From the NCBI GenBank assembly GCA_965203165.1, contig OZ241849.1, positions 367,583 through 431,582 on the forward strand: 64,000 bases of DNA. The letters are read 5' to 3'. The stretch comes from Dehalococcoidia bacterium (GTDB lineage Bacteria > Chloroflexota > Dehalococcoidia > Bin125). The position numbers and the translations under genes were made by a program. The notes under the pieces are model-generated. The model did not search any database. It was not told the origin of the DNA and worked only from the letters and a program-made list of their open reading frames with translations. Below, one piece after another: positions 1 to 64,000 of the stretch (its first letter is position 1; the number at the start of each line of letters is the position of its first letter).

Positions 1-387
1 GTGATCGCGCCCAGCAATCCGTTTCTTTCGATTGACCCGCTGCTTGCCGTCCGCGGCGTCCGCGAGGCGGTGAGCGAATCCAGCGCGCCGGTCGTCGCGA
101 TCAGTCCGATCATCGGCGGCGCGGCGGTCAAGGGGCCGGCGGCCGAGATTCTGGCCAGTCTGGGGCACGATGTGTCGGCGATCGGCGTCGCGCGGCTCTA
201 TGCGAAGCTGGCCGATGTGTTCATCATCGACGAGCAGGACGCCGCGCTCACCGGCCGAATTGAAGCGGAGACCTCGCTGCGCTGCCTCGCCGTGCCCACG
301 CTGATGAGCGGTCCCGCCGAAAAGCGCGCGCTGGCCCGCGCCGCCCTGCAGGCCGCGCAAGATGCCGCCCGGCGGGACGCGCGATGA
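1..387 (+). CDS. cofD: 2-phospho-L-lactate transferase (F420 biosynthesis), 5'-truncated by window edge
   Basis: APSNPFLSIDP and SPIIGGAAVKGPA motifs typical of the CofD C-terminal half; overlaps cofC start. Confidence 0.85.
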   Translation: MIAPSNPFLSIDPLLAVRGVREAVSESSAPVVAISPIIGGAAVKGPAAEILASLGHDVSAIGVARLYAKLADVFIIDEQDAALTGRIEAETSLRCLAVPTLMSGPAEKRALARAALQAAQDAARRDAR

Positions 388-1058
388 CGCTCGCGGTCGA
401 GGGCGAAATCGTCGCGCTGGTGCCGGTGCGCGGTCTGCCCGCCGGCAAGCGGCGGCTCGCCGCCGCGCTCAGTGTCGAGCAGCGCAACTCGCTGGTCCGC
501 GCGATGCTCGACGATGTCGTCGCGGCGCTCTTGCAGGCCGAGCTGGTCGACCGAGTCGCGATTTGCAGCCGCGACGCCGCAGCGCACGAGGAGGCCGACC
601 GACTCGGCGTCGACTTTCTCGACCAGGCCGATCAGCGGCCCGGCTACAACGGGGCGGTGGCGCGCGCGCAGGCGGACCTGGCGGACGCCGCGGCGCTGCT
701 GGTCGCGCCCGCCGATGTGCCGCTGATCACGCCCGACGCCGTCGACCTGCTGATCGCTTCCGCGCCCGAGGGCGAGGCGGTGGTGGTCGCGCCGGCGCAC
801 AACGGCGGCACTAACGGTCTGTTTCTGTGCCCACCGGGCGTCATTCGGCCCGCGTTCGGCCCGTCGTCGGCGCGCGCGCACGCCCAGGCCGCCGCCGCCG
901 CGGGCGCAGCTGGCGTGCCCTTCCGCGAGGCGCGGATCGATGTCTGGGCGTACGACGTCGATACGCCCGCCGACCTGGATCTCCTGGAGGCCGTGCTGCC
1001 CGAGCTCCCCGAAGCGATCGCGCCCAACACGCGCGCCTGGCTCAATCAGCAGCGCTAA
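384..1058 (+). CDS. cofC: 2-phospho-L-lactate/PEP guanylyltransferase
   Basis: VPVR..GKRRL, AMLDDV, PADVP, GGTNGL, FGPSS, DVDTPADL motifs; adjacent to cofD. Confidence 0.88.
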   Translation: MTLAVEGEIVALVPVRGLPAGKRRLAAALSVEQRNSLVRAMLDDVVAALLQAELVDRVAICSRDAAAHEEADRLGVDFLDQADQRPGYNGAVARAQADLADAAALLVAPADVPLITPDAVDLLIASAPEGEAVVVAPAHNGGTNGLFLCPPGVIRPAFGPSSARAHAQAAAAAGAAGVPFREARIDVWAYDVDTPADLDLLEAVLPELPEAIAPNTRAWLNQQR

Positions 1059-1103
1059 ATTGACTACCATTGGAGTCGAGCGAGCCCGCAAGGAGACGCG
1101 CCG

Positions 1104-1406
1104 ATGACGACCCAGCACTCCACCGTCGCCAGCGATCCCGGGGCGAAGCCCCCGCCCGAAACGCCCGAGGAGCGGGCGGCGGCTGTGCGAGCGCACCGGC
1201 AGGCGTACGACAACATGGAGTACCTGCTCGAGATTCTTGATGACTTGGAGCGCGAGCACCCGGGACGGCTCGTGTTGGTCTACGGCGACCGTCAGGTCCT
1301 GATCGGCGATGACGGCTACGCGATGAAGCAATCACTGTCCGACGCGGATCGCAAGGGGACGGCGTTCCTGCCTATCGGCCCGTGGACTGAGTACGAGGCT
1401 CGGTAG
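1104..1406 (+). CDS. small DUF5678-like protein, array copy A1
   Basis: AGGAG RBS; LEREHPGRLVLVYGDRQVLIGDD resembles the DUF5678 pattern; four paralogs follow. Confidence 0.6.
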   Translation: MTTQHSTVASDPGAKPPPETPEERAAAVRAHRQAYDNMEYLLEILDDLEREHPGRLVLVYGDRQVLIGDDGYAMKQSLSDADRKGTAFLPIGPWTEYEAR

Positions 1407-1410
1407 CGCT

Positions 1411-1878
1411 TTGCAATTTCGCGGCGTAATCCGGCCATCGCGGAGGCTACCGCACGGGATCGTCAGCGGCGGCGCTCCCCTGCTAAAGGTTCAATTGGCC
1501 GTCGCAGGGCGCCGGGATGATATCTGGTTCCTAATCGGTGCCGATGCCACTGTGCTGCATCCCGCCGACGCTCAATCGTTGCTCGCCGGCGATCTTCAGA
1601 GGATCGATTTTGGGCGTGATCCTTACCGTGTCGCGGGCTTTGGCGTCGGCGGCGGGGCTGATCGAGTGGTTCGCGACGCGACGCTGACACTGCGTTCGGT
1701 GGACGACGAACTCTACGCAGTGGAGATGCCCATCCTGATTGCGCGGCCGACACCGGCGGAGCCGGGCGATCATGGCAACTGGCGGTTGCCCAGCCTGCTG
1801 GGGCGCGACTTTCTGCGGCACTTCCGTTTCGAGCTGTTCTGCGGCGAGCGCCGCGAGGCCACCATCGAGACGCTCTAG
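1411..1878 (+). CDS. retropepsin-like (clan AA) aspartic protease P1, catalytic DT dipeptide deleted
   Basis: LLGRDFLRHF motif present; FLI-GADAT versus FLIDTGADAT in paralogs. Confidence 0.7.
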   Translation: MQFRGVIRPSRRLPHGIVSGGAPLLKVQLAVAGRRDDIWFLIGADATVLHPADAQSLLAGDLQRIDFGRDPYRVAGFGVGGGADRVVRDATLTLRSVDDELYAVEMPILIARPTPAEPGDHGNWRLPSLLGRDFLRHFRFELFCGERREATIETL

Positions 1879-1945
1879 AGTGGGGAGCGGTGGTCTGATC
1901 GGTCGGGTATCCTGAAGGTGCTCAGCCGCAGCAAGGAGACGCGCA

Positions 1946-2266
1946 GTGACGACGGAGTCCTCAACGTTCACAAGCGATCCGTGGGCCAAGCCCGTGCCGC
2001 CCCCGCCCGAAACGCCCGAGGAGCGGGCGGCGGCTGCGCGCGCGCATCGGCAGGCATACGACAACATGGAGTATCTCGACGAAATCTTCGACGACCTACT
2101 GCGAGAACATCCCGGCCGGCTCGCGCTGGTCTACGGCGATCGTCAGCTCCTGATCGGCGACGACGGCTACGCGATGAAGCAATCGCTGACCCAAGAAGAG
2201 CGACCGACGGCGACGCTCCAGCGAATCACGAAGTGGTGGATCCGGCATTGCGGCGAGCCCGAGTAA
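1946..2266 (+). CDS. small DUF5678-like protein, array copy A2
   Basis: paralog of A1; GTG start with AAGGAG RBS. Confidence 0.6.
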   Translation: MTTESSTFTSDPWAKPVPPPPETPEERAAAARAHRQAYDNMEYLDEIFDDLLREHPGRLALVYGDRQLLIGDDGYAMKQSLTQEERPTATLQRITKWWIRHCGEPE

Positions 2267-2270
2267 CGCC

Positions 2271-2744
2271 GTGCGGTTTCGCGGCTACGTTCATCCGATC
2301 CGCACCCTTCCGCACTCGGTCATCAGCGGCGGCGCGCCGCTGATCAAGGTCAGCCTGGCGCTGCAAGACCGCAGCGATGATGTCCGGTTTCTCATCGACA
2401 GCGGTTCCGACGCGACGATTCTGCACCCCACCGATGCGCAATCCCTCCTCGGCGATGATCTACACAGGATTGACTTTGAGCGCGACCCGCGTCGCATCGC
2501 GGGCATGGGCGTTGGCGGCGCCGCCGATCGGGTGGTTCGCGACGCGACGCTCACGCTGCGCTCGGTGGCCGGCGAAACCTACCCGATGGAGATGCCGATT
2601 CTGATTGCGCGCCCGATGCCGGCAGAGCCGGGCGACCACGGCAACTGGCGGTTGCCCAGCTTGCTGGGGCGCGACTTTCTGCGGCACTTCCGCTTTGAGC
2701 TGTTCTGCGGCGAGCGCCGCGAGGCGGCGCTGGAGACACTCTGA
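2271..2744 (+). CDS. retropepsin-like aspartic protease P2
   Basis: FLIDSGSDAT catalytic motif and LLGRDFL. Confidence 0.8.
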   Translation: MRFRGYVHPIRTLPHSVISGGAPLIKVSLALQDRSDDVRFLIDSGSDATILHPTDAQSLLGDDLHRIDFERDPRRIAGMGVGGAADRVVRDATLTLRSVAGETYPMEMPILIARPMPAEPGDHGNWRLPSLLGRDFLRHFRFELFCGERREAALETL

Positions 2745-2802
2745 TCGGCGTGCGTCAGAGCGAGTATCGTAGAGGCATCCACCCGCAGCGAGGAGGCGCG
2801 CG

Positions 2803-3123
2803 ATGACGACGGAATCCGCAACGTTCGCGGGCGACCCGTGGGCGAAACCAGCTTCGCGCCCGACCGAGACGCCGGAGGAACGGGCGCGAGCGGGCCGTGC
2901 GCTTCTACAGGCATACGACAACATGGAGTATCTCGACGAAATCTTCGATGATCTGCTCAAAGAGCATCGTGGCCGCATCGCGCTGGTCTACGGCGATCGT
3001 CAGCTTCTGATCGGCGACGACGACTATGTGATGGAGCAGTCGCTGACCGAAGAGGAGCGGGAAACGGCGACGCTGCAGCTGATTACGGAGTGGTGGATCA
3101 GGCACTGCGGCGAGCCCGAGTAG
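2803..3123 (+). CDS. small DUF5678-like protein, array copy A3
   Basis: paralog of A1/A2; AGGAGG RBS. Confidence 0.6.
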   Translation: MTTESATFAGDPWAKPASRPTETPEERARAGRALLQAYDNMEYLDEIFDDLLKEHRGRIALVYGDRQLLIGDDDYVMEQSLTEEERETATLQLITEWWIRHCGEPE

Positions 3124-3127
3124 CGCC

Positions 3128-3601
3128 GTGCGGTTTCGCGGCTACGTTCATCCGCTCCGCACCCTTCCGCACTCGGTCGTCAGCGGCGGCGCCGCTCGGA
3201 TTCGGATCACGCTGATGTTGCAAGGCCGCAGCAGGGACATCCGTTTTCTGATCGACACGGGCGCAGACGCGACAGTCTTACACCCGCGCGACGCATATCG
3301 CCTCCTTGGCGGCGATCTACACAGGATCGATTTTGGGCGCGATTCTTACCGTGTCGCCGGGCTAGGCGTCGGCGGCGGCGTTGATCGGGTGGTTCGCGAT
3401 GCGACGCTGACGCTACGTTCGGTGGACGACGAGACCTACCCGATGGAGATGCCGATTCTGATTGCGCGGCCGACGCCGACGGAGCCGGGCGACCATGGCA
3501 ACTGGCGGTTGCCCAGCCTGCTGGGGCGCGACTTCCTACGGCACTTCCGTTTCGAGCTGTTCTGCGGCGAGCGCCGCGAGGCGGTGCTGGAGACGCTTTG
3601 A
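3128..3601 (+). CDS. retropepsin-like aspartic protease P3
   Basis: FLIDTGADAT and LLGRDFL. Confidence 0.8.
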   Translation: MRFRGYVHPLRTLPHSVVSGGAARIRITLMLQGRSRDIRFLIDTGADATVLHPRDAYRLLGGDLHRIDFGRDSYRVAGLGVGGGVDRVVRDATLTLRSVDDETYPMEMPILIARPTPTEPGDHGNWRLPSLLGRDFLRHFRFELFCGERREAVLETL

Positions 3602-3658
3602 TCGGCGCGCATCGGAGCAGGTATCGTAGAGGCATCAGCCACAGCGAGGAGGCGCGCG

Positions 3659-3973
3659 ATGACGACGGAATCCGCAACGTTCGCGGGCGACCCGTGGGCG
3701 AAACCAGCACCGCGCCCGGCCGAGACGCCGGAGGAGCGCAAGGAGGCCGGCCGACGCCAGCGGCAGGCGTACGACAACCTGAGGTACATGGACGAGATCT
3801 TTGACGACCTGCTCAAGGAGCACCGCGGCCGGCTGGTGGCGGTCTACGGCGATCACCAGGTGCTGGTTGGCGACGACGGCTACGAGATGGAGCAGTCGCT
3901 GACGCAGGAGGAGCGGGATACAGCCGTGTTCATGCCCATCTCGAAGTGGTGGCTCCGCTACGGCGAGGAGTAG
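3659..3973 (+). CDS. small DUF5678-like protein, array copy A4 (no protease follows)
   Basis: paralog; AGGAGG RBS; next gene is another small-gene copy. Confidence 0.6.
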   Translation: MTTESATFAGDPWAKPAPRPAETPEERKEAGRRQRQAYDNLRYMDEIFDDLLKEHRGRLVAVYGDHQVLVGDDGYEMEQSLTQEERDTAVFMPISKWWLRYGEE

Positions 3974-4031
3974 AGCAGCGTGCGACGGAGCGGGTATCGT
4001 AGAGGCATCAGCCACAGCGAGGAGGCGCGCG

Positions 4032-4337
4032 ATGACGACGGAGTCTTCAACGTTCGCGGGCGATCCATGGGCGAAGCCAGCGCTGCGCCCGGCCGAGACG
4101 CCGGAGGAGACCGCGCGCATCACTCGCCGCGCGCGAAAGAACATGGCGCACCTCGACGAAATCTTCGACGACCTGCTTGAGCAGCATCGCGGACGGCTCG
4201 TCATCGTCTACGGTGATTGCCAGGTGCTGATCGGCGACGACGGCTACGAGATGAAGCAATCGCTCACCGAAGACGAGCGCAAGGGCTACGTGTTCCTGCC
4301 GATCTCGCCCTGGTGGATCCGGTACGGCGCGGAGTAG
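4032..4337 (+). CDS. small DUF5678-like protein, array copy A5
   Basis: paralog; AGGAGG RBS. Confidence 0.6.
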   Translation: MTTESSTFAGDPWAKPALRPAETPEETARITRRARKNMAHLDEIFDDLLEQHRGRLVIVYGDCQVLIGDDGYEMKQSLTEDERKGYVFLPISPWWIRYGAE

Positions 4338-4340
4338 GCC

Positions 4341-4814
4341 GTGCGGTTTCAGGGTGATGTTCTTCCGACCCGGACCCTTCGACACTCAATGATCAGCGGC
4401 GGCGCGCCTCTGATTCAGATCGCCGTGGCGCTGGAAGATCGCAGCGATGATATCTGGTTTCTGATTGATACTGGCGCAGATGCCACGGTCTTGCATCCCG
4501 CGGATGCTCAATCGCTGCTCGGCGATGGTTTGCACAGGATCGATTTTGGGAGCGATCCCTATCGCGCCGCAGGTCTGGGCGTCGGCGGCGGCGTGGAGCG
4601 CGTCGTTCGCGATGCCACTCTCACGCTGCGCTCGGTGGACGACGAGACCTACCCGATGGAAATGCCGATTCTGATTGCGCGGCCGATGCCGGCGGAGCCG
4701 GGCGACCACGGCAACTGGCGGCTGCCCAGCCTGTTGGGGCGCGACTTTCTGCGGCACTTCCGCTTTGAGCTGCTCTGCGGCGAGCGTCGCGAGGCGGCGC
4801 TGGAGACGCTCTGA
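4341..4814 (+). CDS. retropepsin-like aspartic protease P4
   Basis: FLIDTGADAT and LLGRDFL. Confidence 0.8.
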   Translation: MRFQGDVLPTRTLRHSMISGGAPLIQIAVALEDRSDDIWFLIDTGADATVLHPADAQSLLGDGLHRIDFGSDPYRAAGLGVGGGVERVVRDATLTLRSVDDETYPMEMPILIARPMPAEPGDHGNWRLPSLLGRDFLRHFRFELLCGERREAALETL

Positions 4815-4824
4815 GGCTGTCGCG

Positions 4825-5991
4825 CTAGATGCGCGGTAGGCCCAGGCCGCGCTGTGCCATGATGTTGCGCTGCAGCTCGTTTGCGCCTGCGCCGAAGGTC
4901 GGCATTACGGCGGCCATGTAGCCGTTTGACGCGCTGCCGTCGATCGGCGCGCGGGGGTCGCCCGGCTCGAGCTGGCCGTAGAGACCCATCGCGTGCAGCG
5001 AGAAGTTTTGCAGCCGCTGCATCATCTCGGTGCTGAACACCTTGACCTGGCTCGCCTCGTAGTTGGGGCTCTCGTCGCGCTTCAGCATGTCCAGGATGCG
5101 GTAGGAGAGGTGCTGCAACACCTCGATTTCGATCCGGTAGTTGGCCAGCCCATTGCGGATGCCCTCGTCCTCGATCGCGCGGCCGGCCGGGCCGGCGGTG
5201 CGCGCCCACCCGATCAGCTGATCGTAGACCGCGCGCACGCCGGACACCGTGAAGATCGAGATCCGCTCGCGATCCAGCGCGTGCGCCGCGTAGTACCAAC
5301 CGCGGTTCTCCTCGCCGACCAGCGCCTCGGTCGGCACCCGCACATCCTCGAAGTAGACCTCGTTGGTGCGGTAGCCGGGCATCGTCCAGATCGGCTTGAC
5401 GGTGATTCCGCTCGACTTCAGGTCGACCAGCATCATCGAGACGCCGCGGTGCTTGGGCGCGTCGGGATCCGTCCGCGTCGCGAGCCAGACGTACTCCGAG
5501 CGATGCGCGCCCGAGGTGAAGCGCTTCGTGCCGTTGAGGATGTAGTCGTCGCCGTCCTTGACCGCGCGCAGCTGCAGCGAGGCCAGGTCGCTGCCCGCGT
5601 CGGGCTCGGTGTAGCCCAGCGCGAACTCGACCTCGCCGCGGGCGATCGGCGGCAGGAAGCGATCGCGCTGTTCGTCGGTGCCGAAGCGCATCAGCGTCGG
5701 GCCGACCTGCTGCGTGGCGACGGTCGCCTGCGGCGCGCCGACGTAGTTCATCGCCTCCCAGAAGAGGTACTGCTCCTCAAGCGAGCGTTCCTGCCCGCCG
5801 TATTCGGCCGGCCAGGACATCGTCAGCCAGCCGCGCTCCGCGAGCAGCTGGCGGAAAGCCCGCTCATCCTCGAATGTCTCAGTCTGCGGATCGCCGATCC
5901 TGGCCCGCAGCTCGGGCGTCCATTCGGCGTTGAGAAAGTCCTTGACTTCCGCCTCGAAGGCGAGAGCCTGCTCGCTGAAGTGGTATTCCAT
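4825..5991 (-). CDS. acyl-CoA dehydrogenase family protein
   Basis: YTEPDAGSDLASL, NGTKRFTS, GEENRGW, GANELQRNI; start reassigned to MEYHF at 5991. Confidence 0.92.
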   Translation of the reverse strand: MEYHFSEQALAFEAEVKDFLNAEWTPELRARIGDPQTETFEDERAFRQLLAERGWLTMSWPAEYGGQERSLEEQYLFWEAMNYVGAPQATVATQQVGPTLMRFGTDEQRDRFLPPIARGEVEFALGYTEPDAGSDLASLQLRAVKDGDDYILNGTKRFTSGAHRSEYVWLATRTDPDAPKHRGVSMMLVDLKSSGITVKPIWTMPGYRTNEVYFEDVRVPTEALVGEENRGWYYAAHALDRERISIFTVSGVRAVYDQLIGWARTAGPAGRAIEDEGIRNGLANYRIEIEVLQHLSYRILDMLKRDESPNYEASQVKVFSTEMMQRLQNFSLHAMGLYGQLEPGDPRAPIDGSASNGYMAAVMPTFGAGANELQRNIMAQRGLGLPRI

Positions 5992-6019
5992 TGTTCCGCT
6001 CCATCGGATTGGCCCGTGC

Positions 6020-7444
6020 TCAGGCGGGCCCCGGCTTGTTCGGCGCGACACGCGCAATGTACGACACGACCGCGGCATTGAGTCCGTTGGTGAGTCCGTT
6101 GGGCGCGGCGGCGGCCCGGCTGGGCGCTTCGGGCGGCGGCGGAGCAGTCGCGGCGGGTGTGGGCGGGTGCTGCGGCACGCGCGCGCGCAGGATCACCGGG
6201 CGCAGCACGATCAGCCCCGCCAGGACGGCCAGCACGACCCAGGACATCGGCGGGAAGAGCGTCTCCATCGTCAGCCACTCCGCCACCATGCCCAGCGGCA
6301 GCGCGACCAGCTGCGCCATGCCCATGCCCAGGAAGACCAGCCCCATCACTCGCCCGCGCATCTCGTTGGGCGCCACGTAGGCGATGATCGCCGCCGAGGA
6401 GACCATCGCCATCGACATCCCGGTGCCGAGCAGGTAGTTGCCCAGGATCGCGTTGAGCGCGGTGGGCATCAGCGTGAAAACGACGAAGCCCAGCGCCATC
6501 ACGATCACGCCCGACGCGGTGAGCAGTCCTTTGCGCTCGATCCAGGAGAAGCGCACCAGCACCGCCGAGGCGAGCATCGCGCCCAGACCCCAGAACACGG
6601 CGATGAAGCTGAACTGCGACCAGGTCGCGCCGACCACCGTCGTCACCCAGTGCGGGCCGAGCGAGCCGGTCGGCGGCATGATCAGCGTCATCATCAGGAT
6701 CACCGCGGCGACGGTCCAGAGGATCACCGGCTGCGACGCGGTGTAGCGCAGCCCGGCGGCGATGTCGCGGAAGGCCTGCCCCGCGCCGCCCCGCTGCGAC
6801 GCGCGATGCGCCGCCGAGAAGACCGTGCGGTAGGACATCATCGCCAGAATCAGGATCTCGCCGAAATGCCCGAACGAGGAGATCGCGTAGACCGTGCCGT
6901 GCCCGAGATAGTCGATCAGCAGTCCGGAGGCGATGATCGCGATTGGCATGGCCAGCGACATCGCGGCCGAGTTGAGCGCGATCCCGGCCGGCGTCAGCCG
7001 CGGCCCGAGGATTTCCGGAGCGATCGCGTTGCGCGTCGGCCCGTCGATGGCGTGCGCCGCGGAGGCAAGCGCGGTGAAGCCGAAGAACAGCGCGACGGCG
7101 TAGATATCCGACGCGCCCAGCCACATCATCACGGCGATTGCCAGGTTGGCGGTGAAGGCCAGCGCCTGAGTCGCCATCAGCAGGCGGCGGCGGTCGAAGC
7201 GATCGGCCAGCGCGCCGCCGAACAGCCCGAAGCCGACCATTCCGAGGCCGCGAATTGTGCTGATCGCGGCGATCATCACCGTCTCGTTTTCGTCGGCGAT
7301 CATCTGGATCCAGGCGATCGCGGTGACGAATTGGAGCGGCATCATGCTCTGGCCGACGATGAAGCCGCCCAGCAGCAGGCGGAATTCGCGCAGCCGCAGC
7401 GGCTCCAGCATCCCAGGACGCGAGGTGGGCGGCGCGGCGCTCAT
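6020..7444 (-). CDS. MFS transporter
   Basis: GGALADRFDRRRLL motif A; multiple hydrophobic helices. Confidence 0.88.
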   Translation of the reverse strand: MSAAPPTSRPGMLEPLRLREFRLLLGGFIVGQSMMPLQFVTAIAWIQMIADENETVMIAAISTIRGLGMVGFGLFGGALADRFDRRRLLMATQALAFTANLAIAVMMWLGASDIYAVALFFGFTALASAAHAIDGPTRNAIAPEILGPRLTPAGIALNSAAMSLAMPIAIIASGLLIDYLGHGTVYAISSFGHFGEILILAMMSYRTVFSAAHRASQRGGAGQAFRDIAAGLRYTASQPVILWTVAAVILMMTLIMPPTGSLGPHWVTTVVGATWSQFSFIAVFWGLGAMLASAVLVRFSWIERKGLLTASGVIVMALGFVVFTLMPTALNAILGNYLLGTGMSMAMVSSAAIIAYVAPNEMRGRVMGLVFLGMGMAQLVALPLGMVAEWLTMETLFPPMSWVVLAVLAGLIVLRPVILRARVPQHPPTPAATAPPPPEAPSRAAAAPNGLTNGLNAAVVSYIARVAPNKPGPA

Positions 7445-8157
7445 ACGGGCTCGCCTTCCGGCGCGTCTTGCTGCATGTCTTGCTGCGGGTCGGCATCCGC
7501 CGCGGGGCTTGGCTCGAGCCGCGCTTCGAGCACGGTGTGGCGCGGACCCTGGTGCGCCTTGTGCGCGTCGCCGAAGATCAGCTCGAGCCGCCGGGCGACA
7601 TAACGCCGCAAGCCATTCACGACCACCAGCACCAGCGCGCCGCCCTCGGCCAGATGATCGCGCGCCTCCAGCAGAATTTCATCCAGCGCGTCGTTGCCCG
7701 CCTGCGCCGGCAGATTGGCGGCGATCAGGTCGTAGGTCTCGTCGCCAAGCTCGCGCAGACCGGGGCTGAGCAGCGCGCGGGCGTTGGACAGACCGTTGGC
7801 CGCGATGTTCGCACAGGCCGACTCCACCGCGCGGATGTCGCTGTCGACCAGTGTGACCCGCGCTTTAGGCCAGCGGGCGGCCAGGGCCAGCCCGATCGCC
7901 CCGTAGCCGCAGCCCAGATCGAGCGCCCGCGCCTGCGGCGGGACCGCCCCCAGCTCGCGCAGCAGCAGCGCGGTGCCGCCGTCGATCGAGCGGGCCGAGA
8001 ACAGTCCGTGGCGCGTCTCCAATGTCAACATCCGCCCGCCGGCGTCGAGCGTCACGATCGGCTGGCGCGCCAGCGAACGGCGCAGCTCGGCGAGCGGATC
8101 GCCGCGAGCATCGCCGCGCCGCTTGCCCGCTTCCGGAGCGCCCGCCGCGTCGCTCAT
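7441..8157 (-). CDS. class I SAM-dependent methyltransferase (RsmC/MTS-like)
   Basis: GLFS..IDGGT, LDLGCGYGAIG, ANLP; ATGA overlaps at both ends. Confidence 0.8.
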   Translation of the reverse strand: MSDAAGAPEAGKRRGDARGDPLAELRRSLARQPIVTLDAGGRMLTLETRHGLFSARSIDGGTALLLRELGAVPPQARALDLGCGYGAIGLALAARWPKARVTLVDSDIRAVESACANIAANGLSNARALLSPGLRELGDETYDLIAANLPAQAGNDALDEILLEARDHLAEGGALVLVVVNGLRRYVARRLELIFGDAHKAHQGPRHTVLEARLEPSPAADADPQQDMQQDAPEGEPV

Positions 8158-9266
8158 CCGCGGATCAGGGCCGACGGCGGCGCGAACTTCGACGCGCCGA
8201 TCTCGTGCCCCCAACCCATCCCCGTGTAGATGCTCGTCCACTTCCCCGCGTGGCTGCCCGCCACGGTGATCTGAATGAATGACGGATCGAGGAACTTGGC
8301 AATCGGGCGATCCAGGTCTGCCTCCGTGTAGCCCGGTTGGCCCAGCAGGTAGCGCGGGTAGCCCGAACCGGACTGGTCGTTTTCCAACCGCTCGCGCAGC
8401 GGCCGGGCCGTGTCCTCGATGATGCACTCGCGGATGTCATCCTTCGACCAGCCGTCGGCGCGGAACACGTCGGCGTGTTCGGGCGCGACTACGAGCATCG
8501 TCGGCGCGCTGGGGCTCTTGGGATCGCCGATCGATTGCAGCGCGAGCGCCAGCGAGCCGGCCAGCTGGCGCGCCGTGCGGCTCGTCTGGTCGATGCAGAC
8601 CCGCGGCCCGCCCATCACCGGCATTAGGGTCAGCACATCCTGATCGCGCTCGTAGCCGTATTCGACGTGCCACGGGTCCCAGGGGCTGGCCTCCTCGTAC
8701 TCGGCGAAGGTCAGCGTCCACTTGTGTCCGCCGCCCTGAATTGCCTGCTCGATCTCGCCCGGCCGCGCGCCGCCCACGTTGCGCAGCAGCAGCCGAAAGG
8801 CTCGCCCGGTCGTGTTGCTCGGGCGGTTCGCCTGGCCCAGCGCGTTCAGCCCCGAGTTGATCCCCAGACGCTCGCGCACCGGGCCGTTGATCACCATCAT
8901 CGCCGCCGCGCCGGCCGTCGTCGCGACCAGCCCATGGAACGGGTAGCGCACCCCCTGACGCGGATCCAGCGCCGCTTCGACAGCGGCCAGCACGAGCGGG
9001 AAGTGCTCAGGCGCGCAGCCGGCCATCACCGCGTTGATCGCGATCTTGCCGACCGTGCCGTCGGCGTAGTTGGGCGGGACGGGCGCGATTGTTTCCTGCG
9101 GATCGCGATCCACCGCGGCCAGCATCGCCCGCACCCGTTCGGGCGTGGGTGGGACGACGGGCAAGCCGTCGGTCAGCCCCTGCTCGAAGAGGAACTCGTG
9201 GACGTCGATGTGGTCGGCGATCTCGATCAGCCGCGCGGGCAGGCTGTCGGCCGCGCTCTGGCTCAC
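8154..9266 (-). CDS. uncharacterised UGSC-associated protein
   Basis: TDGLPVVPPTPERV, INAVMAGC, NRPSNTTGRA motifs; directly downstream of the UGSC gene. Confidence 0.7.
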   Translation of the reverse strand: MSQSAADSLPARLIEIADHIDVHEFLFEQGLTDGLPVVPPTPERVRAMLAAVDRDPQETIAPVPPNYADGTVGKIAINAVMAGCAPEHFPLVLAAVEAALDPRQGVRYPFHGLVATTAGAAAMMVINGPVRERLGINSGLNALGQANRPSNTTGRAFRLLLRNVGGARPGEIEQAIQGGGHKWTLTFAEYEEASPWDPWHVEYGYERDQDVLTLMPVMGGPRVCIDQTSRTARQLAGSLALALQSIGDPKSPSAPTMLVVAPEHADVFRADGWSKDDIRECIIEDTARPLRERLENDQSGSGYPRYLLGQPGYTEADLDRPIAKFLDPSFIQITVAGSHAGKWTSIYTGMGWGHEIGASKFAPPSALIRG

Positions 9267-9279
9267 AGCCGCGCGCCCG

Positions 9280-9807
9280 TCAGCCGACCGGCTGCATTAG
9301 CACATCGAGGATTTCGTCGATGTAGCGCTCCGCGTGGGCCTGCATCTCGGCGTCCGTGCGGTCCTGCATCGGATGCGGGATGAACACCCGCCGCACCTCG
9401 GGCAGGCCGAGGCGCTCCGCCTGATGCTGCGCCGCGTTGACGAACTCCGTGGTGGCCACGAACACTGCCGGCTTGCCCTGGATTTCGAAGTTCACTGCGT
9501 CGTGCACACTGCACGTCGTGCAGGAGCCTCAATCGGCCAGGGCTTCGATGACGAAGTCGGCCTCCTCCAGGATCGCCTGCTTGGTGTCCTCCGGCACGGG
9601 CTTGGCCACGGTGGGCTTCATGTAGCGGCGCGTCTCGATGCCCGGCGCGCGCTCGTGCAGCAGCTGCTCGAGGCGGTCGAGGAAGACATCGCCGCGCGGC
9701 TTGGAGATGTCGAGCAGCGCCACCGTGCCATGCAGCGCCTCCGGGCGCGGCGTCAGCTGGCGCTTCACCGGCACCCGTTCATCGGTCGGGTCGAGAATCT
9801 GAACCAT
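9280..9807 (-). CDS. UGSC-family selenoprotein (in-frame TGA at 9529-9531 read as Sec)
   Basis: ORFs 9529-9858 and 9280-9507 share a frame; the joined protein reads EALAD-U-GSCTTCSVHD; 175 aa from the ATG at 9807. Confidence 0.85.
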
Positions 9808-9929
9808 CGCAAGCCTCCCTCGCTGCTGCGCCCGGGGCGGCGGGCGCGTTTGTCGCATTCTAAACGTTTCGCGGCGTCCATTGTTGAGGGAGTTGGCTAC
9901 CCTTGATCGCGGAGAGGCGGATCTGGCAG

Positions 9930-10175
9930 ATGCTCAAGATCGCAGTACACCCCGGCGAGATTCTGGGCGAGGAGATCGCCGAGCTGGACGTGACGCCGAC
10001 GGAGCTGGCGCGGCAGCTGCGCGTGCCGCCGAATCGGATCAGCCAGATCATCGCCGGCAAACGCTCGATCAGCGGCGACACCGCGCTGCGCCTCGGCCAC
10101 TGGTTCGGGACGAGCCCGCAGTTCTGGATCAACCTACAGTCGCAGTTCGATCTCGCCGTCGCCGCGCAAAATTAG
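9930..10175 (+). CDS. higA: HigA-family HTH antitoxin (orphan)
   Basis: HPGEIL, ELARQLRVPPNRISQI, TALRL, FWINLQ. Confidence 0.85.
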   Translation: MLKIAVHPGEILGEEIAELDVTPTELARQLRVPPNRISQIIAGKRSISGDTALRLGHWFGTSPQFWINLQSQFDLAVAAQN

Positions 10176-10718
10176 ATCCGTCATGCCCGCGCGCGCCCTC
10201 CTCCGTCATACCCGCGTACCACTTCCCCGTCATACCCGCGCTCGCCGCGGGTATCTCGCCGCGCTGAGCACCAAGCCCGTTCTCGCCTCCCCTACCCCCA
10301 CGCTCCCCTTCCGCCATTCCTGCACCCCATCCCTCTCATACCCGCGCTCCTCCTCCCCGTCATACCCGCGCTCGCCGCGGGTATCTCGCCGCGCTGAGCA
10401 CCAAGCCCGTTCTCGCCTCCCCTACCCCCACGCTCCCCTTCCGCCATTCCTGCACCTCCTCCCTCTCATACCCGCGCACCACATCCCCGTCATACCCGCG
10501 CTCGCCGCGGGTATCTCGCTGCGCTGAGCACCAAGCCCGTTCTCGCCTCCCCTACCCCCACGCTCCCCTTCCGCCATTCCTGCACCCCATCCCTCTCATA
10601 CCCGCGCTCCTCCTCCCCGTCATACCCGCGCTCGCCGCGGGTATCTCGCCGCGCTGAGCACCAAGCCCGTTCCCGCCTCCCCTCCCCGTCAGACCCGCGC
10701 TCGCCGCGGGTATGACGG
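10175..10718 (+). repeat. tandem array 1 of CGTC-tagged palindromic repeat, 130-bp period
   Basis: CCGTCATACCCGCGCTCGCCGCGGGTATCTCG recurs near 10227, 10357, 10487 and 10617; closes with GGGTATGACGG. Confidence 0.92.
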
Positions 10719-10741
10719 AAGTGTGAACAGGCTCTAGCGCG

Positions 10742-12325
10742 TTACTCCCCGACCACCGCGCTGGTTGGCGTTGAATAGACGCCGCCGGCCCAGCCGCCCA
10801 GGATGGTCGAAAACTTGGCGGCCGCGCTGCCCGCCACTACCAGGATGATGTTTTCGGGCTTCTGGAACTTGGCGACCGGGCGATCCAGCGCGGCTTCGCC
10901 GCCGAAGCGCTCGATGATGTTGGGCGGCAGGCCGGCGCCGCTGCGCTCGTTGCGGATGCGCTCGCGCAGCGGGACCGATGTGTCCTCCATGATGCACTCG
11001 CGCACATCGGCCTTGCTCCAGCCGTCGCGCCCGAAGATGCCGGCGTGGTCGGGCGAGACGACGATCAGCGTGTCGCTGGTGGGCGATTTCGGGTCCTGCA
11101 GCCCGGCCAGCGCGAGCGCGAAGCTGCCCGCCAGCTGGCGCGCCGTGCGGCTGGTCTGATCGACGAACGTGTTGGGCCCGCCCGACAGCGCGATCAGCGT
11201 GGCCACATCCTGATCCGGCTCGAAGCCGCGCTCGACGGCGAGCGACTCCCAGGGGCTGGCCGCCTCGTTTTCGGCGAAGTTGCTGGTCATGCGGTGCGGG
11301 CCGCCCTGCGTGGCGCGATCGGTCCCGCCCGGCTGCGAGCCGCCCACATTGCGCGCGCAGAGCCGCAGCGCGCGGCCGATCGTCGCGTTCGCGCGGTTGC
11401 CCTGGCCCAGCGCGTTGTGCGCGTAGTTCATCCCGAGGCGGTCGCGGATCGGGCCGTTGAACACGCCCACCGGCGTCGCGCCCATCGTTGTCGCCAGCAC
11501 GCCGTGGATGTTGAAGCTCTCCGTGCAGGCGATCTCGACCAGGGTCAGGATGGCGGGCAGATACTCCGGCTTCGCGCCCGCCAGCACCGCGTTGATCGCC
11601 GCCTTCTCGACCGTGATCGGCGCGAGGTTGGGCGGCACGACCGCGATCTCTTCCTGCGGGTCGCGCGTCGTGCCCTGCAGCATCCGCCAGACCCGCTCGC
11701 GCGTCGGCGGCGCCACGGGGAAGCCGTCGGTGTAGCCCTGCGCGTAGGCGAACTCGTAGATGTCCTCGCCGCCGCCGACTTCGACGATCCGCGAAAGCAG
11801 GTCGCCGCTGCGCCGCGCGGCGAGCCGCTCGTAGACGCCCGGCTCGTAGTTGCGCGCGCCGCAGCCCGGCCGCTGCGCCGGCAGCGCGTCCCAGTCCACC
11901 CCGATCGGCTCGCCCTCGCGCCCCGCCAGCGTCATCGCCTCGGCGCTGATCTCGCGCCACTCGTGCTTGTCGAAGCCGTACGTCTCAATCTCGCAGCGAT
12001 TCGCGCGGTCGTAGAGAAACAGCGTCGGCACGGTGTCGATGTCGGCGTCGTAGGAGAGGTCGAGGTCGTCGTCGTCGAGCAGCGGCATGGTCAGATCGTG
12101 CCGCTCGCGCAGCACATTGATGTCGTCGCGCTTTTGCACGGCGACCCAGACATCCAAGCCATCGCCCGAGGCGCGGTGCAGCGACTCGAGCAGGGGCAGC
12201 GTGAGGTTGCAGGTGTCGCAGTCTTCCTTGACCAGCGCGAGCAGCACGGGCCCCGCCGGCGGAAACTGGCGGAGGCCGCCCTCGGCGTCGGGCAGGGCGA
12301 AGCTGGTCGGCGCGCGCATACGCAC
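10742..12325 (-). CDS. thioredoxin-like (CDTC) domain fused to UGSC-associated domain
   Basis: KEDCDTC and VPT in the N-terminal part, RPGCG linker; C-terminal part paralogous to 8154-9266 (TDGFPVAPPT, VDQTSRTARQLAGS). Confidence 0.75.
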   Translation of the reverse strand: MRMRAPTSFALPDAEGGLRQFPPAGPVLLALVKEDCDTCNLTLPLLESLHRASGDGLDVWVAVQKRDDINVLRERHDLTMPLLDDDDLDLSYDADIDTVPTLFLYDRANRCEIETYGFDKHEWREISAEAMTLAGREGEPIGVDWDALPAQRPGCGARNYEPGVYERLAARRSGDLLSRIVEVGGGEDIYEFAYAQGYTDGFPVAPPTRERVWRMLQGTTRDPQEEIAVVPPNLAPITVEKAAINAVLAGAKPEYLPAILTLVEIACTESFNIHGVLATTMGATPVGVFNGPIRDRLGMNYAHNALGQGNRANATIGRALRLCARNVGGSQPGGTDRATQGGPHRMTSNFAENEAASPWESLAVERGFEPDQDVATLIALSGGPNTFVDQTSRTARQLAGSFALALAGLQDPKSPTSDTLIVVSPDHAGIFGRDGWSKADVRECIMEDTSVPLRERIRNERSGAGLPPNIIERFGGEAALDRPVAKFQKPENIILVVAGSAAAKFSTILGGWAGGVYSTPTSAVVGE

Positions 12326-12443
12326 AGGCTAGCAAGCCCGCCGTCGCGCTTGCACCTCTCGCGCCCCTTGCGCATTGACCACCGCCGCCGCAGGTGCGAC
12401 AATTCACGCGCGACGGCGAGACAGCCGGGGAAGGCGACGGAAC

Positions 12444-12758
12444 GTGCGACTGATCAAGCTGCTGCTCATTTTCCTGCTGCTCGCCGCGGCGCTGCCCTCG
12501 GCCGCGCTGGCCGCCGAACAAACCGCGCCGACCGAGCCGACCGCCCTCGCGCCGCAGGAGTCGGGCGAAGAGATCATCACCTCCGACGAAACGCTGGCGA
12601 CCTCGATCTTCATTCCCTTCTGCTTCATCGGCGCCACGCTGGCCGTCTTCATCTGGGCCATCCGCAACCGCGCCCGCCGCCAGGAAGAGGAAGAGCCGAT
12701 GCCCTGGTGGCGCACCCACGAGTGGTACACCCGAGGCGCCGAGGACGAAGAGGCGTAG
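12444..12758 (+). CDS. small membrane/secreted hypothetical protein
   Basis: signal-peptide-like N-terminus plus one TM helix; GTG start inferred. Confidence 0.55.
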   Translation: MRLIKLLLIFLLLAAALPSAALAAEQTAPTEPTALAPQESGEEIITSDETLATSIFIPFCFIGATLAVFIWAIRNRARRQEEEEPMPWWRTHEWYTRGAEDEEA

Positions 12759-12806
12759 CGCCTCAGTCGCGCCGCTTCTCAGAGCAAACCCGTCGTACAC
12801 GCCCCT

Positions 12807-13455
12807 AGATCCGTCATACCCGCGCTTGTCGCGGGTATCTCGCCGCGTTCTGCACGGAGCCCCGCGTGCGCCTCCGCTTGCCACCTACGTGAGCAAGATC
12901 CATCACACTCGCGCGCCCCAACTCCGTCACTCCCGCGCCCCAGATCCGTCATACCCGCGCTCGCCGCGGGTATCTCGCCGCGTTCTGCACAGAGCCCCGC
13001 GCCCACCTCCGCTGCCACCCACACGAGCAAGATCCGTCACACCCGCGCGCCTCACCTCCGTCACACCCGCGCGCCTCACCTCCATCACTCCCGCGCCTCA
13101 CCTCCATCACTCCCGCGCCCCAACTCCGTCATACCCGCGCTTGCCGCGGGTATCTCGCCGCGTTCTGCACGGAGCCCCGCACCCGCCTCCGCTGCCACCC
13201 GCGCAAGCAAGATCCGCCACACCCGCGCGCCCCAACTCCGTCACACCCGCGCCCCAACTCCGCCACACCCCCGCGCCCCAGATCCGTCATACCCGCGCTT
13301 GTCGCGGGTATCTCGCCGCGTTCTGCACAGAGCCCCGCGCGCACCTCCGCTTGCCACCCACGCGAGCAAGATCCGCCACACCTCCGCGCCCCAACTCCGT
13401 CACTCCCGCGCCCCAGATCCGTCATACCCGCGCTTGCCGCGGGTATCTCGCCGAG
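12807..13455 (+). repeat. tandem palindromic repeat array 2
   Basis: 5 ATACCCGCG-N5-CGCGGGTAT cores plus many CCGTCACACCCGCG half-sites. Confidence 0.9.
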
Positions 13456-13583
13456 CGCGGCACAAAGCCCCGAACCCACCTCTGCCCCACCCGCGCTTGA
13501 CCCAAGCCGGAACGCCTGCCTAGCATCTCCCCCATTGGCGGTGCCAGTCCGTCACTGCGCGAGTCCGGAGGATGGGGAGCGTC

Positions 13584-14176
13584 ATGACAAAACGAACAAT
13601 CTTGCGGGGGGGGGGGGGGGTAAAACTCTTCTCCTGACGCTGGCGCTCCTCGCGCTGGTCACCGCCGCTCTGGCCGCGATCACCGCCGCTGACTTTACCA
13701 CCGCCCAAGCCCAGAATGACGATGAAGCCACCGGCCGCATCGTCGCACAACGACTCGAAGATGGCCGCGTCGAATTCGGCTGGCAGCCCACCGGCGGATC
13801 GCGCGTGCTACCGCGCCAGCGCTACTTCCCGCCCGATGCGACGGTAGACCGATGGTTGCGGAGCAGCCCCGTAGAGGTAGGCGACGCGGAGATTGGCCGG
13901 ATCAACGCGCGGCTGTTGGAGGACGGCCGGATCGAGTTCGCGTTCACGCCGACGGATGGGGAGCGGATCACGCCGCAGGCGCGCTACTTCCCGGCCGACG
14001 CGCGGGTAGGCCGCTGGCTGCGCAGCACCGAGATCGCGATCGGTCCCGCCGCGCTGCGCTACACCGCCGTCAGCGCCGCCTCGTACCACACCTGCGCGAT
14101 CCGCGCAGGCGACGGCGCGATCGAGTGTTGGGGGGGATTGAACCAGCACGGGCAGGCCACCCCGCCGACCGACTGA
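13584..14176 (+). pseudogene. secreted repeat protein with RCC1-like C-terminal motif, frameshifted at a G15 tract (phase-variable or sequencing error)
   Basis: ATG 13584 reads MTKRTILRGGGGVKLFS-stop; the hydrophobic signal region and mature part lie in another frame; two ~50-aa internal repeats; VSAASYHTCAI..ECWG. Confidence 0.6.
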
Positions 14177-14440
14177 AACGCCGCCCAAGACCCGGCCCAC
14201 GCGATTGGCCCTCTCGCGCTACTCCGTGCGCGTTGCCCAGAGCAAATGTTTAGGGCGCCGCCGGCCTCAGTCCCACGGAACGCCGCGACCTCAGACAGCC
14301 CCACCGCAGGGAGCGCGCTGATAGAGCGAATCAAAGCCCGTTGTGACGATCGCATCAGCGCCGCGCGAGACGGCACCAGACCGCGCGTAGTAGTCTGAGG
14401 GATGGCGTGGAGGCGGGTTCGGAGCTTGGCGCTCGCCACG

Positions 14441-14476
14441 GCGAGATACCCGCGGCGAGCGCGGGTATGACGGATC
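14441..14476 (-). repeat. single inverted copy of the CGTC palindromic repeat
   Basis: GCGAGATACCCGCGGCGAGCGCGGGTATGACGGATC. Confidence 0.85.
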
Positions 14477-14496
14477 CAGGGAAGCGTGAACACGCC

Positions 14497-15555
14497 CTAA
14501 AACAGCAGCGAGCCCAGGCGGCGGCGGTATTCGCTGACGATTGGCTGGTCGCCCAGCACGGCGAAAATGTCCAATAGGCGCTTGCGGGCGCCTTCTTCGT
14601 TGGCATGGCGGTCGAGGCGGATTGATTCCAGCAGGGCCTCCATCGACTGCTGCCATTGGCCTTCCAGGGCTAGCAGGCAGCCTTGCAGGTAGCGGGCTTC
14701 GGCGTCCTCGGGGTTGGCGGCGGCGCGGGCGTGGATTTCTTCCGGGGAGCGGCCGTCCACCACCTGGCGCAGCGCAATTGAGGCGAGAATGCCTTTGGTG
14801 GTGGGGTTGTCGGGCCAGCGCTTGGCCAGCTCTTCGGCCTGAGCGATCTCGCCGATGCCGGCGAGCAGCGCGGCCAGGCCGACGCCGGCCATCTCGTGGT
14901 TCGGGTCCTCCTCCAGCGCGGCCTGAAAGTGCAGCCGAGCGATGGGCACCTGGTTTTGCTGGAGCATTCGGTAGCCCTCGGCGGCCTTGATGTCGGCTTC
15001 GGAGGGGATCAGCGAGTCGAAGAATTCGCGCACGCGCTCTTCGGGCTGCGCGCCGACGAACTGGCTGATCACGCGCCCGCCGGCGAAGGCGAAGACGGCC
15101 GGGATGCCCTGCACCTGGAGCGCCTGCGCGACCTGCGGGTTTTCGTCGGTGTTGACCTTGACCAGCTGCACCTGTCCGTCGCGCTCGTAGGCCAGCTTTT
15201 CGAGGATCGGCCCCAGCACGCGGCAGGGGCCGCACCAGGGCGCCCAGCAGTCGACGATTACCGGCAGCTCGTGCGAGCGCTCGATCACGTCCTTTTGGAA
15301 TGTCGCGTCGGTGCTGTCGATCACCGCCGCGATGTGGCCGTGCAGCCCGATCGGCGCTTCGCCGCCGCCGCTAGCCGGCGGCGGAGCAGTCGGCGCGGGC
15401 GCGGGTGGCGGCGGCGGAGCCGAGCGGATCGGCTGGCCGGAGGCCGAGTAGATCAGCGGTCCGCCGCCCTGTTCGGCCGGCGGCGGCTGGCCGCCCGGCT
15501 GCTGACTCTGCCGGTTGCCGGGGAACGGAATCGGATCGGGCGGTCGTTGGCTCAT
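14497..15555 (-). CDS. thioredoxin-TPR co-chaperone (YbbN/CnoX-like)
   Basis: WAPWCGPC, GIPAV, C-terminal YRRRLGSLLF; Pro-rich N-terminal extension. Confidence 0.88.
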   Translation of the reverse strand: MSQRPPDPIPFPGNRQSQQPGGQPPPAEQGGGPLIYSASGQPIRSAPPPPPAPAPTAPPPASGGGEAPIGLHGHIAAVIDSTDATFQKDVIERSHELPVIVDCWAPWCGPCRVLGPILEKLAYERDGQVQLVKVNTDENPQVAQALQVQGIPAVFAFAGGRVISQFVGAQPEERVREFFDSLIPSEADIKAAEGYRMLQQNQVPIARLHFQAALEEDPNHEMAGVGLAALLAGIGEIAQAEELAKRWPDNPTTKGILASIALRQVVDGRSPEEIHARAAANPEDAEARYLQGCLLALEGQWQQSMEALLESIRLDRHANEEGARKRLLDIFAVLGDQPIVSEYRRRLGSLLF

Positions 15556-15559
15556 GCAG

Positions 15560-15760
15560 TTACCAGTTCGTGTAGCGCTTGCGCTTGGGGAAGTTGGCCG
15601 AGCGGGCGCGGGTGCTGTTGTTCTCGAAGATCGAGCCGACGCTGCGGGGCGCGTCCTTGCCGCACTCCGGGCAGGGCTGGTCCTCGCCGGCCTGGCTCAT
15701 CGGCCGAATCTTCTCGAAGTCGTTGCCGCACTCGCCGCAGCGGTAGGTGTAGACCGGCAT
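15560..15760 (-). CDS. FmdB-family zinc ribbon protein
   Basis: MPVYTYRCGECG...CPECG. Confidence 0.85.
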   Translation of the reverse strand: MPVYTYRCGECGNDFEKIRPMSQAGEDQPCPECGKDAPRSVGSIFENNSTRARSANFPKRKRYTNW

Positions 15761-15836
15761 CGCTCTCTGCTCCTGCGAACTGCGTTGATCAGGCGATGGG
15801 CACAATGCTACCGCGCCGCGCCCGCGCAGAGTAGAC

Positions 15837-15862
15837 CGTCATTCCTGCGCAGGCAGGAACCC
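15837..15862 (+). repeat. single CGTC-type palindrome (CCGTCATTCCTGCGCAGGCAGGAACC)
   Basis: same sequence as the doublet arms at 49995 and 63601. Confidence 0.8.
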
Positions 15863-15868
15863 GTGCGC

Positions 15869-16744
15869 TCACCCCCCGTCGCCGGCGAGGCGCTCGCGGG
15901 CGGTGTCGGTCACCCGCAGCGCGGCAGCGACCTCGGCTACGTCATGCACTCGCACGACGTGGGCGCCCAGCCAGGCGGCGAGCGTGTTGAAGGCCAGCGT
16001 GGCTTCGAGCATTCCGGCGCGGCTCTGCGCGTCGCGCGAGCGCAACTCGCCGTGGCCGAGCAGCTCCGCCAGAAAGCCTTTGCGCGAGGCCGAGATCACG
16101 ACGGGACGCCCCAGCGCGGCCAGATTGGGCAGGTCGAGCAGCATGCGCAGATTGTCGGGCAGCCCCTTGCCGAACTGAAAGCCGGGATCCACCCAGACCT
16201 GCGGCACGCCCGCCGCCTCGATCTCTGCCGCGCGGCGCGCCAGATACTCGCGCACATCCGACGCCACATCGGCGTAGTCGTGCGTGATCTCGCGGTGCCG
16301 CTGCGGACGCCCGCGCAGGTGCATGATCAGCAGCGGCGTCCCGCTCTCCGCCGCGGCGCGGACCGTCTGCGGATCGCCGCCGCCGGTGATGTCGTTGATC
16401 AGATGCGCGCCTGCCGCGACCGCCGCACGCGCCACCTCCGCCGTCCAGGTGTCGACCGAGACCAAGTGCCCTTCGCGGATCAGCGTCTCGACCACCGGCG
16501 CGACGCGCGCCGCCTCGACTTCGGGCGCGACCTCTGCCGCCCCCGTGCGGGTGGACTGCGCGCCTACGTCGATGATCGCCGCGCCCGCGCGTCGCAGCTC
16601 GTCGGCGCGCCGCGCCGCCTGATCGGTCGCCACCACCGACGCGCCGACGGGCGAGTCGGTATCCACGTTGAGGATGCCCATCACCTGCGTGCGATGCGCG
16701 CAGTCGAGCGTGCGCCCGCCCAGCTGCAACTGCGTTGGCCGCAT
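15869..16744 (-). CDS. folP: dihydropteroate synthase
   Basis: VMGILNV, DVGAQSTR, SVDT, INDI, DPGFQFGK, SRKGF, RVHDV. Confidence 0.92.
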   Translation of the reverse strand: MRPTQLQLGGRTLDCAHRTQVMGILNVDTDSPVGASVVATDQAARRADELRRAGAAIIDVGAQSTRTGAAEVAPEVEAARVAPVVETLIREGHLVSVDTWTAEVARAAVAAGAHLINDITGGGDPQTVRAAAESGTPLLIMHLRGRPQRHREITHDYADVASDVREYLARRAAEIEAAGVPQVWVDPGFQFGKGLPDNLRMLLDLPNLAALGRPVVISASRKGFLAELLGHGELRSRDAQSRAGMLEATLAFNTLAAWLGAHVVRVHDVAEVAAALRVTDTARERLAGDGG

Positions 16745-16761
16745 TGGTTTGCCGCCGCCGT

Positions 16762-18195
16762 TCAGCGCCGCCGCGCGATGTAGTGCGGACTGCGGTCGAA
16801 GAACAGCTGCGCCGCCTCCATCAGCGACTCGGAGAGCGTCGGATGCGCGTGGATCGACTCGGCCAGGTCGGAGGCGCGCGCGCCCAGTTCGACGGCCAGC
16901 ACGCCCTCGCCGATCAGCTCGCCTGCGCCCGGCCCGACGATCCGCACGCCCAGCACCCTTTCGCTGCCCCGCTCGAAGATCAGCCGCGTGAGGCCGTCGC
17001 TGCGACCGTTCGCTCCGGCGCGGCCCAGCGCCGTCCAGGGAAAGCTGACCGCCGCCGCGTCGATGTCCAGCGCGGCGGCCTCCGACTCGTTCAGCCCGCA
17101 CCAGGCGATCTCCGGATCAGTGAAGACCACCGCCGGCACGGCGAGCGGCTGGAAGGCGGTCGGCTCGTCGCAGATCGCCTCGATAGCGACGGCCGCCTCG
17201 TGGCTGGCCTTGTGCGCCAGCATCGGCTCGCCCGCCACATCGCCGATCGCGAACAGGTTCGGCTCCGCCGTGCGGCGCTGCAGATCCGTTTCGATAAAGC
17301 CCCGCTCGTCGAGCTGCGCGCCGGTTTGCTCCAGCCCCAGTCCGGCGCTGTTGGGCCGCCGCCCGGTTGCGACCAGCACGCGGCTGTAGGTTTCGGTACG
17401 CTCCGCGCCGTCGGGGCCGTGCAATGTCGCGCGGATGCCGTCGGCGACCTCCTCGATCTCGGTGACCGCGGTTTCGAGCAGGATCGCCTCAAAATCGCGG
17501 CGCAGGCGGCGCTCCAGCACGGCGACGAGCTCGCGATCGACGCCCGCCAGCAGCTCAGGCAGCAGCTCGACGACGGTCACCCGCGAGCCCAGCGCGGCAT
17601 AGACCGAGCCCAGTTCGAGCCCGATGTAGCCGCCGCCCACGACCAGCAGCGAGGGCGGAATTGCGGGCAGCTTGAGCGCCGCGGTCGAGTCCATCACCCG
17701 CTCCGAGTCGAGTTGCAGCGGCGGCGGGATGATCGGGCTGGAGCCAGTTGCCAGCACCAGCGCGTCGAACGCGATCTCCGTCACCTCGCCGGCCCGCTCG
17801 ACATTGAGGCTGGTCGGCGTGCGCACCCGCCCGTAGCCCTGCGTGTAGCGCACCCGCCGCTGACGCCGTAGCAGTCCTAGCCCGCCGGTCAGCTTGCCGA
17901 TTGTCGCGTCTTTCCAGTCGCGCAGCGCGTCCAGATCGATCTGCGGCTCGCCGAAGTTGATGCCCCAGTCGGCCGCCTCCTGCGTCTCCCGAATCAGCCG
18001 CGCGACATGCAGCAGCGCCTTGGAGGGGATGCAGCCGTCGTAGAGGCAGACGCCGCCCGGATTGGGCGCGGTGTCGATCAGCGTCACATCCAGCCCGCGC
18101 TCGGCGGCCAGAAACGCCGCCGGATAGCCGCCCGGACCGGCGCCCAGTACCGCCACTCGCAGCGCGTCGCTCGGTTCCGCGTCGGCGGTCGTCAT
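16762..18195 (-). CDS. lpdA: dihydrolipoyl dehydrogenase (E3)
   Basis: GAGPGG, GGVCLYDGCIPSK, HAHPTLSE. Confidence 0.95.
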   Translation of the reverse strand: MTTADAEPSDALRVAVLGAGPGGYPAAFLAAERGLDVTLIDTAPNPGGVCLYDGCIPSKALLHVARLIRETQEAADWGINFGEPQIDLDALRDWKDATIGKLTGGLGLLRRQRRVRYTQGYGRVRTPTSLNVERAGEVTEIAFDALVLATGSSPIIPPPLQLDSERVMDSTAALKLPAIPPSLLVVGGGYIGLELGSVYAALGSRVTVVELLPELLAGVDRELVAVLERRLRRDFEAILLETAVTEIEEVADGIRATLHGPDGAERTETYSRVLVATGRRPNSAGLGLEQTGAQLDERGFIETDLQRRTAEPNLFAIGDVAGEPMLAHKASHEAAVAIEAICDEPTAFQPLAVPAVVFTDPEIAWCGLNESEAAALDIDAAAVSFPWTALGRAGANGRSDGLTRLIFERGSERVLGVRIVGPGAGELIGEGVLAVELGARASDLAESIHAHPTLSESLMEAAQLFFDRSPHYIARRR

Positions 18196-18200
18196 CGCCG

Positions 18201-19586
18201 CTACCCCTCCAGCGCCAGGACCAGCGGCTGGCGAATTGCGTCGGAGATCCAGCTCATGAAGCGCGCGCCATCTGCGCCGTCCATCACCCGATGATCAAAC
18301 GCGAACGAGAGCGGCATGATGCTGCGCGAGACCCACAACTCCTGCTCGTCGTCCCAGACCGGCCGCCGCTCGGAGCGCCCGATGCCCAGAATCGCCGCGT
18401 TGGGATGGTGGATGATCGGCGTGAAGTGCCCTGTGCCGATCCCGCCCAGGTTGGTCACGGTGAAGCTGCTGCCGCGGAATTCTTCGAGGGTGAGGTCGCC
18501 GGAGCGGGCCCGCGCCGAGATGTCGGTCAGCTCGACGGCGATCTGGATGATGTTCTTGCGGTCGACGTCACGGATCACGGGCACGACCAGCCCGCGCGGG
18601 GTGTCGACCGCCACGCCCAGATGCACGTAGCGCTTCAGGATCAGCTCGTTGTTGGCCGCGTCGAGGCTGCTGTTGGCGCGGGGGTGCGCGCGCAGCGCGG
18701 CGGCCACGATCTTCAGCATGATCGCCGTGACGGTCAGCTTGCCGCCCGCCTGCTCGGCGCGCTCGCGGTACTGATGGCGCACTGAATCGAGGTCGGTGAT
18801 GTCCGCCGTGTGGTGCAGCGTAACATGCGGGATTTCGCGCCAGGAGGCCGCCATGTTGCGCTTGATTGTGCGCCGCAGGCGGCTCAGCGGTTCGCGCTCG
18901 ATCGGGCCGAACTCGGCGAAATCGGGCAGCGGCGCGGCGGCGGGTTCGGTAGTCGCCGCCGTGGCGGGCGGCGCGACGCTGCGGCTGCGCGCGTGGCGCT
19001 TCACATCGTCCTCCGAGATGCGCCCGCCCGGGCCGCTGCCGGGCACGGCCTGAATTTCGACGCCGATCTCCCGCGCGAAGCGCCGCACCGAGGGCGAGGC
19101 GAAGACCGGCCGGCGGTCCGGCTCGCCGGCCAGCAGCGGCGCGGCGGCCGCCGTCTGCGGCTGGGGCGCAGGCGCGGGCGCAACCTGCGGCGCGGGCGTG
19201 GGTTCGGGCGACGGCGCAGGCTCAACCGGCGGCGGCGCGGCCTGGGGCTGAGGCTCAGCTTGCGGCGCGGCCGGCTCCGACGGCGTTGCCGGAGGCGGCG
19301 TAGCAGCCGGCGCCGCGCCGGCGCTGTCAACCGTGATCACCGCGTCGCCCGGCCGAATTGTGTCGCCCACCCGCACGTGAATCGCCGTGATCACGCCTGC
19401 CACCGACGACGGCAGGTCCAGCGTCGCCTTCTCCGTCTCGATCTCCAGAATCGCCTGCTCCAGCGCCACCTCGTCGCCGACCGCGACCAACACCTGGAGC
19501 ACATCGGCCTCTTCGATCTCCTCGCCGAGATCGGGCAGCAGGAAGTCGACCAGCGTCGCCCCATTTGCCATCGTGTTGCCCGCCAT
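18201..19586 (-). CDS. aceF: dihydrolipoamide acetyltransferase (E2)
   Basis: lipoyl ETEKA, ASPSVRRFARE E3-binding domain, DHRVMDG. Confidence 0.92.
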   Translation of the reverse strand: MAGNTMANGATLVDFLLPDLGEEIEEADVLQVLVAVGDEVALEQAILEIETEKATLDLPSSVAGVITAIHVRVGDTIRPGDAVITVDSAGAAPAATPPPATPSEPAAPQAEPQPQAAPPPVEPAPSPEPTPAPQVAPAPAPQPQTAAAAPLLAGEPDRRPVFASPSVRRFAREIGVEIQAVPGSGPGGRISEDDVKRHARSRSVAPPATAATTEPAAAPLPDFAEFGPIEREPLSRLRRTIKRNMAASWREIPHVTLHHTADITDLDSVRHQYRERAEQAGGKLTVTAIMLKIVAAALRAHPRANSSLDAANNELILKRYVHLGVAVDTPRGLVVPVIRDVDRKNIIQIAVELTDISARARSGDLTLEEFRGSSFTVTNLGGIGTGHFTPIIHHPNAAILGIGRSERRPVWDDEQELWVSRSIMPLSFAFDHRVMDGADGARFMSWISDAIRQPLVLALEG

Positions 19587-19597
19587 CGCCGCCCCTC

Positions 19598-22309
19598 CTA
19601 CAGGCCCATCGGATCGACGCGATCGGCGTCGATCGCCAGCGCCTCGCGCGCGCGCAGCAGCAGATCGCCCTCGATCGCACCCGTCCGGCTCAGCGCCGAC
19701 AGCGCGGCCCAGGCGATGTGCCGCGCGTCGACCTCGAAGAAATCGCGCAACTCCTCCCGCGTCCCGCTGCGCCCAAAGCCGTCGGTGCCCAGCGCCGTGA
19801 GCGGACCCGGCAGCCACTTGGCCAGCTGGTCGGGCAGCGCGGCCAGATAGTCGGTCGCCGCGACGATCGGGGCGGGGTCGTCGCCCAGCGCCTCGCGCGC
19901 GAAGCAGGCGCGCGGCTCCTCGAGCGGGTGCAGCCGATTCCAGCGCTCGATCCGCTGCGCGTCGCGCCGCAACTCCGTCCAGGAGGTGACCGACCAGACA
20001 TCAGCCGCCACGCCGTAATCGTCGCGCAGCAGCTCGCGCGCCTCGCGCACTTCGTTGAGGATCGGCCCGCTGCCGAGCAGCCGCACCTGCGGCGCGCCGC
20101 CGCCCGTCGCCTCATTCAGCCGATACAGCCCGCGCAGGATCCCCTCCCGCACCCACTCGCCCTCGGGCATCGCCGGCTGCACGTAGGCCTCGTTTTCGAT
20201 CGTCATGTAGTAGAAGATGTCCTCATTCAGCTCGTGCATCCGCCGAATGCCCTCCTGCACGATCACCGCCGCCTCGTAGGCGTAGGCCGGGTCGTAGGAG
20301 ACCAGATTGGGGATCGTCGAGGCCAGGATGTGGCTGTGCCCGTCCTGGTGCTGCAAGCCCTCCCCGTTGAGCGTCGTGCGCCCCGCGGTGGCGCCGATCA
20401 GGAAGCCGCGCGTTCGCGCGTCGCCGGCGGCGTAGGCCAGATCGCCGACCCGCTGCAGCCCGAAGATCGAGTAGAAGATGAAGAACGGAATCGTCGGCAT
20501 CTGCAGCGTCGAGTAGGAGGTGCCCGCGGCGATGAACGACGACATCGCGCCCGCCTCGGTGATCCCCTCTTCGAGAATCTGCCCGTCGCGCGACTCGTTG
20601 TAGAACAGCAGGCGATCGGAGTCGACGGGCTCGTAGAGCTGTCCGCGCGAGGCGTAGATGCCGAACTCGCGGAACATCCCCTCCATCCCGAAGGTGCGCG
20701 ACTCGTCGGGCACGATCGGCACGATCCGCGGGCCCAGCTCGCGATCGCGCAGCAGCCGACTCAGCATTCGCACGAACGCCATCGTGGTCGACGCCTCGCG
20801 TTCGCCCGTGCCCTCGTAGAACTCCTCGAATGTCTCATCCGGCGGCGATGTCAGGTCGCTGGGCGGCGCGCGGCGCTCAGGCACCGGTCCGCGCAGGGCA
20901 GCCCGGCGCTGCGCCACGTAGTCCGCCTCGCGGCTGTCGTGCGCCGGACGGTAGAGCGGCGCGCCGACCACCTCCTCATCGGAGAGCGGGATGTCGAAGC
21001 GGTCGCGGAACTGCATCAGCTCGCGCTCGTTCAGTTCCTTCTGCTGATGCGTGATGTTGCGGCCCTCGCCCGCCTCGCCCAGACCATAGCCCTTGATCGT
21101 CCGCGCCAGAATCACCGTCGGCGCGCCCTTGTGCGCCGCCGCCGCCGCGTACGCCGCATGCACCTTGACCGGGTCATGCCCGCCCAGCCGCAGCTGCCAG
21201 AGCTGGTCGTCGCTCAGATCCTCGACCAGCGCCCGCAGGCGCGGGTCGACGCCCCAGAAATCCTCGCGGATGTAGGCCCCGCCCGCCACGCTGTACTTCT
21301 GATACTGCCCGTCGACCACCTCGCCCATTCGCTGGATGAGCAGTCCCTGCTCGTCGCGCGCCAGCAGCGCGTCCCACTCGCTGCCCCAGATCACCTTGAT
21401 CACGTTCCAGCCCACGCCGCGGAAGACGGCCTCCAGCTCCTGGATGATCTGCCCGTTGCCGCGCACCGGGCCGTCCAGCCGCTGGAGATTGCAGTTGACC
21501 ACGAAGATCAGGTTGTCCAGCGCCTCCCGCGAGGCCAGCGCGATCGAGCCCAGACTCTCCGGCTCGTCCGTCTCTCCGTCGCCCAGGAAGCACCAGATTT
21601 TGCGGTCGGTCACCGGGATTAGCCCGCGGTTCTCCAGATAGCGGATGAAGCGCGCCTGATAGATCGCCTGAATTGGTCCCAGCCCCATCGAGACCGTGGT
21701 GAACTGCCAGAAATCGTCCATCAGCCAGGGATGCGGATAGGAGGGCAGCCCGCCCTGCAGCTCGCGTCGGAAGCGGTGCAGCCGGCCCGGCTGGAGCCGC
21801 CCCTCGACATAAGCGCGCGCGTAGATGCCCGGCGCGGCATGCCCCTGGAAGTAGATCATGTCGCCGCCGCAGGGGTGATCCTGCCCGCGGAAGAAGTGGT
21901 TGAAGCCGACCTCGTAGAGCGTCGCCGCCGAGGCGTAGGTCGAGATGTGCCCGCCGATCCCGTGCTCGCGCATGTTCGCTTCCACGACCATCGCCATCGC
22001 GTTCCAGCGGATGATGCTCTTGATCCGCCGCTCCAGATTGAGATCGCCCGGATAGGGCGGCTGCTTCTCGACCGCGATGGTGTTCACGTAGGGCGTCTGC
22101 GAGGTGACCGGCAGGCGAATGCCGGAGCGCTGCGCCTCAATTTGCAGCGCCTGGAGCAGCCGCGAGACCCGCTCCGGCCCGCGCCGCAGCGCCACATCGC
22201 GCAGCGAGTCGATCCAGTCGTGCGTCTCCAGCCAGTCGTCCGCTCCGTCCGACCCGCTGCGAGCCAGAGCCGCGCGCCAAGGAGATTCAGAGGTCGTCAC
22301 ATCGCCCAC
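19598..22309 (-). CDS. aceE: pyruvate dehydrogenase E1, homodimeric AceE type
   Basis: GGHISTYAS, TVSMGLGP, GDGETDEPES, NCNLQRLDGPV, GEGLQHQDG. Confidence 0.95.
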   Translation of the reverse strand: MGDVTTSESPWRAALARSGSDGADDWLETHDWIDSLRDVALRRGPERVSRLLQALQIEAQRSGIRLPVTSQTPYVNTIAVEKQPPYPGDLNLERRIKSIIRWNAMAMVVEANMREHGIGGHISTYASAATLYEVGFNHFFRGQDHPCGGDMIYFQGHAAPGIYARAYVEGRLQPGRLHRFRRELQGGLPSYPHPWLMDDFWQFTTVSMGLGPIQAIYQARFIRYLENRGLIPVTDRKIWCFLGDGETDEPESLGSIALASREALDNLIFVVNCNLQRLDGPVRGNGQIIQELEAVFRGVGWNVIKVIWGSEWDALLARDEQGLLIQRMGEVVDGQYQKYSVAGGAYIREDFWGVDPRLRALVEDLSDDQLWQLRLGGHDPVKVHAAYAAAAAHKGAPTVILARTIKGYGLGEAGEGRNITHQQKELNERELMQFRDRFDIPLSDEEVVGAPLYRPAHDSREADYVAQRRAALRGPVPERRAPPSDLTSPPDETFEEFYEGTGEREASTTMAFVRMLSRLLRDRELGPRIVPIVPDESRTFGMEGMFREFGIYASRGQLYEPVDSDRLLFYNESRDGQILEEGITEAGAMSSFIAAGTSYSTLQMPTIPFFIFYSIFGLQRVGDLAYAAGDARTRGFLIGATAGRTTLNGEGLQHQDGHSHILASTIPNLVSYDPAYAYEAAVIVQEGIRRMHELNEDIFYYMTIENEAYVQPAMPEGEWVREGILRGLYRLNEATGGGAPQVRLLGSGPILNEVREARELLRDDYGVAADVWSVTSWTELRRDAQRIERWNRLHPLEEPRACFAREALGDDPAPIVAATDYLAALPDQLAKWLPGPLTALGTDGFGRSGTREELRDFFEVDARHIAWAALSALSRTGAIEGDLLLRAREALAIDADRVDPMGL

Positions 22310-22464
22310 CCGCAGCCGCCCGCGCCGAACGCGCGCGCCCTTCCGCCGCCCCGCTAATTTACCCTATCGCTCCACTGCCTCTGTGATCGTTGGGTGAACG
22401 AATTTGCGGCGCCGTTGCGTAGAATGGCGGCGAATCGAATCGGATTCGCAGGCAGGAGGACGCC

Positions 22465-23118
22465 GTGGGCGATGTGGTCCTCCTCCGCTGGGGCGCGACC
22501 GACTACCGCGATGCGATCCGCTGGCAGGCGGAGCGGTCCGCGGCGGTGGCGGACGGCGGCGCGCCGGAGAGCGTGCTGATGCTCGAGCACACGCCCGTGT
22601 ACACGATGGGGCGGCGCGGGGGGCGGGCGCATCTGCTGCGGTCGGAGGCCGATCTGGGCGCGGAGCTGATCGACAGCGATCGCGGGGGCGACATCACCTT
22701 TCACGGCCCCGGCCAGCTGGTGGTCTATCCGATCCTGCGGCTGGGAGAGCGCGGGCTGAGCGCGGGCCGCTACGTGCGGCTGCTCGAACAGGCGATGATT
22801 GAGACGGCGGCGGCATTCGGGGTGAGCGCCGAGCCTCGGCGGGGGCAGCCGGGCTGTTGGACGCGCGGGCGGAAACTGGGCTGCGTCGGCGTGCGCATCG
22901 CGCGCGGCGTCTCCAGGCACGGGCTGGCGCTCAATGTCGACACCGACCTGAGCTGGTTTGAGGCCGTGACGCCCTGTGGAATTACCGGCGCGGAGATGAC
23001 CTCGCTGTCGCGTGAGTCGGGGCGGGCGCTCAGCGTCGATCAGGCCGCCGCTGCGATGGCGGATGCGATGGCGGACCTGTTCGGGCTCAGATTCGCCGTC
23101 TGCGAGGCGGCCGGATGA
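22465..23118 (+). CDS. lipB: octanoyltransferase
   Basis: EHTPVYTMGR, RGGDITFHGPGQLVVYP, HGLALN, PCG. Confidence 0.95.
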   Translation: MGDVVLLRWGATDYRDAIRWQAERSAAVADGGAPESVLMLEHTPVYTMGRRGGRAHLLRSEADLGAELIDSDRGGDITFHGPGQLVVYPILRLGERGLSAGRYVRLLEQAMIETAAAFGVSAEPRRGQPGCWTRGRKLGCVGVRIARGVSRHGLALNVDTDLSWFEAVTPCGITGAEMTSLSRESGRALSVDQAAAAMADAMADLFGLRFAVCEAAG

Positions 23119-24002
23119 CGCTCGGTGAGCGGAAGCCGGCCTGGATTCGGGCCCAGTGGCCGGGCGGGGAGCGCTACGGGGAGATCGTCGCGCTGCTGCG
23201 CGACGCCTCGCTGCACACGGTCTGCCAGGAAGCGCGCTGCCCGAACATCGGCGAGTGCTTCAATCGCGGCACGGCGACATTCATGATTCTGGGCGACACC
23301 TGCACGCGGGCCTGCGGCTTCTGCGCTGTCGCATCCGGCCGTCCGCAAGCGCTCGACTGGGGCGAACCGGCGCGGCTCGCAGCGACCGTCGAGCAGCTGC
23401 GGCTCAACTACGTGGTGATCACCTCGGTCAACCGGGACGACGCGCCCGACGGCGGCGCGGGGATCTTCGCGGCATGCATCGCAGCGGTCCGGCGCCGGCG
23501 GCCGGAGTGCTCGGTGGAGGTGCTGATTCCGGATCTGATGGGTGCTTGGGATGCGCTGGACGTGGTGCTGGAGGCGCAGCCGACGGTGTTGAATCACAAC
23601 GTCGAGACGGTGGCGCGGCTATATCCGCGTGTGCGGCAGCGGGCGCGCTACGAGCGCAGCCTCGAGCTGCTGCGGCGCGCCGCCCGGCACCGACCGCGGA
23701 TTCCGACCAAGACGGGTTTCATGCTCGGTCTGGGCGAGCGGCGGGAGGAAGTCTCGGAGTTGCTCCGTGATCTGCGGGCAGCGGACTGCGATCTGCTCAC
23801 GGTCGGGCAATATTTGCGGCCGTCGGCCAGGCACTTGCCCGTCTCGCGCTATGCGCCGCCGGAGGAGTTCGATGAGATTCGGGCGGAAGCGCTCTCGCTC
23901 GGGTTCAGGCATGTCGAGGCGGGGCCGATGGTGCGCTCGTCGTATCACGCAGAAGAGCAGGCGCGGGCCGCGCGGCTCTTCGCAGGGCGGCTGCGCGGCT
24001 GA
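23115..24002 (+). CDS. lipA: lipoyl synthase
   Basis: TVCQEARCPNIGEC, CTRACGFC, RSSYHA. Confidence 0.96.
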   Translation: MTLGERKPAWIRAQWPGGERYGEIVALLRDASLHTVCQEARCPNIGECFNRGTATFMILGDTCTRACGFCAVASGRPQALDWGEPARLAATVEQLRLNYVVITSVNRDDAPDGGAGIFAACIAAVRRRRPECSVEVLIPDLMGAWDALDVVLEAQPTVLNHNVETVARLYPRVRQRARYERSLELLRRAARHRPRIPTKTGFMLGLGERREEVSELLRDLRAADCDLLTVGQYLRPSARHLPVSRYAPPEEFDEIRAEALSLGFRHVEAGPMVRSSYHAEEQARAARLFAGRLRG

Positions 24003-24049
24003 CAGCAGAAGAGGGCTTGTAGGCTTGCGATGGCTTGGGGGAGCGAGTG

Positions 24050-25246
24050 ATGGCTCACTTTCGCTGGTTCACCGCCGGGGAATCGCACGGCCCCGGGCTG
24101 ACCGTGCTGATCGACGGCGCGCCCGCCGGGCTGCCGCTGTCGGAGGAGCAGATTCGCGCGCAGCTGGCGCGGCGGCAGAAGGGCTACGGACGCGGCGGGC
24201 GGATGAAGATCGAGACGGATTACGCGCAGATTCGCGGCGGCGTGCGTCAGGGGCGGACGATCGGCTCGCCGATTGCGCTGTGGATCGAGAATCGCGATTT
24301 CGCGACGGGCGGCGGGCCGGACAAGCGCCCCTGGACCGAAACGATGTCGCTGGAGGCGGTGGAGCCGCCGCCGACGCGGGTGACGCGGGTGCGTCCGGGG
24401 CACGCGGATTTGGCCGCCTCACTCAAGTACGGCTACGACGATGTGCGCGACTCGCTGGAGCGCGCCAGCGCGAGAGAGAGCGCGGCGCGGGTGGCGGCCG
24501 GCGCGGTGGCGCGGGCGCTGTGCGGGGAGCTGGGCTGCGAGTTCTACAGCCATGTGGCACGAATCGGCGAGGTCGAAGCCTGCCACGGCCCCGAAATCGA
24601 TTGGCAGGCGGTTGAATCTTCCCCCGTGCGCTGCGCGGACGCGGCAGCCGGCGAGGCGATGATCGAGGCGATCAACGCGGCGAAGCGCGAGGGCGACACG
24701 CTGGGCGGGGTGGTCGAAGCGCGGGTGACCGGCGTCCCGTTCGGGCTGGGCTCGCATGTGCAGTGGGATCGCAAGCTGAGCGGTCGGATTGGCCAGGCGC
24801 TGCTCAGCATGAACGCCTTCAAGGGCGTCGAAATCGGCGACGGCTTCGCGGGCGCGGCGGGCACGGGGCGGCAGTTCCACGATGTCGTGCTGCCGCAGGA
24901 CGCCTGGAGCGAGCGCCCCTGGCGGCGGCAGACCAACCACGCCGGCGGCATCGAGGGCGGCATCTCCAACGGCGAGGACATCGTGGTGCGGGTGGCGGTC
25001 AAGCCGATTGCGACATTGGCGCATCCGCTGCCGTCAGCGGATCTGGACTCCGGCGAGCGGGTCGAGGCGCACTACGAGCGCTCCGATGTCTGCGTCGTGC
25101 CCGCCGCCGGCGTGATCGTCGAGGCGATGCTGGCGCTGGTGCTGGCCGACGCGCTGCTGGAAAAGTTCGGCGGCGACCAGCTGACGGAGACGCGGGAGAA
25201 TATGGAACGCTTTCTGAAGACGACCCAGCCGCGGAGCGCCCTGTGA
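24050..25246 (+). CDS. aroC: chorismate synthase
   Basis: TAGESHG, RPGHAD, ERASARE, GGIEGGISNG, ERSDVC. Confidence 0.96.
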   Translation: MAHFRWFTAGESHGPGLTVLIDGAPAGLPLSEEQIRAQLARRQKGYGRGGRMKIETDYAQIRGGVRQGRTIGSPIALWIENRDFATGGGPDKRPWTETMSLEAVEPPPTRVTRVRPGHADLAASLKYGYDDVRDSLERASARESAARVAAGAVARALCGELGCEFYSHVARIGEVEACHGPEIDWQAVESSPVRCADAAAGEAMIEAINAAKREGDTLGGVVEARVTGVPFGLGSHVQWDRKLSGRIGQALLSMNAFKGVEIGDGFAGAAGTGRQFHDVVLPQDAWSERPWRRQTNHAGGIEGGISNGEDIVVRVAVKPIATLAHPLPSADLDSGERVEAHYERSDVCVVPAAGVIVEAMLALVLADALLEKFGGDQLTETRENMERFLKTTQPRSAL

Positions 25247-26997
25247 GCGCGGCGGCGGGCGAGCTGAAGCGGATAGTGCTGATCGGCTTCTCGGCGACGG
25301 GCAAATCGGTGCTCGCGCCCTACGTCGCCGAGCGGCTCGGCTGGCGCGCAGTCGATCTGGATCAGGCGATCGAGCGCGAGGCCGGGCAATCCATCGCCGC
25401 AATCTTCGAGCGGGAAGGCGAAGCCGGCTTCCGCGAGCGCGAGCGCCAGGCGGCGCGCGACGCCGCGGCGATCGACGGCGCGGTGATCGCGACCGGCGGC
25501 GGCGTCTGGCTCGATCCGCAGAACCGCGCAACGCTGGCCGAGCGCGGCTTCGTGATCACCCTCGAAGCCCGCTCCACCACAATCCTCGCGCGCTACGCCG
25601 AAACCGAGCAGGGCCGCCCCGAGGTGCGCCCGCTGCTCGCGGGCGCCGACCCGCGCCGACGCGTCGAGTCGCTCAAGGCGCAGCGCCAACCCTTCTACGC
25701 ACTGGCCGATTTCACGCTGCACACCGACGAGCTGGAAATCGGCGAGCTGGTCGATGAGATCGCCGAGGCCGTCGAGCGCGGCGCGGCGCGCGCGCTGGCC
25801 TCCGACAGCCGGCTCCGCGCGATGCGCGAGGGGCCCGGCGTCGAGCCGCCGCCCGCGACCGACTACGGCCCCGATGTCGCCTGCGTCGTCGACGCCGGCG
25901 CCAGCCGCTACCCGGTCTACACCGGCTGGGATCTGCTCGCGCGGCTGGGCGATACGTTCGACCGGCTGGGGCTCTCGCGGCGGGTGTTTCTGGCGGCCGA
26001 CGGAGCGGTGCTGGAGATGCACGGGGAAACGGCGGCGCGGGCCCTGCGAGAGAGCGGGCGGGAAGTGTTCAGCTACCGCGTCGAGCCCGGCGAGGCGAGC
26101 AAGTCCCTCGAGTGCCTGGCCGAGCTGTACGCCTGGCTGGCCGAGCGGCGGGCGGAACGGTCCGACGTGATCCTGGCGCTGGGCGGAGGCGTGACGACGG
26201 ATCTGGCGGGAACGGCGGCGGCGACCTATCTGCGCGGCATGCCGATGGTGCACGCGCCGACAACAATGCTGGGGATGGTCGACGCGGCGATCGGGGGCAA
26301 GGTCGCGGTGGATCTGCCGGCGGGGAAGAACTTGGTGGGGGCGTTCTACCAGCCGCGGGCGGTGGTGGCGGATCTGTCGACGCTGGCGACGCTGCCGCGG
26401 CGTGAGTTGCGCTCCGGTTACGCCGAGGTGATCAAACACGCGCTGATTCGAGATCCGGAGATGCTCAATGAGCTGGAGGCGCACGCCCACACGCTGCTCA
26501 ATCCGGGCGCGGCGAGGCGCGACGCAGCAGCATCGGCGGTGATCGCGGACATGATCCGGCGGAACCAGCGAATCAAAGCGCAGGTAGTGTCCGCGGACGA
26601 GCGGGAGTCGGATCTGCGCGCGATCCTGAACTACGGGCACACGCTGGGGCATGCGCTTGAGGCGGTGACGGGCTACCGAGATCTGCTGCACGGCGAGGCG
26701 GTGGCGATCGGTCTGGTGGCGGCGGCGGAGATTGGGCACGCGATGGGGTTGATCGACGAGCCGCTGCTGACTCGGCACCGGACGCTGCTGGAACATTTTG
26801 GACTGCCAACCGCCACGCCGGTGGCGCTGGAGGCGGACCACCTGCTTGAGGCGATGTCGCGCGACAAAAAGGTGGTCGGTGGGCGGCAGCGATGGGTGCT
26901 GCTGGAGAGCGCAGGCGCAGCGATTGTGCGGGACGACGTGCTACAGAGCACGGTGCTCAACGCAATTGAGGCGGTGACGCCGGGCGCTGGACGATGA
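25243..26997 (+). CDS. aroB: bifunctional shikimate kinase / 3-dehydroquinate synthase
   Basis: N-terminal GFSATGKS, GEAGFRERE, TGGG; C-terminal GGGVTTD, DAAIGGK, LNYGHT, HGEAV. Confidence 0.92.
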   Translation: MSAAAGELKRIVLIGFSATGKSVLAPYVAERLGWRAVDLDQAIEREAGQSIAAIFEREGEAGFRERERQAARDAAAIDGAVIATGGGVWLDPQNRATLAERGFVITLEARSTTILARYAETEQGRPEVRPLLAGADPRRRVESLKAQRQPFYALADFTLHTDELEIGELVDEIAEAVERGAARALASDSRLRAMREGPGVEPPPATDYGPDVACVVDAGASRYPVYTGWDLLARLGDTFDRLGLSRRVFLAADGAVLEMHGETAARALRESGREVFSYRVEPGEASKSLECLAELYAWLAERRAERSDVILALGGGVTTDLAGTAAATYLRGMPMVHAPTTMLGMVDAAIGGKVAVDLPAGKNLVGAFYQPRAVVADLSTLATLPRRELRSGYAEVIKHALIRDPEMLNELEAHAHTLLNPGAARRDAAASAVIADMIRRNQRIKAQVVSADERESDLRAILNYGHTLGHALEAVTGYRDLLHGEAVAIGLVAAAEIGHAMGLIDEPLLTRHRTLLEHFGLPTATPVALEADHLLEAMSRDKKVVGGRQRWVLLESAGAAIVRDDVLQSTVLNAIEAVTPGAGR

Positions 26998-27299
26998 GTG
27001 GAGCGCGCGCGCGTTTGACGGCGCAGATCCGGGGGCGAGTGCAGATGGTGGGCTTTCGCGTGTTCGCCGAGCAGGCGGTGGCGCGGGTCGAGCGGGAGCG
27101 CAACACGGAAATCACCGGCTGGGTGCGGAACCGCGCCGACGGCGCGACGGTGGAGCTGGTCGCGGAAGGGGAGCGCAAGGCGCTGGAGCAGCTGTTGGCT
27201 GAGCTGCGGATCGGACCGCCGGCCGCGCTGATACGGGGCGTGGAGGAAGAATGGAGCGCAGCATCAGGCGATCTGAAGCCGTTCGCGCTGCGCTACTAA
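26994..27299 (+). CDS. acyP: acylphosphatase
   Basis: GRVQMVGFR, GWVRN. Confidence 0.9.
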   Translation: MSGARARLTAQIRGRVQMVGFRVFAEQAVARVERERNTEITGWVRNRADGATVELVAEGERKALEQLLAELRIGPPAALIRGVEEEWSAASGDLKPFALRY

Positions 27300-27300
27300 G

Positions 27301-28200
27301 TCCCGTCACACTCACGCCCCTCACCTCCGCCACACCCCCGCGCCACCTCCATCACACCCGCGCACCCACCTCCGCCACACCCGCACACCCACCTCCGTCA
27401 CACCCGCACACCCACCTCCGTCACACCCGCGCTTGCCGCGGGTATCCCGCCGCAGCAGGCACCAAGCCCCACCCCACCTCCACACCCTACACAGACCCCT
27501 ACCCGCCTCTGTCGTTCCCGCGCGCCACACCTCCGTCACACTCACGTCCCCCACCTCCGTCACACCGCGCTCCACTTCCGTCATACCCGCGCACCCACCT
27601 CCGTCACACCCGCGCGAGCAAGATCCGTCATACCCGCGCTTGCCGCGGGTATCTCGCCGCAGCAAGCACCAAGCCCCGCCCCACCTCCACACCCTGCACA
27701 GACCCCTACCCGCCTCCATCACACCCGCACACCTCACTCCGTCACACCCGCGCGAGCAAGATCCGTCATACCCGCGCTTGCCGCGGGTATCTCGCCGCAG
27801 CGAGCACCAAGCCCCACCCCACCTCCACACCCTGCACAAACCCCTTGCCCTACCTCCATTACACCCGCGCCACACCTCCGTCACACCCGCACACCTCACT
27901 CCGTCACACCCACGCGCCACACCTCCGTCACACCCGCGCGAGCAAGATCCGTCATACCCGCGCTTGCCGCGGGTATCTCGCCGCAGCAGACACCAAGCCC
28001 CGCCCCACCTCCACACCCTGCACAGACCCCCTACCCGCCTCCACCCTTCCCGCGCCCACACCTCCGTCATACCCCGCACACCTCACTCCGTCACACCCGC
28101 GCGCCCCACCTCCGTCATACCCGCGCTTGCCGCGGGTATCTCGCCGTAGCAGGCACCAAGCCACGCCCCCTCCGCACCCTGCACAGACCCCCTCCCCGCG
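27301..28200 (+). repeat. tandem palindromic repeat array 3
   Basis: 5 cores plus numerous CTCCGTCACACCCGC half-sites; C-rich. Confidence 0.9.
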
Positions 28201-28214
28201 CCGGGGTGGGCGCG

Positions 28215-29516
28215 CTAGCCCGCGGCGGCCGGGGCGGCGGCGCTGCGGCGGTGGACTTTGATCGGGAGTTGCTTGAGGCCGCGCAGGACGATGTTCTGCT
28301 TGTAGCGGGGGCGAGTGGAGCCGAGCTGGATGTCGTCGAAGCGTTCGAGCAGGACTTCAAAGGCGATTTTGCCTTCGAGGCGTGCGAGCGGGGCGCCGAG
28401 GCAGTGGTGGATGCCGCGTCCGAAGGAGATGTTGCCAGGCTCTTCGCGGGTGACGTCGAGCTGTTCGGGGCGCTCGAATTCTTCGGGGTCGCGGTTTGCG
28501 CCGCCGATCAGCAGCATGACGCGCGAGCCCTTGCGGGCGGTCTTGCCGCCGAACGGGACGTCTTCGAGCACGGTGCGGGTGTCGACCTGGACGGGGGAGT
28601 CGTAGCGGAGCAGTTCTTCGATGGCGTTGGGGATCAGTTCGGGCTGTTCGCGCAGCAGTTGGAGTTGTTCGGGGTGTTGGAGCAGGGCGCGCATGCCGTT
28701 GCCGATCAGGTTGGTGGTGGTTTCGTTGCCGGCGACGAGCAGCAGGCGCAGGGTGACCTGCATTTCGTCGGTGCTGAGGTGGTCGCCCTCTTCTTCGGCT
28801 TCGATCAGGCGGGAGACGAGGTCGTCGCGCATGTCGTCGCGGCGCTGCTCGATGATGCGCGAGAAGTAGTCCTCGAAGATGTCGGCGGTTTCCATGACGA
28901 GCCGGCCTTCTTCAGGGGTGAGGTTGGGTTCGAGCACGCGGGCGAAGTTGTCGGACCAGATTTTGAAGCGGTCGCGGTCTTCGGTGGGGACGCCGATCAT
29001 TTCGGCGATCACGACGGTGGGCAGCAGCGTGGCGAGGTTGGACATGAGGTCGAACTCGTCCTGGCCCTCGACTTCGTCGAGCAGGGCGTGCGCGGTGGCG
29101 CGGATGTGGTCTTCCATTTTGGCGATCTGGCGGGGGGTGAAGGCGCGGCTGACCAGCCCGCGCAGGCGGGTGTGGTCGGGCGGGTCGAGGCTGAGGATGC
29201 TGGGCGTGAGTTGGCCGCGGGTGTCTTCGCTGCGCAGGCCGGTCTGCTCGCCCTTGCGCTGGTCGTTGCTGAAGCGCTTCCAGTCGCGCAGGACTTCGTC
29301 GACGTCCTCGTAGCGGGAGATGACGAGCGCGCCGGTCAGCGGGCTGCGGTGGTAGGGGTCTTTTTCGCGCAGCTTGCGGTAGGTGGGGTAGGGGTCGTCG
29401 ACGAAGCCGTCGGCGAGGGGGTACCAGACGACGCCGCTCTGGAGCCATTCCTGCGCGAGCTTGGCGCGGATGTAGGCGGGCGCGATTGCGTTGCGGAGCA
29501 GCTCTTTGACAGCCAT
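28215..29516 (-). CDS. cytochrome P450
   Basis: DPPDHTRLR, AGNETT, EELLR, FGRGIHHCLG heme motif. Confidence 0.96.
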   Translation of the reverse strand: MAVKELLRNAIAPAYIRAKLAQEWLQSGVVWYPLADGFVDDPYPTYRKLREKDPYHRSPLTGALVISRYEDVDEVLRDWKRFSNDQRKGEQTGLRSEDTRGQLTPSILSLDPPDHTRLRGLVSRAFTPRQIAKMEDHIRATAHALLDEVEGQDEFDLMSNLATLLPTVVIAEMIGVPTEDRDRFKIWSDNFARVLEPNLTPEEGRLVMETADIFEDYFSRIIEQRRDDMRDDLVSRLIEAEEEGDHLSTDEMQVTLRLLLVAGNETTTNLIGNGMRALLQHPEQLQLLREQPELIPNAIEELLRYDSPVQVDTRTVLEDVPFGGKTARKGSRVMLLIGGANRDPEEFERPEQLDVTREEPGNISFGRGIHHCLGAPLARLEGKIAFEVLLERFDDIQLGSTRPRYKQNIVLRGLKQLPIKVHRRSAAAPAAAG

Positions 29517-29540
29517 TGTGGTTCCTTTCGCGGCGGCGCG

Positions 29541-30854
29541 TCAGTCGGCGGGGTGTTCCCAGTCGACCATGATCACGTCGCACTCTTGCCCGGTGTGGAC
29601 GCGCTCGGCGTCTTCGGGACAGACAGCGTAGCCGTTGGCGAGCGCCATTGAGGTGAGCACGCCGGAGCCCTGCGGGCCGGTCAGGCGGGCGTGCCAGCGG
29701 CCGTCGGAGTCAAGCGTCATCGTGGCGCGAGCGTAGACGCGGCGGGCGTCGGTGTTGACGATGTCGTCATCGGCGATGGCGCGGACGATTGGGCGGGGCT
29801 GCGGCTCGCGGCCCATCAGCTTCTGGATCGCGAGGCGGCCGAAGAGTTCAAAGGCGAGCAGCGAGGAGACGGGGTTGCCGGGCAGTCCGATGTGGGGCAC
29901 GCGGCGGCCGTCGGGCGCGGCGAAGCGTCCGAAGGCGAGCGGTTTGCCGGGTTTCATGCGCACGGTCCAGAAGTCGATCGCGCCCTCGCGGGCGAGCACC
30001 TCTTTGACGACGTCGAAGTCGCCGCGCGAGACGCCGGCGGAGGTGATCAGCAGGTCGGCGTCGGCGAGCGCTTCGTTGATTGCGTCGGTCAGCGCTTCGA
30101 TGGTGTCGCTTGCGATGCCGGCGCGTTTGGGGACGCCGCCGTACTGCTCGACGAGCGCGCTGAGTCCGTAGGAGTTGGAGTCGTAGATTTTGCCGGGCGC
30201 GGGCGGCTGGCCGGGCGAGAGCAGCTCGTCGCCGGTGGAGAGGATCGCGACGCGGGGGCGGGCGACGACCTGGGCCTGGGCGACGCCGAGCGAGGCGAGC
30301 ACGGCGATTTCGGGGCCGCGCAGGACCGCGCCGCGTTCGAGCACGCGGTCGCCCTGGCGCACATCTTCGCCGCGGCGGCGAATGTTCGCGCCGGGCGCGG
30401 CGGCTTTGAGGATGCCCACCTCGGCGATCGCGGCACGCTCGTCGTGCGCCTGGCCGGGCGCGCGCAGGCCCTGCTCGTCGGTCTCCTCGAAGGGGACGAT
30501 CGTGTCCGCGCCGTCGGGCATGGGCGCGCCGGTCATGATTCGCACGGCTTCGCCGGCACCGACCGCGCCGTCGTAGAGGTAGCCCGCGGCCAGCTCGCCG
30601 ATCACGCGCAGCCGCACAGGGGCGTCCTGCGCCGCGGCAGCGGTGCTCGCGGATTGCACGGCGTAGCCGTCCATCGCGGTGTTGTCGTGCGGCGGGATGT
30701 CGAACGGTGCGACGATGCGCTCGGCGAGCACCTGGCCGACGGCGTCGACGATCGGGCGGGTTTCGGCGGGCAGCGGCTCGCAGAGGTCGAGGATGCGCCG
30801 CAGCGCGTCTTCGACGGGCAGCATGTCGACCGGGGGTTCGGTCGGACGCGGCAT
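29541..30854 (-). CDS. moeA: molybdopterin molybdotransferase
   Basis: AMDGYAV, IMTGAP, STGDEL, MKPGKP, LPGNPVS. Confidence 0.95.
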   Translation of the reverse strand: MPRPTEPPVDMLPVEDALRRILDLCEPLPAETRPIVDAVGQVLAERIVAPFDIPPHDNTAMDGYAVQSASTAAAAQDAPVRLRVIGELAAGYLYDGAVGAGEAVRIMTGAPMPDGADTIVPFEETDEQGLRAPGQAHDERAAIAEVGILKAAAPGANIRRRGEDVRQGDRVLERGAVLRGPEIAVLASLGVAQAQVVARPRVAILSTGDELLSPGQPPAPGKIYDSNSYGLSALVEQYGGVPKRAGIASDTIEALTDAINEALADADLLITSAGVSRGDFDVVKEVLAREGAIDFWTVRMKPGKPLAFGRFAAPDGRRVPHIGLPGNPVSSLLAFELFGRLAIQKLMGREPQPRPIVRAIADDDIVNTDARRVYARATMTLDSDGRWHARLTGPQGSGVLTSMALANGYAVCPEDAERVHTGQECDVIMVDWEHPAD

Positions 30855-30868
30855 CGGGGCGGTCCTCG

Positions 30869-31129
30869 CTAGCTGCTCTCGCTGACCTGGATGGTCAGGC
30901 AGGTGGTGGTGCGCTTGACGCCGGGGACGGTCTGGATCGAGTCGGTGATGCAGTTGCCGAGCTGCTCGAGGTCCGCGGCGCTGACCAGGCAGATCACGTC
31001 GAAGGGGCCGGTGACCAGCTCGACGGACTTGACATCGCCGTGGGTGCGGGAGAGCGCGCGCAGCGCGATGGCGACCTGCTTGGCGGTGCCGACGTCGGTT
31101 TCGATCAGGACATAACTGTTGACGGCCAT
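30869..31129 (-). CDS. Lrp/AsnC ligand-binding domain protein
   Basis: YVLI, VTGPFDVI, GVKRTTT. Confidence 0.85.
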   Translation of the reverse strand: MAVNSYVLIETDVGTAKQVAIALRALSRTHGDVKSVELVTGPFDVICLVSAADLEQLGNCITDSIQTVPGVKRTTTCLTIQVSESS

Positions 31130-31244
31130 TCGCGCCTCCGCTCGTTGGCGATTGTTGGGCGGAACGCTCCGAGTGCGTTCTGCGTCTGACTCAAGCTTAT
31201 CAGCGCAGGTCGGCGCGCACGGGCGCTAGAGACTGTTCACACTT

Positions 31245-31557
31245 CCGCATACCCGCACCCCCTCTCCCGCCATACCCGCGCGAGCAAGATCCGTCATACC
31301 CGCGCTCGCCGCGGGTATCTCGCCGCGCCGAGCACCAAGCCCCACGCGCACCCCCTCCCTCCCTCCGCCACACCCCCGCCCCCTCTCCCGCCATACCCGC
31401 GCTTGCCGCGGGTATCTCGCCGCGCTGAGCACCAAGCCCCCCACGCACCCCCTACCTCCCTCCGTCATACCCGTGCTCGCCTCTCCCGTCATACCCGCGC
31501 TTGCCGCGGGTATCTCGCCGCGCCGAACACCAAGCCCCATTCCTGCCTGCGCAGGAA
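31245..31557 (+). repeat. tandem palindromic repeat array 4 (~98-bp period), ending in a TTCCTGCCTGCGCAGGAAT element
   Basis: 3 cores near 31296, 31394 and 31491. Confidence 0.88.
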
Positions 31558-31643
31558 TAACGAAATTGCGAGCACGCCCGCGGTCGCGCTTCCGTATTGG
31601 ATGACGCACCCGCCGTCGGGGCTTACCCTGAATTGCGGCAATC

Positions 31644-32684
31644 ATGAGCGACACGAGCGACGCACCGGAGATCGCCGCGCTGCGGCAGGAGGCCGAGGCC
31701 GCGCTGGGCGGCGCGGGCGACGCCAACGCCGTGGAGCGCTGGCGAGTCGACTGGCTGGGCCGCAAAGGGCGGCTCACGGCGCTGCTGCGCGGGGTGCGCG
31801 AGCTGCCCGACGATCAGCGTCCGCAAGTCGGGGCCGCCGCCAACCGACTCAAGGCGGCGCTGCAAACAGCGCACGACGCGCGTCTCGAAGCGCTGCGCGC
31901 CGCGCAGCCGCAGGACGCGGCGTCGATTGATGTGACACTGCCGGGTCGGCGCCCGCCGCAGGGGACGCTGCACCCGATCACGATCACGCGGCGGCTGATG
32001 GAGCGCACCTTCCGCGATATGGGGTTTGACGTGGTCGAGGGCCCCGATGTGGAGTTGGAGCTGTACAACTTCGACCGCCTGCGCATCCCCGCGGATCATC
32101 CGGCGCGCGAGATGTGGGACACGATCTGGATCGCGGACGATGAGGCAGACGGCGGGGTGGGCGGGCCGCGCAAGCTGCTGCGCACGCATACCTCGCCAAT
32201 GCAGATCCGCTATCTGGAACGGCGCAAGCCGCCGATTCGGGTGATCGTGCCGGGCGCCTGCTACCGCTACGAGGCGGTCGACGCGACGCATGAGTGGATG
32301 CTCTCGCAGTTCGAGGGGCTGGTAATCGACGAGGGCCTGTCGTTCGCGCACCTCAAGGGCACGCTGGAGTCGTTCGTGCAGCGGCTGTTCGGCTCGGCGA
32401 TCGAGACGCGCTTCCGCTGCGACTACTTCCCGTTCGTGGAGCCGGGCGCGGAGCTGGCGATTCGCTGGCAGGGCGACTGGCTGGAGGTGCTGGGCTGCGG
32501 GATGGTACACCGCGAGATCATCGAGCAGGCCGGGCTGGACTCGGATCGCTATACGGGGTTCGCCTTCGGGATCGGGGTCGAGCGGGTCGCGATGCTGCGC
32601 TACGGCGTGAGCGATATCCGCTCGTTCTACGCCAACGATCTGCGTTTTCTGGAGCGCTTCCGCGGCTCGGACGGGAGCAGCTGA
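31644..32684 (+). CDS. pheS: phenylalanine-tRNA ligase alpha subunit
   Basis: HPAREMWDT, LRTHTS, YFPFVEP, GFAFGIGVER. Confidence 0.97.
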   Translation: MSDTSDAPEIAALRQEAEAALGGAGDANAVERWRVDWLGRKGRLTALLRGVRELPDDQRPQVGAAANRLKAALQTAHDARLEALRAAQPQDAASIDVTLPGRRPPQGTLHPITITRRLMERTFRDMGFDVVEGPDVELELYNFDRLRIPADHPAREMWDTIWIADDEADGGVGGPRKLLRTHTSPMQIRYLERRKPPIRVIVPGACYRYEAVDATHEWMLSQFEGLVIDEGLSFAHLKGTLESFVQRLFGSAIETRFRCDYFPFVEPGAELAIRWQGDWLEVLGCGMVHREIIEQAGLDSDRYTGFAFGIGVERVAMLRYGVSDIRSFYANDLRFLERFRGSDGSS

Positions 32685-35071
32685 TGCGGGTCCCGCTGGA
32701 CTGGCTCGCAGAGTACGTCGAGCTGCGGCTGCCGCCGGAGCAGCTGGCGCATCGGCTCTCGATGGCGGGCGCGGAGGTCGAATCGATCGAGCGCAGCGGC
32801 GGCGACTGGGGGCAGATCGTGGTGGGGCGGGTGATCGAGGTCGCGCCGCACCCCAACGCGGATCGCCTGCGTCTGGCACAGGTCGACTACGGGGAGGCGG
32901 AGCCGCAGACGGTGGTCTGCGGCGCGCCCAATCTGGCGCAGGGGCAGACGATCGCGTTCGCGCAGGTCGGCGCGCAGCTGCGCGATCCGCAGACGCGCGA
33001 GCTGCGCAAGCTGCGGCGCAGCAAAATCCGCGGCGTCGAGTCGCGCGGGATGATCTGCTCGGAGCGCGAATTGGGCATCTCCGACGAGCACGAGGGCATC
33101 CTGGTGCTCGACAACGGCGCTCCTCTGGGCGCGCCGCTGGCCGACGTGCTGGGCGAAGCGGCGCTCGAGATCAAGCCGACGCCCAACCGTCCGGATCACT
33201 TCAGCGTGCTGGGCATCGCGCGGGAGGTCGCGGCGCTGACGGGCGGCGCGGTGCGCGAGCCGGCGGAGGACTACGCCGAGTCGGGGCCGCCGGTCGGCGA
33301 GCGCACGAGCGTGACGATCGAGGATGCGGTCGGCTGTCCGCGCTACACGGCGATCGTGATCGAGGGAGTGAATGTCGGGCCGTCGCCAGAGTGGCTCCAG
33401 CAAGCCGTGATCGCGGCGGGGATGCGGCCGATCAACAACGTGGTGGATGTGACCAACTACGTGCTGATGGAGTACGGGCAGCCGCTGCACGCCTTCGACC
33501 AGGCGCGGCTGCGCGAGGGGCGAATCGTGGTGCGCCGGGCGCGCGCGGGAGAGACGTTGCGGCTGCTCGACGGGGCGCTGCTCGAACTGTCCGAAGCGGA
33601 TCTGGTGATCGCCGACGCGGAGCGTCCGGTGGCGCTGGCGGGAATCATGGGCGGCGCGGAGAGCGAGGTGGGCGAAGCGACGACGACGGTGCTGCTGGAG
33701 ACGGCGACCTTCGAGGCGGGCACGATCCGCCGCAGCGCGGCGCGGCACAAGCTGCGCACCGAGGCCAGCCTGCGCTTCGAAAAAGCGCTCAACCCCGAAC
33801 TCGCGCTGTCGGCGGCGCGGCGCGCCGCGCGGCTGATCATCGAAACCGCGGGCGGCGCCGCCTGCGCAGGCGTCGAAGATCAGTATCCCGGCCGGGTTCA
33901 CTCGCCGCAGATCACCGTTTCGGTCGAGCGCATCCGCCAAATTTTGGGCGTCGAACCGCCCGTCGAGCGGGTGCGCGGCGTGCTCAGCGCGCTGGGCGTC
34001 CCCAATCGCTGGCTGCCCCCAAACCGCTACGCCGTCAGCTGCCCGCCCTGGCGCTCGGATATCCGAATCGACGATGACGTTGTGGAGGAGATTGGGCGGA
34101 TCATTGGCTACGACGAGTTGCCGGCTGCGCCGCTGGCCGGCGGGTTGCCGGAGCCCGAACGCGATCCGCAGCGGCTCTTCGCCGAGCGGCTGCGCGATGT
34201 GGTCAGCGCGCTCGGCTTCCATGAGGTGATCAGCTACGCGACGGCCGCCGCGGCGGAGCAGCCGCCCGAGGCGCTGCGGCTGGAGAATCCGATGAACGCC
34301 GAGCAGGATCGGCTGCGCAACACGCTGCGGCCGGGCCTGCTGCGCACGCTCGCGCGCAACCGCTCGGCGCAGCGCGACGCCGTGCAGCTCTTCCAGCTGG
34401 GCAAGGTCTGGCATCCGCGGCCCGGCAAGCTGCCCGACGAGCCCGTAATGCTGGCGCTGGCGATGTCGGGCGCGACGGCGGCGTCGGTGCATGGCGAGGC
34501 GTCGCGCCCGTTGGACTTCTTCGACGCCAAAGGGGCGCTGGAGCGGATCGCGGAGGGGATCGGGGTGACAATCGAGGCGCGGGCGCACGACGGGACGGAC
34601 GCCGATTTCGTGGCGGGGCAGAGCGCGGATCTGAGCGTCGGCGGACAGGTGGTGGGGCGGCTGGGGCTGGTCGCGCCCGCGCTGGTAGAGCGCTTCGACC
34701 TCGATCCGCGCACCTGGTTGATCGACCTCGCCGTCGCGCCGCTCGCCGAGGCCGCGGCCGAAGCGGACCGGGCCGCGGCAACGCTCTCGCCCTTCCCGCC
34801 CGCGGTGGAAGATCTCGCGCTGATCGTCGACGCCGATCAGCCGGCCGGCGAGATCGCCGCGGCGATCAGCGATCAGCCGCTGGTCGAATCGGCCACGCTC
34901 TTCGATGTCTACGTGGGCGACCCCGTGCCGCCCGGCCGCAAGTCGCTCGCCTGGCGGGTCGTCTACCGCGCGCCCGACCGCACGCTCCAGGAGCGCGATG
35001 TGGGCCGCGCCCGAAACGGGATCGTGCGCCGCCTCGAGCGCCAGTTCAAGGCCCAACTCCGCGACCAGTAA
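32684..35071 (+). CDS. pheT: phenylalanine-tRNA ligase beta subunit
   Basis: HPNADRL, VCGAPN, TPNRPD, INNVVDVTNY, GQPLHAFD, FDX-ACB C-terminus. Confidence 0.96.
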   Translation: MRVPLDWLAEYVELRLPPEQLAHRLSMAGAEVESIERSGGDWGQIVVGRVIEVAPHPNADRLRLAQVDYGEAEPQTVVCGAPNLAQGQTIAFAQVGAQLRDPQTRELRKLRRSKIRGVESRGMICSERELGISDEHEGILVLDNGAPLGAPLADVLGEAALEIKPTPNRPDHFSVLGIAREVAALTGGAVREPAEDYAESGPPVGERTSVTIEDAVGCPRYTAIVIEGVNVGPSPEWLQQAVIAAGMRPINNVVDVTNYVLMEYGQPLHAFDQARLREGRIVVRRARAGETLRLLDGALLELSEADLVIADAERPVALAGIMGGAESEVGEATTTVLLETATFEAGTIRRSAARHKLRTEASLRFEKALNPELALSAARRAARLIIETAGGAACAGVEDQYPGRVHSPQITVSVERIRQILGVEPPVERVRGVLSALGVPNRWLPPNRYAVSCPPWRSDIRIDDDVVEEIGRIIGYDELPAAPLAGGLPEPERDPQRLFAERLRDVVSALGFHEVISYATAAAAEQPPEALRLENPMNAEQDRLRNTLRPGLLRTLARNRSAQRDAVQLFQLGKVWHPRPGKLPDEPVMLALAMSGATAASVHGEASRPLDFFDAKGALERIAEGIGVTIEARAHDGTDADFVAGQSADLSVGGQVVGRLGLVAPALVERFDLDPRTWLIDLAVAPLAEAAAEADRAAATLSPFPPAVEDLALIVDADQPAGEIAAAISDQPLVESATLFDVYVGDPVPPGRKSLAWRVVYRAPDRTLQERDVGRARNGIVRRLERQFKAQLRDQ

Positions 35072-35118
35072 GCCGCCTGTTCCACGCTTCTCTCAAACCC
35101 TGCCACTCGCCCCCTCTT

Positions 35119-35890
35119 TCCGTCATACCCGCGCAAAATCAGCCCCGTCATACCCGCGCAAGGCCAGATCCGTCATACCCGCGCAAGGCCAGATCCGTCA
35201 TACCCGCGCTCGCCGCGGGTATCTCGCCGCGCTACGCACCAAGCCCCGCTCCCGCCTCCCACACTCCGCACGCACCCTCTCCGTCATACCCGCGCAAAAC
35301 CAGCCCCGTCATACCTGCGCAAGGCCAGATCCGTCATACCCGCGCTCGCCGCGGGTATCTCGCCGCGCTGCGCACCAAGCCCCGCTCCCGCCTCCCACAC
35401 TCCGTACGCACCCTCTCCGTCACACCCGCGCAAGGCCAGCTCCGTCATACCCGCGCTCGCCGCGGGTATCTCGCCGCGCTGCGCACCAAGCCCCGCTCCC
35501 GCCTTCCACACTCCACACGCACCCTCTCCGTCATACCCGCGCAAAATCAGCCCCGTCATACCCGCGCTCGCCGCGGGTATCTCGTCGCGCTGCGCACCAA
35601 GCCCCGTTCCCGCCTCCCATCTCTGCACACACCCTCTCCGTCATACCCGCGCAAGGCCAGCCCCGTCATACCCGCGCTCGCCGCGGGTATCTCGCCGCGC
35701 TGCGCACCAAGCCCCGCTCCCGCCTTTCACACTCCGCACCCAACCTCTCCGTCACACCCGCGCAAGGCCAGCCCCGTCATACCCGCGCTCGCCGCGGGTA
35801 TCTCGCCGCGCTGCGCACCAAGCCCCGCTCCCGCCTCCCACACTCCGCACGCACCCTCTCCGTCATACCCGCGCGCGCAGGTATGACGGA
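35119..35890 (+). repeat. tandem palindromic repeat array 5 (~111-bp period)
   Basis: 6 cores; closes with GGTATGACGG. Confidence 0.92.
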
Positions 35891-35937
35891 GAGGGGCGGA
35901 GGCTGCGTGCGTGGGGTTGTTTTGCGTGAGGTCAGTG

Positions 35938-35964
35938 CTGGCACTCTTCTGACAAGAGTGACAG
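35938..35964. promoter_or_regulatory. CIRCE-like operator 1 (HrcA site)
   Basis: CTGGCACTC-TTCTGACAA-GAGTGACAG versus consensus TTAGCACTC-N9-GAGTGCTAA. Confidence 0.7.
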
Positions 35965-36020
35965 ATTTCACGATTGGAGTGTGGCTCAGGATACAGATCG
36001 ACCTTGCGCCCGACTGTCGC

Positions 36021-36047
36021 CTAGCACTCTCGCCAGGAGAGTGCTAG
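36021..36047. promoter_or_regulatory. CIRCE operator 2 (HrcA site)
   Basis: CTAGCACTC-TCGCCAGGA-GAGTGCTAG, a perfect 9-bp inverted repeat with 9-nt spacer. Confidence 0.85.
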
Positions 36048-36096
36048 GATTGCCCCAGTCGGTAGTTCTGACCGAACAGAGCGAGAGGAACTGATC

Positions 36097-36597
36097 ATGA
36101 CCCACACTCCGATCCAGCAGCACGCCGCTTCGGCGATCGTGGACCGCATCTTCGACGCCGCCGACCACCTCGAGCTGGCCGCGGCCTTCTACGACGCGCA
36201 GAGCCTGCCGCCGGTCGATCTGCGCCGCGCGATGCGCGCGCTGGCGCGGCGCGAGGGCGCGGCGGCGATCGACGAGCGCAACAGCACCGCGCTGATGCGC
36301 CTGCGCGCCTGGCTCGCGCTCGAAATCGAGGAGGCCCGGGTTGTTGCCCGCGCCTTCGACGACGCCTTCATCGACCTGCCGGAAGGCTGGCGCGAGCGCT
36401 CGCGCGAGATCGAGTTCTCGGTGATCATCAACGGGCTGCACGCCCGCGAGTTCCGCCGGCTGTCCCGCGTCCTGCCCTGGCTGCGCGACAGCTCCGGGGC
36501 CGGCTGGCTGCTCGACCACCTGCCCGACGCCGATCCCGCCGACGCGCTGTCCGACGCCACCGGCCAGCCGCAGCTGGCGGTCTCCGCCGCGTCCTGA
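36097..36597 (+). CDS. hypothetical protein downstream of CIRCE sites
   Basis: GAGAGG RBS; C/G-ending codons like neighbouring genes; no family recognised. Confidence 0.7.
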   Translation: MTHTPIQQHAASAIVDRIFDAADHLELAAAFYDAQSLPPVDLRRAMRALARREGAAAIDERNSTALMRLRAWLALEIEEARVVARAFDDAFIDLPEGWRERSREIEFSVIINGLHAREFRRLSRVLPWLRDSSGAGWLLDHLPDADPADALSDATGQPQLAVSAAS

Positions 36598-36637
36598 TTT
36601 CGCGCTGGATGGAACTGAAGGCCCGACGGAACGCCGC

Positions 36638-37006
36638 TCAGGCGGCCTGCGCCGCTTCCGCAGCTTGCGCCTGCCGTACCAGCGCCGCGAACCCCTCCGG
36701 GTCGTGCAGCGCCAACTCCGCCAGGACTTTGCGGTCGATCTCGATCTCGGCCTGCTTCAGGCCGTGCATCAGCCGACTGTAGGAGACGCCGTGCAGCCGC
36801 GCGGCGGCGTTGATCCGCTGAATCCAGATGCGCCGCATGTCGCCCTTGCGCTCGCGCCGATGGGCGTAGGCGTAGCTCAGCGCGTGCAGGCGCGACTCCG
36901 AGGCGCGGCGGTAGAGCCGGTTGCGTACGCCGTGATGCCCTTTGGTCTGGCGCAGCACCTTCTTGTGGCGGCGGCGCTCGCGCGGTCCGCCCTTAACTCG
37001 CGGCAT
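36638..37006 (-). CDS. rplT: 50S ribosomal protein L20
   Basis: MPRVKGG, WIQRINAAAR, IDRKVLAELA. Confidence 0.97.
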   Translation of the reverse strand: MPRVKGGPRERRRHKKVLRQTKGHHGVRNRLYRRASESRLHALSYAYAHRRERKGDMRRIWIQRINAAARLHGVSYSRLMHGLKQAEIEIDRKVLAELALHDPEGFAALVRQAQAAEAAQAA

Positions 37007-37041
37007 GGTCTGATCCTCCCCAATGCGTCCGGGCGCGTCGG

Positions 37042-37248
37042 CTACGGCGAGCCGTAGGGCAGCAGTCGCCGCGCGCGGCGGCGGTCGCCGCGCCGCGCGA
37101 CCTCGTGCATGCGCTGTTGCAGGCGCAGCGTGGCCTTGCGCTTCTTCTGCTTGTTGTGGCCGCGGTAGCTCTTCATCCTCAGCACCTTGCCGGTGCGGGT
37201 GATGCGGAGGCGCTTGGCCGCGCCTTTGTGCGTCTTCATCTTGGGCAT
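37042..37248 (-). CDS. rpmI: 50S ribosomal protein L35
   Basis: MPKMKTHKGAAKR. Confidence 0.96.
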   Translation of the reverse strand: MPKMKTHKGAAKRLRITRTGKVLRMKSYRGHNKQKKRKATLRLQQRMHEVARRGDRRRARRLLPYGSP

Positions 37249-37309
37249 GTGGGCACCGCGCTTCGAGTTGGAGCCGTTCGGCTGTCGTTCAGCGTATGGC
37301 GGGATCGGC

Positions 37310-38002
37310 TCACGCGCCAGCGGTCTCGGCGGCTTCAGCCGCCTCGGGCTGCTCGGGGGCGGCTTCAGCGGTTTCTTCGGCGGCCTCCTCGGCAGCTTGA
37401 CGGGCGCGGGCTTCGAGCTTGGGCTTGTCGGCGGCGACGATGACGGACATGAAGCGGCCTTCGGTGGAGATCGGCTTCTCGCGCACGATCGGCATACCGT
37501 CCTGGTCCAGCGCGCTCAGCATTTCCTCGATACGCTCAACCCCGATCTCGCGGTGCGTGATCTCGCGGCCGCGGAATTGGACGGAGATTTTGACCTTGTC
37601 GCCGGCTTCGAGGAAGCGCGAGGCGCGCTTGCGCTTGGCGTCCATATCGCTGCGGCCGATGTTGGGCCGCATCTTGATTTCGTGCAGGGAGGCGCCCTTT
37701 TGACGCTTGCGGCCCTCGCGCTCGCGCTTGGACTGTTCGTATTTGAACTTGCCGTAGTCGAGCATGCGCACGACGGGAGGGCGCGCGTCGGGGGCGACTT
37801 CAACCAAGTCCAAGCCTTGCGCGCTCGCAAGGTCAAGGGCCTGCCGTGTGGGCATCACGCCGAGCTGGGTGCCGTCGTCGCTGATCACGCGCACTTCGGG
37901 GACGCGGATCGCATCGTTGGTGCGCTGTTCACGAGTCGCCAGAGGTGGCCTCCTTGCCGCGGCCCGCGCGGATGGTTCGGCGGGCGTCCGTGTGGCTGGC
38001 AA
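37310..38002 (-). CDS. infC: translation initiation factor IF-3 (start uncertain)
   Basis: IRVPEVRVI, LDLVEVAP, DYGKFKYE, FRGRE. Confidence 0.94.
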   Translation of the reverse strand: MPATRTPAEPSARAAARRPPLATREQRTNDAIRVPEVRVISDDGTQLGVMPTRQALDLASAQGLDLVEVAPDARPPVVRMLDYGKFKYEQSKREREGRKRQKGASLHEIKMRPNIGRSDMDAKRKRASRFLEAGDKVKISVQFRGREITHREIGVERIEEMLSALDQDGMPIVREKPISTEGRFMSVIVAADKPKLEARARQAAEEAAEETAEAAPEQPEAAEAAETAGA

Positions 38003-38044
38003 TCCTACGCTTTTGCGCAGGCCGCTTCAACCTGCCGCTACAAG

Positions 38045-38587
38045 CTAGCGAACTTCACGCGGCTCTGCGTCGTCGTCGCTGGCCCGCAGCACCAGCAGCA
38101 GATCGCCCTGGTCGACGGTGTCCGAGGCGGCGACGGAGAGTTCGGTGATCGTGCCCGCGGCCGGCGAGCGGATCTCGTTGTTCATCTTCATCGCCACGAT
38201 CACCAGCAGCGGATCGCCCTCCTGCACCTCGTCGCCGACGCCGACCAGCACTTCCGAAATCTGGCCGGTCATGGGCGCGGTCAGGCGCACGACGCCGGCG
38301 ATGGCCGGGGCGAGCGTGTCGAACGATCCGGCCGCGGTGCGCTCGATTTCGGCGGTGTAGCGATCAGGGCCGATGAACATGTCCAGCGCGTAGCCGTCGC
38401 GCTTGATCGCGACGGGCGTGCGCCGACCGTCGATGCGCAGCCGGAAGAGCGTGTTGTCGTCGAGCGACTCGAGCACGACGGAGTACTCGGCGTCGCCGAT
38501 GCGCGCGACGAAGCGGCCTTCGCCGTCGTCCTCAATCGCAATTTCGCGGTGCTCGCCGCCCACGTTCAGCCGGTAGTTCTTCGCCAT
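38045..38587 (-). CDS. biotin carboxyl carrier protein of an acyl-CoA/pyruvate carboxylase
   Basis: APMTG...AMKMNNEI biotinylation motif. Confidence 0.88.
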   Translation of the reverse strand: MAKNYRLNVGGEHREIAIEDDGEGRFVARIGDAEYSVVLESLDDNTLFRLRIDGRRTPVAIKRDGYALDMFIGPDRYTAEIERTAAGSFDTLAPAIAGVVRLTAPMTGQISEVLVGVGDEVQEGDPLLVIVAMKMNNEIRSPAAGTITELSVAASDTVDQGDLLLVLRASDDDAEPREVR

Positions 38588-40104
38588 CCCTGCTCCACTG
38601 GATAGCGCCGCCCGCGGGCGGAGACGGCCCACGGGTTTCGCTGCGCGGGCGCGCCACGCTCGGCTTCGGCCCGCTCGCCCTGGGTGTGAAAGTAGACCGC
38701 GGCGGCGATCGCCGCGCGGGTTGAGGTCTTCGGGCGCTCCTCCGGATCGAGCACCTGGTGCTCTTCGAGGAAGGTGGTGTCGACCCTGCCCTCGAGGAAG
38801 CGGGGTTCTTCGAGCAGCGCCTGATGGAACGGCACTGAGGTGCTCACGCCCAGGATCAAGTACTCGCCCAGCGCGCGGCGCATGCGGCGGATGCACTGGT
38901 CGCGCGTCTCGCCCCAGGTGATCAGCTTGCCGATCAGCGAGTCGTACCAGGGGCTGACACCGACGCCGCGCGCGAGCATGCTGTCCAGCCGCACGCCGGG
39001 GCCGCCGGGTTCGCGGTACCAGGCGATGGGTCCGACCGAGGGCGCGAAATCGCGGTAGGGATCCTCGGCGGTGATGCGGCATTCCATCGCCCAGCCGCGG
39101 ATCGGCCGCTCCTCGCGCGTGTAGCCGATCGGCAGGCCGCCCGCGATGCGCAGCTGATCCTGCACCAGGTCCACGCCGCGCACCAACTCGGTGACCGGGT
39201 GCTCGACCTGCAGGCGGGTGTTCATCTCGAGGAAGGCGAACTCGTCGCCCCAGACGAGAAACTCGACGGTGCCGGTGCTGGTGTAGTCGCAGGCCGCGGC
39301 GGCCTGGATCGCGGCCTCTTCCATGCGCAGGCGCAGCTCGGGCGAGACGCCCGGCGCGGGCGCCTCTTCGACCAGCTTCTGGCGGCGGCGCTGGATCGAG
39401 CACTCGCGCTCGCCCAGCGCGACCAGATTGCCCTGCTGGTCGCCCACCACCTGAATTTCGATGTGCCGCGCCGGGCGAATCAGCTTCTCGACGAAGACCG
39501 CGTCGTTGCCGAAGGCCGTGCGCGCTTCGTCCTGCGCCTGATCGATCGCCCGCTCGAACTGATCGGCCGAATCGACCGCGCGGATGCCGCGCCCGCCGCC
39601 GCCGGCGGCGGCCTTGATCACGACCGGATAGCCGATCTCGTCGGCGATCTTGCGCGCCTCCTGCGGGTCGCTGATCGGGTCGATGCTGCCGGGAATGATC
39701 GGCACGCCCGCGGCCTGCATCGTGCGGCGCGAGGCGATCTTGTCGCCCATCAACTCGATCGCCTCCGGCGAGGGCCCGACGAAGGTGATGCCGGCGTCGC
39801 GGCAGGCGCGGGCGAACTCGGCGTTCTCGGAGAGGAAGCCGTAGCCCGGATGGATCGCATCCGCCCCGCTCTCCCGCGCGGCGCGCAGGATCGCTTCGAT
39901 GTCCAGATAGCTCTGCGCCGGCTCGGCGGGACCAATCAGCTGCGCCGCGTCGGACAGTCGCACATGGCGCGCGGTGCGGTCAGGCTCGGAGTAGACGGCG
40001 ACGGTGCGAATGCCGAGGTCGCGCGCGCCGCGAATCACGCGCACGGCAATCTCGCCGCGATTCGCGATCAGCAACGTCCCAATCGCCGAGTTCTGCCCGC
40101 GCAT
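38566..40104 (-). CDS. accC: biotin carboxylase subunit
   Basis: ANRGEIA, HPGYGFLSEN, GGGGRG, RECSIQRR, EMNTRLQVEH. Confidence 0.93.
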   Translation of the reverse strand: MRGQNSAIGTLLIANRGEIAVRVIRGARDLGIRTVAVYSEPDRTARHVRLSDAAQLIGPAEPAQSYLDIEAILRAARESGADAIHPGYGFLSENAEFARACRDAGITFVGPSPEAIELMGDKIASRRTMQAAGVPIIPGSIDPISDPQEARKIADEIGYPVVIKAAAGGGGRGIRAVDSADQFERAIDQAQDEARTAFGNDAVFVEKLIRPARHIEIQVVGDQQGNLVALGERECSIQRRRQKLVEEAPAPGVSPELRLRMEEAAIQAAAACDYTSTGTVEFLVWGDEFAFLEMNTRLQVEHPVTELVRGVDLVQDQLRIAGGLPIGYTREERPIRGWAMECRITAEDPYRDFAPSVGPIAWYREPGGPGVRLDSMLARGVGVSPWYDSLIGKLITWGETRDQCIRRMRRALGEYLILGVSTSVPFHQALLEEPRFLEGRVDTTFLEEHQVLDPEERPKTSTRAAIAAAVYFHTQGERAEAERGAPAQRNPWAVSARGRRYPVEQGWRRTTG

Positions 40105-40223
40105 CGCCCCACCTTCGCTAGCCCACCACCGGTCCACGATCAGCTCATCCAGCCGACCCGCAGAAATCATACCCGCCGCCGCCCTGATGCGGTACGCGGG
40201 CGGCCGGACCGCGCCCCGCAACC

Positions 40224-40895
40224 CGTCATTCCCCCGCTCCCTTCTCCGCCGTACCCACGCGAGAAGATCCGTCATACCCACGCGAGAAGATCCGTCATAC
40301 CCGCGCTTGCCGCGGGTATCTCGCCGCGCCGAGCACCAGACCACGTTCCCGCCTCCCCACCCCCGCAGGCACGCCCCCCACGCGCCTTCACCACAACCGC
40401 GCAAAAGAGCTCCGTCACGCCGCGCCCCAACTCCGTCACACCCGCGCTCCCCACTTCGTCATACCCGCGCTTGCCGCGGGTATCTCGCCGCGCCGAGCAC
40501 CAGACCACGTTCCCGCCTCCCACACTCCCGCAGGCACGCCCCCCACGCGCCTTCACCACAACCGCGTAAAAGAGCCCCGTCACGCCGCGCCCCCACTCCG
40601 TCACACCCGCGCGAGAAGATCCGTCATACCCGCGCTCCCCACTCCGTCATACCCGCGCTTGCCGCGGGTATCTCGCCGCGCCGAGCACCAGACCACGTTC
40701 CCGCCTCCCCACCCCCGCAGGCACGCCCCCCCACGCGCCTTCACCACAACCGCGTAAAAGAGCCCCGTCACGCCGCGCCCCCTGCTCCGTCACACCCGCG
40801 CTCCCTGCTCCGTCACACCCGCGCGAGAAGATCCGTCATACCCGCGCTTGCCGCGGGTATCCCGCCGCACCGAGCACCAAGCCCCATCCCCACCT
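40224..40895 (+). repeat. tandem palindromic repeat array 6 (~165-189-bp units)
   Basis: 4 cores. Confidence 0.9.
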
Positions 40896-40935
40896 CCCAC
40901 ATCCCCGCTCGTCCCGGGCACGACGGAGTGGGGGA

Positions 40936-41541
40936 TTAGCGCCAGACATTGGCGAGATCGACCACGAGGCCGGGCAGCTCGGGGTCGCCGCTGATGGTTG
41001 CGGGGCGGGCGAGCTCTTCGGGCTCGCAGCCGGGGCGGTAGACCCAGAGGCGGCTGTTCTGGAGGTCGACCAGCCAGCCCAGTTGCACGCCGAATGCGAC
41101 CCAGTCGTCCATCCTGCGCTGCTGGCTGGCGAGAGTCTGGTCGGGCGAGCGGACTTCGACGACGAAGACGGGGCAGGTGCGCATGAAGACGCGGCGCTCG
41201 TCGGCGCTGAGCGCGTCCCACTGTTGCTCAGTAATCCAGGATGCGTCGGGCGCGAGGGCTCTGCCGTCGGGCCTGACATAGGTCCCGCTGGGGCCGAAAG
41301 CGACGCCCGCGCGCTGCTCGGCCCAGTTGCCCAACTGGCGGGCGATTTGGTTCTCCGCGTAGGCGCTTTCAGTTCCGGGAGGAAAGGTGATGACGAGCGC
41401 TCCTTCCGAGCTGCGTTCAAGGCGCAGGTGGTCGTTGAGCAGGCCGAATTGGAGCAGCAGGTCGTCGGTCAGCGGCAGCTGCGGGGGGAAGCGGATGGCG
41501 TACCACTCGTCGGCGCTGCGCTTGGCTGGGGCGGAGACCAT
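40936..41541 (-). CDS. Uma2/DUF820 family PD-(D/E)xK endonuclease-like protein
   Basis: APDASW, PVFVVEVRSP, GVQLGWLVD, LPGLVVDL. Confidence 0.88.
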   Translation of the reverse strand: MVSAPAKRSADEWYAIRFPPQLPLTDDLLLQFGLLNDHLRLERSSEGALVITFPPGTESAYAENQIARQLGNWAEQRAGVAFGPSGTYVRPDGRALAPDASWITEQQWDALSADERRVFMRTCPVFVVEVRSPDQTLASQQRRMDDWVAFGVQLGWLVDLQNSRLWVYRPGCEPEELARPATISGDPELPGLVVDLANVWR

Positions 41542-41623
41542 CGAAGCGCCTTTCCGACTCAGGATCGGCGAACTGTCTGAGGGCATGGTACCGAGTGGAG
41601 TGGGTGAAAGTCGTGAACAGCCC

Positions 41624-43429
41624 CTACCGCGGAGCGGTGGCGCGGGTTTGGACTTGCTCCGTGAGCATTGCCTGGAACTCTGACAGCGGTTGCGCGCCCA
41701 GATCCTCGCCGCCGCGCACGCGGACGGCTACGGCGCCGGCTTCCGCTTCGCGATCGCCGATCACCAGCAAGTAGGGGATCTTGGCGCGCTGGCCGTTGCG
41801 GATTTTGGCCTGCATCCGCTCGTTGCCGTCGTCCACATCCACCCGCAGGCCGGCGGCGCTGAGTTGGGCCGCGGCCTGGCGCGCCCACTCGATGTGGCGG
41901 TCGGCGATCGGGATGCAGCGCGCCTGAACGGGCGCGAGCCAGGCGGGGAATGCGCCCGCGTAGTGCTCGATCAGAATGCCCAGGAAGCGCTCGAGCGAGC
42001 CGTGGATCGCGCGGTGGATCACGACGGGCGTGTGCCGCTCCCCGTCCTCGCCCACATACACACAGCCCAGCCGCGCGGGCTGAATCAGGTCCAGCTGGAC
42101 CGTCGAGAGTTGCCACTCGCGGCCCATCACATCGCTCACAAACAGGTCGGCTTTGGGGCCGTAGAAGGCGGCCTCGCCCTCCTGCTCGACATAATCAACG
42201 CCCGCGGCGTCGAGCGCGGCGCGCAACGCCTCGATCGCCGCCGTCCAGGCGGCGGGATCGTCGACGAACTTGCCCTCGCCGCCGGGCAGGGAGAACTCGT
42301 AGCGGAAGTCGGTCAGGCCGTAGGTCGCGAGCAGCGTGCGCACCAGCTCGAGCACGCGGCCGACCTCGTCGGAGACCTGCTCGGGCGTGCAGAAGATGTG
42401 GCAATCGTCCTGAGTCAGCGAGCGCACCCGAGTCAGACCGCCCAGCTGGCCCGACTTCTCATAGCGGTAGAGCGTGGCCTGCTCGGAGTAGCGCAGCGGC
42501 AGCTCGCGGTAGGAGTGCAGCCCCGTGTTGTAGAGCGTCATGTGCACGGGGCAGTTCATCGGCTTGAGATAGTACTCCGTCTCGCCGTCGACCATCGCCG
42601 GGTACATCACGTCGCGGTAGTTCTCCAGATGGCCGGAGCGCTCGAACAGGTCGCCGCGGGCCAGATGGCCGGTCCAGACCTCGCTGTAGCCGCGCTCCTG
42701 CTGAAGTTCGCGGATTAACCGCTCCATCTCGTTGCGCACCACCGCGCCGTGCGGCAGCAGCAGCGGGACGCCCGCGCCGATCTCTTCGGCGAAGGTGAAG
42801 AGGCCCAGCTCGCGCCCCAACCGGCGGTGATCGCGCTGCTGCGCCTCTTCGAGCCGCGCGAAGTGCTCATCGAGCTCGTCCTGGCTGGCGAACAGCGCGC
42901 CGTAGACGCGCTGCAGCTGCGGGCGGTTCTCGTCGCCGCGCCAGTAGGCGCCGGCGACGTTGGTCAGCCGAAACGGGCCGATCTGGCGGGTCGTCTGCAC
43001 GTGCCCGCCGCGGCAGAGGTCGATGAACTCGGCGTGCGCGCAGAGCCCGACGCTGTCGGCGTCGGCGCTGAACTGCTCGATCAGCTCGAGCTTGTAGGGC
43101 TGGTCGGCGAACCGCTCGCGCGCCTCCTCGAGGCTCGTCTCGCTCCAGATGAAGCGGTGATTGCGCTTCATCTCCTTGCGCATCCGACGCTCGATCTCCT
43201 TGAGATCATCGGGCGTCAGCGCGCGGGGCAGGTCGAAGTCGTAGTAGAAGCCGGTCGCGATCGGCGGGCCGATCGCGATTTTGCCGTCGGGGAAGAGTTG
43301 CAGGACGACCTGCGCGAGCACGTGCGCGGCGGAGTGGCGCATCCGCCGCAGCCACTCCTCGGCGTCAACCTCGTCGGAGCCGACAATCGGCGCGCCGGCG
43401 GATTCCTCTTCGACCTCCTGCTGCGCCAC
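41624..43429 (-). CDS. thrS: threonine-tRNA ligase (no N-terminal TGS domain)
   Basis: RHSAAH, DLCRGGH, KPMNCP, AFYGPK, HRAIHGSLERF. Confidence 0.96.
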   Translation of the reverse strand: MAQQEVEEESAGAPIVGSDEVDAEEWLRRMRHSAAHVLAQVVLQLFPDGKIAIGPPIATGFYYDFDLPRALTPDDLKEIERRMRKEMKRNHRFIWSETSLEEARERFADQPYKLELIEQFSADADSVGLCAHAEFIDLCRGGHVQTTRQIGPFRLTNVAGAYWRGDENRPQLQRVYGALFASQDELDEHFARLEEAQQRDHRRLGRELGLFTFAEEIGAGVPLLLPHGAVVRNEMERLIRELQQERGYSEVWTGHLARGDLFERSGHLENYRDVMYPAMVDGETEYYLKPMNCPVHMTLYNTGLHSYRELPLRYSEQATLYRYEKSGQLGGLTRVRSLTQDDCHIFCTPEQVSDEVGRVLELVRTLLATYGLTDFRYEFSLPGGEGKFVDDPAAWTAAIEALRAALDAAGVDYVEQEGEAAFYGPKADLFVSDVMGREWQLSTVQLDLIQPARLGCVYVGEDGERHTPVVIHRAIHGSLERFLGILIEHYAGAFPAWLAPVQARCIPIADRHIEWARQAAAQLSAAGLRVDVDDGNERMQAKIRNGQRAKIPYLLVIGDREAEAGAVAVRVRGGEDLGAQPLSEFQAMLTEQVQTRATAPR

Positions 43430-43474
43430 CCGTCGCTGCCTCTCCGCCGCTCGCAAGCCTGTGGTCGTGTGTGG

Positions 43475-43551
43475 TGGTGGGCGATACTGGACTTGAACCA
43501 GTGACCTCCGCGATGTCAACGCGGCGCTCTAGCCAACTGAGCTAACCGCCC
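43475..43551 (-). tRNA. tRNA-Val(GAC)
   Basis: GGGCGGTTAGCTCAG...TTGACAT...GGTTCAAGTCC...CGCCCACCA on the minus strand. Confidence 0.95.
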
Positions 43552-43600
43552 ATCCCGCGCCCCAGGGCGCGTAGGTCTGATCTTACCTGATCGTGGCTAG

Positions 43601-44000
43601 CTCCGTCACACCCGCACACCATCTCCGTCATACCCGCGCAAAAGTAGATCCGTCATACCCGCGCTCGCCGCGGGTATCTCGCCGTGACCAGCGCCAAGTC
43701 CCGTCCACACCTCCCCACCTCCGTCACACCCGCGCAGGAAAATCCGTCACACCCGCGCCCCAGCTCCTTCATGCCCGCGCGCCAGCTCCTTCATGCCCGC
43801 GCGCCATCTCCGTCATACCCGCGCTTGCCGCGGGTATCTCGCCGCGACCAGCACCACATCCCGTCCACGCCTCCCCACACCTCCGTCACACCCGCGCCCC
43901 AGCTCCTTCATGCCCGCGCGAGCAAGATCCGTCATACCCGCGCCCCGCCGCGGGTATCTCGCCGTGACCAGCGCCAAGTCCCGTCCACGCCTCCGTCACT
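43601..44000 (+). repeat. tandem palindromic repeat array 7
   Basis: 3 cores between divergent tRNAs. Confidence 0.88.
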
Positions 44001-44256
44001 CCTACGCAGGCACTAGAAGCGCGGGGATGGGCGGCGGCAGGTGCAGCGTGCGGCGGTTCCGGGCAGGCATCAGTGTTAACACGTTGACGAAACGCGATCC
44101 ATTGGCTAGCGTTCCGCGCACGCCTTGGTCGATCCGTCAAGGGAGCGCAGATTGACCCACCCAACCCCGTTCCGCGGTGTATCCTGCCTGGCAGGGCGCG
44201 TGCGCGCTCTGCGGCGCTGTGGTGTCTCACCCCGCGGCGCCGCTCCGTGCAGCGAT

Positions 44257-44332
<76 letters not shown>

Positions 44333-44358
44333 GCACACCGCCCGCTCCGCCCGCGCGC

Positions 44359-44443
44359 GGGGAAGTGTCGGAACTGGTAGACGAGCATGATTTAGAATCA
44401 TGTGCCGAAAGGCGTAGGAGTTCGAGTCTCCTCTTCCCCACCA
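44359..44443 (+). tRNA. tRNA-Leu(TAG)
   Basis: GGGGAAGTGTCGGAACTGGTAGAC...TTTAGAA, long variable arm, CCCCACCA. Confidence 0.95.
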
Positions 44444-44522
44444 CCCGCCGCCCCGCCGGGCGCGACCGTTGGGCGCCGCACACGGCACGACGCCGCCAGC
44501 GCATCCACAAAGGAGTCCCCTC

Positions 44523-45560
44523 ATGGCCGACCCCCTGCTGAGCGTTCAGGACCTCTCGACGCACTTCTTCACCTCCGAAGGGGTGGTCAAGGCCGTCAAC
44601 GAGGTCTCCTACGATGTGCAGCCGGGCCAGACGCTCGGTCTGGTCGGCGAGTCCGGCTCCGGCAAGAGCGTCTCCGCGCTCTCCCTGCTGCGCCTGATCC
44701 CCAACCCGCCCGGCAAAATCGTCGAAGGCGAAGTCTGGTTCGACGGCGAAGAGCTGATGAGCGTGGACGACTCGCGGATGCGCGAGATCCGCGGCAACGA
44801 CATCGCGATGGTGTTCCAAGAGCCGATGACGTCGCTCAACCCGGTGCTGACGATCGGCCGCCAGCTGACCGAGGCGATCGAACTGCACATGGGGCTGCGC
44901 CGCACGGAGGCCAATGAGCGCGCCATCGAGCTGCTGCACATGGTCGGCATCCCCGCCGCCGAGCAGCGCCTGTTCGACTTCCCCCACCAGTTCTCCGGCG
45001 GAATGCGCCAGCGCGTGATGATCGCGATGGCGCTCTCCTGCGACCCCAAGCTGCTGCTCGCCGACGAGCCGACCACCGCGCTCGACGTGACGATTCAGGC
45101 GCAGGTGCTGGAGGTCATGGCGCGGCTGAGCCGCGAGCTGGGCACGGCCGTGATCGTGATCACGCACAACCTAGGCGTGGTGGCGCGCTACGCGGATCGG
45201 GTCAACGTGATGTACGGCGGGCGGATTGTGGAGAGCGGCGACGCGGGCGAGATTTACGCCCACCCCAAGCACGCCTACACGCTCGGCCTGCTCGAATCGG
45301 TGCCGCGGCTCGACGCCCGCACCGGGCGGCTGATCCCGATCGAGGGCACGCCGCCCGACCTGACCAACCTGCCCGACGGCTGCTCCTTCGCGCCGCGCTG
45401 CCGCTTCGCAACCGACCAGTGCCGCGCAGAACGCCCCGAGCTCATTGAGTTCGCGCCGGGCCACCTTGTGGCCTGCTGGAACACCGACGAGGTGCAGGAC
45501 GAAGCCGACCGTATCCTGGCCAGCGCCCAGATAACCGAGGAGGTAACCGCCAATGGCTGA
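44523..45560 (+). CDS. oligopeptide/dipeptide ABC transporter ATPase (OppD/DppD-like)
   Basis: [34 protein letters not shown]. Confidence 0.93.
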
Positions 45561-46854
45561 AGACGAACAGACCACCAACGGCGAAATCAGCGAAGAGACT
45601 GGCGGCGACGCCCCGGCGGCCACCGCGGACGCTCCCGCGAGCAGCCCCGAAGGCAGCCAGGAGGCGGCCGCGGGGACGATGACGCCGGAGCAGATGCGCG
45701 AGGCCGCGGCGGCCAGCGTGAACCGCTCGGCGGCGGCGATCGTCGACCTCGCCGGCGGCGGACGCACCGAGCCGCACGAGAACACCCTGCTCGAAGTGCA
45801 GGACCTCAAGATGTACTTCCCGGTCACCGCCGGCCTGCTGCTCAAGCGCAAGGTCGCCGACATCAAGGCCGTGGACGGCATCTCGTTCTCGGTCCGCGAG
45901 GGCGAGACGCTCGGCCTTGTCGGCGAGTCGGGCTGCGGCAAGTCGACCACCGGGCGCGCGATCCTGCAGCTCTACCGCCCCACCGCCGGCAATGTGCTGC
46001 TCTCGCCGCCGCGCTACACCAGCCACATCGTGGCGCACGCGGACCAGAACGGCAGTGACAACGGCGCCGACGCGGGCGGCGGCGAAGATTCGCCCGCGTC
46101 CGCCGCCGGCGGGCCGGTCGATCTGACCACGCTCTCGGGGCGCAATCTGCGCGCCTACCGGCGGCAGATGCAGATGATCTTCCAGGACCCCTACGCCTCG
46201 CTGAACCCGCGCATGAGCGTGGGCAGCATCGTGGCGGAGCCGATGGTGATCCACGGCCTACAGCGCGGCCGCCGCAAGGAGCGGGTGCGCGAGCTGCTCG
46301 AGACGGTCGGGCTCAACCCCTACTTCGCCAGTCGCTACCCGCACGAGTTCTCGGGCGGCCAGCGGCAGCGCATCGGCGTCGCCCGCGCGCTTGCCGTCGA
46401 GCCCGCCTTCATCGTGGCCGATGAGCCCGTCTCGGCGCTCGATGTGTCGATCCAGGCGCAGATCATCAACCTGCTCGAAGACCTCCAGTCGGACTTCGGG
46501 CTGACCTACCTGTTCATCGCCCACGACCTCTCGGTCGTGCGCCACATCAGCCACCGCATCGCGGTGATGTATCTGGGCAAGATCGTCGAGCTTGCGCCCG
46601 CCGACGAGCTCTACGAGAACCCGCTGCATCCCTACACGCAGGCGCTGATCTCGGCGGTGCCGATCCCCGACCCGGCGGTCGAGCGCCGCCGCGAGCGGCT
46701 GATTCTGACCGGCGATGTGCCCAACCCGATCGCGCCGCCGCCGGGCTGCAACTTCCACACGCGCTGCCCGATCGCGATCGACGTCTGCCGCGAGGAAGAC
46801 CCCGAGTGGCGCGAGATCGGCACGGAGCACTACGTCCGCTGCCACCGCGTCTAA
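45553..46854 (+). CDS. oligopeptide/dipeptide ABC transporter ATPase (OppF/DppF-like) with N-terminal extension and internal insert
   Basis: [35 protein letters not shown]. Confidence 0.93.
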
Positions 46855-46949
46855 CCGCGCACCCGGCCGCACACCGCGCCACGCCCGTCGCGCCACGTCC
46901 CAGCTCCGCCGTGCCCGCACAGGGTGAGACCGCCACGCCCGCGCCCATG

Positions 46950-47470
46950 GCTCCGTCACGCCCACGCTCACAAGATCCGTCACCCCCGCGCTCACAAGAT
47001 CCGTCATACCCGCGCTTGCCGCGGGTATCTCGCCGCGCTGCCCACCAAGCCCCTTCCCACCTCCCACACCCCCGCGCAGAATAAGCTTCGCCACCCCCGT
47101 GCCCATAGAATCCACCACGCCCGCCCCACCTCCGTCGTACCCGCGCTCATAAGATCCGTCACCTCCGCGCTCACAAGATCCGTCACCCCCGCGCTCACAA
47201 GATCCGTCATACCCGCGCTTGCCGCGGGTATCTCGCCGCGCTGCCTACCAAGCCCCTTCCCGCCTCCCACACCCCCGCGCAGAATAAGCTTCGCCACCCC
47301 CGTGCCCATAGAATCCACCACGCCCGCCCCACCTCCGTCGTACCCGCGCTCATAAGATCCGTCACCTCCGCGCTCACAAGATCCGTCACCCCCGCGCTCA
47401 CAAGATCCGTCATACCCGCGCTTGCCGCGGGTATCTCGCCGCGCTGCCCACCAAGCCCCTTCCCGCCTCC
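46950..47470 (+). repeat. tandem palindromic repeat array 8 (203-bp period)
   Basis: cores at 47001, 47204 and 47407. Confidence 0.92.
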
Positions 47471-47541
47471 CACCCCTTGCACACCACCGCCGCGCAAGCC
47501 CGCGCAACGCCCCGCGCCGCACGGTGCTACCCTGCCTCCAC

Positions 47542-49377
47542 ATGCCCCCGCCCGTTCGCAACTTCTGCATCGTCGCGCATATCGACCATGGCAAGTCGAC
47601 CCTCTCCGATCGGCTGCTGGAGGCCACGGCGACCGTCGACCCGCGCAACATGTCCGACCAGCTGCTGGACAGCATGGCGCTGGAGCGCGAGAAGGGCATC
47701 ACGATCAAGGCGCGCGCGGTGCGCATGCAGCACACCGCGCGCGACGGGCAGGACTACAAGCTCCATCTGATCGACACGCCCGGGCACGTCGATTTCTCCT
47801 ACGAAGTCTCGCGCAGCCTGGCGGCGGCGGAGGGCGCGCTGCTCGTGGTGGACGCCGCGGAGGGCATTCAGGCGCAGACGCTCGCCAATGTCTATCTGGC
47901 GCTCGAACAGGACCTCACGCTGGTGCCGGTGATCAACAAGATCGACCTGCCCGTCGCGCGGCCGCAGGCGATCGCCGCCGAGCTCGCCGACGTGGTCGGC
48001 TTCTCGCTCGATGAGATGCTCTACGTCTCGGCCAAGACGGGCGAGGGCGTTGCGGGGCTGCTCGAGGCGATCGTGGAGCGCATCCCGCCGCCCAAGGGCG
48101 AGCCCGACGAGCCGCTGCGCGCGCTGATCTTCGACTCCGAATACGACCCCTACAAGGGCGTGATCGCGCATGTGCGGGTGGTGGACGGGGAGGTCGCGGG
48201 CCGCGCGCAACTGCGGCTCAACGCCGCCGACCGCCGCTTCGAGGCGATGGAGGTGGGCAGCTTCGCGCCCGACCTGCAGGCGCTGCCCAGCCTCACCGCC
48301 GGCGATGTCGGCTACGTGGCGACCGGGCTCAAAGAAGTCGGCGATGTGCGGGTCGGCGACACGATGACCGCCGCCGCGCGGCAGCGGCCCGAACCGCTGC
48401 CCGGCTACCGCGAGCCCAAGGCGATGGTCTTCGCCGGCCTCTACCCGGCCAACAGCGCGGACTACCAGGACCTCAGCGACGCGCTGGACAAGCTGCGCCT
48501 CTCGGATTCCTCGATCCTCTACCAGGCCGAGTCCTCGGCGGCGCTCGGTTTCGGCTACCGCATGGGCTTCCTCGGGCTGCTGCATATGGAGATCGTGCAG
48601 GAGCGGCTGGAGCGCGAGTACGGGCTCGAACTGGTCTTCACCGCGCCGTCGGTCGAGTACGAGGTCGAGACCACCGACGGGCGCGTTGAGCGAATCGAGA
48701 ATCCGTCGCTGCTGCCCGCGCCGCCGCGCATCGCCGAAATCCGCGAGCCGTGGGTGCAGATTCACGTGATCGCCCCGCAGCGCTTCGTGGGCACGGTGAT
48801 GGAGGCAGTGACAGGCCGGCGCGGGCGCTTCGAGCGGATGGAGTACCTCCAGCGCAGCGGCGTAAGCGACAACGGCGGCGGCGAAGACCAAATCCGCGTG
48901 CTGCTCGAATACGCGATCCCGCTCTCCGAAATCCTGACCGACTTCTACGACGACCTCAAATCGCGCACGCACGGCTACGCCAGCCTCGACTACACCTTCA
49001 CCGGCTACCAGGCGGCCAAGCTGGTCAAGCTCGACCTGCTGATCAACGGCGAGCCGGTCGACGCCCTCTCGGCAATCGTCCACGCCGACCGCGCGGCGAC
49101 GGACGGACGGCGCCTCGCCGACCGCCTGCGCAAGCTGATCCCGCGGCAGCTCTTCGATGTGCCGATCCAGGCCGCCGTAGGCGGCAGAATCGTCGCCCGC
49201 GAGACCGTCCGCGCAATGCGCAAGAACGTCACCGCGAAGTGCTACGGCGGCGACATCACGCGCAAGCGCAAGCTGCTCCAGCGCCAGGCCGAAGGCAAAA
49301 AGCGCCTCAAGCGCGTAGGCAACGTCGAAATCCCCCAAGAAGCGTTCCTGGCCGTCCTACAGATCGGCAAGGACTGA
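47542..49377 (+). CDS. lepA: elongation factor 4
   Basis: AHIDHGKSTL, EREKGITIK, DTPGHVDF, KCYGGDITRKRKLL. Confidence 0.97.
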   Translation: MPPPVRNFCIVAHIDHGKSTLSDRLLEATATVDPRNMSDQLLDSMALEREKGITIKARAVRMQHTARDGQDYKLHLIDTPGHVDFSYEVSRSLAAAEGALLVVDAAEGIQAQTLANVYLALEQDLTLVPVINKIDLPVARPQAIAAELADVVGFSLDEMLYVSAKTGEGVAGLLEAIVERIPPPKGEPDEPLRALIFDSEYDPYKGVIAHVRVVDGEVAGRAQLRLNAADRRFEAMEVGSFAPDLQALPSLTAGDVGYVATGLKEVGDVRVGDTMTAAARQRPEPLPGYREPKAMVFAGLYPANSADYQDLSDALDKLRLSDSSILYQAESSAALGFGYRMGFLGLLHMEIVQERLEREYGLELVFTAPSVEYEVETTDGRVERIENPSLLPAPPRIAEIREPWVQIHVIAPQRFVGTVMEAVTGRRGRFERMEYLQRSGVSDNGGGEDQIRVLLEYAIPLSEILTDFYDDLKSRTHGYASLDYTFTGYQAAKLVKLDLLINGEPVDALSAIVHADRAATDGRRLADRLRKLIPRQLFDVPIQAAVGGRIVARETVRAMRKNVTAKCYGGDITRKRKLLQRQAEGKKRLKRVGNVEIPQEAFLAVLQIGKD

Positions 49378-49398
49378 GCGTTCTCCGCCGCCCGCGCG

Positions 49399-49836
49399 CT
49401 AGCTCTCTTCGCCGATGCAGCCTGTGGCCCTCAGCTGATTGCGGATGTCCTCCGGGAGCAGATTTCGCGCGGTCTCCAGGGCGTTCGCTGCCGCCAGTAG
49501 CGCGGGCGTACTGAGCGCGACGGTGTCAAAGAGCCAGTCGGCGGGTTGCTCTTCGCCAAACGCCAGGAGAACTCGCGCCGCTTCCGTGCTCGCCGCATGG
49601 AACGCGATGAGCACATCCGGCGGCGTCGCCGCGGCGAGTTCGTCGTAGACATCGCTGAGCTCAGCGGTGAAATCCCCCCACGTTTCCCAAACCTCGTCAA
49701 AGCCCGAGCGCGCGCCGCACTGCGCGGCATACTCGGCGACGGTCAGCGCGTCGTCGTCGCTGGCGCACGCCGCAACAACGGCGGCCGCCGCGAGCGCCGC
49801 CAACAGGAGCCGGAGCGGCATCATCCGTCGTCGCAT
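49399..49836 (-). CDS. putative lipoprotein
   Basis: MRRR + hydrophobic stretch + VAAC lipobox; GGAGG RBS. Confidence 0.7.
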   Translation of the reverse strand: MRRRMMPLRLLLAALAAAAVVAACASDDDALTVAEYAAQCGARSGFDEVWETWGDFTAELSDVYDELAAATPPDVLIAFHAASTEAARVLLAFGEEQPADWLFDTVALSTPALLAAANALETARNLLPEDIRNQLRATGCIGEES

Positions 49837-49994
49837 GGTGGCCTCCTCACGTCCGCCCCGCAGCGTTTGGGGGTTGCGCGGTTTCGTCCCTACCACGGTA
49901 CCCCCGCGAGATCAGATCCGGCACACCTGCGCTCGCCGCGAGTATCTCGCTGAGCACAGTATCCAAGCTCCGTTCTCGTCTCTGTCCCCCCTTT

Positions 49995-50460
49995 CCGTCA
50001 TTCCTGCGCAGGCAGGAACGCAAGCGGTCTCCGATGTCGGTACGCGGCTCGGTGTTGCGGCAGCCGGGCACAGCCGCTTGTGCACCGTCGCTGAGCATCT
50101 AGGCCGGGATGGGCCACGCCCACTGCACGGGTTCCTGCCTGCGCAGGAATGACGGGGAGGGGGTGCAGGAATGACGAGAGGGGGCGTGGAGATGACGGGG
50201 GATGACGAAGGTGGCGTGGGGATGATGCAGGGGGCGCAGGTGTGACGGGGAGGGAGGAAGGGGCGATCGGGGCATGTACGACCAGTGGCGGCGGCTCGCG
50301 GCCTCTCACCCCCCACCTAACCTCCCCCCTGGAAGGGGGGAGGGATGAATTGGGGCCTCTCCTCGATCCGGTGAGCTGTGAGGTCTTCAACGACCTGGAG
50401 GGGGGGGGGATTGGGGCATCCCCTGGTCAGGGGGGAAGGATGAATTGGGGGAGGAGGGGA
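49995..50460. repeat. inverted CGTC palindrome doublet (49995-50155) followed by G-rich degenerate repeats and a CCCCCCACCTAACCTCCCCCCT-N-AGGGGGGAGG element
   Basis: 25-bp arms in inverted orientation around 111 nt; same architecture at 63601-63985. Confidence 0.8.
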
Positions 50461-50488
50461 TGGCGGACGCGATTAGCGTGAGTGAGGG

Positions 50489-51895
50489 TTAGCCGGCTTC
50501 CGCGCCCGCCTCTTCAGGCAGCGGCGTTGCCCCCAGGCCATTTTCGGCTACCGCCGGCGGCGGCTCTGCTGCATCCTCCACCGGCTCCTCGACCTCAAGC
50601 ACCCCAGCGGTTTCGCGGATGCTGGCGCGCAGCTCCGCCAGGACCTCCGGATCCGGATCCTCGATCGCGAAATTAACCAACTCATACAGCGCCGCGACCG
50701 GAATCAGCGCGTAGCCGAACGTCTCGCAGGCGTTCTCCAGCGGGCGCGTCCAGGCCTGGCGGCGCATGCCGGGGTCGAGGTCGCGCTGGCCGCTGACCAC
50801 GATGATCCCCTTTGGCCGCTCCTGACGGCTCAGAAAATGCTCTTCGAGACGCCCCTGCAGCGTCAGATAGACACGCTCGCTGACGGTCTGCTCCGATGCC
50901 GCCAGCTCGAGCAGCGCGGCGCCCTCGTCATCCTTCAGTTCCGCGCCCGACGCGCCGTCGGCGACCTGGTAGCCGAGCAGGCGGAAGGCGTCTGCGGTCA
51001 ATGCCGCCAGCCGCGCGCCGTTGGGCCGCCAGAGCAGTTCGGAGAAGCGGGCGGCCTCGGCCAGTGCCGCGCGGGTTTCCGTCTCGCGCCGCTGCGCTTC
51101 CTGCAGTTCGATGGCGGCGGCGGTCAGCGCCTCGCGCGCGGCGGCGATCGGCTCGGTGTCGTAGCGCCGCGCCCAGTTCGGCTCGCGCCCCGCGCCGTCT
51201 TCATCGACCAGCCGGGTCAGCAGTTCGAGCACGGCGGTGGTGAAGCGCTTGCGATCGGCGGTGGTCAGCCCGTCCTGCGGCGGCGGGGCGAAGACCAGAC
51301 GCCCCGCGCCCGCCTCGAATTCCGCCGCGATCGCCGCGCCCCCGACGCTGCGCGCCAGCACCTGCGCGCCCCGAGGGAAGTCGGGCGAGCGCTCTTCCCA
51401 GACCGCGCGGTAGCGCAGCCGCCCGCTCAGCTCGTCCAGATAGTCGGCCAGCGGATGCTGCGGCGCGCTGGCGCGAATCTCCCGCCCGTCGCCCGCGCGC
51501 AGGGTGGGCCAGCGTAGCGCGCCGGGCCCCGGCGAGGGGATCAGCGTGTAGCGCTCCAGCCCCGGCATCGAAGCGACTGACGAATGCCCGATGTTGGGGT
51601 GCGCCAAGACGAGCAGTACGCCGCCACGCTCGATCAGCTGCTGCAACTCCAGCCGCCGCTGCTCAAGCAGCTCGCCGAGCCCAAAGCTGAACGCGCCCGA
51701 CGCTCCGGCCTGCACCGGCCGCCCATCCGAAGAGCGCAGCCCGGAGCCGCCAGCCGCGAGCCCCTCAATCTGCTCGGAGACGGCGTAGGGATCCCACACA
51801 CAGGCGTCGTAGTCGAACAGCGAGGGCGCGTTGGCGATGGAGTGGTTGTCCACCAACGGGCTGGGCAAGGGGCAGCCAATCGAAACGACGCGCAT
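50489..51895 (-). CDS. hypothetical protein (coiled-coil middle region)
   Basis: long ORF with typical codon usage; FDYD..WDP N-terminus; no confident family. Confidence 0.7.
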   Translation of the reverse strand: MRVVSIGCPLPSPLVDNHSIANAPSLFDYDACVWDPYAVSEQIEGLAAGGSGLRSSDGRPVQAGASGAFSFGLGELLEQRRLELQQLIERGGVLLVLAHPNIGHSSVASMPGLERYTLIPSPGPGALRWPTLRAGDGREIRASAPQHPLADYLDELSGRLRYRAVWEERSPDFPRGAQVLARSVGGAAIAAEFEAGAGRLVFAPPPQDGLTTADRKRFTTAVLELLTRLVDEDGAGREPNWARRYDTEPIAAAREALTAAAIELQEAQRRETETRAALAEAARFSELLWRPNGARLAALTADAFRLLGYQVADGASGAELKDDEGAALLELAASEQTVSERVYLTLQGRLEEHFLSRQERPKGIIVVSGQRDLDPGMRRQAWTRPLENACETFGYALIPVAALYELVNFAIEDPDPEVLAELRASIRETAGVLEVEEPVEDAAEPPPAVAENGLGATPLPEEAGAEAG

Positions 51896-51982
51896 GCAAG
51901 CGGCTCCCTCTTCAGCCCCCGGTGGGGCCCTTGGCAATCGACTCTACTATGCGGAGCGCCGATCCCGGCGGCGGTTCGGCGA

Positions 51983-52011
51983 TTGACGAGGGTAGATGGG
52001 CCGCGTAACCT
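51983..52011 (+). promoter_or_regulatory. sigma70-type promoter of SRP RNA
   Basis: TTGACG-17 nt-TAACCT just upstream of the RNA start. Confidence 0.65.
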
Positions 52012-52017
52012 GAATTC

Positions 52018-52283
52018 GGTCGTGCTAGGCGGGGAGCTAGCGGTGCCCTCCACCTGCAATCCGCTCCAGCAGGGCTGAATTCCGGCCTGAGGGCTACGTC
52101 ATGACCCCTACCGACGCCAAGTGGTGTTGAAGCCTGGGTCCCGCGCGGCGAGCCACCGTGAACCCCGTCAGGTCCGAAAGGAAGCAGCGGTAAGCGGGCG
52201 GTTTCGGGTGACGCGGGAGCGCCTGGGCGGAGCCGGCTAGCGGCGGCAAGCTCATGGCGGCGTTCGACGGCAGGTGCACGGCC
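52018..52283 (+). ncRNA. ffs: signal recognition particle RNA, long (Alu-domain, Bacillus-type) form
   Basis: CGTGCTAGGCGGGGAGCTAGCGGTGCCC...GCAATCCGC...AGCAGGG Alu part; CAGGTCCGAAAGGAAGCAGC S-domain; ends pair (GGTCGTGC/GCACGGCC). Confidence 0.92.
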
Positions 52284-52329
52284 ACCCCTTCACTCACACC
52301 CGGCGCGTCGGGATCGGCGTGCGGATCCT

Positions 52330-53157
52330 ATGAGCCGCTCCAAACGACGACGCCTCGGACAGCACCTGCTGCGCGATGAGCGCGTGCTCGACCGAATCAT
52401 CGACGCCCTCCCCGCGCAGCCCGCGCCGCTGCTCGAAATCGGCCCCGGCGACGGCGCGCTGACCGCCCGCCTGGCGGCGCTCGACCGCCCGCTCGCCGCC
52501 GTCGAGCTCGACCCCGCCATGGCCTGGCAGGCGCGCCGGCGCCTCTCGCAACTGCAATCGCCGTCCAACGCGCTCGTGCTCGAAGGCGACATCCTCGACA
52601 TCGAGCCGGCCGAGGCCCTCGCCGCCGCCGGCGCGTCTGCGCCCTACGGACTGGTCGGCAACCTCCCCTACGCGATCACCGCGCCGATCCTGCGCCGCTT
52701 CCTCGCCGAAGTCGAGCCGACGCCGAACTGGCTGCTGATCATGGTGCAGCACGAGGTCGCGCGGCGCATCGCCGCGCCGCCGGGCAAGCTCTCCCTGCTC
52801 GGCGTCTCCGTCCAGTTCTACGCGGAGGCGGAGTACCTCTTCGCGGTGGAGCGGGAGAGCTTTCGCCCGCCGCCGGAGGTGCGCTCGGCGGTGGTGCGGA
52901 TTACGCGGCTGCCCGCGCCCGCCGTGGACGTGCCCGGCGAGGCGCGCTTCTTCGAGGTCGTCCGCGCCGGCTTCCGACACCCGCGCAAGCAGCTGCACAA
53001 CGCGCTCGCGCAGGGCATCTGGCTGGAAGAGGGCGAGGCGCAGCGCTGGCTGGCGGAGTGCGAGATCGATGCGGCGCGCCGCCCGCAGACGCTGACGCTG
53101 GAAGAGTGGGCGCGGCTGGCCTGGTGGCGCGAGCGCAGCGGGGCGCCCCTCACATGA
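52330..53157 (+). CDS. rsmA: 16S rRNA m6,2A dimethyltransferase
   Basis: LGQHLL, EIGPGDGALT, GNLPYAIT, MVQHEVA, FRPPPEVRS. Confidence 0.93.
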   Translation: MSRSKRRRLGQHLLRDERVLDRIIDALPAQPAPLLEIGPGDGALTARLAALDRPLAAVELDPAMAWQARRRLSQLQSPSNALVLEGDILDIEPAEALAAAGASAPYGLVGNLPYAITAPILRRFLAEVEPTPNWLLIMVQHEVARRIAAPPGKLSLLGVSVQFYAEAEYLFAVERESFRPPPEVRSAVVRITRLPAPAVDVPGEARFFEVVRAGFRHPRKQLHNALAQGIWLEEGEAQRWLAECEIDAARRPQTLTLEEWARLAWWRERSGAPLT

Positions 53158-54116
53158 GCGCCGCTCGCGCGATCGCGCCGGCCAAGCTGAACCTGACACT
53201 GGAGGTGCTGGGACGCCGCGCCGACGGCTACCACGACCTCGAATCGGTCGTCGTGCAGCTCGATCTGGCCGACGAATTGAGGCTGACCGCAGCGGCAACG
53301 CGCAACATAACGTACCGCGACGATCGGGGGCATCCCGTCCCCATCCTCGGCCCCGACATCGTCGAGCGGGCCTGGGACCGCCTGCTGCAACTGGATCGGG
53401 AACGCGGCTGGCGCGCGGTCCCGGCGACAGCGCGCCTGGAAGTGCGAAAGCAGATTCCCGTCGCCGGCGGCCTGGGCGGCGGCTCGGCCGACGCCGCGGC
53501 GTTTCTGCGCCTCGCCCGCGCCGCCTGGTCGCTGCCGCTCGACGACGACGCGCTGCGCGAACTCGGCGCGGAGCTTGGCTCCGATCTGCCGGCCTGCATC
53601 GCGGGCGGATCGCTGCGCATGTCCGGGCGTGGCGAACAGCTGCAACCGATCGCTGCGCCGTCCAGCGCGCTGAGCAGCTGGACCGCGCTGATTGCGACGC
53701 CGGAGATTCCCGTTCCCGCCGACAAGACTGCGGCGATGTACCGCAGCCTGCGTCCGACACATTTCAGCGCCGGCGGCGCGACCGACGCGCTCGCGAAACG
53801 CCTCGCCGAAGGTCTACCGCCCGCGCGCGAGCACTGCGTCAACAGCTTCGACGCCGTGGCCGACGAGACGCTGCAAGGATTGCGCCCCGCCCGCCGCGCA
53901 TTCGGCGCAGCCGTCGCACGCGCCGCAGCCGAGCACAATCTCGCGCCGCCCGCGCCGCTGCTTGCGGGCGCGGGACCGTCGCTCTTCGCGATCCTGCCGC
54001 CCGCCGCCGCCGAAACCGCCGCCGCCGCGCTGCGACCGCGCTGGCGCGGCGCAATTCACGTGGCCCGCCCGCTCTCGCGGAGCGACGCAACGCGGGTCGA
54101 TCGGGTAGGCGGCTGA
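53154..54116 (+). CDS. ispE: 4-diphosphocytidyl-2-C-methyl-D-erythritol kinase
   Basis: APAKLNLTL, DGYHDLES, IPVAGGLGGGSADAAA, LGSD. Confidence 0.92.
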   Translation: MSAARAIAPAKLNLTLEVLGRRADGYHDLESVVVQLDLADELRLTAAATRNITYRDDRGHPVPILGPDIVERAWDRLLQLDRERGWRAVPATARLEVRKQIPVAGGLGGGSADAAAFLRLARAAWSLPLDDDALRELGAELGSDLPACIAGGSLRMSGRGEQLQPIAAPSSALSSWTALIATPEIPVPADKTAAMYRSLRPTHFSAGGATDALAKRLAEGLPPAREHCVNSFDAVADETLQGLRPARRAFGAAVARAAAEHNLAPPAPLLAGAGPSLFAILPPAAAETAAAALRPRWRGAIHVARPLSRSDATRVDRVGG

Positions 54117-54117
54117 G

Positions 54118-54537
54118 ATGCCCGCCGTGCAAGCGCTGCTCGCCGGACTGATCAGCGGCGCCTCCGTCGCCGTCTTCGGTTACCTCATCTTCGGCCCGCT
54201 GCTCGCCACCGTGCCCGTCACCAACCGCATCCGCCGACAGTTCAACGACCCTTCCAACTGGGTGATGATCGGCCTCGCCATCTCCTTCTCTGCGCAGATC
54301 GCCTGCGTCGTCGTCGGCTTGCTGCTCGGCCTCGTCCTCTGGTCCGCGAGCGGCGATCTCGCGCCCGGTCTGGGCAGCCCCTCCTGGGTCTACACCGCCT
54401 CGGTCCTGGTCGCGCTGGCCAGTCTCGCGCTCAGCGCCGCGCTCGTGCTGCCCAACCGCCGCCGCAGGATTGCGCTGCTGGCGCTGCTCGCCGCCGGCTG
54501 CCTGGGCTGGATGCTGCCGCACCTCGCCGCCGCCTGA
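54118..54537 (+). CDS. hypothetical membrane protein
   Basis: four hydrophobic segments; starts 1 nt after ispE. Confidence 0.65.
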   Translation: MPAVQALLAGLISGASVAVFGYLIFGPLLATVPVTNRIRRQFNDPSNWVMIGLAISFSAQIACVVVGLLLGLVLWSASGDLAPGLGSPSWVYTASVLVALASLALSAALVLPNRRRRIALLALLAAGCLGWMLPHLAAA

Positions 54538-54628
54538 CCTGTCGCCTGCCTGACGGCGTGAACCTTAGCCGCCCGTGCGTATACTCAGTGCGGGCGGCCC
54601 GCTTGCCGCCCCTGGCGAGAGACTTCAC

Positions 54629-55345
54629 GTGGACCCAAGCTCCCTCAACGGCACCATCCTCGACGCGCATTTGCACACCGTGCGAGGGGCGGCCGACAGC
54701 GCCTTACAGCCCGATGACCTGCTCGCGGAAGCGCGGCGGATCGGGTTGACCGGGCTCAACATCTCCGAGCACGACCGCGTCTGGGAGCGCTACGACTGGA
54801 ACGCGTTCCGCGAGCAGTGCGACGGCATCTACCTCAATCAGGGGATGGAGGTCTCGACCGACCTGGGGCACATCGTCGTCTTCGGCATCGACCAGTACTA
54901 CAGCGGCATTCGCTCCGCCGAGCGGCTGCGCGAGGTCTGCGACGAGATCGGCGCGTTTATGTCGGTGGCCCACCCCTTCCGACACTTCTTCGACCCCGTC
55001 ACCTTCCGCCGCAAGGGCGAGGAGCCGTTCTCGATGTCGCCCGAAGAGGCGGCGGAGAAGATGCGCGTCTTCCAGGTCGTGCACGGCATCGAGGTCGGCA
55101 ACGGCGGCAACACCCGCCGCGAAAACATTTTCGCGCTCGAAGTCGCCCAAATCCTGAACAAGCCCGTCACCGGCGGCTCCGACGCCCACTCCACCAGCGG
55201 CATCGGAACCTACACCACCGTCTTCCCCGAGCCGCTCACCTGCCGCGAGCAAACCGTGCAACTGCTGCACGACGGTGCGACGGTCTGCTACGAGGGCCTC
55301 AACCTCAATCAATTTCGCCCGTTCGAGAAGTGCGCGGAGGACTGA
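54629..55345 (+). CDS. PHP-domain metallophosphoesterase
   Basis: DAHLHT, SEHD, AHP, GSDAH. Confidence 0.85.
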   Translation: MDPSSLNGTILDAHLHTVRGAADSALQPDDLLAEARRIGLTGLNISEHDRVWERYDWNAFREQCDGIYLNQGMEVSTDLGHIVVFGIDQYYSGIRSAERLREVCDEIGAFMSVAHPFRHFFDPVTFRRKGEEPFSMSPEEAAEKMRVFQVVHGIEVGNGGNTRRENIFALEVAQILNKPVTGGSDAHSTSGIGTYTTVFPEPLTCREQTVQLLHDGATVCYEGLNLNQFRPFEKCAED

Positions 55346-55388
55346 GGCCCAAACCGGCCGATCGGGCGCGCCGTCTAGACTCGCCGGC

Positions 55389-58220
55389 ATGAGCGAAACC
55401 GTCTACGCCGCGATTGATCTGGAGCTGACCGGGCTCAAGGTCGGCAGCGCCGAGATCATCGAGGTTGGCGTCGTGCGATGCACCCCGGAGCGGGTCCTGG
55501 AGCGCTGGAGCGCGCTCGCGCGGCCCTACGGCGAGCTGCCGCTGCGGATCGAGCGGTTGACCGGAATCACGCCCGAAATGCTGCGCGACGCCCCGCCCTT
55601 TGAAGCGCTCGCCGACGAACTGCGCGCGCTGCTGGAGGGGGCGATCCCGCTTGGGCACAACGTGAAATTCGACATCGACCACCTCGGCGCGAACGGGGTG
55701 GACCTCCCGCGCCAGGCGGTGGACACGCTGCCCCTGGCGCAGGTGCTGGATCCGGCCGCGCCGTCGCATCGGCTGGGTGAGCTGTGCGAACGCCACGGAA
55801 TCGCGCTGGACGGCTCCCATCGGGCGCTGGCCGACGCAGAAGCGAGCCGCCGGCTGCTGCTGGCGATGCGGCAGCGCTGGGATGCGCTGAACCCGTCGCA
55901 GCGGGAATACGCGGCGCTGGCCAACGGAGCAATGGGGCTGGCCTCGCCGCTGCGCGGCTTCCTTTCGCTGGTCAGCGACGGCGCGCTGCCCCCGCGCCGC
56001 CGCGAGCCGCGCCGCGCCGCGCCGACGAAGTCCGACGCGCGGGCGCCCGAACCGCCGCCGATCATTGATCTGCCGGAGCGATCGCTGGCCGAGCTCACGG
56101 CGGCGGCATTCGACGCCGCGGCCGGCGACGCCGAATCAGGCATGGAGCGTCGTGAGTCGCAGCGGGCCATGGCGCTCGATGTCGCGCGCGCGTTGGACAA
56201 CGGCGAGCAAGCCTTGGTGGAAGCCGGCACGGGCGTGGGCAAGTCTCTCGCCTATCTGGTGCCGGCCGCGCTGTGGGCAATGCGCGAGGGCAAGCGGGTG
56301 CTGGTCAGCACGCACACGCGCAACTTGCAGGCGCAACTGTCGGAGGACGATTTCGGGCTGCTGCGGCAAATGCTCAACCACGCCGCGCCGGCGCTTGGGC
56401 CCAAGCTGCGAGCAACCACGCTGAAAGGGCGGGGCAACTATCTCTGCCGGCGCGCGCTGGAGACGACGCTGGCCCGCGGTCTGCCGGTAGACGGCGAGGC
56501 CGCAGCGGCCGAGCTGAACGAGGGAATGCTGCTGGCGCGCGCCGGAGTCTGGGCGGAGAGCCCGGATTGCCGCGGCGATCGCGAACAGCTGCGCCTGCCG
56601 GCGGAGTTCAACGATGCGTGGGCGCGGCTGTCGGCCGAACGCGCCTCCTGCCTGCACGACGGCACGGACCACGTCGCGGCCGGCGCCTGCTTTCTGGCGC
56701 GCGCGTTCGATGCCGCGGCCGGAGCGCACATCACGGTGGTCAACCACGCCTGGCTGATCAGCAACCTCGATGCGGCCCGGCGCTATCGCCTGGACAACGA
56801 CGCCGATGCGGACTTCCAGCACCTCGCCGAATCCGACGCGGTGATCGTCGACGAGGCCCATTTCCTCGAGGACGCCACAACCAACGCGCTGCGCCAGTCG
56901 GTCAACGGCGACGCGCTGGAGAAGCTGTTCGACGGAATTCGCTCCACCGATCGCCGCCGCCGGGCAGCGCTCACGCGCCGCGCGGAGGAGGCCGCGCCCG
57001 TCGCCGCGGAGCGGCTCGCGGATGCGACGCTCGCCGCGCGCGAGGCGGTGGAAGCAGCCTGGTTCGCATTCGAGCAGTTCCTCAGCCAGTTCGGCCAGAG
57101 CGACGCCGTGGTGCTGTCGGGCGGGATGCGGGCGCAGCCGGACTGGGAACAGGTAGAACAACTGGCCGATACGGCGCGGAAATCGCTGCGCGGTCTGGCG
57201 TCGGAACTGCGCGAGCTGGCCCGCGCGGTCGAGGGCGAGGAACGGGGCCAGCTCGCAGACGACGCGCGAGCGACCGCGGACATCTGCGATGAGGCAGTGG
57301 AAGCGCTGCAGCTGGCGATCGAGGCCGATCCGGCGCAGACCGTGGCCTGGCTCGAAAAACAGCGCCGACAGCGCCGCGCGCCGGAGATCGTCTCACTCGA
57401 TTCCGCGCCAATCGACGTCAGCGGCAAGCTCACCGAACTGCTCTGGGCGCGCTGCCCGCGCGTTGTGCTGACCGGGGCGACCCTCACGGTCGACGGTCAA
57501 TGGGGCTTCCTGCGGCGGCGGCTGGGGATGCCGGAGGCGATCGAGTCGCGCTACGACTCGCCGTTCGACTACGAGCGCAACGCGCGGATTTACATCGCAG
57601 CGGACATGCCGCCGCTGACGGACCCGCCGCGCGAGGTGGAGCAGGAACTGGGCGATGCAATTCTGGCGCTGGCGCGGGCCGCGGAAGGTCGCACGCTGGC
57701 GCTGTTCACCGCGCACGGCACAATGCGGCGGGTCATGGAGCGGGTGCGCCAACCCCTGGCCAACTCCGGCATCGCCCTCTCCGTGCAGGGGCCGGACGGC
57801 AGCCCCGCGCAGGTGGTCGACGACCTCCGAGGGAATCCGCGCACGGTCATCTTCGGCGTGGACTCGCTCTGGACCGGAATCGATGTGCCCGGCGAGGCGC
57901 TCTCGCAGGTGATCGTCTGCCGCCTGCCCTTCGACCGCCCCAACGACCCAATCCAGTCGGCGCGCGCCGAGCAGTATGAAAACGCATTCGTCGAGCTCTC
58001 CGTGCCGACCGCGATCCTCAAGCTGCGCCAGGGTGTGGGGCGGCTAATTCGCACCGGCGAGGATCGCGGCGTAATCATCATTCTGGACAACCGCGTGGCG
58101 ACGAAGCGCTACGGAGCGCGGTTCCTCAACGAACTGCCGCCGGCCCCGATCGCTGAGTTGCCGACTCAGCGAATCGCGGCGGAGGTGCGGGCGTTTCTGC
58201 CGCCGCTGCCGCCATTGTGA
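55389..58220 (+). CDS. dinG: DEDDh exonuclease-DinG family helicase fusion
   Basis: DLELTG/HNVKFD/HRALADA; EAGTGVGKS, DEAH, QGVGRLIR. Confidence 0.9.
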   Translation: MSETVYAAIDLELTGLKVGSAEIIEVGVVRCTPERVLERWSALARPYGELPLRIERLTGITPEMLRDAPPFEALADELRALLEGAIPLGHNVKFDIDHLGANGVDLPRQAVDTLPLAQVLDPAAPSHRLGELCERHGIALDGSHRALADAEASRRLLLAMRQRWDALNPSQREYAALANGAMGLASPLRGFLSLVSDGALPPRRREPRRAAPTKSDARAPEPPPIIDLPERSLAELTAAAFDAAAGDAESGMERRESQRAMALDVARALDNGEQALVEAGTGVGKSLAYLVPAALWAMREGKRVLVSTHTRNLQAQLSEDDFGLLRQMLNHAAPALGPKLRATTLKGRGNYLCRRALETTLARGLPVDGEAAAAELNEGMLLARAGVWAESPDCRGDREQLRLPAEFNDAWARLSAERASCLHDGTDHVAAGACFLARAFDAAAGAHITVVNHAWLISNLDAARRYRLDNDADADFQHLAESDAVIVDEAHFLEDATTNALRQSVNGDALEKLFDGIRSTDRRRRAALTRRAEEAAPVAAERLADATLAAREAVEAAWFAFEQFLSQFGQSDAVVLSGGMRAQPDWEQVEQLADTARKSLRGLASELRELARAVEGEERGQLADDARATADICDEAVEALQLAIEADPAQTVAWLEKQRRQRRAPEIVSLDSAPIDVSGKLTELLWARCPRVVLTGATLTVDGQWGFLRRRLGMPEAIESRYDSPFDYERNARIYIAADMPPLTDPPREVEQELGDAILALARAAEGRTLALFTAHGTMRRVMERVRQPLANSGIALSVQGPDGSPAQVVDDLRGNPRTVIFGVDSLWTGIDVPGEALSQVIVCRLPFDRPNDPIQSARAEQYENAFVELSVPTAILKLRQGVGRLIRTGEDRGVIIILDNRVATKRYGARFLNELPPAPIAELPTQRIAAEVRAFLPPLPPL

Positions 58221-58759
58221 GCGACATGAGCGGCTGGCCGGACCGCGCGAGCGACGGGCGGGTCTCGCTGGCGCGCATTCGCGGCGAGGCGGTGGACGCG
58301 CCCTGGCTGGATGAGGCCGCGCAGGCGATCGCGGGGCGGGGCGAGCCCTGCCCGCTCAATGCCCGGATCAGCGCCGCCGCAGCTGACGCCGACGCTGCCG
58401 ACGCCGCCTGGTGGATTCGCGCCGAGCTTGACGGCCGGCGGCAAATTGTCGGCGCGCTGAGCGGGCGGCTGGTGGGCGCGAGCGCCGTCTGGACCTGGCT
58501 GGCGGTCGCCGCGCAGTGGCGGCACTACGGCTTCGGCGGCGCGGCCGTGCCGCTCTTCGAGCGCGCCGCGCGGCGGCGCGGCGCGGCCCAGGCGCTCGTC
58601 CCGCTGCCGCGCGACAATGGAGTGGCGCTCTATTTCTGGCTACGCTTGGGCTACGTGCCCGAGCGAGCGCCGACCCTGGATCAGGCGCTCGACGCGGCGG
58701 AACTGCCGCCCGGCGTCGCGCCCGACGCGGTCTGGATGCGCCGCCCGCTGAGCGGCTAG
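58217..58759 (+). CDS. GNAT-family acetyltransferase
   Basis: VAAQWRHYGFG motif A; N..ALYFWLRLGY motif B. Confidence 0.75.
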   Translation: MSDMSGWPDRASDGRVSLARIRGEAVDAPWLDEAAQAIAGRGEPCPLNARISAAAADADAADAAWWIRAELDGRRQIVGALSGRLVGASAVWTWLAVAAQWRHYGFGGAAVPLFERAARRRGAAQALVPLPRDNGVALYFWLRLGYVPERAPTLDQALDAAELPPGVAPDAVWMRRPLSG

Positions 58760-58773
58760 CGAGAGGCCGAGCA

Positions 58774-59187
58774 ATGCAACTGCCCGAAGACATCAAAGCG
58801 CGGATCAACAACGCCCTCAACGACGGCTACCCCCTCTCGCTGGTCGCCGTTTCGCCCGATGCAGAGCCGTTGGTCAGCTTTCGCGGCAGCGCGCAAAGCT
58901 TCGCAGACGACGCGCTCGCGGTCTGGGTGCGCGCCGCGCCCTCGACCACGCTCAGCGCCATCGCCGCCAATCCCCAGGTCGCGATGATCTACACCAATAT
59001 GCCCGATCGAAAGTTCTACGTCTTTCGCGGCCGCGCGCGCGTCACGGAAGACCCCGCCGAGCGCGATGCGATCTGGGAGGGGCAGCACCCGCTGGAGAAA
59101 GACCGCGACCCCGAGCGCAACGGAGTCGCGGTGATCATCGATCTGGACCGGGTCAGCGGCAGCGGCATCAACCTGCGCCGGGAGTAG
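58774..59187 (+). CDS. pyridoxamine 5'-phosphate oxidase-like split-barrel protein
   Basis: P.VSFRGS, IAANPQVAM, FRGRARV. Confidence 0.75.
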   Translation: MQLPEDIKARINNALNDGYPLSLVAVSPDAEPLVSFRGSAQSFADDALAVWVRAAPSTTLSAIAANPQVAMIYTNMPDRKFYVFRGRARVTEDPAERDAIWEGQHPLEKDRDPERNGVAVIIDLDRVSGSGINLRRE

Positions 59188-59223
59188 GAGCGCGGCCCGC
59201 GCGCAGGATTGAGGGAAGCGACC

Positions 59224-60201
59224 GTGGTGCGACTGTTTCGCCGACGGGGTGAAGCCCAGACCGAGGCCGACAGCGCCGAGCTGGATGCGGCCTACGAGGG
59301 CGCAACGCGGGCCGCGCGGCGCGGCGTGTTGGGCCGGCTGGGCGGCCTGCTGCGCCGCCGGCAGCTGGACGAGGACTTCTGGGAGGAGCTCGAGGAAACG
59401 CTGATCCTCGCCGATCTGGGCGGCGCGGCCAGTGCGCGGATCGTCGAGGAGTTGCGCGACGCGGCAGGCCGCGAGGCGGACGCGGAGAGCGTCCGCGCGG
59501 CGCTGCGCCGGCAACTGATCGACCTGCTGGAGCGCCCAACCTCCGACGGCGCGCTCTGGCCGCCGTCGGAGACGCCGCCGCCGGCGCCCCACGTGATCCT
59601 GGTGGTCGGCGTGAACGGCGCGGGCAAAACAACTTCAATCGCGAAGCTGGCGCACGCGCTCGCCGACGAGGGGCGCACCGTGCTGCTGGCCGCGGCCGAC
59701 ACCTTCCGCGCAGCCGCAATCGAGCAGTTGCAAACCTGGGCGGAGCGAGTCGGCGTCGACTGCGTCGCGCACCAGCCGGGCTCGGATCCGGGCGCCGTGG
59801 CCTGGGACGCGATCGAGGCGGCGCAGTCGCGCGGCGTTGAAGTCGTGATCGTGGACACCGCCGGGCGGCTGCAAACGAAGTCCAATCTGATGGCCGAACT
59901 GAGCAAGGTGCGGCGCGTCATCGAGCGGCGGCTGCCCGACGCGCCCCACGAGGTGCTGCTCGTGCTCGACGCCACAAGCGGCCAAAACGGACTCAGCCAG
60001 GCGCGGCTCTTCGCCGAGGCCGCCGGCGTCACCGCGATCTGCCTGGCCAAGCTCGACAGCTCGGGCAAGGGCGGCATCGTCTTCGCCATCGCCGACCAGC
60101 TGGGCATCCCCGTGCGCTTCGCCGGCACCGGCGAGCACCCGGGCGACATCGCCCCCTTCGAGCCCGCCCGCTACGTAGACGCCCTGCTCGGCGAGGACTA
60201 G
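59224..60201 (+). CDS. ftsY: signal recognition particle receptor
   Basis: GVNGAGKTT, DTFRAAA, DTAGRL, KLDSSGKGG. Confidence 0.96.
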   Translation: MVRLFRRRGEAQTEADSAELDAAYEGATRAARRGVLGRLGGLLRRRQLDEDFWEELEETLILADLGGAASARIVEELRDAAGREADAESVRAALRRQLIDLLERPTSDGALWPPSETPPPAPHVILVVGVNGAGKTTSIAKLAHALADEGRTVLLAAADTFRAAAIEQLQTWAERVGVDCVAHQPGSDPGAVAWDAIEAAQSRGVEVVIVDTAGRLQTKSNLMAELSKVRRVIERRLPDAPHEVLLVLDATSGQNGLSQARLFAEAAGVTAICLAKLDSSGKGGIVFAIADQLGIPVRFAGTGEHPGDIAPFEPARYVDALLGED

Positions 60202-60399
60202 GCCCCGTTCACACCGCCCCAACTCCGCCCAACCGTGCTACCATACCCCAGAAGAACGAAAGTGCAACGAAATGTCCACCTCCCCGCCCACCAACCAACT
60301 CCGCACCCCAACCACAGCTATCCACCCCGAATCACCCCTGAACAAATCCGAACAACCCCGAACAAGCCCTCGCCTCAGTTCCGCCATATCCGCGCAATT

Positions 60400-60932
60400 T
60401 AGATCCGTCATACCCGCGCAAAAAATCCGCCATACCCACGCAAAAAATCCGCCATACCCGCGCAATTTAGATCCGTCATACCCGCGCTCGCCGCGGGTAT
60501 CTCGCCGAGCACACCACCCAACCCCGCGCCCGCCTGACGCCGCACACACCCATACCCTCTCCGCCACCCCCGCACAAAATGAAATCCTCCACCCCCGCGC
60601 AAAAAATCCGCCATACCCACGCAATTTAGATCCGTCATACCCGCGCTCGCCGCGGGTATCTCGCCGAGCACACCACCGAGCCCCGCGCCCGCCTGACGCC
60701 GCACACACCCATACCCTCTCCGCCACCCCCGCGCAAAAAGTTCCGCCATACCCACGCAATTTAGATCCGTCATACCCGCGCTCGCCGCGGGTATCTCGCC
60801 GAGCACACCACCGAGCCCCGCGCCCGCCTGACGCCGCACACACCCGACCCTCTCCGCCACCCCCACGCAAAATGAAATCCGCCGCCCCGCGCAAGAAGAT
60901 CCGTCATACCCGCGCTCGCCGCGGGTATGACG
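60400..60932 (+). repeat. tandem palindromic repeat array 9 (~135-159-bp units)
   Basis: cores at 60473, 60632, 60767 and 60901; the last closes with GGGTATGACG. Confidence 0.9.
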
Positions 60933-60957
60933 AAAGCAGGACGGAGCGTCGCGTAGA

Positions 60958-61614
60958 ATGGGCATCATGCAATTCATACACGCCGCCTGGACGCCCGCCG
61001 GCGAGCCGCCCTACCCGACGCTGTTTGCGCTGCATGGGCATGGGGCGCACGCGCAGGATTTGGCGCCGCTCGCGCCGCTGCTGGCTGGGGGGCGCTTGCA
61101 GGTGATTTTGCCGCAGGCGGAGTTCGCGCTGGACGACGCGCCGTTTTCCTACGGGCCGATGTTCACCTGGATGCGGCGCGGCGAGAACGACCGCCCGCTG
61201 CCCGGCGAGCTGGCGCGGGTCACGGCGGATCTGACGGCGTTTATCGAAGAGGCCTGCGAGCGCTACTCGGTGGATCGAAACCGGGCGGCGCTGATGGGCT
61301 TCAGCCAGGGCGGGTTTCTGGCCTACCGGCTGGCGCTGAGCGATCCGAGCCGCTGGCGCGGCGCGGCGATGCTCTCGACCTGGCTATCGGACGAGGCGGC
61401 CGCGGAGATTCACCCCGAGGCCGCACAGCTGCCGCTACTGGTGCAGCACGGGACGAACGATCCGCTGGTGGCGGTCGACAAGGGGCGCGATTCGCGCGAT
61501 CGGCTCCAGGCGCTGGGGCTGAGCGTGGACTACCGCGAGTACCCGATGCAGCACGAGCTGGGCCGCGAGAGCCTGCACGACCTCTCGGCGTGGCTGGGGG
61601 AAGTGCTGCGCTGA
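60958..61614 (+). CDS. phospholipase/carboxylesterase (alpha/beta hydrolase)
   Basis: LHGHG, GFSQGG, HGTNDPLV, MQHE. Confidence 0.9.
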   Translation: MGIMQFIHAAWTPAGEPPYPTLFALHGHGAHAQDLAPLAPLLAGGRLQVILPQAEFALDDAPFSYGPMFTWMRRGENDRPLPGELARVTADLTAFIEEACERYSVDRNRAALMGFSQGGFLAYRLALSDPSRWRGAAMLSTWLSDEAAAEIHPEAAQLPLLVQHGTNDPLVAVDKGRDSRDRLQALGLSVDYREYPMQHELGRESLHDLSAWLGEVLR

Positions 61615-61700
61615 GTCGCGCCCGGCGACAGTGCGTGCCCTCCGGCAACGCGGGCTGCGAAGGCGTACGCTCCGCTACATAAGGAGATTGGAGGGATGCG

Positions 61701-63413
61701 ATGGGCGCGACGCTGCGGGTTTGCTCGCTGGATGAGCTGCGAGGTGATGGGGTGCGGGTCGTGTCCACGGGCGAGCGGACGGTAGCGGTGTTTTGGCACC
61801 GCGATCAGGTGTTTGCGGTGGACAACCGCTGCCCGCATATGGGCTTCCCGCTCAGCCAGGGGACGGTGGCGGACGGCATCCTGACCTGCCACTGGCATCA
61901 CGCGAAGTTCGACCTGTCGGGCGGGTGCGCGTTCGACCTGTTCGCCGATGATGTAGCGGCCTTTCGCAGCGAGGTGCGCGGCGGCGAGGTCTGGATCGAC
62001 CCGCAGCCGCAGGAAGAGGAAGCGGTCGGGCACTGGACGCGCAAGCTGCAGGAGGGCCTGGAGCAGAACCTGCGGCTGGTGCTCGCCAAGTCGGTGATTG
62101 GGTTGTGCGCGGCGGGGCGGGAGGACATCGTGCTGGATCGCGCGGCGCGCTTCGGGGCGCGCAACCGCGCGGCCGGCTGGTCAAGCGGGCTGTCAATTCT
62201 CACGGCGATGGCGAACGTGCTGCCGCAGCTCGAACCGGACGACCGCGCGCGGGCGCTGTATCAGGGCGTGGTGCATGTGGCGCGCAGCGTGCAAGGGCAG
62301 CCGCCGGACTTTGATATTGCGCCGCTGGCGACGGAGGAATCGCGGCCCGCGCAGTTTCGGGCGTGGTTCCGGCGCTTCGCGGAGGTGCGCTCACGCGACG
62401 CGGCGGAGCGCTGCCTGCGCACGGCCGTGGCGGCCGGATTGGACGACCGGCAGCTGGCGGACCTGCTCTTCGCGGCCTCCACCGATCACACCTTCATGGA
62501 TGTGGGGCACACGCTCGATTTCGCCAACAAGGCCTGCGAGCTGCTGGACGCGGTCGGCTGGGACGCCGCGCCGGATCTGCTGAGCTCGGTGATCCCGACG
62601 ATCACCGGCGCGCAGCGAATGGAAGAGACCTCGGCCTGGCAGCATCCCGTGGATCTGCCGGCGCTGCTGCGCGAGGCGGGCGAGGCGCTGGATGAGGCGT
62701 TGGCGGTCGGCGGCCAACATAACGATGGCTGGGATGAGCATCAGCCGGTCGCGGAGTCGATCCTGGACGACCCGCCCGACGTGTCGCTGAAGCGGATTGT
62801 GGCGGCGGCCCGCGCCGGCGCGCCGCTGGGCGAGCTGAGCCTGACCGTGGCCTACGCCGCGGCGCGGCGGCCGCTGCACTTCCACATCTCCAACGAGTTC
62901 GGCGACTGGGACACGGTGCATCACACGTTCACCTACACCAACGCGGTGGATCGGGCGATGCAGCGCGCGCCCTCGCGGGAGCTGGCGCGGGGGATTCTGG
63001 ATGGCGCGGCGTCGGTCTATCTGGAGCGCTTTCTGAACACGCCGCGTCAGCCGCGCCCGGAGCCGAACGGCGGCGCGGCGTCGGTGGAAGATTTGCTGGC
63101 GCATTTCGACCATCAGCAGCAGGTGGATGAGACGGCGCAAGCGACTGCGGACCTGCTGGCGGGCGGGCAGCGGCAAGAGGTCATCCGCGCGCTGGGTTCG
63201 GCGCTGCTGCGGGAGGACGCGGGCTTCCACTCGTTCCAGATTTACGACGCCGCGCTGCGGCTGACGGAGCGCTTCGGGGAGCGTCCGGAGGGGGACGATG
63301 TGCTGATCGGCGCAAGCCGCTTCCTGACGGCGCACGCGCCGACGGTGCGCTCAATGAACCAGACCTACGAGACTGCGGCGCGGCTGCACCGCGGCGAGGC
63401 GCTGCACGCCTGA
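61701..63413 (+). CDS. Rieske [2Fe-2S] domain protein with large helical C-terminal region
   Basis: NRCPHMG...TCHWHHAKF; GGAGG RBS. Confidence 0.85.
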   Translation: MGATLRVCSLDELRGDGVRVVSTGERTVAVFWHRDQVFAVDNRCPHMGFPLSQGTVADGILTCHWHHAKFDLSGGCAFDLFADDVAAFRSEVRGGEVWIDPQPQEEEAVGHWTRKLQEGLEQNLRLVLAKSVIGLCAAGREDIVLDRAARFGARNRAAGWSSGLSILTAMANVLPQLEPDDRARALYQGVVHVARSVQGQPPDFDIAPLATEESRPAQFRAWFRRFAEVRSRDAAERCLRTAVAAGLDDRQLADLLFAASTDHTFMDVGHTLDFANKACELLDAVGWDAAPDLLSSVIPTITGAQRMEETSAWQHPVDLPALLREAGEALDEALAVGGQHNDGWDEHQPVAESILDDPPDVSLKRIVAAARAGAPLGELSLTVAYAAARRPLHFHISNEFGDWDTVHHTFTYTNAVDRAMQRAPSRELARGILDGAASVYLERFLNTPRQPRPEPNGGAASVEDLLAHFDHQQQVDETAQATADLLAGGQRQEVIRALGSALLREDAGFHSFQIYDAALRLTERFGERPEGDDVLIGASRFLTAHAPTVRSMNQTYETAARLHRGEALHA

Positions 63414-63479
63414 AACGGGCGCGGGGTAGCGTCGGCGATCTGGGCAGCGGCGGGGCTAGGGGCTGTTCACGCTAGTTGC

Positions 63480-63990
63480 GCACCACCCACCCGTCCCCCA
63501 ATTCATCCCTCCCCCCTTCCAGGGGGGAGGTTAGGTGGGGGGTGGGAGGCAACGAGCGACCACCAGCCGTCGTGCCACGCTCCAATCCCCCCCCTCCCCT
63601 CCGTCATTCCTGCGCAGGCAGGAACCCAGGTGGTCTCCAGCGCCTGTACGGGCCCGCGATACCGCGACGGCCCACCAATGCCGCTCCCGCACTGCCGGCA
63701 GCGTTCGGAACCAGTGCGAGCCGCGCCTGCTGCGCGGGTTCCTGCCTGCGCAGGAATGACGGAGGGGGGCGCAGGAATGACGGGCGGGGGGTGCGGGTGC
63801 GATGAGAGGGGGCGCGGGTGCGATGAGAGGGGGCGCGGGTGCGATGAGAGGGGGCGCGGGTGCGACGAGAGGGGGCGCGGTGATGACGGGGAGGGAGTGA
63901 GGTGGGTGGATCGGGGCGCGCACGATCTGTGGCGGCGGCTCGCGGCTTCTCACCCCCCACCTAACCTCCCCCCTGAGAGGGGGGGTGTGT
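63480..63990. repeat. composite repeat: outer inverted CCCCCCACCTAACCTCCCCCCT elements, inner CGTC doublet (63601-63762), four ~21-bp GGGTGCGATGAGAGGGGGCGC tandem copies
   Basis: read directly; matches the element at 49995-50460. Confidence 0.8.
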
Positions 63991-64000
63991 GCGTGCGCGG

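What the first reader, a model, noticed from the sequence alone, without database searches (positions are those of the whole stretch)
1059..4814. Tandem cassette array of small DUF5678-like gene + retropepsin-like aspartic protease: candidate diversifying protease/partner (TA-like) system
Seen: the order is A1-P1, A2-P2, A3-P3, A4, A5-P4, with A starts 842, 857, 856 and 373 bp apart, inserted between cofC and an acyl-CoA dehydrogenase. Each acidic ~100-aa A gene has a strong RBS. Each protease starts 3-4 bp after the A stop at a GTG/TTG, suggesting translational coupling and an excess of A. The C-terminal ~45 aa of the proteases are near-identical, while their N-terminal strands (LLKVQLAVAG / LIKVSLALQD / RIRITLMLQG / LIQIAVALED) and the A C-termini vary. 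Established: D[TS]G plus hydrophobic-hydrophobic-G(RD) defines clan AA homodimeric aspartic proteases, and small-gene-first coupled pairs are the type II TA layout. Inference: A is an inhibitor, adaptor or substrate of the protease, and the array is an expanding panel of specificities (conflict, defence or regulation). I know of no characterised system of this composition.
Basis: partly seen in the sequence, partly recalled or inferred. Interest (0 to 1): 0.85.

Follow-up and report, generated by a model that had tools for sequence, protein, structure and literature searches.

The report
Tandem retropepsin-like protease and partner array
A chromosomal array of repeated gene pairs, each a small DUF5678-type protein followed by a retrovirus-like aspartic protease, belongs to a widespread and apparently undescribed two-gene module that probably works as a protease with its own dedicated inhibitor.

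Summary
The array is real: five small acidic A genes and four 155-157 aa P genes lie between cofC and an acyl-CoA dehydrogenase gene.

- **P is a retropepsin.** This holds by profile (FIV protease, E 1.4e-6) and by fold (Rickettsia APRc, E 1.1e-6). P1 has lost the catalytic Asp.
- **A is a diverged DUF5678 relative** with no solved fold match.
- **A directly precedes P** in 32 of 32 P genes from 16 relatives. A protease-like ORF follows 18 of 19 small DUF5678 ORFs in other Chloroflexota and 18 of 27 in a second phylum.
- **A co-fold supports binding.** It scores 0.87 against 0.00 for the best control and puts part of A in the substrate cleft.
- **The module is accessory.** It is patchy and multi-copy, and the cofC site is empty in three congeners. 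Every broken gene I saw was a P.

Best reading (confidence 0.5): a cognate inhibitor-protease pair resembling a toxin-antitoxin system, amplified in tandem. No toxicity, activity or expression is shown. Eight full-text searches found no description of the pairing.

The parts
384..1058 (+). cofC (left flank, not part of the module)
   Evidence: Pfam CofC E 4.7e-22. The same flank occurs in congeners with and without the array.
1059..1103 (+). Leader of unit 1, with AAGGAGA Shine-Dalgarno
   Evidence: It aligns with the four inter-unit spacers.
1104..1406 (+). A1, 100 aa, DUF5678-like partner
   Evidence: pI 4.80.
1411..1878 (+). P1, 155 aa, retropepsin-like. The catalytic Asp-Thr is lost by a 6-nt in-frame gap, so it is probably inactive.
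   Evidence: No Pfam hit. Metagenome contigs of runs X1 and X3 carry six more bases here.
1946..2266 (+). A2, 106 aa (GTG start)
   Evidence: Orthologue in G002.
2271..2744 (+). P2, 157 aa, DSG retropepsin-like protease
2803..3123 (+). A3, 106 aa. This copy was modelled.
   Evidence: AF2 pLDDT 90.9. Complex model.
3128..3601 (+). P3, 157 aa, DTG retropepsin-like protease. This copy was modelled.
   Evidence: Pfam RVP 25.7 bits against a cut-off of 20.7. AF2 pLDDT 94.6. Foldseek 5c9f E 1.1e-6.
3659..3973 (+). A4, 104 aa, orphan partner (its P has been deleted)
   Evidence: The 58-nt spacer to A5 begins with GTGCG, as the P genes do, then runs into the usual inter-unit spacer.
4032..4337 (+). 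A5, 101 aa
   Evidence: Orthologue of the G002 unit-1 A.
4341..4814 (+). P4, 157 aa, DTG retropepsin-like protease
   Evidence: Pfam RVP 23.1 bits against a cut-off of 20.7..
4825..6078 (-). Acyl-CoA dehydrogenase (right flank, not part of the module)
   Evidence: Three Acyl-CoA_dh domains in Pfam.

Best explanation
Each unit is a two-gene operon. A small acidic DUF5678-type protein (A) is translated first. A cytoplasmic retropepsin-like aspartic protease (P) is translated by coupling 3-4 nt after the A stop.

Inferred mechanism:
- A binds its cognate P.
- Its long helix (about residues 27-45) and a C-terminal strand (86-93) dock on the N-terminal strands of one P protomer.
- Another part of A lies in the substrate cleft of the second protomer, at the catalytic Asp and the flap. 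Which part is not known. I suspect the conserved hydrophobic C-terminal tail.
- P is therefore held inactive until A is removed.

This is the logic of a type II toxin-antitoxin pair, or of a protease with a co-encoded dedicated inhibitor.

The array arose by tandem duplication of such a unit at the cofC site. The copies then diverged mainly at the A-P contact, and the 3' half of P was partly homogenised.

Shown here: the genes, the families, the fold of P, the conserved gene order, and the patchy multi-copy distribution. Modelled only: the binding and its geometry. Inferred: inhibition, harm done by free P, and any role in conflict or defence.
For: 1. **P is a retropepsin.**
- The family profile matches FIV protease at E 1.4e-6 across DTGAD, the GVGG flap and LLGRD.
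- The AF2 model has pLDDT 94.6.
- Foldseek gives Rickettsia APRc 5c9f at E 1.1e-6, then FIV, HIV and RSV proteases. 185 matches have E<=1e-3.

2. **A belongs to the DUF5678 superfamily.**
- 6 of 35 family members hit PF18929, best E 7e-8.
- The A profile finds 889 cluster representatives at E<=1e-3.
- Of six longer hits scanned, four match PF18929: 109.8, 62.2 and 47.3 bits, and one at 20.0 bits, below the 23.2-bit cut-off.

3. **Gene order is conserved.**
- A lies directly upstream on the same strand of 32 of 32 P genes. These came from 20 loci in 16 relatives, chosen by the P hit alone.
- The same holds for 10 of 11 P genes in the window's own genome.
- Starting instead from Pfam DUF5678: 18 of 19 small ORFs in other Chloroflexota are followed by a protease-like ORF. 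I sent 10 of these 18 to Pfam and all 10 matched aspartic-protease families.
- In a second phylum 18 of 27 loci are followed by such an ORF. 10 of 10 tested hit PF13650, 5 of them above its cut-off.

4. **A and P occur together.** Across 41 related genomes, 17 have both, 1 has weak A hits only, 0 have P only and 23 have neither.

5. **The co-fold supports binding.**
- Two P3 plus one A3 scored ipSAE 0.87, 0.84 and 0.87. The best of 3 controls scored 0.00.
- That mark was reached by 58 of 80 solved complexes and 2 of 110 mismatched pairs.
- Partner pLDDT is at least 76, and the runs share at least 61% of their contacts.
- On P copy 2, A touches D43, G45-A48, V50, 76-80, R87, L111 and L131.

6. 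**Variable sites sit at the A interface.** Among the five A paralogues, variable positions are enriched at the modelled interface: 26 of 34 against 37 of 72, Fisher p 0.019. The highest dN/dS is in A codons 81-106 (0.61) and P codons 1-36 (0.50), against 0.11-0.21 elsewhere.

7. **The C-terminal tail is conserved.** 64 of 130 single-domain-sized relatives of A end in three hydrophobic residues, where shuffling gives 8.0 +/- 2.7. Most A ORFs that precede a protease in the second phylum end in GGW or AGW, often FGGW.

8. **It behaves as accessory DNA.**
- The cofC site holds 5A/4P here, 3 units in G002, 4 in G007 and a lone A in G006. It is empty in G003, G004 and G005.
- PF18929 occurs in 35 of 201 genomes of this phylum and 9 of 251 of the second, with up to 7 matches per genome.

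9. **Decay is one-sided.**
- Every broken copy I saw is a P: P1, the truncated P of locus B, the frameshifted P of locus E, one each in G002 and G007, and those in L070, L074 and L078.
- A genes without a P are common: A4, locus B, locus C, G006 and L043.
- I saw only one P without an A (locus F).
Against: - No activity, toxicity, instability of A or expression is shown. No RNA run was available.
- A has no recognisable DNA-binding domain, which most type II antitoxins have.
- P3 has no tblastn match in the plasmid or phage collections. Neither A nor P matches PADLOC or PHROGs, apart from one A4 hit to an uncharacterised PHROG at E 0.041. There is therefore no direct link to mobile or defence DNA.
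- The apparently intact P at locus F has no A beside it. A toxin there would need to be covered by a paralogous A.
- dN/dS is below 1 in every segment. Enrichment at the P interface is not significant (15 of 31 against 41 of 126, p 0.14).
- The complex model is a prediction made with my own alignments and three chains, unlike the tool's calibration set. Its output does not say which part of A lies in the cleft. It cannot tell an inhibitor from a substrate.
- The count of broken genes is biased. P is longer than A, and a broken short A would be harder to detect.
Confidence: 0.5

Rival explanations
1. A is the substrate or precursor of P. The protease trims A, for instance at its conserved disordered N-terminus or its C-terminal tail, and so releases or activates a product. 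The arrays would then be panels of precursors.
For: - The model puts part of A in the substrate cleft, which fits a substrate as well as an inhibitor.
- The disordered N-terminal 23 residues of A are conserved within the array, with dN/dS 0.18.
- There are more A genes than P genes: 5 to 4 here, and 3 to 1 at locus C.
- Paralogous P could serve orphan A genes.
Against: - A has a compact, confidently folded domain (pLDDT 90.9).
- That domain is conserved across two phyla, while the tails differ between subfamilies. Peptide precursors usually show the opposite pattern.
- No modification, export or receptor genes travel with the pair in the loci read.
- The large docking surface on the P N-terminal strands is more than a substrate needs.
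Confidence: 0.2
2. A is an activator, adaptor or assembly chaperone of a regulatory protease, as RimB works within the RimABK complex. P would process specific cellular proteins under some condition and would not be harmful.
For: - The RimB paper states that characterised bacterial A2-family peptidases involve other protein factors (PMC11957791, abstract and introduction read).
- The tight A-P linkage and modelled binding fit any obligate partner.
- The lone P at locus F looks intact.
Against: - The distribution is patchy, even within one genus, and the site is empty in three congeners.
- There are up to 11 P loci in one 3.3 Mb genome, with frequent P pseudogenes. This fits poorly with a housekeeping regulator.
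- An adaptor would not be expected to cover the catalytic Asp and the flap.
Confidence: 0.17
3. The array is an assembly artefact: strain alleles of a single A-P unit were concatenated.
For: - Short metagenome contigs break inside the array.
- Some contigs join unit 1 to unit 5, for example 1151 to 4080 and 1599 to 4536 in run X3.
- No laid contig spans the whole stretch.
Against: - The units differ by 13-40% in DNA and by mean dS 0.66-0.86. That is far more than strain alleles differ.
- Independent assemblies of two other species carry arrays at the same cofC site.
- In G002, A2/P2 and A3/P3 have one-to-one orthologues, and the first-unit A of G002 groups with A5.
- Unit-specific flanks and the A4 deletion scar are coherent.
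Confidence: 0.03

Closest known systems
Type II toxin-antitoxin modules (general layout; recalled knowledge)
   Same: - A small acidic first gene is coupled to a second gene.
- A model supports direct protein-protein binding.
- The module is multi-copy, patchy and accessory.
- First genes often stand alone, and second genes are often broken.
   Different: - No known toxin family is an aspartic protease. This is from recall; four of the searches that used the terms antitoxin, toxin-antitoxin or defense islands found none.
- A has no detectable DNA-binding domain.
- Toxicity is untested.
RimB of Pseudomonas fluorescens (retropepsin-like, in RimABK)
   Same: It is a cytoplasmic bacterial single-domain retropepsin-like protease that works with operon partners (PMC11957791, abstract and introduction read).
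   Different: - RimB is paired with RimK and RimA and trims polyglutamate from RpsF. It has no DUF5678 partner and does not form arrays.
- I did not test sequence relatedness between P and RimB.
APRc (RC1339) of Rickettsia conorii
   Same: It is the best structural match of the P3 model: 5c9f_A, E 1.1e-6, TM 0.69 on the target, 18% identity.
   Different: APRc is described as membrane-associated (recalled; I saw only the listing of PMC4140852). P has no evident hydrophobic N-terminus on reading the sequence. I ran no signal-peptide predictor.
RloA proteases of Pseudomonas aeruginosa
   Same: Bacterial retropepsin-like enzymes encoded with operon partners (PMC12239564, abstract read).
   Different: They are secreted and carry signal peptides. 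Their partners are a transglutaminase-like membrane protein and an ATP-grasp protein, not DUF5678.
Retroviral protease with its upstream transframe/p6* region, and protease-inhibitor operons such as staphopain-staphostatin (both recalled, not tested)
   Same: - An upstream-encoded polypeptide has a tail that can occupy the protease cleft.
- A co-encoded inhibitor protects the cytoplasm from its own protease.
   Different: Here the two are separate genes with a stop codon between them. The frame offset is not constant (+1 in three units, 0 in one), so nothing suggests recoding. There is no sequence relation between A and those inhibitors.

Membership tests
Clan AA retropepsin-like aspartic protease (P) | Catalytic hydrophobic-hydrophobic-D-[TS]-G-[AS] motif | tested here: met
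   P2 has LIDSGSD. P3 and P4 have LIDTGAD. The motif is nearly invariant in 29 family members. It is not met in P1, which reads LI--GAD.
Clan AA retropepsin-like aspartic protease (P) | Glycine-rich flap and hydrophobic-hydrophobic-G-R-[DN] motif | tested here: met
   GVGG and PSLLGRD align with the GVGG and LLGRD of FIV protease. They are conserved in alignment A4.
Clan AA retropepsin-like aspartic protease (P) | Retropepsin fold | tested here: met
   The AF2 model has pLDDT 94.6. Foldseek top hits are APRc, FIV, RSV and HIV proteases, with 185 matches at E<=1e-3.
Clan AA retropepsin-like aspartic protease (P) | Score above a curated family cut-off | tested here: inconclusive
   RVP is above its cut-off for P3 (25.7) and P4 (23.1) against 20.7. 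P2 is below all cut-offs and P1 has no hit. NCBIfam TIGR03698 and TIGR02281 score far below their cut-offs.
Clan AA retropepsin-like aspartic protease (P) | Homodimer with one Asp from each chain; proteolytic activity | not testable with these tools
   Two copies were given to the complex job, but only the A partner was scored.
Pfam DUF5678 (PF18929) (A) | Score above the Pfam gathering cut-off (23.2 bits) | tested here: not met
   Of the five window copies only A4 hits, at 12.9 bits and E 0.1. The paralogue at locus D scores 21.1 bits. 6 of 35 family members hit at E<=0.1, best 7e-8.
Pfam DUF5678 (PF18929) (A) | Profile-level relatedness to true members | tested here: met
   The A profile retrieves proteins that score 109.8, 62.2 and 47.3 bits on PF18929. 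The nearest Atlas clusters carry PF18929 in 26-50% of members, at score 0.86-0.87, which is a lead only.
Type II toxin-antitoxin system | Two adjacent co-directional small genes, translationally coupled | tested here: met
   Gaps of 3-4 nt in the window. Several relatives have gaps of a few nt or overlaps.
Type II toxin-antitoxin system | Antitoxin binds and neutralises the toxin | tested here: inconclusive
   The co-fold scored 0.87 against 0.00 for the best of 3 controls, with contacts at the catalytic site. This is a model only. Neutralisation is not testable here.
Type II toxin-antitoxin system | Free toxin arrests growth; antitoxin is labile | not testable with these tools
   This needs expression experiments.
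Type II toxin-antitoxin system | Antitoxin carries a DNA-binding domain for autoregulation | tested here: inconclusive
   No DNA-binding family was found in any A by Pfam or NCBIfam. One distant relative, P0198, carries a PhdYefM-like N-terminus at 24.2 bits, below its cut-off. The fold search gave no clear match.
Type II toxin-antitoxin system | Accessory, patchy, multi-copy distribution | tested here: met

The most novel reading that the evidence does not exclude
DUF5678 plus retropepsin is a new, widespread class of prokaryotic toxin-antitoxin or conflict module. Its toxin would be a cytoplasmic homodimeric aspartic protease. The partner would keep it off by laying its conserved free C-terminal tail in the substrate cleft, like a tethered cleavage product. 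Tandem arrays such as this one would be sets of mutually insulated cognate pairs. On this reading the arrangement 'upstream protein whose tail occupies the protease that follows it' would be a cellular counterpart of the Gag/transframe-protease arrangement of retroelements.
Probability: 0.35. Interest if true: 0.85.

Novelty: new variant of a known kind. Interest (0 to 1): 0.7.

Why it matters
- **Function for an unstudied group.** Single-domain retropepsin-like proteases of bacteria and archaea are barely studied. A 2009 survey wrote that little is known about them (PMC2642776, passages read). Only a few have a known role.
- **A testable partner.** A conserved partner would give DUF5678 its first function. 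It would also give this subset of prokaryotic retropepsins a testable regulatory logic.
- **A possible new toxin chemistry.** If P is harmful when unguarded, this adds aspartic proteolysis to the known toxin-antitoxin mechanisms. It would also supply a natural protein inhibitor scaffold for retropepsins.
- **A natural specificity experiment.** The array offers four to five diverged cognate pairs side by side.

Tried and rejected
- **Locus scans.** The narrow alignment A7 gave 5 loci. Two were false hits inside an acyltransferase-like ORF, one was cut by a contig end, one was unclear, and one showed A, A, P.
- **Fold of A.** No Foldseek match at E<=1e-3 (best E 1.3). The best VIA-align Z was 3.4, so the fold is unassigned. 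The PDB sequence profile search for A gave nothing below E 0.065.
- **Fused forms of A.** The 'longer' search found none, which is weak evidence. The representative search did show the following forms:
  - tandem DUF5678 proteins;
  - a PhdYefM-like fusion;
  - an FHA fusion;
  - one A-P fusion cluster of 4 members, in which DPA replaces DTG.
- **Mobile and defence libraries.** tblastn of P3 against plasmids and phages found no match. PADLOC had no match. PHROGs had only A4 against an uncharacterised family at E 0.041.
- **Expression and assembly.** No RNA holder was listed among the sequencing runs, so expression is untested. The laid runs are contigs only. Their joints across units could be copy-number variants or assembly chimeras, and I draw nothing from them.
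- **Regulatory signals.** The promoter and terminator scan found one promoter-like site, on the minus strand, and no terminator. That is no more than in shuffles.
- **Recoding.** A programmed A-P fusion was considered and dropped, because the frame offset differs between units.
- **Locus F.** No remnant of A was found upstream of the lone P (best E 0.22).
- **Supplements.** Supplementary files of papers were not consulted.

Full report
**1. What is in the window**

The + strand carries A1 1104-1406, P1 1411-1878, A2 1946-2266, P2 2271-2744, A3 2803-3123, P3 3128-3601, A4 3659-3973, A5 4032-4337 and P4 4341-4814.

The left flank is CofD (partial) and CofC. The right flank, on the other strand, is an acyl-CoA dehydrogenase followed by an MFS transporter.

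The five A proteins are 59-70% identical to A1, and the four P proteins 77-78% identical to P1. Each A has AAGGAGA or GAGGAGG ending 7-8 nt before its start, and pI 4.4-5.0. Each P starts at TTG or GTG, 4, 4, 4 and 3 nt after the A stop, with no good Shine-Dalgarno of its own. Translational coupling is therefore a fair inference.

- P1 lacks two codons exactly at the catalytic Asp-Thr. It reads LI--GADATV where the others read LID(T/S)G(A/S)DATV.
- A4 is an orphan. The 58 nt between A4 and A5 start with GTGCG, as the P genes do, and then continue as the normal inter-unit spacer. This looks like a deletion that removed one P.

**2. What the two proteins are**

P is a retropepsin.
- Pfam gives weak but consistent hits to RVP, gag-asp_proteas and Asp_protease_2 for P2-P4. 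RVP is above its cut-off for P3 and P4. P1 has no hit.
- A profile of 29 family members matches FIV protease at E 1.4e-6 over nearly the whole chain. DTGAD, the GVGG flap and LLGRD are all aligned.
- The AF2 model of P3 is confident (pLDDT 94.6, pTM 0.87).
- Its best structural matches are Rickettsia APRc (5c9f_A, E 1.1e-6), then FIV, RSV and HIV proteases, with 185 matches at E<=1e-3.
- P has extra N-terminal strands (residues 2-19) and C-terminal strands compared with the roughly 100-residue viral enzymes.

A is a diverged DUF5678 relative.
- In Pfam only A4 touches DUF5678, at E 0.1.
- Among 35 diverse family members, 6 hit PF18929, best E 7e-8.
- A profile search over 1.84 billion representatives found 889 proteins at E<=1e-3 and 70 at E<=1e-10.
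- I scanned six of the longer hits. Three are clear DUF5678 proteins at 109.8, 62.2 and 47.3 bits, and a fourth scores 20.0 bits, below the cut-off.
- The AF2 model of A3 is confident (pLDDT 90.9). It has a disordered N-terminus (1-23), a long helix (24-54), a beta hairpin (59-71), two short helices, a strand (90-93) and a short terminal helix.
- Neither Foldseek (best E 1.3) nor the wide VIA-align search (best Z 3.4) gives a fold assignment.

**3. The pair is a conserved module, not a local oddity**

The window's own 3.3 Mb genome holds five more loci:
- B: A, truncated P, A
- C: A, A, A, P
- D: A, P
- E: A-P, a fused double A followed by a frameshifted P, then A-P
- F: P alone

In 41 related genomes, P was found in 17 and A in 18. 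That is 17 with both, 1 with weak A hits only and 0 with P only. Kin are not independent, so this is descriptive.

I fetched 20 loci from 16 relatives, chosen by the P hit alone, and annotated them with iterated profiles. All 32 P genes have an A directly upstream on the same strand. The caveat is that the A profile was trained on the same sequence set.

As a test from the other side I searched the Pfam DUF5678 model over 201 Chloroflexota genomes. It matched in 35, of which 27 were over the cut-off. Of the 30 loci returned:
- 11 are hits inside 460-590 aa ORFs of some other protein.
- 19 are small ORFs. Of these, 18 are followed at once by an ORF with a DTG or DSG motif and a hydrophobic-hydrophobic-Gly motif later in the chain. 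L068 has none.
- I sent 10 of the 18 to Pfam. All 10 matched aspartic-protease families at E 4.7e-8 to 1e-2, and 7 were over the PF13650 cut-off.

In a second phylum I started from a genome whose record title says Acidobacteriota. PF18929 matched in 9 of 251 genomes, with up to 7 matches in one genome. This tally includes the unpublished G391, on which nothing else here rests. Of 27 distinct loci (G391 left out), 18 have such an ORF directly downstream. 10 of 10 tested hit PF13650 at E 1.2e-6 to 2.3e-3, with 5 over the cut-off.

**4. The array is accessory and dynamic**

The cofC to acyl-CoA-dehydrogenase site varies between congeners:
- 5 A and 4 P here
- 3 units in G002, one P frameshifted
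- 4 units in G007
- a single A in G006
- nothing recognisable in G003, G004 and G005, where gaps of about 290-700 bp have no A or P profile hit

Trees show that A2/P2 and A3/P3 have one-to-one orthologues in G002, and that A5 pairs with the G002 unit-1 A. A second array is shared unit by unit between G001 and G007. Frameshifted P genes and orphan units have no row in the P tree. The duplications therefore predate these species splits, and the diverged units are retained.

Mean dS between the window's paralogues is 0.66 for P and 0.86 for A. dS drops to 0.34 in P codons 106-157, against 0.7-1.3 elsewhere. This suggests partial homogenisation of the 3' half of P.

**5. How A and P may fit together**

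A co-fold of two P3 chains with one A3 chain, each with its family alignment, scored ipSAE 0.87, 0.84 and 0.87. The best of 3 controls scored 0.00. The partner pLDDT was at least 76, and the runs share at least 61% of their contacts. In the tool's calibration this mark was reached by 58 of 80 solved complexes and 2 of 110 mismatched pairs. The tool warns that the counts hold only roughly here, because my job used my own alignments and three chains.

- The most confident contacts put the A helix (residues 30-45) and strand (86-93) against P copy 1. The P residues involved are 5-9, 24-26, 37-39, 54, 97 and 101.
- A also touches P copy 2 at D43, G45-A48, V50, 76-80, R87, L111 and L131. From recalled knowledge of HIV and FIV proteases, these are the catalytic loop, the flap and the cleft wall.
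- The output does not say which A residues sit there. Residues 17-22 and 97-102 are both listed as interface.

Among the window's paralogues, variable positions are enriched at the A interface (26 of 34 against 37 of 72, p 0.019). They are not significantly enriched at the P interface (15 of 31 against 41 of 126, p 0.14). dN/dS is highest in A codons 81-106 (0.61) and P codons 1-36 (0.50), and never exceeds 1.

A family-wide hint points to the tail. 64 of 130 single-domain-sized relatives of A end in three hydrophobic residues such as ALIL, ALLL or WIL, where shuffling gives 8.0 +/- 2.7. Most A ORFs that precede a protease in the second phylum end in GGW or AGW, often FGGW. The window copies have WWIR or WWLR a few residues from the end, and A1 has PWTEY.

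**6. Interpretation**

The best-supported reading is a cognate inhibitor-protease pair with toxin-antitoxin logic (confidence 0.5). Besides the binding model, the following fit it:
- the accessory, patchy, multi-copy distribution;
- one-sided decay. Every broken copy I saw is a P: P1, locus B, locus E, one each in G002 and G007, and those in L070, L074 and L078;
- lone A genes are common and a lone P is rare, 1 of 11 in this genome and 0 of 32 in the relatives' loci.

The following count against it:
- A has no DNA-binding domain.
- There is no match on plasmids or phages, or in PADLOC. In PHROGs only A4 matched, an uncharacterised family at E 0.041.
- The lone P at locus F looks intact.
- dN/dS is below 1.
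- There are no functional data at all.

The model cannot separate inhibitor from substrate, so 'A is processed by P' remains a serious rival (0.2). An activator or adaptor role is a third (0.17). An assembly artefact is very unlikely (0.03), given the divergence between units and the orthologous arrays in independent assemblies.

**7. Comparison with what is known**

The characterised bacterial retropepsin-like enzymes have other partners and roles. None is reported with DUF5678 in what I read.
- RimB (PMC11957791, abstract and introduction read).
- The secreted Rlo proteases (PMC12239564, abstract read).
- APRc (listing only).

A 2009 survey of clan AA states that little is known about the prokaryotic single-domain forms (PMC2642776, passages read).

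Eight full-text searches found no description of this pairing. They used these terms:
- DUF5678 and PF18929;
- retropepsin with antitoxin;
- retropepsin-like with operon;
- aspartyl or aspartic protease with toxin-antitoxin or defense islands;
- COG5550, COG3577 and TIGR03698;
- Asp_protease_2 and PF13650.

The library lacks most subscription journals, and supplements were closed, so a mention in a large-scale toxin-antitoxin or defence screen cannot be excluded.

I rate this a new variant of a known kind: a protease with a dedicated co-encoded partner, in a toxin-antitoxin-like layout. The window is a striking tandem amplification of it.

Noticed in passing
window 1532-1533 (P1): Metagenome contigs of run X1 (depth 128 of 188) and run X3 carry six extra bases here. 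By my translation these give FLVDIGAD. The loss of the catalytic Asp in P1 therefore seems specific to this assembly or strain, and other strains have an unusual D-I-G.
   Followed up: partly
window 3974-4031: The spacer after the orphan A4 starts with GTGCG, the first bases of a P gene, and then continues as the usual inter-unit spacer. This looks like a deletion scar that removed one protease gene.
   Followed up: partly
window about 15836, 49986, 50129, 63490, 63736, 63979; also own genome C1:3022835-3022892: A short interspersed repeat with a core of about 58 nt and a small hairpin has about 330 copies in the 3.3 Mb genome. It gives spurious ORFs reading SFLRRQE or VIPAQAG. Copies lie next to A-P loci B, D and F, but not next to the window array.
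   Followed up: partly
L056-L058, L066, L072, L073, L075, L077, L079, L080, L082: In 11 Chloroflexota loci the Pfam DUF5678 model matches inside 460-590 aa ORFs that have no A or P profile hit. This may be an unrelated large protein with a DUF5678-like segment.
   Followed up: no
proteins P0192, P0198, P0301, P0196: Fused forms of the A domain: an A-P fusion cluster (4 members on 4 contigs, with DPA in place of DTG), a PhdYefM-like N-terminus plus two DUF5678 domains, an FHA domain plus DUF5678, and a triple tandem DUF5678.
   Followed up: partly
L087 1328-1825 and 1980-2360: A PIN-domain gene (Pfam E 2.4e-9) lies just upstream of a DUF5678 gene in another Chloroflexota genome. The downstream protease there seems degraded.
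   Followed up: no
own genome C1:1090818-1091466 (minus strand), next to locus C: Two small paralogous ORFs begin MPIYEY(R/H)CP.C. From recall this resembles FmdB-type zinc-ribbon proteins. They sit directly upstream of the A-A-A-P locus. Not tested.
   Followed up: no
window 52020-52281, 43478-43551, 44257-44329, 44359-44440: Bacterial large SRP RNA and three tRNA genes (Rfam). These are ordinary and unrelated to the finding.
   Followed up: no
window 900-5000 in public runs: Runs holding part of the stretch are labelled sponge or marine metagenomes (17 rows, 7 studies, best share of words 0.42). Contig joints such as 1151 to 4080 may reflect copy-number variants or assembly chimeras.
   Followed up: partly
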